From positions 1-30,437 of the IMG/VR virus record IMGVR_UViG_3300020045_002023: a DNA stretch of 30,437 nt; one strand, given 5' to 3'. A program made the position numbers and the translations under genes. Source of the DNA: a virus (Duplodnaviria > Caudoviricetes). Shown here in pieces: positions 1-30,437 of the stretch. Numbering within the stretch: position 1 is the stretch's first letter; the number at the start of each line of letters is the position of its first letter. The notes under the pieces are model-generated. The model ran no database searches. It was not told where the DNA came from and saw only the letters and a list, made by a program, of their open reading frames with translations.

Positions 1-114
1 TGTAGAGCTGCGGCGAATGCCCGCATAGTCCGGCGCATCCAACCGCGTATAAAGGTTTGGCCGTCATCTATCTGAGCGTAATGTCGCGCCCGCTCTGCCT
101 GGTAGAGAATGGCA
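1..114 (-). repeat. Exact 114-bp inverted copy of 2748-2861 (3' part of the endolysin gene)
   Basis: The reverse complement of 1-114 (tgccattctctaccagg...gcagctctaca) matches 2748-2861 base for base. The match stops at 115/2747. Confidence 0.97.
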
Positions 115-243
115 TGTCATCGGCTGCTAGATGGCGTGGTATGGGATGCAGACTTTGAAGAATCAAGGGACTTTTACATGCGGCGGGCAATGATCCGCAC
201 ATGGCGTCGGCTGATTGAACTAGGAATCGTGGTTATTAAGTAG
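112..243 (+). CDS. C-terminal fragment of a DUF1364 (YbcO-like) phage protein, 5' end lost at the junction
   Basis: Manual translation ACHRLLDGVVWDADFEESRDFYMRRAMIRTWRRLIELGIVVIK* resembles the DUF1364 C-terminus (CH..LDG....RT...L...G). Position upstream of Q fits a nin-like region. Confidence 0.65.
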   Translation, partial: ACHRLLDGVVWDADFEESRDFYMRRAMIRTWRRLIELGIVVIK

Positions 244-251
244 GGGGAAGT

Positions 252-467
252 ATGCCAGACGACGAAATGATGGAGATGGCGGCGGACATTATCGACAGCC
301 TGGACGAAAGCCTAACCATGTTTGACGCCTTGATAATTCTCGCAATGGCTACCGGCATCATGGCCTGCTTGATAGAGGAAGATGAGCCGGAGATAGGGCC
401 GGAAGTACGGCGCGAGGCAATGGACGCGGTTGGTAGCGTCAAGATGCATGATTTACAAATACACTGA
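252..467 (+). CDS. Small acidic hypothetical phage protein
   Basis: 71-aa ORF with an AGGGGG RBS, in operon context. Confidence 0.6.
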   Translation: MPDDEMMEMAADIIDSLDESLTMFDALIILAMATGIMACLIEEDEPEIGPEVRREAMDAVGSVKMHDLQIH

Positions 468-477
468 GGAATTGCGG

Positions 478-663
478 ATGGAAGAGAAAATTAGAATAGT
501 AATCGAGATAAGCAGAAAAGCAGCAGATCGCGCCATTGATGTTGTGGAATCCCATACCGATGAAGGCTCAAGCACACGGCCATATCCTGCATCTGCGGAG
601 TGGTGCGAGTTCCAGAGTGCGTTGCGCGAAGGCTATGACTTGGCGATTAAAAGCAAGGCTTAA
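478..663 (+). CDS. Hypothetical phage protein (61 aa, MEEKIRIV...)
   Basis: GAGGA RBS upstream of ATG 478, which is preferred over the ORF-track start at 430. Confidence 0.55.
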   Translation: MEEKIRIVIEISRKAADRAIDVVESHTDEGSSTRPYPASAEWCEFQSALREGYDLAIKSKA

Positions 664-688
664 AAATACACTAAAACGAGGGGGCAAT

Positions 689-1261
689 ATGGACGGATGG
701 TCGCCGACTGAGTTACTGGCACGGCTGGCAGCAAGAGGGCCGCAGCCTTCAATGGCTCCAGGGGGGAAGCCGAAGTATGCAATGGAGGACATAGCGGGGG
801 CTTTGGCTGGCCTGCCTTATCCGGTTTACTGCTATGCCAGGGTGAAGTTTTGCGGGGACGATGACCGGCTATCCATGTTGAACCTTCATGTAGAGGTGCG
901 GCGAAAGGTAATGATGTGGGCGAAGCGGGAACGCTGGAAAGGTGATGATGCGTTCTTCTCTGGCATATCCGCCCTTGTCGCCACAGACGCCGTGCGGGGC
1001 CGCTATTGCAAGAGCTGCAAAGGGACTGGCCTATACACCAACCAGACGCAATGCCGCCGATGTAAAGGCTCTGGCGTGGATTACATCACGCATCAAAGCG
1101 CAGCTAAGGCAATGGGGGGAATGAGCGAGGATAACTGGCGAAAGACGTGGGCAGGCCGGTATCTGGTATGCCTTGGGGAAGTGCAGGCATGGGATAGCCA
1201 GATAGAGGCGCATTTGCGGAAATTCCTGCTAGACAAACCACTTGACATGCCGTCCGGTTGA
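689..1261 (+). CDS. Q: Lambda Q-like late antitermination protein with Zn finger
   Basis: GAGGGGG RBS before ATG 689. Motifs DIAGALAG, CKSCKGTG...CRRCKGSG and WRKTW..RY. Immediately followed by a promoter, terminators and lysis genes. Confidence 0.8.
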   Translation: MDGWSPTELLARLAARGPQPSMAPGGKPKYAMEDIAGALAGLPYPVYCYARVKFCGDDDRLSMLNLHVEVRRKVMMWAKRERWKGDDAFFSGISALVATDAVRGRYCKSCKGTGLYTNQTQCRRCKGSGVDYITHQSAAKAMGGMSEDNWRKTWAGRYLVCLGEVQAWDSQIEAHLRKFLLDKPLDMPSG

Positions 1262-1282
1262 AACTACACTTTTTTCTATATT
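1242..1282 (+). promoter_or_regulatory. pR'-like sigma70 late promoter with a -10-like pause element
   Basis: TTGACA (1242-1247), 17 bp spacer, TACACT (1265-1270). A second -10-like TATATT at 1277-1282 falls at about +1 to +6, as at lambdoid pR'. Confidence 0.85.
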
Positions 1283-1297
1283 GGAAAACTGTCACTG

Positions 1298-1321
1298 AAG
1301 CCCGCCTTGTGCGGGTTTTTT
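1298..1321 (+). terminator. Intrinsic terminator (tR'-like)
   Basis: aaGCCCGC-cttgt-GCGGGT hairpin followed by a T-run. Confidence 0.85.
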
Positions 1322-1361
1322 GCGTTTAAGCCTTCCTCCTAGGTTGCAATAGCACCTACTT

Positions 1362-1388
1362 GCCCGCCACTGTGCGGGCTTTTTTATT
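1362..1388 (+). terminator. Second intrinsic terminator, near-duplicate of the first
   Basis: GCCCGC-cactgt-GCGGGC followed by TTTTTTATT. Confidence 0.85.
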
Positions 1389-1400
1389 GCCAAAAGAAAA

Positions 1401-1426
1401 CCCGGCAGTGCTGCAAACACTCCGGG
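1401..1426 (+). promoter_or_regulatory. Leader hairpin upstream of the RepL-like gene
   Basis: CCCGG-c-AGTG-ctgcaaa-CACT-CCGGG, preceded by an A-rich run, so it could also terminate minus-strand transcription. Confidence 0.45.
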
Positions 1427-1448
1427 CGGTGGCAAACCCATACGCAAC

Positions 1449-2069
1449 ATGGATTCGCAAATGAATGATAGCAAAAAACGCACGTTTGTCGATATTGAAA
1501 CTGGCGAAGAAATTGAACTTTTTGAAGATATAAGAATAGATAAAGAAGGCAATCAAGAAATTCGTTTAGTTTCAGAGTACTTACAAACGCCAAAATTGGC
1601 GCCAGCACCAACTTCGGTTGGCGTGGACACCAATTTGGAAGCCAAGAAGCTCAAAAATCGGGCGGTGCAGTGGATGAAAGCCAACATGTCGGCGGTGTTT
1701 GCAAGACTGGGCAAGGCCAACATTTCAGGCCGTGCACTGCGCGTCAATATGGCCCTTGGTGTTGAAGCCCACTGGCATGGCTATGTCACAGCTTCACTGG
1801 AAAAGATCGCCACCATGACGGGCATTGATAAGGCCGATGTGTCCAGAGCAATCAAAGAGCTGGAAGAAGCAGACGCGCTTGTCACTATCAAGCGCGGCCA
1901 ATACCGGCTAAACCCGGCCCTGTACTGGGCAGGATCAGACGTAGCGCAACAGAAAGCCCTTGGTGAGTATTCCTACCAGCGCGGAAAGGTTGCAGCAAAA
2001 GAGAAGGCAAAAGCCAAAGCAGCGAAGGCCAAAAAGCCAAAGCTCCGGTTGGTGCATTCTCAAAATTAA
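1449..2069 (+). CDS. RepL-like winged-helix DNA-binding protein with a basic C-terminal tail
   Basis: VDIETGE N-terminal motif, HTH SLEKIATMTGIDKADVSRAIKELEE, and YRLNPALYWAG as in the plasmid RepL family. The start could be 1449 or 1461. Confidence 0.65.
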   Translation: MDSQMNDSKKRTFVDIETGEEIELFEDIRIDKEGNQEIRLVSEYLQTPKLAPAPTSVGVDTNLEAKKLKNRAVQWMKANMSAVFARLGKANISGRALRVNMALGVEAHWHGYVTASLEKIATMTGIDKADVSRAIKELEEADALVTIKRGQYRLNPALYWAGSDVAQQKALGEYSYQRGKVAAKEKAKAKAAKAKKPKLRLVHSQN

Positions 2070-2115
2070 GCACCGCTGGCACTAGATCGGCGGAGGGAAA
2101 CGACATGGGAACGAC

Positions 2116-2397
2116 ATGGACATTGATACTCAGACAGCGTTTAACGCACTTTTCACGGCAGTTGGACTGCTAGGCGGGTGGATATTGAATTCCCTTAAGT
2201 CTGCGGTGGACGGACTTCAGCGCCAGGATCAGATTTTGGCCGATAAAGTCCAGCATATTGAGGTTTTGGTTGCCGGACAGTACGTTAAGCGCGATGCTTT
2301 TGATCGGGTATGCGACAAGCTGTTCACGAAAATGGACGAGCAGACAGCCGGACTATCCCGAATAGAGGAAAAGCTCAACGGGAAGGCGGATAAGTAA
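2116..2397 (+). CDS. Holin-like membrane protein (one N-terminal TM plus coiled coil)
   Basis: Hydrophobic AFNALFTAVGLLGGWIL segment. Abuts the endolysin gene. Confidence 0.55.
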   Translation: MDIDTQTAFNALFTAVGLLGGWILNSLKSAVDGLQRQDQILADKVQHIEVLVAGQYVKRDAFDRVCDKLFTKMDEQTAGLSRIEEKLNGKADK

Positions 2398-2871
2398 ATG
2401 GGCTTCTCGAAAGCAGTCGAATTCGTCATTGGCGAGGAAGGCGGCTTTACGGATGATCCGCGAGATCGTGGCGGCGCTACCAAATTCGGCATCTCACAAC
2501 GGGCTTACCCCGGATTGAATATCGCAAAACTCACCAGGGATGACGCTATCCACATCTACCAGCGCGATTATTGGGACAGATTGCCAAGCCTTCCAAGTCC
2601 GATAGACTTTCTGGCCTTCGATTTTGCGGTTAATGCGGGGATTGGCAGAGCAGTAAAGTGCCTTCAGTTGGCTATCGGCGTGAAGGATGATGGCAACTTT
2701 GGCCCTGTTTCCCATACCAAGATCAACAAGATGGCACCCATAGACGTTGCCATTCTCTACCAGGCAGAGCGGGCGCGACATTACGCTCAGATAGATGACG
2801 GCCAAACCTTTATACGCGGTTGGATGCGCCGGACTATGCGGGCATTCGCCGCAGCTCTACAGGAGGCGTAA
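2398..2871 (+). CDS. Endolysin, glycoside hydrolase family 108 with PG-binding C-terminal region
   Basis: EGGFTDDPRDRGGATKFGI catalytic motif, IYQRDYW, FDFAVNAG and F.RGWMRR. Confidence 0.92.
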   Translation: MGFSKAVEFVIGEEGGFTDDPRDRGGATKFGISQRAYPGLNIAKLTRDDAIHIYQRDYWDRLPSLPSPIDFLAFDFAVNAGIGRAVKCLQLAIGVKDDGNFGPVSHTKINKMAPIDVAILYQAERARHYAQIDDGQTFIRGWMRRTMRAFAAALQEA

Positions 2872-3176
2872 TGATCGACACCATGAAAAAGGCCATTAAA
2901 CCAGCCCAAAGGGGCAATGTCTCCGCTGATCCTGTTGCCGATAAAGTCCAGATCAACCAGACCGGCATGACGGTAACCGTTATCGGTGGCGTTGTTGGCT
3001 TGGCAACGGCGATGGGGTGGATAGATGAAAACACCGTGCCGAAAGATGCCATCCCCTATATTGCTCTGCTTGTCAGCGTTGGCCCTGCTTGGTTCATGTG
3101 GTGGAAGTCCTCAATTTCATCTCCCCGCGTCGGAATGTTCGACGTCCGTAAGCCTGACAGCGGCGAAGCTGAATAA
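2871..3176 (+). CDS. Two-TM membrane protein of the lysis cassette (holin- or spanin-like)
   Basis: TAATG coupling to the endolysin and an AGGAGG RBS. Hydrophobic segments VTVIGGVVGLATAMGWI and IPYIALLVSVGPAWFMWW. Confidence 0.6.
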   Translation: MIDTMKKAIKPAQRGNVSADPVADKVQINQTGMTVTVIGGVVGLATAMGWIDENTVPKDAIPYIALLVSVGPAWFMWWKSSISSPRVGMFDVRKPDSGEAE

Positions 3177-3231
3177 ATCCTCTGCTCTCAAGACTGGTCA
3201 GATCGCCATTAAATACAAGTGCAAGTTATGA
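3025..3231 (+). CDS. Candidate small lipoprotein overlapping the previous gene in the +1 frame (o-spanin/Rz1-like arrangement)
   Basis: GGGGTGG RBS, basic N-region MKTPCRK, hydrophobic ILLCLSALALL and lipobox-like LGS-C. Confidence 0.45.
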   Translation: MKTPCRKMPSPILLCLSALALLGSCGGSPQFHLPASECSTSVSLTAAKLNKSSALKTGQIAIKYKCKL

Positions 3232-3232
3232 C

Positions 3233-3266
3233 AAAGCCCGCGCTAGGCGGGCTGTGAGCGGGCTTT
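3233..3266. terminator. Hairpin between convergent genes, probable terminator of the minus-strand moron
   Basis: AAAGCCCGC can pair with either GCGGGCT (3247-3253) or GCGGGCTTT (3258-3266). Confidence 0.6.
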
Positions 3267-3422
3267 AGCGGCCCTGAATATGGCCCCGTCAATCATCAGG
3301 GCGAACAGTTCAGGCCGCGACTTGTGCCAGTCGTAGAGCGTTTGCCGAGGCACTCCGGACAGGAGCACCAAGGCGTCAACGCCGGATAGTCCGGCGCTTT
3401 TGCATTGTTGTGAGGGGGTCAT
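3243..3422 (-). CDS. Small HTH protein (59 aa), candidate autorepressor of the moron (Aca-like role)
   Basis: MTPSQQCKSAGL...LSGVPRQTLYDWHK HTH pattern. ATGA overlap with the upstream gene. Confidence 0.7.
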   Translation of the reverse strand: MTPSQQCKSAGLSGVDALVLLSGVPRQTLYDWHKSRPELFALMIDGAIFRAAKARSQPA

Positions 3423-3715
3423 GCTATTTCGTACCCATCGATTTCCCAATTTATTGACCCGCCATCACCCGTTTCGGCAATGATGTCGTCTTGCTCGTTG
3501 CTGGTGTAGTAGTAGGCGGTCAAAGTAACGGTATCGCCGTCTTTGTCCTCGCAGGAAACAGACGCAGACCATTCGCACCAGCTATCATTTTGGCAGGCAC
3601 CGTTATAGCCAACCCTGTTGGTTGGCTCGCAGTTTTCGCGCTCAACTCTTTCAACTGCTGCAAGACCAACAATTGCAATTGCTGCATCTCTGTTCAGATC
3701 GCCTTTTGTAGTCAT
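3419..3715 (-). CDS. Small acidic protein (98 aa), candidate anti-defence protein
   Basis: GAGAGG RBS before ATG 3715. Hand count gives 20 D/E versus 6 K/R. First gene behind a dedicated promoter. Confidence 0.7.
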   Translation of the reverse strand: MTTKGDLNRDAAIAIVGLAAVERVERENCEPTNRVGYNGACQNDSWCEWSASVSCEDKDGDTVTLTAYYYTSNEQDDIIAETGDGGSINWEIDGYEIA

Positions 3716-3764
3716 TTTCTTTTCCTCTCTAGGCTTTGGGTTCATTCCCTCTGCTCTTGGAGCA

Positions 3765-3793
3765 AATATAGTACGGCATGCCGACACTTGCAA
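3765..3793 (-). promoter_or_regulatory. Sigma70 promoter of the moron with a palindromic operator candidate in the spacer
   Basis: Minus strand reads TTGCAA, 17 bp (gtgtCGGCATGCCGtac), TATATT. Perfect palindrome CGGCATGCCG at 3774-3783. Confidence 0.8.
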
Positions 3794-3841
3794 GCTGCCA
3801 ATATACGATATGCGGATAAATCCGACGAACGGTAGGTTCTC

Positions 3842-4099
3842 ATGAAATATTTAACCATCATCAAGCTGGTTGTATCCCTATTGCCTGTGCTGATCGAGGC
3901 GATCAAGGCAGTTGAGGCAGCTATCCCTGGGAGAGACAAGGGAGAAATTAAACTTGCTGCTGTCCGAGGAGTCCTTGAAGGCGTCTATGGTACGGCAACG
4001 GATCTGGGTGTTACTTTCGCCGAGGCTTGGCCCGCTATCGCAAAAGCTGCGGCTGCGCTGGTATTGGCATTCAACACCGTAGGCGAGTTTCAGAAGTGA
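3842..4099 (+). CDS. Hydrophobic/amphipathic phage protein, possibly holin-like
   Basis: 85 aa with hydrophobic N- and C-terminal helices. Resumes the late operon after the moron. Confidence 0.6.
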   Translation: MKYLTIIKLVVSLLPVLIEAIKAVEAAIPGRDKGEIKLAAVRGVLEGVYGTATDLGVTFAEAWPAIAKAAAALVLAFNTVGEFQK

Positions 4100-4233
4100 A
4101 ATACCTGTATCACAAATTCATGGCCGCAGTGCTCAACGGGCTGGCATCTATGGGCAGCTATCTCATGCGTAATGCTGGCAGGGCATCCGAGTATCACGAA
4201 ATGATGGCCGATGTTGAGAGGTTGAGCCGGTGA
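4096..4233 (+). CDS. Small hypothetical protein (45 aa)
   Basis: GTGA overlaps with the flanking genes at both ends. Confidence 0.45.
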   Translation: MKYLYHKFMAAVLNGLASMGSYLMRNAGRASEYHEMMADVERLSR

Positions 4234-4451
4234 GTATTGCAGGGCCAATCGTTAGATCAATCGTGCGCGGCATTGTGAAGCCGATTATCCGTGGAGCGGG
4301 CGCAGTAGTCGCTGCAACGATCTCATTCCTCGACGAAGCGGGCACGGCTTATCAAACAAACACCTCAGTGCTGGACGAATCGGGCACCGCCTACGATGTG
4401 GGCGTGAACTTCCTCGACGAATCCGGCACCAGCTACAACGTGGGTAATTAA
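4230..4451 (+). CDS. Small protein with three 14-aa-spaced (F/V)LDE(A/S)GT(A/S)Y repeats
   Basis: Repeats are visible in protein and DNA (4326-4440). Basic amphipathic N-terminus. Confidence 0.65.
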   Translation: MSIAGPIVRSIVRGIVKPIIRGAGAVVAATISFLDEAGTAYQTNTSVLDESGTAYDVGVNFLDESGTSYNVGN

Positions 4452-4453
4452 CG

Positions 4454-5326
4454 ATGACAGCACTTAAAGTTTTATCTCTCGACACTACAACGCCGAAGGC
4501 CCGCGTCCCCGCAACCGGCGACTCGTACCAGATGCCTGTGACGCTGAACGCAGCAACGGGTAACGAGGTGGCATTCTCGCTTGATTACACAGTCAACAAG
4601 GCCACCAGCGGCAATGATACCGGTTTGGTAATTAACCAAACGGATACGGCGAGTCCTGGCACTTCGCTGCTGCTGGATTTGCAGGTGGGTGGAACCAAAA
4701 GCTTTTCCTTTACCACCGCGAAGCAGGCGTATCTTTGGAACCTGTTTACCGATGAATCCAACTACGAGCGCGGGTTTATGCGCTGGTCTAGTAATGTGCT
4801 GGAGATTGGGACTGAGGCTGCTGGGACAGGTACAGTCAGGCCGGTGAAAGTTCTCAGTAATGGCACGCTTAGCATAGGTGGAGCCGCTAATATCGACATT
4901 GTAAATGTTGGTGCAAATAACGCTAACGGAGGCATTAGGCTAACTAATGAGGGTGGTGAGGGATGGTTTGTCAGCTTTGCTGCGGGACCTTTACAGGGAC
5001 TAACTCCACTTAGTAGTTTGGACAACAACATTTCAGGGCGCGCCATTTGGGGGCAGTCTGGTGACGATTTGAATATCTATGGCGGCTTTGGGTATGGAAA
5101 TACTGACTCCCCTCATAGCGGAGGCCGTCTATATTTAAGGGGCGGAGGTGGGTCTTCAGCAGCGTCAACAGCAGCGGCTAATGGCGGTGACGTGGTAATT
5201 CGCGGAGGAACTGCAACAGGAACAGGGAATAACGGCCACATTATGATGGATCAAATCCCTTCCTCTGACCCTGGAGTTCCGGGGGCAATCTATCGCACGG
5301 CAGGCGCATTGATGGTGAGCATATGA
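4454..5326 (+). CDS. Gly/Thr/Asn-rich fibre- or spike-like virion protein
   Basis: Beta-rich composition with GG(D/R)(L/V).(L/I).GG repeats typical of fibre shafts. Confidence 0.6.
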   Translation: MTALKVLSLDTTTPKARVPATGDSYQMPVTLNAATGNEVAFSLDYTVNKATSGNDTGLVINQTDTASPGTSLLLDLQVGGTKSFSFTTAKQAYLWNLFTDESNYERGFMRWSSNVLEIGTEAAGTGTVRPVKVLSNGTLSIGGAANIDIVNVGANNANGGIRLTNEGGEGWFVSFAAGPLQGLTPLSSLDNNISGRAIWGQSGDDLNIYGGFGYGNTDSPHSGGRLYLRGGGGSSAASTAAANGGDVVIRGGTATGTGNNGHIMMDQIPSSDPGVPGAIYRTAGALMVSI

Positions 5327-5484
5327 ACATAGACCAATTAACTTACATTATCAGAGCCGTTGATGCCTTTCCCTCGCGGGACGGCAATGACATTAAACTC
5401 AAAGGTTCCGCACTGCTGGATCTGGTAGAGATGGCCGAACAAAAACAACAGGAGTTACAAAATGCAAATCAATCTGACAGCTAA
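5323..5484 (+). CDS. Small hypothetical protein (53 aa, MNIDQLTYII...), possible fibre chaperone
   Basis: Not in the ORF track. ATGA overlap with the fibre-like gene, and it fills the gap to 5462. Confidence 0.55.
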   Translation: MNIDQLTYIIRAVDAFPSRDGNDIKLKGSALLDLVEMAEQKQQELQNANQSDS

Positions 5485-5878
5485 ACAACTGGCTGGTGCG
5501 GCGAAAGCGCGACTGGCGTATAACGCGGCGAACCCTGATGTAATGGATGCAGAGGGCGCGGTGACTGAGAAGAAAACACTCGATACCGACGCGGACTATG
5601 TGAACATGGTTATCAGTAATGCTGCTGACTCATGGGCTTTGCAGCACAAGGTGGGCATTCTGACATCTGGCGAGTTTGTAATGAGATTCACCAGTGCAGA
5701 ATTTGCCGTCATTCTTGGCGCTGCTGATGTGTCGCCTGACGTGGCAGGGTATGTCAACGAGGTTAAAAGTCGTGATTTTGTTTACCTTGACTCACCACTG
5801 ACAACAGAGGGCATCAATGCGCTGGTAGCGGGCGGACTACTGACACAGGTAAGGGCTGATGAAATTCTGGCTCTTTAG
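5462..5878 (+). CDS. Hypothetical protein, possible fibre-assembly protein
   Basis: AGGAG RBS. EFVMRFT..E and L...GLLT..RADEIL motifs are of the type often found after fibre genes. Confidence 0.6.
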   Translation: MQINLTAKQLAGAAKARLAYNAANPDVMDAEGAVTEKKTLDTDADYVNMVISNAADSWALQHKVGILTSGEFVMRFTSAEFAVILGAADVSPDVAGYVNEVKSRDFVYLDSPLTTEGINALVAGGLLTQVRADEILAL

Positions 5879-6332
5879 TCTAATACTGCTCACAGGCTGC
5901 GCTGCTTTCCCGCATAACGGGCAATACCAGCAGGGCGACATGAGCATCACAGCAGCAGAGCAGGCGCATGTAGACAACCTGCCGAGGGCAGATGCTTTCG
6001 ATGCTGAGTGGTGCTACTACGGCGAAGATGGCAGGGCAAAGAACGTTGACTGGTGTCACGCGGTGTTTTCGCAATATCCCTTTATCAACTCCGTTACCGG
6101 GCAGCGCCAATCCGCAGCGATGACGCTAGGCCCGCGCACCGTGGCCGATCCTGAATACACGATCAAATACTACAACACCTACTATGACGTTTGGATTGCT
6201 TGCGCGAAGGTATCTCATTTGGGATGCACTGAAACGAATATGGGGAAGAAAACCGTCCACGTCGTCCACGGCGACAGAAACACCCTTGCCCACGAGCTTG
6301 AAAACCACATATTCCGCGATATCAAACACTAA
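5859..6332 (+). CDS. Lipoprotein with a C-terminal HExxxH motif
   Basis: MKFWLFSLILLTG-C lipobox, four further Cys, and TLAHELENH near the C-terminus. Confidence 0.7.
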   Translation: MKFWLFSLILLTGCAAFPHNGQYQQGDMSITAAEQAHVDNLPRADAFDAEWCYYGEDGRAKNVDWCHAVFSQYPFINSVTGQRQSAAMTLGPRTVADPEYTIKYYNTYYDVWIACAKVSHLGCTETNMGKKTVHVVHGDRNTLAHELENHIFRDIKH

Positions 6333-6407
6333 GCCCACGTTCGAGGGCAAACACCTCTATTTAATCGACTACGGGCGGGAAATCCCTGGCCCCTACGGGA
6401 AACGGCA

Positions 6408-6686
6408 ATGACGACAAAATACGGCACTCTCGCTGCTGACGGATCAACGGCGGCATTCACGCTCCATGCGGGGGACGTGGTGCATGCCTACGGCGATTTT
6501 GGCGGCGGGACACTCACGCTACAGCTCAAGATCGGCGGCAACTGGTATGCGCTCAAGAATGAGGATGCGACTAGCGCCTTTGCGGTGACGGACGACGCCA
6601 GTTGCGTGATCGAAAACGGCACTCTGAATTGTCGGCTGACGCTCTCAGGCGCTACAGCCCCCGATATTGACTGGGAGATTGCGTAA
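6408..6686 (+). CDS. Small beta-rich virion accessory-like protein
   Basis: GDFGGGTLTLQ.....NW motif, suggesting a small beta sandwich. Confidence 0.6.
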   Translation: MTTKYGTLAADGSTAAFTLHAGDVVHAYGDFGGGTLTLQLKIGGNWYALKNEDATSAFAVTDDASCVIENGTLNCRLTLSGATAPDIDWEIA

Positions 6687-6811
6687 TGGCCAATCCTCCC
6701 AAGTACAGACAAACCACTATTAAGGCCCAAGTCCGCGCAGCGGATAAGGGGAAACGCAGCGACTACGCGGTTTATGTTTTCTCTGGCCGCACTTTTGTTA
6801 AAAAGGACTAA
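6686..6811 (+). CDS. Small basic protein (41 aa, MANPPKYRQ...)
   Basis: Not in the ORF track. TAATG-coupled to the upstream gene, and ends 3 nt before the next ATG. Confidence 0.5.
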   Translation: MANPPKYRQTTIKAQVRAADKGKRSDYAVYVFSGRTFVKKD

Positions 6812-6814
6812 ATC

Positions 6815-7444
6815 ATGTCAGAACCCGATATCACAGAACGCGAAATTCAGATTGGTAACAACGATGGCTATGTTGAGATCAATGAAACTGGCCAAATGAC
6901 CTTTGTTGGCGATGCCGAACTGGTGCTTACCGGCGGCAAACTGCCAACAACCACAGGCGATGTGGGCGAAACCGTCACGCTAACCCCTGGTGTTGGCATC
7001 TCTGGCGGCACCGGCACAGTGTTTAAAGCTGGGCTGACCTACATGGGGCCGCTGAAGAAGTGGACAATCCTGATCGACCTTACCGGCCTTAATTGCGGCG
7101 GTACGGCAGGTGATGTGATTGGCGTCAACGGCGCGGGCGCTGCTTATCTGTGCCAGATCAACGGCACGGTGGTAGGTGGGCGTATGTTGTGCCTGGAAGC
7201 CCCTGCTGGCGGCAACGCTGATATTGATCTGTATGCCGCTACCGAAGCAACGGGCGTTGAAGATGTGGCCATTTCCACACTTGCCGAAACCCAGTTGATC
7301 AACGGCGGCGCTCAGTCTGCTGGCACTCAAACCGTGCTGGCGGCTGTGCCCACTACCGGCCAATACCTGTACCTGACGTGCGGCACATCTACCGATGCAG
7401 CCTACACCGCTGGCATCTTCATCATCGAGCTTTTTGGCTACTAA
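6815..7444 (+). CDS. Gly/Thr-rich structural (decoration-like) protein
   Basis: AAGGA RBS. Beta-sandwich-like composition ending AGIFIIELFGY. Confidence 0.65.
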   Translation: MSEPDITEREIQIGNNDGYVEINETGQMTFVGDAELVLTGGKLPTTTGDVGETVTLTPGVGISGGTGTVFKAGLTYMGPLKKWTILIDLTGLNCGGTAGDVIGVNGAGAAYLCQINGTVVGGRMLCLEAPAGGNADIDLYAATEATGVEDVAISTLAETQLINGGAQSAGTQTVLAAVPTTGQYLYLTCGTSTDAAYTAGIFIIELFGY

Positions 7445-7946
7445 TCAACATAGTCACCTATCCTAGGACGGTAAACAGTGGACACAACACAAAAAGTATC
7501 CGCGCTTGATAAGCGGCTGGCGGTGTATGCGGAGCTAGACAGTCGCCGTCGCGCCAGTGTTGAGCCGAAGATCCAGCAAGCAACTTTCCAAAGATTGTTG
7601 CAAGGGCTAGACCGAATTGCAGAAGCAGCGATGCTGGTAGCAATTAAGCGCGGTGATGAAGCTGTCAACGAAATCAATCAACAAACAATTGCTGCCAAGC
7701 GTCGCCTCGGCCTACCCATTACGCACGACGACAGAGTTCGCCTTCCAGTCTCGATAAACGACCGAATAAACATGAAAGCTCAGCGAGAGTACGCCGCTAA
7801 AATGAGGCGAGAAGCGAAGATGGAAAGAGAGTACGGCGGGATGCGTGAAGGCCCACCAGGGGATTGGACGATCTATGGCAAATGCCGCTGCTCGTGCCAT
7901 TCCACCCAATAACGTAATCAACATAGGCCGCCTATCGAAAGACGGT
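7442..7946 (+). repeat. Imperfect ~31-bp direct repeats (7442-7472 and 7915-7946) flanking the 7478-7912 gene
   Basis: TAATCAACATAG-tc-ACCTATC-ctag-GACGGT versus TAATCAACATAG-gcc-GCCTATC-gaaa-GACGGT. Confidence 0.85.
7478..7912 (+). CDS. Basic hypothetical protein
   Basis: 144-aa ORF with a GTG start directly after the hairpin motif. Ends CRCSCH. Confidence 0.55.
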   Translation: MDTTQKVSALDKRLAVYAELDSRRRASVEPKIQQATFQRLLQGLDRIAEAAMLVAIKRGDEAVNEINQQTIAAKRRLGLPITHDDRVRLPVSINDRINMKAQREYAAKMRREAKMEREYGGMREGPPGDWTIYGKCRCSCHSTQ

Positions 7947-7955
7947 GGACGTAAT

Positions 7956-8399
7956 ATGGCAAGACCCACCGATTACGACTTGTCGAAAGCCCTTTTTATA
8001 TGTGAGCGAATAGCAGACGGAGAGAGCCTGCGGACGATTTGCTCAGATGAGGAAATGCCGGGGCGGACGACTGTCTATCAATGGCTTGAGGCAAACAAGG
8101 AATTTGCGAACCACTACGCGAGAGCCAGGGAAGAGCAGGCGGACACCCTTGCTGACGAGATCATCGGCATTGCTGACGAGTCCTATAAAGACTTCATCGC
8201 CAATGAGGATGGTTCTGAGCGTGTCAACAGCGAAGCCATCGCCCGCAGCCGCTTGAGGGTTGATGCCAGGAAGTGGGTGGCAGCCAAGCTCAGGCCGCTG
8301 CGCTACGGTGACAAGGTGACAAACGTCCATGAGGGCGGGGCAACGCCAATTAAAACGCAGATGGTGGTCTTTGAGGGCGTCGGCCCTGATGCGGATTAA
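7956..8399 (+). CDS. terS: Terminase small subunit (Sf6 gp1-like)
   Basis: MARPTDY..., ICERIADGESLRTIC, Y.RARE.QAD.LADEI..IAD and RSRLRVDARKW.AAKL.P..YGDK. Directly upstream of TerL. Confidence 0.9.
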   Translation: MARPTDYDLSKALFICERIADGESLRTICSDEEMPGRTTVYQWLEANKEFANHYARAREEQADTLADEIIGIADESYKDFIANEDGSERVNSEAIARSRLRVDARKWVAAKLRPLRYGDKVTNVHEGGATPIKTQMVVFEGVGPDAD

Positions 8400-9879
8400 G
8401 TGCCTCAACAAGTTTAAACCGCTGCTAGAGAAGCCCAAGCGCGTCAAGATACTGGTCGGCGGCAGGGGAAGTACCAAGTCCACGTTCGTTTCGGACTATG
8501 TGCTGGCCTGCATTAGCGGCGGCCAATTGTGGTGCTGCGCGAGAGAGTTTCAAAACTCTATTGATGAATCCGTCCACCGGCTGTTGCTGGACGAGATTGA
8601 TCGCACGGGATTTGAAGGCTTTGACTCCGACAATACCCACATCCGCCACCGCTCCGGCGGGCGCAACTTCTACCGAGGGCTGGCCCGCAATATCCAGAGT
8701 ATCAAGTCCATGCTATCGGGCGTTGATGGCTTGTGGATTGAGGAAGGGGAGTCGCTCTCGGAAAACACGCTGCGAGTGATGACGGCATCCCTTCGATTGA
8801 GCGCCAAAGACTCGGAAAGGGTAATTGCTGGCGAAGATGTGCGGATGCCGGAAATCTGGATCACCATGAACCGAGGATCGACGGCAGACGCCATCGCTAA
8901 GAAGTGGCTGAAGCGGGCAGAGCCAGCCCTTGAGCGCCACGGCTATTACGAAGATGACATGGTGATGATTGTGGAAGTCAACTATACCGACATGCCGCAT
9001 TCATGGTTTGCAGCTTCTGGGCTTGAGCAAGAGCGGCTGGACGATCTGGGAAACATGCCAAGGGCGCTCTACGATCACCGATGGCACGGCAAGTACCTGG
9101 AAACGGTAGATAACCCGCTAACCATGCCGGAGTGGTTTGATGCGGCGGTAGATGCGCACACGAAGTCAAAAGTCTTTGATCCGCACGGCGCTGTTATTGC
9201 TGCTTACGATCCGTTTGACGATGGCGACGATGCCGCCAGTCTTGCGATTCGTCATGGCTCGATTATCAAGGCCATCTACACGAAAACCAGCGGCGAGATA
9301 GACGAATGCACCGATTGGGCAACGGCCCTGGCGATCAAGCACGGCGCTGACTGGTTTTACTGGGATGGCGACGGCATGGGCACCGGCCTGAAGCGGCAGA
9401 TAGCGCAAGCCTTCCACGGCAAGCATACCCGATGGGAGATGTTCAAAGGCTCCCTGTCCGGCAAGGGCATGGACGACGCGGATCGCTTCTACCAGCCGTT
9501 TGCCACCGAAGAACAGCACAAGCGCAAGTATCAGGACACCTTTGCCAACAACCGCAGCCGCTATTACACCGATCTGGCGACACGGTTTCACAACACTTAT
9601 CGGCACATCGTCAAGGGCGAGTACGTTGATCCTGACGACATGATTTCCCTGGACAGCAAAGGCATTGCCGACATTCCGGCGATCAAGGCCCAGGTATGCC
9701 GCATACCACTGAAGCCCAAGGGTAACGGCTTGATCCAGATCATGGCCAAACAGGAAATGAAAAAGCTGTTGCAAATGCCATCACCGAACGATGCGGACAG
9801 CATGATGATGACCATGAAGTTTCCGAAGCTGCTGGACATTACCGAACCCAATTCATTTGAGCCGGACTTTGAGACATGA
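8389..9879 (+). CDS. terL: Terminase large subunit (PBSX/Sf6-like)
   Basis: Walker A GGRGSTKS, CAREFQNSI.ESV, Walker B WIEEGE, nuclease acidic motifs AYDP..DGDD and SPNDADS. Confidence 0.95.
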   Translation: MRIKCLNKFKPLLEKPKRVKILVGGRGSTKSTFVSDYVLACISGGQLWCCAREFQNSIDESVHRLLLDEIDRTGFEGFDSDNTHIRHRSGGRNFYRGLARNIQSIKSMLSGVDGLWIEEGESLSENTLRVMTASLRLSAKDSERVIAGEDVRMPEIWITMNRGSTADAIAKKWLKRAEPALERHGYYEDDMVMIVEVNYTDMPHSWFAASGLEQERLDDLGNMPRALYDHRWHGKYLETVDNPLTMPEWFDAAVDAHTKSKVFDPHGAVIAAYDPFDDGDDAASLAIRHGSIIKAIYTKTSGEIDECTDWATALAIKHGADWFYWDGDGMGTGLKRQIAQAFHGKHTRWEMFKGSLSGKGMDDADRFYQPFATEEQHKRKYQDTFANNRSRYYTDLATRFHNTYRHIVKGEYVDPDDMISLDSKGIADIPAIKAQVCRIPLKPKGNGLIQIMAKQEMKKLLQMPSPNDADSMMMTMKFPKLLDITEPNSFEPDFET

Positions 9880-10007
9880 GTTACGCACAGAACCACATGG
9901 AACTGCTGAAGAACAGCCCGAAAGCGATGGCGCTGTATCAGTATTATTTGAGCAAAAGAATCAAGCCTGCCGACGCATTCAAGCGGGCGGTGAGAGAAGC
10001 AAGATGA
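9876..10007 (+). CDS. Small basic hypothetical protein (43 aa, MSYAQNHM...)
   Basis: Not in the ORF track. ATGA overlaps at both ends. Confidence 0.55.
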   Translation: MSYAQNHMELLKNSPKAMALYQYYLSKRIKPADAFKRAVREAR

Positions 10008-10363
10008 GCGCAATCCTTCTGGCCGACGAAGATCAGGCCAACAACTGCATTGAAGCCACCAATATCTGCAAGGTGCTGGGCAACGCACTGGTCGCTGCTT
10101 ACCCAAAGCGTAAGTGGTTTGTGGATGTGAACTGGGTGGGCAAGGTGGCGTGGGTATGCTGCCCGGACATTTCCATGCAATACGGCTTCTGCCTGCACCT
10201 GAACAAGCTGGTCATTGAGGCACAGAAGGCCGCCGTGATGGCGGGCGGTGAATTGCTGGAGCGGTTTGACCTGTCCCGCAATCGCAACGCTGTGGGCGGT
10301 TTTGAATATCTGATAAGAGATGCGCGAGGCAATGCGATTGCAGCCAAGCAGGGTGGCCTGTGA
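10004..10363 (+). CDS. Hypothetical pre-portal protein (119 aa)
   Basis: ATGA/GTGA coupling on both sides. YP...W.V and AVMAGGELLERF motifs. Confidence 0.65.
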   Translation: MSAILLADEDQANNCIEATNICKVLGNALVAAYPKRKWFVDVNWVGKVAWVCCPDISMQYGFCLHLNKLVIEAQKAAVMAGGELLERFDLSRNRNAVGGFEYLIRDARGNAIAAKQGGL

Positions 10364-12543
10364 CAGACGATATCGACATTGACTACCAGCCGAACCTAGA
10401 GACTGGCGGCGGACTGGATTCGCCAGATCAATCGTCATGGCTCAAGGTGGCAGCGCAAGCCTTCCGCGATTCGACGAATTATTACGAGTCTGCACTGTAT
10501 GACAGATGGCGGGACAATATCGCCCATTTCCGGTCCGAGCACCCGCAAGGCTCCAAGTACACCACGGATGCCTATAAGCACCGCTCCAAAGTATTCCGGC
10601 CCAAGGCCCGCAGTGCCGAGCGCATCCTGGAAGCCACGGCAGCCACCGCCCTGTTTACCAACGATGAATTGATCGAAATCCGGGGCGTTGATCCCAACAA
10701 TACGCAGCAAGCTGTAGCCGCCAAGCTACACAAGGCCGTATTGCAACACCGAATGGAAACATCCATTCCGTGGTTTTTAACGTCTATCGGCGCGTACCAG
10801 GACTGCAATGTTTACGGTATCTGCATCTCTAAGCAGACATGGAAATTCGACAAGAAGCGCAACGTAAGCTATGAGCCTGCGTACAACGATGACGGTACGC
10901 CGGTTGTCGATGAAAACGGCATGATGCTGGGCGAGGAAATCATCACCGAAGAAATTCGGGAAGATAAGCCAGACATTACGCTGATTGCGCCGGATAACTT
11001 CAGGTTTGACGCGAACGCCGACTGGCGGGACGTGATTGGCACCAGCCCTTACCTGATCGAATTGATACCCATGTACGCAACCGATGTAATGGATGCGGGC
11101 AAAAATGGCGACTGGCACGAATACACCTTGGGCCGGATCATTGCAGCCGGTAGCGAGGAAATTGATCAGGGTGAAACCGTCCGCGATGCCCGCTACGGCA
11201 AATCAAACCTTGATCCCGTCGATGCCGACACGCAAAACGAATTCAAATTGATCTGGGTGCGGCACAACATTATACGCCGTGACGGGGATGATTATTGCTT
11301 CTACACCGTGGGCGATACCCTACTGCTGACTGATCCCGCCCCGCTGAAAGATGTTTTCCCCCACGGCAGAGAGTTGTACCGGCTTGGCTTCAGCATCATC
11401 GAAACCCACAAGACGCACCCGTCCAGTGCTATCGAGCTGGGCAGGCCGCTGGTTGATCTGATCAACGATGTGACAAACCAACGTCTGGATAACGTCAAGC
11501 TTATCCTGAACAAGCGTTACAAGCTGCGAAGGGGAGCCAAGATCGACGTGGGCGCACTGATGCGGAATGTTCCTGGCGGCGGCGTTCTCATGGACGACAT
11601 TAACGCCGATATCGGTACGTTTGAAACCAATGACGTAACGTCATCATCCTATGTCGAGCAGGACAGGCTGTCCGTGGAAGCGGATGAACTCTTTGGCACT
11701 TTCTCGCAGAACTCTGTCCAGACTAACCGCGCACTCAACGAAACCGTGGGCGGAATGAATCTCATGTCAGCATCCGCTAACCAGATTCAGGAGCTACAGC
11801 TTCGCACATTCATTGAAACATGGGTTGAGCCGGTACTCCGAACAATGGTTAAGCTGGAATCGCTGTATGAGACAGACGAAACCATATTAGCCTTAGCCGC
11901 TGGCGCTGCCGAGTATTACGATCAGATAGATGACGATCTAATGCTTCAGGACTTGGTAGTAAAGGTCAACGTGGGAATGGGCAACACCAACCCGCAGCAG
12001 AAACTAGAGCGATTCATGATGCCGATTCAGGTGGCGTCACAGTTCACCGAATTCGCCCAGGAAATTGACTGGCTGGAAGTGGGCAAAGAAGCCTTTGCAC
12101 AGGCAGGGCAGGGCGACGGTAGCCGCTTCATGCTCACGGACGAGAAGAAGGCGCAGCGGGCGCAGGCGGCACAAGGGCAATCTGATCCGCGTGTCCAGAT
12201 CGAAGAAATGCGGGGCCAGATAGCGCAGATGAAGGAAGACGGGGCATCCGCCCGCAAGCAGATGGAAGTGGAGTCAAGAGAGCGCATAGCCCAATTCCAG
12301 GGCGAAATCGACAAGTCAGTTGCCGAGTTTGAAGGCCAGCTTAAGAAAGAACTGGCCGAGATGGGCTATCAGGGCGACAAGGACTTGCAGTTCGACAAGC
12401 TTAAGACAGACCTCAACCGCACCGTCATGCAACTTAGCACCACTAAGGAGCTGGCTGCACAGAGCGCCACGGCCAAGCAAATGCCGAGGCCGATTGTGGA
12501 GCCGCCACAGCGAGCCCCGCCGGGGCAGTCCTACCAGCAGTAA
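10360..12543 (+). CDS. Portal protein with C-terminal coiled-coil barrel (P22-like podovirus type)
   Basis: 727 aa, located after TerL. FRFD.NAD, NQRLDNV, ETVGGM motif and a Q/E/K-rich heptad tail. Confidence 0.88.
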   Translation: MTDDIDIDYQPNLETGGGLDSPDQSSWLKVAAQAFRDSTNYYESALYDRWRDNIAHFRSEHPQGSKYTTDAYKHRSKVFRPKARSAERILEATAATALFTNDELIEIRGVDPNNTQQAVAAKLHKAVLQHRMETSIPWFLTSIGAYQDCNVYGICISKQTWKFDKKRNVSYEPAYNDDGTPVVDENGMMLGEEIITEEIREDKPDITLIAPDNFRFDANADWRDVIGTSPYLIELIPMYATDVMDAGKNGDWHEYTLGRIIAAGSEEIDQGETVRDARYGKSNLDPVDADTQNEFKLIWVRHNIIRRDGDDYCFYTVGDTLLLTDPAPLKDVFPHGRELYRLGFSIIETHKTHPSSAIELGRPLVDLINDVTNQRLDNVKLILNKRYKLRRGAKIDVGALMRNVPGGGVLMDDINADIGTFETNDVTSSSYVEQDRLSVEADELFGTFSQNSVQTNRALNETVGGMNLMSASANQIQELQLRTFIETWVEPVLRTMVKLESLYETDETILALAAGAAEYYDQIDDDLMLQDLVVKVNVGMGNTNPQQKLERFMMPIQVASQFTEFAQEIDWLEVGKEAFAQAGQGDGSRFMLTDEKKAQRAQAAQGQSDPRVQIEEMRGQIAQMKEDGASARKQMEVESRERIAQFQGEIDKSVAEFEGQLKKELAEMGYQGDKDLQFDKLKTDLNRTVMQLSTTKELAAQSATAKQMPRPIVEPPQRAPPGQSYQQ

Positions 12544-12546
12544 CGC

Positions 12547-12570
12547 AGCCGCCTCCGGGCGGTTTTTTAT
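12547..12570 (+). terminator. Intrinsic terminator after the portal gene
   Basis: GCCGCC-tccg-GGCGGT followed by TTTTT. Confidence 0.8.
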
Positions 12571-12587
12571 GCCTATCGAAAGACGGT
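12571..12587 (+). promoter_or_regulatory. Hairpin motif GCCTATC-GAAA-GACGGT, identical to 7930-7946
   Basis: Exact 17-nt repeat, 5 nt upstream of ATG 12593. Confidence 0.7.
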
Positions 12588-12592
12588 AATCC

Positions 12593-12931
12593 ATGAGCTA
12601 CGAAGAAGGGCTATTAGGCGGCGACATTACCCCGGAATTTCTAAGCCGGGAAGAAGAAGAACTCTTTGCCGAGGCGTCATTGGGCGTCGAAGCCATCCGC
12701 TTCCTGAATTCTGACTTGGGGCGAATTATGCGGGGCTATGCCCTGCAAGAAGTGGAGGAGTGCAAAGAGAAGCTGCTTTCCGTCAAGCCCTGGACGCCGT
12801 GGGGCAAGCGCAAGATTTTTGCCTTGCAACAGCGGGCGGCAGTGGCGAACCAATTTATCAGTTTCGTGAAGGAAGCCCTAATGCGGGGCCAGATCGCGGA
12901 GCTTTCCTTGAAAAACCTGAGAGATCAATAG
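12593..12931 (+). CDS. Small helical head-module protein between portal and scaffold
   Basis: 112 aa at a position commonly occupied in podovirus head modules. Confidence 0.7.
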   Translation: MSYEEGLLGGDITPEFLSREEEELFAEASLGVEAIRFLNSDLGRIMRGYALQEVEECKEKLLSVKPWTPWGKRKIFALQQRAAVANQFISFVKEALMRGQIAELSLKNLRDQ

Positions 12932-12932
12932 C

Positions 12933-14000
12933 ATGAACGACACCACCCAGATGGGCGTGTCAACAGACGAACAAGACTCTGTTGATACCGAAGTAACAGA
13001 GAAGCGCGAACTGACAGATCGTGAGCGCATGATGAATGAGATAGCCCGCCAGAACGCGGAGCTGGAAGGCCGGGAATACCCCGCCGAAACAGCAGAAGAA
13101 ACAACCGAATTGAGTGCTGACACTCAAGCGACGGACGATGGACTGTCCGCCGACGCCCCGGCTAAAGCTGCGGCTGATCCCCTGGACGAACTGGGTTACT
13201 ACCGAAAACCTGATGGCCAAATCTACACCAAGTTGAAAATCAACGGTGAAGAGCGAGAAGTATTGGCGTCACAGGTAAAGGCGTATAGCCAGAAAGTCAT
13301 TGCAGGGGAGCAGGCACTACGGCAAGCCGCCGAGGAGCGTACCCGATTGCAGGCAGAACGCGCCGACCTCGACAGAGAGCGGCAAGAACGACTGCGGCAG
13401 TCATTGTCTCAGCCATCCCCGATGGACGCTGATGATATTAAGGACAAGGCGAAAGCCTTTATTCAGAAGATTTATGACGGCGAAGAAGGCGCTGAAAATG
13501 ACTTGGTGGCGTTCATGCAATCTGCACGAACTACCGTAAACCCCAATGACATTATTCAAGCGGCAAAAGCCGAAATGAAATCTGAACTGGAACGGGAGCG
13601 ACAAGCCGACTTTGATCGGTCTTGGAGCCAATCAGTTGAGGACGGAAACGAGGCGTTGTACAACAACCACCCCGAAATCTACCAAGATCAAACCCTGTTT
13701 GGCATGGTAAATAACCGCACCGCTGAAATGGTACAAGCCAAACAGCAAGGCGATCCCGAATACATCAATTTAGCCCCTGCCGACATCATTGCGAAAGCAG
13801 CGACGGAAGTACAGGACTGGCTGGATTCCCGCACCAACAAGGCAAAGCCTAGCGGAAATTCGCGCCAGCAGCGGAAGGACGGACTGAAACCCATGCCGAA
13901 CGGGCTGGGAACGGTTAACCAGAAGCCGAAAGCCCCTGTATTGGACACATCCCCCCTTGCCGCTATTGCTCGCATGAAGAATTCACGGGCCGTCATTTAA
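12933..14000 (+). CDS. Capsid scaffolding protein
   Basis: Acidic N-terminus, LKINGEEREV motif, coiled coil and basic C-terminal helix. Directly upstream of the capsid gene. Confidence 0.82.
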   Translation: MNDTTQMGVSTDEQDSVDTEVTEKRELTDRERMMNEIARQNAELEGREYPAETAEETTELSADTQATDDGLSADAPAKAAADPLDELGYYRKPDGQIYTKLKINGEEREVLASQVKAYSQKVIAGEQALRQAAEERTRLQAERADLDRERQERLRQSLSQPSPMDADDIKDKAKAFIQKIYDGEEGAENDLVAFMQSARTTVNPNDIIQAAKAEMKSELERERQADFDRSWSQSVEDGNEALYNNHPEIYQDQTLFGMVNNRTAEMVQAKQQGDPEYINLAPADIIAKAATEVQDWLDSRTNKAKPSGNSRQQRKDGLKPMPNGLGTVNQKPKAPVLDTSPLAAIARMKNSRAVI

Positions 14001-14018
14001 TTATCGAGAGGCAACACA

Positions 14019-14972
14019 ATGGCTAGTTTAGCTTGGTCTGATACCCAGTCCGGGTATCTTGATAACCCCACACTGTCCGAAGAATTTCGGGTAGCCGTAC
14101 AACCCCTGTCCCGCTTCCGCCAGTTTGCGGATGTGCAAGCCGCTATCGGCAAACACCGTGGACAAACCTACCAATGGAACGTCTACGGCGACACCACCGC
14201 CGACAACCCAGACGGCACCATTGTTGAAAACGCGCCCATGCCTGAAGGCGACTTTGCGATCTCGCAAGGCTCCGTCACCATCGCAGAGCGCGGCCATTCG
14301 GTGCCATTTACGGGCAAGATTGAGGCGCTTTCTGAGCACGATATCAAGAAGATCGTGTTCCAGGTGTTGCGGAACAACTGCAACAAGGTGATGGACTATG
14401 CTTGCTGGCAGGATGGCTTTAACAGCGCCATTCTTCGCTATGTGGCCACTGGTGCAACCGCCTACACCCTGACGCAAGCCGCCACCCCTGTTGGCACCAA
14501 CGACAGCGACTTGAGCGCCGCCCACGTCAAGAAGATTGCTGATCTCCTCCAAGAGAGAAACATTCCGGCGTTCGATGGCGAGCATTACATGTGCGTTGCG
14601 CGTCCTTCCACACTGCGGGCATTCAAAGATGATCTGGAAGCGTCTTTCATGTACACCCAGGAAGGCTACAACCGCGTGGTGAATGGCGAGAATGGCCGCT
14701 ATGAGGGTATTCGTTTTGTCTCTCAAACCAACATTGCCGACGAAGCGTGGAGCAACAACAAGTCTGATGCCGCATATTTTTTTGGTGCTGACACTGTTGT
14801 TGAGGCCGTTGCCTGCCCCGAAGAACTTCGCGCCAAGGTGGGCGAGGACTACGGTCGATCCAAGGGCATTGCCTACTATGCACTGAACGCCTTTGCCTGC
14901 ATTCACGCAGACACCACATCCACTGCCACCAAAGCCCAGGCGAGAATCCTCGTATGGGATAGTGCGGCCTGA
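14019..14972 (+). CDS. Major capsid protein (HK97 fold, N4-gp56-like)
   Basis: 317 aa with a GAGAGG RBS. FRQFA, L...NIPAFDG.HY and NGENGRYEGIRFV motifs. Confidence 0.9.
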   Translation: MASLAWSDTQSGYLDNPTLSEEFRVAVQPLSRFRQFADVQAAIGKHRGQTYQWNVYGDTTADNPDGTIVENAPMPEGDFAISQGSVTIAERGHSVPFTGKIEALSEHDIKKIVFQVLRNNCNKVMDYACWQDGFNSAILRYVATGATAYTLTQAATPVGTNDSDLSAAHVKKIADLLQERNIPAFDGEHYMCVARPSTLRAFKDDLEASFMYTQEGYNRVVNGENGRYEGIRFVSQTNIADEAWSNNKSDAAYFFGADTVVEAVACPEELRAKVGEDYGRSKGIAYYALNAFACIHADTTSTATKAQARILVWDSAA

Positions 14973-14987
14973 TAGGAGAAATTGACA

Positions 14988-15359
14988 ATGGCTTACAACA
15001 CCCCGATTGTTTGCTGCTACAACCTGGCAGCAGCGACTATCTCAACCGCCGCCAATCTCCAAGTCCTGAAAGGCCCATCCGGGCTTCAGGGCCGTGTGAT
15101 TGATATGGCGTTCACCGTCACCACCACCACCACCACCACCGCCTCTGAATTGAGCGTAGGGACTGTAGCTGATCCCGATGCCTATGCTCAGATCGCGGTT
15201 CCCGTGGTGGCCGCTGGCACTGGCACCTGCACCAATGGCGCAACCATCTACACCGATGACGATAACCTGATGCCTGCTGATACGGCGTTTGTTATCTACA
15301 CCGATGGCGGTTGTGACGCTGGCGCTTGTGACATTGCCGTAACCATTGCCTGGTTCTAA
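14988..15359 (+). CDS. Putative capsid decoration/cement protein
   Basis: AGGAG RBS, follows the capsid gene. LSVGT..DPDAY motif in a beta-rich sequence. Confidence 0.65.
   Translation: MAYNTPIVCCYNLAAATISTAANLQVLKGPSGLQGRVIDMAFTVTTTTTTTASELSVGTVADPDAYAQIAVPVVAAGTGTCTNGATIYTDDDNLMPADTAFVIYTDGGCDAGACDIAVTIAWF
15120..15140 (+). repeat. (ACC)7 perfect trinucleotide repeat encoding poly-Thr
   Basis: Read directly from the sequence. Confidence 0.9.
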
Positions 15360-15369
15360 GGAGAATCAC

Positions 15370-15537
15370 ATGAAGCAAGAATCTGGAACTCACCGCCCTA
15401 TGGGCAAAAAAGGTGGCACTTCTGCTGGACTGGAATCCGGCGTGGCAGAAGTGCAAGCCATCAAGCAATCAAGCCCTGATCTGGCCAAGGATGTACGTCC
15501 TAAAGCTGTGAAGCTCGGCTCTATTGCCATGAAGTAA
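15370..15537 (+). CDS. Small hypothetical protein (55 aa)
   Basis: Strong AAGGAG RBS before ATG 15370. Confidence 0.6.
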   Translation: MKQESGTHRPMGKKGGTSAGLESGVAEVQAIKQSSPDLAKDVRPKAVKLGSIAMK

Positions 15538-15543
15538 CCGCCT

Positions 15544-15596
15544 TGCGGGATTTCCCGCAGCGCAACCGATTGGGGGCTTCGGCCCCCTTTCTTTTT
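15544..15596 (+). terminator. Hairpin plus intrinsic terminator closing the capsid block
   Basis: TGCGGGA-tt-TCCCGCA (15544-15559), then GGGGGC-TTCG-GCCCCC-TTTCTTTTT (15572-15596). Confidence 0.85.
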
Positions 15597-15607
15597 ATGG
15601 GGATTTT

Positions 15608-15802
15608 ATGAAACGCAAGAACGTAGAAATAGGCTGCTCCCCTTGGGAAGAACCCAAAAAGCAGATCGACAAATTCAGTGACGGCGAAGGCGCAAGCCTT
15701 GCCGATGGCCTCTCTGCCCGCGTGGAGATGCATGGCGAAGAGGATGCGTGGAAAGGCCGAGGCCCGTCCATCTACCGCAAAACCGAAGGGCCAGTACGAT
15801 GA
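15608..15802 (+). CDS. Small hypothetical protein
   Basis: 64 aa, ATGA-coupled to the next gene. Confidence 0.55.
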   Translation: MKRKNVEIGCSPWEEPKKQIDKFSDGEGASLADGLSARVEMHGEEDAWKGRGPSIYRKTEGPVR

Positions 15803-16113
15803 TCTTTGATCCCAAGGGCGATTACGTCACGGTGGGTGGGCGCCACCCATTGAAGTACATGCAAAACGGCCACGGCTTTACGGCCAAGGGTGACTGTCTG
15901 GGCGTGTTCAACGATCAGGGCGAGAAGGTGGGGGATGTTCCTGCCGTCTTTGAAGTGCCTGCCGAAGAATTCCCGGTTGAGCTGCCAGAAGATCCAGCGG
16001 TTATCTCTGAGCGCGAAGCGCTGGAAGCACAGGCCACCGAGCTGGGCATTGCCTTTCGCTCAACACTGAGCACAGAGAAGCTGAAAGAACGGATTGAGGC
16101 CGCGCAAGCATGA
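15799..16113 (+). CDS. Hypothetical protein with a C-terminal HeH/LEM-like motif
   Basis: REALEAQATELGI....LSTEKLKERI motif. ATGA coupling on both sides. Confidence 0.65.
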   Translation: MIFDPKGDYVTVGGRHPLKYMQNGHGFTAKGDCLGVFNDQGEKVGDVPAVFEVPAEEFPVELPEDPAVISEREALEAQATELGIAFRSTLSTEKLKERIEAAQA

Positions 16114-16766
16114 CCTATCTGGAGATCGTGCAGGAAGTTTGCCGATTGGCTGGCATCACCGATACGGGCGGCCCGACCACTGTAGTGGGACAAACAGGCG
16201 ACTTCCGCAAGGCGATTGGCTATGTGGCCATTTCCCACGAAGAAATCCAGTCCATGTATTTTGATTGGGACTTTTTGTGGGGTAACAGCACGATTACCAC
16301 ATCTGCCAGCGTTTCATCCTATGCCGGAGAATCGGATTTAGGCATTTGGGACGCTGGACGAGTGTTTTACAGCAATGCCGACTTGGGCGTTTACCAGTGG
16401 CACGACTACACCCCGGAAACCCGGACGAATGCGGCCCCGGAATTTGCCGTAATTCGCCCTGATAACCGCCTTCTGATTGTGCCGACACCGGACGATGCCT
16501 ACACCATCACCTACGACTACTACAAAGTGCCCAAGGTGCTGTCGGCCAATGCTGACGAGCCGTATATCCCTGCTAGATTTCAGCGGGCGATTGTCGGGCG
16601 GGCGGTAATGCTCTATGCCCTGCACGAATCAGCGCAAGAATCCCTTGCCCTTGGCTCGGAGATGTACGGCCAATACATGGAAGCCTTGCAGAAACACCAG
16701 CTTTCACGCCGTCAGCAGACGCACGGCAGGTTTGAGTCTGGCGGTATTACGGTTGTTGCTGAATGA
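16110..16766 (+). CDS. Head-tail adaptor (tail tubular protein A-like)
   Basis: MTYLEIVQEV, W.FL, L...PTPD..YTI.Y.Y and D.PYIP.RF..AIV motifs. Position fits. Confidence 0.8.
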   Translation: MTYLEIVQEVCRLAGITDTGGPTTVVGQTGDFRKAIGYVAISHEEIQSMYFDWDFLWGNSTITTSASVSSYAGESDLGIWDAGRVFYSNADLGVYQWHDYTPETRTNAAPEFAVIRPDNRLLIVPTPDDAYTITYDYYKVPKVLSANADEPYIPARFQRAIVGRAVMLYALHESAQESLALGSEMYGQYMEALQKHQLSRRQQTHGRFESGGITVVAE

Positions 16767-18814
16767 ATTTGCCTGCAAAGAAGGTCGATATTGTCAACCT
16801 GAAGGGCGGCATTGACCGGGCCAGCACGTTTCTCAATATCCCCCCAGGCGCGGCGCTTGACCTGCTGAACTTCGGCCCGCAACTGGAAGGCGGCTATGAA
16901 AGAATTTATGGCTACGAGCGCGTGGATGGCAGGGCGGCTCCTTCTGCTGCTGTTTACTATACCGTTGGCGTTGCTGATGCTTCTGGTATTAGTGTTGGCG
17001 CTACGCTTACAGGCGCTACTTCAGGCGCTACGTCGAAAGTAGTTATTAAGGATGGCAATACCTTGGGCGTCACGGCGAAATCCGTGGCCGGGTATACGCT
17101 GTCTGAAGTGGCCAACGGCACCACGATTACCGCTGTGGAACTGTTGTCCGGCCAGAATGATTACGACGACGACGCCGTGTGGCAACTGGCCGCTGAGGAC
17201 TACTACAGGGCGCTGATAGGGGCGGTAACCGGCGACGGTGATGCGCTCTATGCCTTTCAACTGGGGGCGATCAAGTACGCTTTCCGGGCGGATTCTGGAA
17301 CGGTCAAACTGTACAAAACATCTGCCACTGGCTGGACGCTGGTGCCCTACTATTCCGTGCTGTTCTGGGATGGCGGGGTATTGGCGGATGGCGATGTGGC
17401 CGTGGGCGATACCATTACTGGCGCGACGTCTGCTGCGACGGGCACGGTCAAGAAGTACGTCAAGAATGCCGGGAGCTACGGTTCAACTGCCTCCGGCTAT
17501 ATGGTGATTCAGGTCACCTCTGGCACCTACCAGAACAACGAGAATTTGCAAAAAGGTGGCGTCACCAAGATGGTGGCCGATGGCGCAAGCGCGGCGATTA
17601 CCGTGGCCACAGGCGGCACATGGCAGCATATTGAGCACAACTTTTACGCCACCACGTCAACCAAGTCCATCTATCTGTGCGACGGGGTAAACCCGGCCTA
17701 TGAGTTTGACGGCACAACCCTTTGTCCGATTTATTATCCAGCACCAGACGAACACCCGTCATGGAACAAGCCCACCTACATTGCCGCCCACCGGATGCAC
17801 CTGTTTTTGTCCTACGCTCCCGGCACCGTGGCGCACTCATCCCCTGGCGATCCGCTGATATTGTCGGCCATCTTGGGCGCATCTGAGTTTGGTTTGGGCG
17901 ACATACCCACCGGCATGGTATCCAGGGCAGGAGAAGTGCTGGCGCTGTACACCCAGAACAAGACCTTTGGCTTGTACGGCACCGATTCCAGCAACTGGGA
18001 ACTGAAGACGATTTCCGAATCCTTTGGGGCTAAGCCCTATACCGTTCAGGCGCTCGGCTCGATCTATGCGTTGGATGTGAAAGGCATTGCGCCGCTTGAT
18101 CGCGTGGATGCTTACGGCGACTTTGAATCCGCCACCGTGTCACGATTTGTTAAGCCCATCATTGACGAGAAGATTGATTCTGTCATTGCGTCCGTTGCAG
18201 TCAGAAACAAAAACCAATACTGGCTATTCTTCGATGACGGCTCCGGCCTGATCATGGGCGACGACCAGTATTTGGGCGAGTCATTGCCTGCCTTCACCCG
18301 CTTTCAGTTATTCGATACTCCTACCTTTGTTTCCAGCTCGGAAGATGCCAGCGGAAACCAAGTCATTCTGATGGGGGATTCCTCCGGCTACATCTACGAG
18401 ATGAATGTGGGCTACAACTTTGACGGCGAAGCCATCGAGTTCGCTTACCGCAGCCCCTTCATGCACCAGAATGCGCCCCATATCCGCAAACGGTTTATGC
18501 GTCTGTTTGTGGATTTGGATGCTCAGTCTAATCTGACATTGCAGATTTCCCATGAGCTGGGCTATGGCCGCGCCACGATCCCCGCCAATCTATCAACGGA
18601 TGTGACAGCGCAGACGGGCGGCGGCTATTTCGCGGTGGATGACTGGGACGAATTCTTTTGGGATGCCACCACGTTTAGCTCTGAAGGCGTGGTGCTGGCG
18701 GGTACAGCCAATAACATATCCATCACCCTCTACGGCAATAGCGCCCTGATTCGCCCTTTCACTATCCAAACCCTCGAATTGCATTATCTCCCAAGGACTA
18801 TCAGACGTGCCTAG
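16763..18814 (+). CDS. Tail nozzle (tail tubular protein B / P22 gp10-like)
   Basis: 683-aa beta-rich protein after the adaptor. L.GGID, H..HLF, QYWLFF.DG and KRF.RL motifs. Confidence 0.8.
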   Translation: MNLPAKKVDIVNLKGGIDRASTFLNIPPGAALDLLNFGPQLEGGYERIYGYERVDGRAAPSAAVYYTVGVADASGISVGATLTGATSGATSKVVIKDGNTLGVTAKSVAGYTLSEVANGTTITAVELLSGQNDYDDDAVWQLAAEDYYRALIGAVTGDGDALYAFQLGAIKYAFRADSGTVKLYKTSATGWTLVPYYSVLFWDGGVLADGDVAVGDTITGATSAATGTVKKYVKNAGSYGSTASGYMVIQVTSGTYQNNENLQKGGVTKMVADGASAAITVATGGTWQHIEHNFYATTSTKSIYLCDGVNPAYEFDGTTLCPIYYPAPDEHPSWNKPTYIAAHRMHLFLSYAPGTVAHSSPGDPLILSAILGASEFGLGDIPTGMVSRAGEVLALYTQNKTFGLYGTDSSNWELKTISESFGAKPYTVQALGSIYALDVKGIAPLDRVDAYGDFESATVSRFVKPIIDEKIDSVIASVAVRNKNQYWLFFDDGSGLIMGDDQYLGESLPAFTRFQLFDTPTFVSSSEDASGNQVILMGDSSGYIYEMNVGYNFDGEAIEFAYRSPFMHQNAPHIRKRFMRLFVDLDAQSNLTLQISHELGYGRATIPANLSTDVTAQTGGGYFAVDDWDEFFWDATTFSSEGVVLAGTANNISITLYGNSALIRPFTIQTLELHYLPRTIRRA

Positions 18815-19895
18815 ATACACCAGAACATACGATTTTGCCGCAAACACCAAGGCGCGAGGCTCGGAAGTCAAAGCCGAGTATGACGCACTGGAAAGCTATG
18901 CCGGTGAAATGCCATCCCCTGAAGAATTGTATTCTGACAATCTGTCCTTTGTGGCGGCAGGCGGTACAGCGAATGCCATTACCATCACGCACCCGTTAAG
19001 CACATGGACAACCTACACCGGCAAGGACGGCCATAAGGTCAGCGTCCAGATAGCCGCCACCAATACGGCGGCAGTCACCGTCAACGTCGATTCAGTGGGC
19101 GCTGTAGCGGCCAAGCGCAATGATGGCACAGCCCTGCAAGCCAATGACCTTGAAATTGGGGCGATTCACGACTTCATCTACGACGAAACGGCGGGCTATT
19201 TCCTTGTCCCTACTGCGATCAATGGCGTTTTGACGGACTGCGAAGAACAGGTAACGATTGCGGTAGCGTCCACCAACTTTATCGGCCTTTGGTCAGCGCA
19301 AACTGGGGCTAAAACCGTCCCGACTTCCGTCTATTACAACGGCGGATTCTATGCCCTGACTTCCAATATTGCCGATATTACAGCCAAAGTCCCTGGCGTG
19401 GCGTCTGAGTGGGTGCTTATTGATAGCGGCATATCCTATGCTGGAATGACTGGCGCGGTAAATGCTCCGGCCTTTGCCTTCTACAGCGGCAATTTGTGGC
19501 TGCTGATTACCAATTCCACCGATATCACCGCCGACGTTCCCGGCACTTCCGCCAAGTGGACAAAGATCGGCGGGCAGACAGAAGCCAGTAGCGCACTTGG
19601 CTCCGGCTGGACGATCAACTGCGCTTCTGGCTACAACGATTTCACCAAGACAGTAGCGTCAACGGATGCGTTTTTAATCTCCAATGTCCCGGCTTCCGGG
19701 GTGTTTACCTTTGTGCTAGAGATCACCTACACCAGCGGAACTATCACCTTCTGGACAGGGTACACGGTGAATTGGCCGGAGAGCATTGGCGGCACCCAGC
19801 CCGGATTTCAGGCAGGGCATGTGTACAAGTTGGCGGCAGAAATAAGGGGCGGCACAACCGTAATAGACATTCTTGGCATAGTGGATTACGCATGA
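18807..19895 (+). CDS. Tail fibre/spike protein
   Basis: N-terminal attachment-like motif (ARGSEV.AEYDAL) and GGTANAIT...NT.AVTVNVD.VGA.....DG..LQANDL domain, followed by a duplicated aromatic module. Confidence 0.75.
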   Translation: MPRYTRTYDFAANTKARGSEVKAEYDALESYAGEMPSPEELYSDNLSFVAAGGTANAITITHPLSTWTTYTGKDGHKVSVQIAATNTAAVTVNVDSVGAVAAKRNDGTALQANDLEIGAIHDFIYDETAGYFLVPTAINGVLTDCEEQVTIAVASTNFIGLWSAQTGAKTVPTSVYYNGGFYALTSNIADITAKVPGVASEWVLIDSGISYAGMTGAVNAPAFAFYSGNLWLLITNSTDITADVPGTSAKWTKIGGQTEASSALGSGWTINCASGYNDFTKTVASTDAFLISNVPASGVFTFVLEITYTSGTITFWTGYTVNWPESIGGTQPGFQAGHVYKLAAEIRGGTTVIDILGIVDYA

Positions 19896-20527
19896 TAAGG
19901 CGGCGAGCTTCAATCATTGGCAACGGTCGAAATATGATTCGGCTTATTGGCTATGTGGCTGACGCTGAGGTTTCGTCGCTAACGCTGCCTGCGGGGATCG
20001 TGGAAAGCGATATTGTTGTTGTGGTGGGCGGGTATTTAGGGGGCACATCACCTGCTACGCCAACAGACTACACCAGCCTAAAAACACAAACGGCCACATC
20101 TATCGGCGCGAGAATGTCCAGAAAGATAATGGGGCCAACGCCAGACACCACAGTATCAGGGCTTGATGCCACCGATACCATCCACATTGCGGCCATTTTT
20201 AGAAATGTGGACACCACAACGCCAATGGACGCCACTACTCTGTCTAACTCAGGCAACTTCAATCCAGCCAACCCAGGCTCAATCACCACAGTCTCGGATG
20301 GAAGCCTGATTGTTATTGCCGCCATGATTAACCATGACGCGGCGATCACCCCGCCATCTGGGTACAGCGTTATTGCCGGGAGTCTCCGTGTGGGCGCCCA
20401 AGAGCCATACCTTGTGATGGCGTACAACCCCTATCCCGTATCTCCCGGCGCTCATGATCCAGGGGCGTTTTCTGACCCTGGAAACCTAGCTAATTTGACG
20501 TTTACCGCAGCCCTACGGAGGGCGTAA
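19892..20527 (+). CDS. Fibre-associated beta-rich protein, possible receptor-binding tip
   Basis: ATGA and TAATG coupling. Thr/Ser/Gly/Pro-rich beta-sandwich-like sequence. Confidence 0.6.
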   Translation: MIRRRASIIGNGRNMIRLIGYVADAEVSSLTLPAGIVESDIVVVVGGYLGGTSPATPTDYTSLKTQTATSIGARMSRKIMGPTPDTTVSGLDATDTIHIAAIFRNVDTTTPMDATTLSNSGNFNPANPGSITTVSDGSLIVIAAMINHDAAITPPSGYSVIAGSLRVGAQEPYLVMAYNPYPVSPGAHDPGAFSDPGNLANLTFTAALRRA

Positions 20528-20988
20528 TGAAAGCAAAACTAGCAAACGGCGCAATCGCCAAATACCCCTACACGCTGCGAGATTTGAAGGCCGACAATCG
20601 GAACGTGATGTTTCCGGCAGACTTCGACGATTGGGCGTCTTTTGATTGCGTGGCGGTTACACAAGCCGCCGAACCTGCCTACGACGCGGCAACGCAGACA
20701 ATCATCCCCGCCAATGCCCCGCAGTTGGTGAATGGCGCATGGGTAGATGGCTGGATTATCAGCGACCTATCTGCCGAAGAAATAGCAGAGAAGGCCGCAA
20801 CTGAGGCGCATAGAGCAGATCGTGACGCACTCAAAGCTGACAACGCCGTTGCCGCACTGCTGAAAGCAAGGCCAGCACAGATCAACAGCTACATTGACGC
20901 CAATGTCACCAATCTAGCAGAAGCGCGGGCCGTGCTAAAAATCCTGGCGCGGGCAATCGCGGTGCTCTCACATAGCATTATGAGGTAA
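20527..20988 (+). CDS. Putative tail-fibre assembly protein
   Basis: YPYT...L..DN.NV.FP and P.YD..TQ......P.L..G.W...W...DLS.EE motifs, of the type that follows fibre genes. Confidence 0.6.
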   Translation: MKAKLANGAIAKYPYTLRDLKADNRNVMFPADFDDWASFDCVAVTQAAEPAYDAATQTIIPANAPQLVNGAWVDGWIISDLSAEEIAEKAATEAHRADRDALKADNAVAALLKARPAQINSYIDANVTNLAEARAVLKILARAIAVLSHSIMR

Positions 20989-20992
20989 CAAC

Positions 20993-22357
20993 ATGGCAAC
21001 AAGCAGCTACATCCCGCAAGGCTTTTCCGGCAAAGGCACTTGGGAGGAGCAGAAAAACGAACTGATTGGCCTTGGCGTGTCTTCGCCTTACATTCCCAGG
21101 ATGACGAACGTGGGCGATTCTCCCGGCATGGTATTCAACAAAACCGCAGTGGCGGGCAATGCTGATCGAGGTGCAGAGCGGATTATCTGGGACGGCACCA
21201 AGTTTGTGGACAATTCGGCCAACTACACGGCATCCAAAACGCCGCGCACCAGCACCACAGCGGTCGGCGCTACTCCGGTGTCACCTGCTACCGGGGCCGC
21301 TCCTGGCGGCATTGTCGCACCTTCTTCCGGCACAGCAGGCTCATTGCCGCAAGGATTGTTAATGCCGCAAGGATCAGGCATGACGTTAAGCTACGGCGCT
21401 ACAGGCCAGAATATCGACGCACTAACCCGCGATCTAACGCCGGATGAACTGGCGTCCTATCAACTGGATAAGATCATCGGCAAGGACTCTGCGCTGTCTC
21501 AGAGGGCTATGACGGCGGGCAGGCAGTACGCCAACAGCCGAGGACTGCTAAACGGCTCTATGGGCGCTGATGCGGCCTATGGCGCATGGGTGGACAGGGC
21601 GTCCCCGATTGCGATGGACGATGCTGGGAAATATACCAATGTGCTGGACAAAAACCTGGGCTATCAAAATGAATTCCGTATGGCCGATAAGGGCTTTGGC
21701 TTTGATCTCAAGCTGCAAGAAAATGATTTGGGCTGGAAGTCTGGCGAAAATGCATTGGATCGCGGCCTAACCCGTAGTGAGAATTCCGCCGACAGAAGCC
21801 ACCAGACGAACCTGCAAAGCATGGGGGATGCGGCTGCCATGTCTCGGCAAACGTCAGAGCAATCATGGCGCAGCGGGGAGGGCGCTTTGGATCGTGCAGC
21901 GACTAGCGCAGAGAATCAGGCCGGACGGGATTTCACCACCGGGCAGAATCAGCTTGAGCGTGACTTTACAGCGGGTCAAAATGATCTGAACCGGGATTTC
22001 GACAGGGAAACGCAACTAAAGGCCGCTGAGATAGACTCTGAGTCACGGCTGACGCAACACCTGTACACCCTGGATGAACTTGGCTACCGATTTGATTTGG
22101 ATCAGTACAACGTATCCAAAACTTACGCGGCAAACATGGCGGGCGGACTGTCTACTGAGTTAGCCGCTATTCGCAGCGATCCAAACACTGACCCGGTAAC
22201 CAAAAAGACGCTTGAAGATAGTGCTATTGCCAACTTCAACGACATGATGAAGTTTGGCTCTACCGTCTACAGCACAGAAATACCTGTTTATGGCGGCGGA
22301 GCTGTGGCTCAACCGCCGAAGCCGGTAAGCCCCTATCAAGCGGCCAACCCTGCATGA
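20993..22357 (+). CDS. Internal virion/DNA ejection protein with ~11-aa repeats
   Basis: GAGGT RBS, ANSRGLLN.SM motif, and repeats GENALDRG / GEGALDRA / GQNQLERDF / GQNDLNRDF. Confidence 0.65.
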   Translation: MATSSYIPQGFSGKGTWEEQKNELIGLGVSSPYIPRMTNVGDSPGMVFNKTAVAGNADRGAERIIWDGTKFVDNSANYTASKTPRTSTTAVGATPVSPATGAAPGGIVAPSSGTAGSLPQGLLMPQGSGMTLSYGATGQNIDALTRDLTPDELASYQLDKIIGKDSALSQRAMTAGRQYANSRGLLNGSMGADAAYGAWVDRASPIAMDDAGKYTNVLDKNLGYQNEFRMADKGFGFDLKLQENDLGWKSGENALDRGLTRSENSADRSHQTNLQSMGDAAAMSRQTSEQSWRSGEGALDRAATSAENQAGRDFTTGQNQLERDFTAGQNDLNRDFDRETQLKAAEIDSESRLTQHLYTLDELGYRFDLDQYNVSKTYAANMAGGLSTELAAIRSDPNTDPVTKKTLEDSAIANFNDMMKFGSTVYSTEIPVYGGGAVAQPPKPVSPYQAANPA

Positions 22358-22803
22358 TCCGAAAGGCGAAGCCGCAAGACCTGGACGCCATCGTTAATCT
22401 AGCCGTTGAATCCGTCACCACCATTGATCCCATTCCGCAACTGAAGATAGATCGCGTAGCAATGCGCGAAACGGCTTCACTGTGCCTTGAGCCTGCCCAT
22501 TTTGCGTGGGTGTCCGAGATTAACGGCGAAGTGGTGGGCGCAGTGGTGGCGCAAGTCTGTCCGGGATTCTGGTTTGAAAAGCTGCAACTGTCCGTGCTCT
22601 TGCATTATTCGCAAGTGCCGGGCGAGTGGGTGAAGCTGATGCGGGAATTATCCCGGTGGATGAAGGGCCGGAGCGGGATCAAGCTGGCAATTTTGGAATT
22701 AGAGCCTAGCAGAGCGGCGAACGAACGCATGATTCGCTTTGTGGGCAAGCTGGGGTTTGATCGTCAAACCCTGAATTTACAGTATGTGAGGCAAGCGACA
22801 TGA
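22354..22803 (+). CDS. GNAT-fold acetyltransferase-like protein
   Basis: MIRKAKPQDLDAIVNL start, WVSEINGEVVG and RFVGKLGF motifs. Confidence 0.75.
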   Translation: MIRKAKPQDLDAIVNLAVESVTTIDPIPQLKIDRVAMRETASLCLEPAHFAWVSEINGEVVGAVVAQVCPGFWFEKLQLSVLLHYSQVPGEWVKLMRELSRWMKGRSGIKLAILELEPSRAANERMIRFVGKLGFDRQTLNLQYVRQAT

Positions 22804-23564
22804 GTAAGGCAGTTCGCAAGATTGGCAGAAGCATCAAAAAAGTGGTGAAGGGCGTCGGCAAGGTTGCCCAGAAAGCATGGAAATCCCCCATTGGCAAAGC
22901 CCTGATGATTGCCGGAACCGTTTACTTCGGCGGCGCAGCCATTGGCGGCATGATGGGTGGGGCCGGAGGTGCTGGAGCGGGGATGTTAAGCAATGCGGCG
23001 GCGGGGATCAGCAATGCCTGGACGAGTCTCGGCACGGCGACAAGCGCGGCAATGGGCGGCAACTTTAGCGCAGCAGGGCAAGCACTCTCGGCGGGAGCCA
23101 AGGGCGCAACACTCGACCCTGGCAGCCTGTTGAGTAATGCGGGAATACGAGCGGCAAACGGCGGCATTACCAGCGGGGCTACAGCCGGGAAAACGGGCGA
23201 AGCGGCCATGAGGCAGGCGGCTAAGCCATTGGCTTCAAATGCCGGGGAAGCAACTGGGCTTCTCACCCCAAAAGCGCCAGCCGCCGCCAACGCTTTAGAC
23301 CCCAAGATGCTAAAGCTGGCGGATGAGTATGAAGCCATGAAGAAAATGGGGTATAGCAACGGAGCAATTGAAGCCGTGCTTTCAGGCCAGCAAAAAACCG
23401 GACTGCTATCCAATCCACTGGTGCAATACGGCGGTATGCAACTGGCCGGTAGTGCCTTGACTGGCTATGCTGCTGAGAAGGCCACGGAAGAGCAGGACGA
23501 CGAAGATCGCAAGCGATACAACGCGAATATGAATTACACCTACCAGCGACGTTATCAGGGGTAA
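22800..23564 (+). CDS. Gly/Ala-rich ejection (pilot) protein
   Basis: Basic amphipathic N-terminus (KSIKKVVKGVGK-type) followed by a hydrophobic Gly/Ala segment. Confidence 0.65.
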   Translation: MSKAVRKIGRSIKKVVKGVGKVAQKAWKSPIGKALMIAGTVYFGGAAIGGMMGGAGGAGAGMLSNAAAGISNAWTSLGTATSAAMGGNFSAAGQALSAGAKGATLDPGSLLSNAGIRAANGGITSGATAGKTGEAAMRQAAKPLASNAGEATGLLTPKAPAAANALDPKMLKLADEYEAMKKMGYSNGAIEAVLSGQQKTGLLSNPLVQYGGMQLAGSALTGYAAEKATEEQDDEDRKRYNANMNYTYQRRYQG

Positions 23565-23567
23565 CAC

Positions 23568-24077
23568 ATGGCCGGATTACTGAACCCTCAACAAGCACAG
23601 CAGTTGCCACCTGAAGCAGAACAACTGCCGCCTGAAGGCATGGAGCAGGAAGGCCCAGAGGCCGACGAGAACGATCCCGCCTTTCAAGCCGCTATCCAAT
23701 TCCTGAAGAAAGCCCTGTATGAAACCGGCGCGGCGGATCAAATCAACCAAGCCATAAAACGGGCAAAAGAGCCAGTCGATGCGATTGCCAACTATGCCTA
23801 TGAACTGGTAGCGGTGGCCGACGAAAAGACGCAGGGCGCTGTGCCTGATGAATTGCTGGTATTGCTGGCATCCACGGCGCTGGAAGAAGTCTGTGACATT
23901 GCCGAAGCGTCGGGCATTAAGCTACAGCCTGCCGATGTTGCATCTGCGCTGAAGATGATTATCTTGCGCTTTGTGGGCGAACAGGGCCACGACACCCGCG
24001 CCTTGCACGAAGCCATGAACCAGATCAGCCCGGAGCAGATCAATCAAATGGCGATGGAGGGCGAAGCCAATGGCTAA
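23568..24077 (+). CDS. Acidic helical protein of the ejection module
   Basis: 169 aa, coupled in the operon. MAGLL start. Confidence 0.65.
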   Translation: MAGLLNPQQAQQLPPEAEQLPPEGMEQEGPEADENDPAFQAAIQFLKKALYETGAADQINQAIKRAKEPVDAIANYAYELVAVADEKTQGAVPDELLVLLASTALEEVCDIAEASGIKLQPADVASALKMIILRFVGEQGHDTRALHEAMNQISPEQINQMAMEGEANG

Positions 24078-25350
24078 GTGGGGATTGCTGGCCGGAGTCG
24101 GCCACGGCTTTGCGAAAATGGGCGAGATGGGCGTACAAGATACCTTTGATCGCATGAAGGAAGAGCGGTTGAAGAAGTACCAGGAAGAGCGGGATGCCGT
24201 TACTCGCGCCAACGCCAAAGAGGACTTAATTGAGAACCGAGAATACGCAGAGTCTAAAACGGCCACAGACGTGTCTGTTGAACAAGCTGACGGCAAGCAA
24301 ATCAAGGTTGGTAAGAATGCCAAGGGCGAGGTTGTCAGTCGCCAAGAGGATATTGCAAGTGCTGACTACAGCTACGCCAAAAAGGTTGGCAACAAGCTGA
24401 TAGATATGCGGGACGGCTCCGTTATCGCGCAGGACGACAACTACAGCGAATATGAAACGTGGAATGCGCCCGAAGTGGATGCGAATGGGAACCCTCTATA
24501 TCAAATCAGCAGCAGGGGGAAAATCAATGATCTGAGCAAAAGCGCCGATCCAATGGTTAAGGCGAGGATTGATTCTATCAATGCGGATATTAAGGCGCTA
24601 TCCACATCTGATCCTGAAGGCAACGCAGATCAAATCTGGCAACTCAAGCAGCAACGCAACAAGATTGTGGGGCTTGAATCAGAAGAAGGCTGGCTGTCAC
24701 CAACCAAAGATGCCGAACTGATGACAAAGGCAGAGAAAGCTGCCGCATCATGGGCTGACGAACAAGCAGGGCTTCTTTCATCCGACAAAGCAGACTTCAA
24801 GCGGTACGGCGGCAACAAGCAGGAAGCCATACAGAAAAAGACGCTTGAATTCTATCAGCAGTACAAGGATTCAATGGGCGGTGGCAATGGCCTGCTGAAG
24901 CCGAGAGTGGAAACACCGGAGGATAAAGGCGCTGGATATGGCGAAAGGCCGGATGGATCGGCCAAGCAATCTGGATTTTTGGGTGAACTGAAGTTGCCTG
25001 ACGGCGGAGTGGCTACTGAGTATTCCGTTGGCGTCAAAATCAACGGCAAGCAAATGGATATTCCAACCCTTGTGCCGACGCTGACGAAGTCTGAAGTGGA
25101 TATGATGGTGAATGACATTATTCCAAACAGGAAAAGAATCCCCGATTCGGTCATGCAAAAGGCTGCGGATCATGCCAAGTCTCGATTAGAACAAGGCGAG
25201 AGCGTTTTCTATGAAGGCGAATCCAGCAAGACAAAACAGCCCGAAATGAACGACATGCCAGACGCAGCCCAACACTCTGGCCGCATGATCCGCGACGAAG
25301 AAACAGGTAAACTTTACAAGTCCGATGGCAAAACCTGGAAACCTCTTTAA
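24070..25350 (+). CDS. Internal virion protein with a distinct globular C-terminal domain
   Basis: GGAGG RBS, GLLAGVG.G N-terminus, charged helical middle, and a YG.RPDG..K..GFLG...EYS.......IPTLVPTL domain. Confidence 0.65.
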   Translation: MAKWGLLAGVGHGFAKMGEMGVQDTFDRMKEERLKKYQEERDAVTRANAKEDLIENREYAESKTATDVSVEQADGKQIKVGKNAKGEVVSRQEDIASADYSYAKKVGNKLIDMRDGSVIAQDDNYSEYETWNAPEVDANGNPLYQISSRGKINDLSKSADPMVKARIDSINADIKALSTSDPEGNADQIWQLKQQRNKIVGLESEEGWLSPTKDAELMTKAEKAAASWADEQAGLLSSDKADFKRYGGNKQEAIQKKTLEFYQQYKDSMGGGNGLLKPRVETPEDKGAGYGERPDGSAKQSGFLGELKLPDGGVATEYSVGVKINGKQMDIPTLVPTLTKSEVDMMVNDIIPNRKRIPDSVMQKAADHAKSRLEQGESVFYEGESSKTKQPEMNDMPDAAQHSGRMIRDEETGKLYKSDGKTWKPL

Positions 25351-27530
25351 TGGCTAAATATTCATTTGTTGACGTAGCGCCAAAGGCTTCCCGGTTTTCG
25401 TTTGTTGATGATGAAGCCAAAACGCCGGATTCACAGCCATTCATGGAGCGCGTTACCGGCGCATTCAAGATGGGCATGGAAGCATCCACGAACTACATCC
25501 GCAATGCGGAGCGGTTTCTTGCTGGCACCGAGGAAGATGATGACGCCATTGCTTCATCCATCGTTGCGGATATGGCAGAGCGCCAGCAATTCGGCAAGAC
25601 GGCTGGACAGAAGAAACTCGACGATGCCATGCAGGAACTTAACAAGGTTAAGCGCGGGCAATCGTTTGTTGATGATGTGGGCGAGTTTGTAGACAAGACG
25701 CCTGACATGCCCTTTATGCCCGGAGTTAAGACGGGCGCAAAGGCGGCGGTAGAGTTTGCCAGATCATTGCCCGAAATATGGGACGTGGTTAAAACCGCCG
25801 GAGAGAACCCGCTTGATACGGTTGTTTCCAGTGCCGAGTCTGCTGCTAATTCCTTGTTTGCCCTTGGTGGCGGTACGGCTGGCGGCGCTGCGGGTGCTGC
25901 TATTGGCGGAACTGCTGGCCTGCTAACCACCAAGTCGGCGGCTGGCGCGGCGGCTGGTGCAAAAGTGGGCGCGAAGGTTGGCGGCCAAGCGGGTATGTTT
26001 GGCACATCGGCAGCCATTGAGTTTGGCGCGTCCTTGCAAGAAGAAGTCATTGACGAACTGGAAAGGCGCGGCACGGCTCCAACCACCGAGAATATCAAGG
26101 CACTACTGAAAGAGCCTGAATTCAGAACGGAAGCCCTGAAGGTTGCAGCAGCCAAAGGCGTAGTGACTCCGGCAACAGACTTGGCCATGTTTAGGCTGTC
26201 TGGTGGCCTTGGCGCCGTGCCTGGGGTTAAAGGCAAGCTGGCGGCTCTTGCGTCAGAAGCCATCTCAGAACCGCTATCAGAAGGCACAGGACAGGCCGCA
26301 CAAGTCGCCGTATCAAGTGATCCTAACAGGCAGATTGATAGGTCAGAGCTGGCCGCTGAAGCCATCTATGCGCTTCCCACGTCTGCCGGTAGCGCAGCCG
26401 CAGCAACATTGTTTGAAAAGGTGGTTGGCGACAAGAAAACCGCGCGGCCAGACACTCCAACAGCCAAGCAATTCCAAGACGCCGAGGCGCAACTCAATTC
26501 CCTTGATCAGCAATACCAGGAAGCCACTGCAACCGGCGACACTGAGCTTGCCGACGCACTAAAGGCCCGCTTCGACACCCTAAAAACCCAATACGAAACC
26601 TTCCGCAAAGCCAAAGACCCGAATTATGTCGGCACCCTGAATCCGAAACAGGCAATTGACGAGGCCGGGGATCAGGCGCTTGCCGCTGGCGGTGATCGGC
26701 TGGACGCTGAAATTGCCAAGTCACACACAGCGATTGACGTTATTCCTGCCGCCAGAACGGCGCAAGACCTTGGCGTTACCTTTCCTGACCCGCAGAGCTA
26801 TGCCGTTGAAGGACTGAAAGCAGGGCAAGTCCCCGATCAACGCCATTCCGCCAGCATGGAAGGCATAGACGGCCTGATTATCGCCGCTCGCCGCATGGGA
26901 TTTGCCGACGAAGAAGCGAAGCTGGCCACGGCCAAAAGGCTGTTTACCCAATACAAGGATGCGCTTGATTCTGGCCAAGGCGAGATGGCGGATCGCTATC
27001 TACAGCAGGGCAACAAGCTGTACCGGGATGCCACTGGCGACAATGGCCCGCTTGCGCCTGTCCGTTCGCAATTCCCCGTCCCGTATGTGTTCCAGGGCGA
27101 AGTCTCTGGATCAACCAATATCGTCCCGTCTACTCGTCCCAATTTCACCACGTCCGATGCCGTTGATGTTGATGGCATGGCATGGGAACCTACCCGGCAG
27201 AACCGCCTTGAAAACCAATCACAGGGCAAGCTGACAACCGATGGCACTATCTACGGACAGCCGCCTGCCCGCGAATTCACGCCACCACCCACCACCTATG
27301 AAGGCGTAGGCCGCAACGCTGTAGATCGCACCGCAGCCCGTCCTGTTGGCATTGAAGCGCAGCCCGGTGTCCAGGGCCGATCAATATCAACCCGCGATCT
27401 GATGCAGCCTGCAACCCTGTGGACAGGCGGAATGCCAGAAGGCTACAAGACCGAGAACGGCGCAAAACTGGCCCGCCTGCTCAAGCGGTGCCCGGACGCC
27501 AGAAAGGGCTTTGTCCATGGCGGATTTTAG
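25350..27530 (+). CDS. Large internal virion/ejection protein, probably truncated at a junction near 27470
   Basis: TAATG coupling and a Gly/Ala-rich membrane-like segment. The C-terminus collides with an opposite-strand ORF (144-bp overlap). Confidence 0.7.
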   Translation: MAKYSFVDVAPKASRFSFVDDEAKTPDSQPFMERVTGAFKMGMEASTNYIRNAERFLAGTEEDDDAIASSIVADMAERQQFGKTAGQKKLDDAMQELNKVKRGQSFVDDVGEFVDKTPDMPFMPGVKTGAKAAVEFARSLPEIWDVVKTAGENPLDTVVSSAESAANSLFALGGGTAGGAAGAAIGGTAGLLTTKSAAGAAAGAKVGAKVGGQAGMFGTSAAIEFGASLQEEVIDELERRGTAPTTENIKALLKEPEFRTEALKVAAAKGVVTPATDLAMFRLSGGLGAVPGVKGKLAALASEAISEPLSEGTGQAAQVAVSSDPNRQIDRSELAAEAIYALPTSAGSAAAATLFEKVVGDKKTARPDTPTAKQFQDAEAQLNSLDQQYQEATATGDTELADALKARFDTLKTQYETFRKAKDPNYVGTLNPKQAIDEAGDQALAAGGDRLDAEIAKSHTAIDVIPAARTAQDLGVTFPDPQSYAVEGLKAGQVPDQRHSASMEGIDGLIIAARRMGFADEEAKLATAKRLFTQYKDALDSGQGEMADRYLQQGNKLYRDATGDNGPLAPVRSQFPVPYVFQGEVSGSTNIVPSTRPNFTTSDAVDVDGMAWEPTRQNRLENQSQGKLTTDGTIYGQPPAREFTPPPTTYEGVGRNAVDRTAARPVGIEAQPGVQGRSISTRDLMQPATLWTGGMPEGYKTENGAKLARLLKRCPDARKGFVHGGF

Positions 27531-28490
27531 GGATTGCGGGGTATGGGTGTTGGTGGGCTTGGCTGAAACGGACGGCTTTGCCTGCGAAGCTCGGTACTTG
27601 ACAAGATCGCGATCTGAGTATATCTTTTTGCCATACCCCTGTCTGAAGTCGTTGACCCTGGGCAATTGGAGCCCAGAAGTGCGACCGAAGGCAGGGGTTC
27701 TTTTTTCATCCCCATACAGAAACAAGCCATCCTTTGCCCATCTCATGTAAGGTTTTTTCTGGTTTGCATCGTAAGCATTTACCAGCAGATGGGCATCCAT
27801 GCCACCAACGTCGGCGTTAGGCTCTAGTACCATCAGGATAGGCGCACCATTAACCGTTTCAGGCGATACCAGCACAAGCCTGCCCTCAACCGTGTCTGAC
27901 TCAAAAACCGCAACAGGGTTCTCAAGCCATTCAGGGATTTGCTTCCAATGCTCCGCTTTCAGCTTGTGGTTGATTCTGCTGGCTTTGACTTTTGATTCGG
28001 CGACATGGACAGGCTGATCGCCATATCCCAACATATCAAGAACGTCTGACTTGTCGAGAACGCGAACGCCTATCCGCTCTGAAGGCTGGCCGCTATACAG
28101 ACCATCTATTCTGGATTCATAACTGGCCTGTGTTGACGGGCTGCGAGAGAAAAGCCCATCCTGCTTACCCTGCAACTTCCCAGTATCGCCCTGATCCTGA
28201 TTATCCAGCCCGAAGTAATCCCGCTCACGATCCGCTTGGGCTTTGGTGTCGGGCTTGGCTTTCTTCTCGGCTTTCTCTCTTGCTTGGCGGTCGGTTTCGG
28301 TTTCTTGGTCTAGCGCAAACCCGCCCAACATCCCCTCAACTTTGGTAATCTGCTCATCTACTGCCTGAATGGAAGCGGCATTTCTCGATACTCCTTCATC
28401 CCGCAACGCTTTGGCCCGTGAAATAATGGCGTCTTTATCTTCTTCATCAAGGGAAGAACCGGCTTTCTTCAAGCACGTTGTTAATGACAT
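27387..28490 (-). CDS. N-terminal part of a large polyvalent-type virion protein with a MuF-C-like (BECR-type) domain, probably truncated
   Basis: Motifs L..LG..D.PV......V......H.L......QIPE.LENPVAVF.S.T....LV.........P....LEP.........L..AY resemble MuF-C-type domains. GGAG RBS and overlap with the upstream minus-strand gene. Confidence 0.65.
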   Translation of the reverse strand: MSLTTCLKKAGSSLDEEDKDAIISRAKALRDEGVSRNAASIQAVDEQITKVEGMLGGFALDQETETDRQAREKAEKKAKPDTKAQADRERDYFGLDNQDQGDTGKLQGKQDGLFSRSPSTQASYESRIDGLYSGQPSERIGVRVLDKSDVLDMLGYGDQPVHVAESKVKASRINHKLKAEHWKQIPEWLENPVAVFESDTVEGRLVLVSPETVNGAPILMVLEPNADVGGMDAHLLVNAYDANQKKPYMRWAKDGLFLYGDEKRTPAFGRTSGLQLPRVNDFRQGYGKKIYSDRDLVKYRASQAKPSVSAKPTNTHTPQSLKSAMDKALSGVRAPLEQAGQFCAVLGLVAFWHSACPQGCRLHQIAG

Positions 28491-29050
28491 TCGTCTAAGG
28501 CTCCACTGAATATAACAGCCAATATTGCATTTAAGGTGTCAGTATCTTCTTCGTCTAAAATACGGCGGGCATCTCTGAAACTTTGCTCTGCTTTGTTTTT
28601 CTTCTTTGCGGATAGTCTTGTTGTCCATTCTTCGCCACCGCCGCCAGCGGTATCCTCAACCACAACAGCGCCAACCGTCAGGGCAACAGTACCACTCACC
28701 TGATCCTGCGCCGAATCAACACCCACAAGGCTGTAATTCTGCGCTAGCGCGGCAGTATCGCTGGCTTGGGCCTGTGCGCTATCGGTACTAGCCAGCGCGT
28801 TAGACGCCGTTGCGGTTGCCGTATCACTTGTTTGTGATTGCGTAGAATCGACAACAGCAAGAACGCTGTTCTCGGTTAGAGAAGCGGTGTCACTGGCCTG
28901 TGATTGAGAGGAATCCGTAACGCTGACGGCATAGTGCTGCGTCAGTGCTGCCGTGTCGCTTGTCTGGGGCTGCTGGCTATCCGTTGAGACTAATGGCCCG
29001 CCACCGGAGAGCAGCGGCGCTCCCACTAATGGCGGGAATAGCCAGCTCAT
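28481..29050 (-). CDS. Protein with ~5 copies of a 22-aa DSxQxQxSDTxxL repeat
   Basis: Repeats read directly from the translation. GAGGT RBS. Confidence 0.75.
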   Translation of the reverse strand: MSWLFPPLVGAPLLSGGGPLVSTDSQQPQTSDTAALTQHYAVSVTDSSQSQASDTASLTENSVLAVVDSTQSQTSDTATATASNALASTDSAQAQASDTAALAQNYSLVGVDSAQDQVSGTVALTVGAVVVEDTAGGGGEEWTTRLSAKKKNKAEQSFRDARRILDEEDTDTLNAILAVIFSGALDECH

Positions 29051-29053
29051 TGA

Positions 29054-29392
29054 TTAGACCTCTGAGGCAGGGTCTGGTATACCTGATGCGTCCCTCTCGG
29101 CGGCACAGGCAAGGTACAAGCTGTGAAGAAAAACATAGACTTGCCCGTGTGTAGCCGTTTGGCCGGTAGGAAGATCAGTAGCAGGATCAACAATCTCAAA
29201 GGTTGCAGATGGGTCAATGAACTCTTTTGATATGCTGCCTACAGGCGCATTGATTCTCCTACCATCCGACAGGTCAGTCAAATCCTCCTCGTGGAACACA
29301 ATTGTCTTGTTTCCAACAGCAGGGTTCCGCGCCTCAACTTTATAAGCCCGACGCCGCTTCTCACCTGTAACACTCTCACTCATGTAGCTCAC
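29054..29392 (-). CDS. Hypothetical protein, possible fibre-assembly protein
   Basis: GTG start in a GTGA overlap with the upstream stop. DP.T..PTG.T.T...VYV.LHSLYL..A..RD motif. Confidence 0.65.
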   Translation of the reverse strand: MSYMSESVTGEKRRRAYKVEARNPAVGNKTIVFHEEDLTDLSDGRRINAPVGSISKEFIDPSATFEIVDPATDLPTGQTATHGQVYVFLHSLYLACAAERDASGIPDPASEV

Positions 29393-29724
29393 GATACTGT
29401 CCTCAATGACCAACCGATAGATCGGTCGGTTCCTGCTATTTTATCCACGGACACTTCCCATCCTTCACCAACAATCAGTGATGGCGTGACCAGTGGCCCA
29501 GCCTGCACGCCAGCGACAGTGCATTGAAACGTCACCCGCTCCACGGCATTGATTTTCTCATAGACTTTCACGAGATATTCTTCGGCTGCTGTCAGAGCGG
29601 CGAAATCAATCCAACACTGCATCATGCAGTCAGCAGTCTGCGAAGTCTTTGCTGTTGAGACAGATGCCAAGAAGTACTCGGTGGTTCCGATGGTGGCGCT
29701 GCCTGTTGTGATCGTAATTGCCAT
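29389..29724 (-). CDS. Small beta-rich virion accessory-like protein
   Basis: 111 aa, with TAATG and GTGA coupling. Confidence 0.65.
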   Translation of the reverse strand: MAITITTGSATIGTTEYFLASVSTAKTSQTADCMMQCWIDFAALTAAEEYLVKVYEKINAVERVTFQCTVAGVQAGPLVTPSLIVGEGWEVSVDKIAGTDRSIGWSLRTVS

Positions 29725-30437
29725 TATGCTGCTACTCCATAGGCTGCGACTTGTAAGGCGGTGTCAAGCGCACCACTGCACTGCGCTCTTGCGTAAATGG
29801 TTGATCCGGATGGGACACGACAGTAGCCTGGGGATATTGGCTGCTTTACAGCATAGCCACCAGAGGAGGTGAAAAACTCCTGCTCAAAGAACGGAACTAC
29901 ATCAGTGCCATCACCATACCCAAGCTCTATAAAATATGAGTGGTTTGGCATAGATGCATCTCCACTGGCTAACTGTGCCCCCATCTCCCAGTAGAAGCAC
30001 TCTCTAGTCGTTGTTCCGAGACTGGTCCACGCACCTTCACTTGTCGTGCCGGGAGTGATGACAGTGCCCACACTTCCTGATGTAATTCCAATGGTTTCTA
30101 CGGCTGTTCCGACAGAGCACATTGCAGGATTAGCCGGGGCGCAATAGGCTATCCAGTGTATTCGCGGGGTCGCACTTGCACTGGAAGATGAGATAGTCCT
30201 GAAACCTATAGTCGCTCCAGCAGGAATGAAGATGGGAAGATAGAATCCAGTTACAATATCCGCCCGATAATGAGGCATGTGCCCCCACAACGCCCTATCT
30301 ACAATAGTGGTGAAGGACGTACCGCCCGCAACATCAATACCAAGATCCGACGCTACTGTGGTGCTGGTTGTGTTTAATGCCCCCGCTGAGCCTGAGAAGT
30401 AAATCCCATAACAGTCATGTGTTAATGCTGAGCCTAC
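29724..30437 (-). CDS. Beta-rich virion accessory-like protein with an internal domain duplication (5' partial)
   Basis: The frame is open to the window end (VGSALTHDCYGIYF...). Two similar halves end LPIFIPAGATIGFR and YCRVPSGSTIYAR. Confidence 0.7.
   Translation of the reverse strand, partial: VGSALTHDCYGIYFSGSAGALNTTSTTVASDLGIDVAGGTSFTTIVDRALWGHMPHYRADIVTGFYLPIFIPAGATIGFRTISSSSASATPRIHWIAYCAPANPAMCSVGTAVETIGITSGSVGTVITPGTTSEGAWTSLGTTTRECFYWEMGAQLASGDASMPNHSYFIELGYGDGTDVVPFFEQEFFTSSGGYAVKQPISPGYCRVPSGSTIYARAQCSGALDTALQVAAYGVAA

Follow-up and report, generated by a model that had tools for sequence, protein, structure and literature searches.

An acr-aca-like cassette in the late region of a tailed phage: a candidate acidic defence inhibitor and its predicted HTH autorepressor

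The late region of a tailed phage carries, on the strand opposite to its late genes, a two-gene cassette that is probably a separately promoted, inserted operon of the acr-aca type, coding for an acidic inhibitor of bacterial defence and a coupled HTH protein that represses its own synthesis. The cargo is likely to act against some defence system, as judged by the genes with which relatives of the two proteins are associated.

Results

Organization and setting of the cassette

The window, i.e. the whole stretch of 30,437 nucleotides that was analysed, is identical with the viral record, whose completeness is estimated at 57%. It comprises a tailed-phage late region with a Q-like antiterminator, GH108 endolysin, terminases, SU10-type portal and adaptor, and capsid. 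The cassette occupies, on the minus strand, a gap of 665 nt located 3′ of the lysis genes, between plus-strand open reading frames that end at 3176 and start at 3842. In the order of its transcription it consists of:

3804..3816, no strand assigned, operator-like site O2 (TACG-ATATG-CGGA on the plus strand), upstream of the -35 box
3788..3793, minus strand, -35 box TTGCAA (promoter scan)
3772..3784, no strand assigned, operator-like site O1 (TACG-GCATG-CCGA on the plus strand), in the promoter spacer at the position of the 13-bp repeat of the HTH family
3765..3770, minus strand, -10 box TATATT (promoter scan; spacer of 17)
3753..3763, minus strand, small hairpin of 4 pairs at the predicted mRNA 5′ end (leader folding z -1.3)
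3724..3728, minus strand, ribosome-binding site AGAGG (GAGG), 8 nt 5′ of the ATG at 3715
3419..3715, minus strand, gene for the acidic protein of 98 aa, unnamed family, candidate defence inhibitor (ORF, family searches)
3243..3422, minus strand, gene for the HTH protein of 59 aa, predicted autorepressor with recognition-helix residues Q27 and D31 (ORF, PHROG match)
3235..3253, minus strand, GC-rich hairpin of 7 pairs with the HTH stop codon in its loop, possible weak terminator

A sequence-only reading of this DNA had described such a reverse unit, and its promoter parts, ribosome-binding site, acidic 98-aa frame (20 D/E, 6 K/R) and 59-aa HTH frame joined to it by an ATGA overlap were all found as it had placed them; O1 and O2 were absent from it and are new here. 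The promoter, said to be near consensus, keeps its boxes and spacing (TTGCAA-17-TATATT, 9 of 12 consensus matches, the sole match between 2800 and 4300) and loses its distinction from chance, since shuffled sequences yield 1.2 such sites against the one observed. Likewise the closing hairpin is present, and as a terminator it would be weak at best: the U tail is short, no terminator was called and the folding is no better than in shuffles (z -0.7).

O1 is imperfect, with two of four outer pairs, and includes the palindrome CGGCATGCCG. It has 10 of 13 letters in common with O2, from which it is separated by 32 bp, and such likeness on its own is seen in 5.5% of shuffles. The exact 13-mer common to the two sites occurs nowhere else in the window; the loose operator pattern, counted window-wide, is not enriched (34 versus 26 expected). 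A perfect TACG-N5-CGTA at 20514-20526, directly 5′ of the ATG at 20527, may be due to chance or may be a remote site for the HTH protein.

Insertion of the cassette is supported by three distant relatives of the gene at 3842 (42-61% identity), none of which has a reverse cassette upstream. In all three the preceding genes run in the same direction and resemble lysis or membrane genes, a judgement made mostly by eye, apart from an endolysin that was matched by tblastn. The search for relatives of the frame at 2820 found none. The position of the cassette raises the question of whether its main role might be to regulate the late/lysis region, either because the sites cover a rightward promoter or by antisense damping: CCGACA (3781-3786)-17-TACGAT (3804-3809), picked by eye on the plus strand, overlaps both O1 and O2, and transcription of the cassette converges on the lysis genes. 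We consider this most improbable, as the rightward promoter-like sequence before the gene at 3842 reaches only 8 of 12 consensus matches and was passed over by the promoter scan, the three relatives found for that gene do without the cassette, and both cassette families occur at many unrelated genomic positions.

Two other parts of the window drew attention. A RepL/HTH_36-like gene of the replication-initiator type (1449-2069, plus strand; Pfam E 4e-8), possibly a second insert, separates the Q-like antiterminator from the lysis genes, and the DNA there is locally richer in AT. A string of reverse-strand genes fills the end of the window (27387-30290, minus strand), and in one of them (27387-28490, minus strand) Pfam recognises a MuF-C-terminal domain (E 1e-19), a module found in phage polyvalent proteins.

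The HTH family and its operator

The HTH protein matches PHROG 409, 'transcriptional regulator' (E 2.5e-5), and no Pfam or NCBIfam model. Its profile retrieved no Aca structure from the PDB up to E 1, and no homology to the named Aca1-Aca14 was detected in PDB, Pfam and NCBIfam, libraries in which not every Aca family is represented. A word-index search with the HTH protein alone as the query matched only itself. Three motifs of the family were found in no paper text, nor in the text of the supplements of AcaFinder (PMC9765179) and PMC13551039, and literature searches gave no title or abstract that could be linked to the family; an unnamed predicted Aca family in picture-only supplements or external HMM sets could contain the protein.

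GenBank yielded relatives in 23 phage records, of which 13 belong to Vibrio phages, and 12 regions from the 23 records were examined; IMG/VR provided five relatives at first and then the best 80 of 99 loci. The set used for the operator analysis comprised 91 loci: the best 80 of 99, one from the first IMG/VR search, eight annotated loci, locus L060 and the window. Removal of duplicates and of L135, which lacks the helix motif, left 78 rows, 64 of which had a promoter within 1 kb.

In 45 of these 64 promoters, drawn from the best 80 of 99 loci and the others named above, the 13-mer located 0-2 nt 5′ of the -10 box showed at least three of four symmetric outer pairs (21.6% in shuffled spacers), and all four pairs were symmetric in 22 (2.3% in shuffled spacers). 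Half of the family promoters compared (23 of 46) have a second copy of the repeat further upstream, beyond the -35 box, against 10% in shuffles.

The sequence of the repeat follows two variable residues of the helix motif x-x-x-[Q/R]-T-L-x-[N/D]-W, namely Q/R and the penultimate N/D. Rows with D have the inner letters CG (CG-N5-CG) in 15 of 17 cases, the remainder being one AA and one other, and rows with N have AA/TT (AA-N5-TT) in 39 of 45, with one CG and five others; two rows carry another residue at this position. Among the 45 symmetric rows, G2/C12 on both arms accompanies R in 15 of 15 and Q in 0 of 26, the window being excluded from this count because of its two outer pairs. The two rules are separate: the pairing of R with G holds whether the penultimate residue is N or D, and that of D with CG holds whether the other position is Q, R or S. 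Both rules were formulated once the data had been inspected, and the Fisher values take no account of kinship between relatives. On a tree calculated with both residues masked, which is based on 46 columns only and has many open forks, the D rows are scattered over at least five places, and the row that is sister to the window is of the N/TAAA type (support 98/94).

The HTH protein of the window is of the D type and two CG-type sites are found at its promoter. The sole other Q/D row in the set, L070, has the operator TACG-N5-CGTT, close to both O1 and O2. The covariation of operator and helix, together with the CG-type sites next to a D-type protein, makes an Aca-style autorepressor very likely, and we predict with high confidence that the protein binds O1 and O2 and represses its own operon. 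Autorepression through inverted repeats in the promoter, as the sequence-only reading had proposed, thus gains strong support from this covariation. By the definition of an Aca, the small HTH gene is the last of a promoter-led operon of small genes, and the promoter inverted repeat is conserved and matched to its regulator computationally.

Genes upstream of the HTH relatives

Homologues of the HTH protein had been expected to stand behind variable small genes, and this is what was found: the 58 upstream frames adjacent to the HTH gene in 58 loci fall into 53 clusters, and all are at most 150 aa long (median 70 aa). Their charge is mixed, with pI below 5 in 20 of 58 and above 8 in 17 of 58.

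The further expectation that known acr or anti-restriction genes would be among them was borne out in part. Pfam recognised one Lar-like gene of the anti-restriction type among 81 frames (L109, where it precedes the HTH gene; E 1.8e-6 and 1.4e-8), and no Acr model matched in Pfam (81 frames) or NCBIfam (72 scanned). The upstream gene of L018 agrees with AcrIF18.1* in 18 of 29 N-terminal residues and in a 6-of-9 motif when compared by eye with a fragment of supplementary file 5 of PMC7648647, a likeness that carries no E-value, searches having given no phage match, one unnamed plasmid match and three unnamed relatives. The first seven residues of the L019 upstream product are those of AcrIF20.1, again by eye (from the same part of PMC7648647 supplementary file 5). 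The link of the HTH family to validated Acrs thus appears real-looking but thin, and the mixed pI and few named inhibitors suggest that the HTH may mark early accessory operons generally.

Five small genes ahead of HTH relatives code for strongly acidic proteins (L086:1322-1504, L094:845-1120, L101:1208-1504, L105:1305-1475 and L122:98-271); they have no library match and are further inhibitor candidates. Two acidic HTH-upstream genes had suggested a likeness to AcrIC7/AcrIE8, for which no PDB match was found.

The acidic protein

The first protein of the cassette has a pI of 4.05. Its C-terminal half, described earlier as rich in YYY and W, does contain YYY and one further Y in residues 50-98, and a single W. 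The family comprises 77 close matches, including the window protein itself, and 361 clusters at 50% identity; among members shorter than 130 aa the pI is below 5 in 208 of 212. Residues C29, T32, R34, E48, Y69, W90 and Y95 are near-invariant, a pattern that might point to a binding or catalytic site instead of DNA mimicry. Some members (L152:2001-2489, P0094 and P0174) appear by eye to carry a short basic or RHH-like extension at one end, which suggests a built-in regulator.

No match to the protein was obtained in Pfam, NCBIfam, PDB sequences, GenBank phages or plasmids, or the ESM Atlas, and PHROGs gave scattered single weak matches only. The earlier remark that the protein was not recognised as a named Acr agrees with these searches, which gave no library name to either cassette protein and no sequence match to named Acrs, many of which the libraries lack. 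Its AlphaFold model (pLDDT 85) begins with two helices, continues with a long two-stranded hairpin and a further helix, and ends in a strand. Foldseek against PDB and BFVD found no match at E 0.001 and no Acr was matched by fold, which does not prove that the fold is new. The proposal of a DNA-mimic anti-CRISPR accordingly found no counterpart among Acrs in sequence or fold, and many of the HTH-linked genes code for basic proteins.

The top matches of a wide fold search were RelE/ParE-type chains (best Z 4.0, rmsd 2.9, 62 aligned), and gene order and coupling also fit a toxin-antitoxin module of the HigBA/MqsRA order, in which a RelE/ParE-like toxin would be followed by an HTH antitoxin; some of the downstream HTH proteins weakly match MqsA/HipB-type models, below the cut-off. 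Ribosome-cutting RelE toxins are basic proteins, unlike the acidic product of the window, and a Z of 4.0 lies below the noise level stated for the tool. A toxin-antitoxin pair is very unlikely because the two families are not fixed partners: among 69 acidic and 98 HTH loci (redundant ones included) they occur together only in the window and in L060, where the window's HTH family again lies downstream of an acidic gene, each family has many other partners and the acidic gene is often partnerless. This outcome bears on the sequence-only reading as well, for which toxin-antitoxin behaviour would have counted against counter-defence; fixed cognate pairing was not seen.

Loci of the acidic family

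The neighbourhoods of the acidic family were sampled in 50 non-redundant loci. For promoters, 39 upstream regions were used (38 relatives with enough upstream DNA and the window), with seven duplicates, six contig-edge loci and six later-found loci left out. A strict promoter was present within 185 nt upstream of the acidic gene in 15 of 39 regions against 7.1% of control windows, and 10 of these 15 promoters contained a palindrome against 28% of controls. In the leaders (promoter to start codon) of L002, L005, L007, L011, L012, L058 and L062, short hairpins and common GC-rich motifs recur by eye, and they recall the Aca1/Aca2 RNA motifs.

Library-supported HTH/RHH-like genes follow the acidic gene in L006, L011, L012, L047, L059, L063 and L157; RHH/HTH-like genes are seen by eye in about 15 further loci and none in several, and many contigs end too early for a downstream partner to be judged. 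The most telling locus is L011 (2839-4029), a compact candidate acr operon. Its promoter contains a palindrome with 9-bp arms and leads into the acidic gene, after which come a fusion of RHH and AcrIF1-like domains, a gene of 102 aa and, last, an HTH gene. The fusion matches the N-terminal RHH of AcrIF25 (E 4.5e-12) and, in its second part, AcrIF1 (PDB E 0.001; PF20829 E 7e-4, at 20.2 bits below the cut-off of 30.5). These matches are weak and concordant, and L011 is the only one of the 50 non-redundant loci in which a recognisable Acr domain adjoins the acidic gene. The third gene may resemble the C-terminal part of AcrIC6, and the genes preceding the acidic one are presumably of the Mu-type gpF/gpG kind, which we take to be the usual acr site of Mu-like phages. 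In L063 an AcrIF25-type RHH protein stands alone after the acidic gene (E 1.2e-11).

Other neighbours of acidic genes include a DarT1-associated NADAR antitoxin (L055:2305-2934, E 4e-78), a MutS N-terminal-like domain (L004:2512-2997) and a RadC/JAB gene (L047:1485-1970).

Counter-defence cargo, as claimed before, is therefore backed by association only, through the AcrIF1-like domain, the two AcrIF25-type RHH modules, the Lar-like gene and the AcrIF18-like gene. The same loci leave some room for a different role, in which the HTH protein would still be an autorepressor and the acidic protein an early host-takeover or superinfection-exclusion factor: the genes linked to the HTH are mostly unnamed and of mixed charge, several acidic loci lie inside longer early gene strings with no adjacent regulator, and an Acr neighbour was met once in 50 loci. 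We regard this as unlikely, though well worth keeping in mind, given that acidic genes directly adjoin the AcrIF1-like gene and the AcrIF25-type RHH modules, that the family is uniformly acidic, and that the unit is inserted and led by a promoter of its own.

Discussion

In the defence-inhibitor reading the host sigma-70 polymerase would transcribe the cassette as soon as DNA enters the cell, and the acidic protein would be made in a burst and bind a defence complex. The HTH protein, translated from the same mRNA via the ATGA overlap, would dimerise on O1 and O2, thereby shutting the cassette promoter and also sparing the oppositely transcribed late operon. The single likeliest target would be type I CRISPR (Cascade/Cas3), given the evidence of L011 and the fact that many inhibitors of type I systems are acidic (PMC7913775), followed by restriction or another system that binds nucleic acids. 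Many genes in Aca-regulated operons are not acr genes (PMC13551039), so non-CRISPR targets are in sum as likely, and an anti-CRISPR function specifically is a serious possibility that we would stop short of calling probable. More tentatively still, the acidic protein may be the founder of a widespread new anti-CRISPR family whose fold differs from those of solved Acrs, and the HTH protein may represent a new Aca family in which two residues predict the operator and which marks dozens of small genes. If so, unrelated small genes in marine and environmental phages would become candidate defence inhibitors.

The acidic family, with its 361 clusters and at least one member inside a candidate acr operon, offers a ready lead for defence panels. 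The HTH protein, through its association with no fewer than 53 unrelated families of small cargo genes, almost all of them unnamed, provides a handle for guilt-by-association searches. The two-residue link of HTH and operator is a natural, directly testable recognition code, and it suggests that phages may diversify their repressors to escape silencing by a resident relative.

The architecture is already known, and both families appear to be unnamed in the libraries and literature searched. Sections of PMC12658196 and PMC13551039 describe acr-aca operons with an inverted repeat overlapping the core promoter and often a second site upstream. With those controlled by Aca1, Aca2, Aca7, Aca10 and Aca11 the cassette shares a strong promoter, small cargo, a small HTH gene in the last position, and the repeat over the core promoter with its second upstream copy; it differs in the 13-bp 4-N5-4 operator that varies with two residues, in the few HTH-linked cargo genes recognisable as inhibitors and in the HTH profile, which matches no Aca structure in the PDB (E up to 1). 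HigBA/MqsRA pairs have the same gene order and a RelE-like topology at noise level, whereas the window genes lack a fixed partner and the first protein is acidic. AcrIF2* and most AcrIC proteins, the latter described in part of PMC7913775 as mostly acidic and blocking DNA binding, are small and acidic like the window protein, to which they have no detectable homology and whose invariant residue core suggests a defined binding site. A further comparison is with the AcrIF1/AcrIF25 loci, where the N-terminal RHH of AcrIF25 has been proposed, in a section of PMC13551039, as a likely built-in regulator: a relative of the acidic gene directly precedes an RHH-AcrIF1-like fusion, and the acidic protein itself resembles neither AcrIF1 nor AcrIF25 in sequence and has no fold match.
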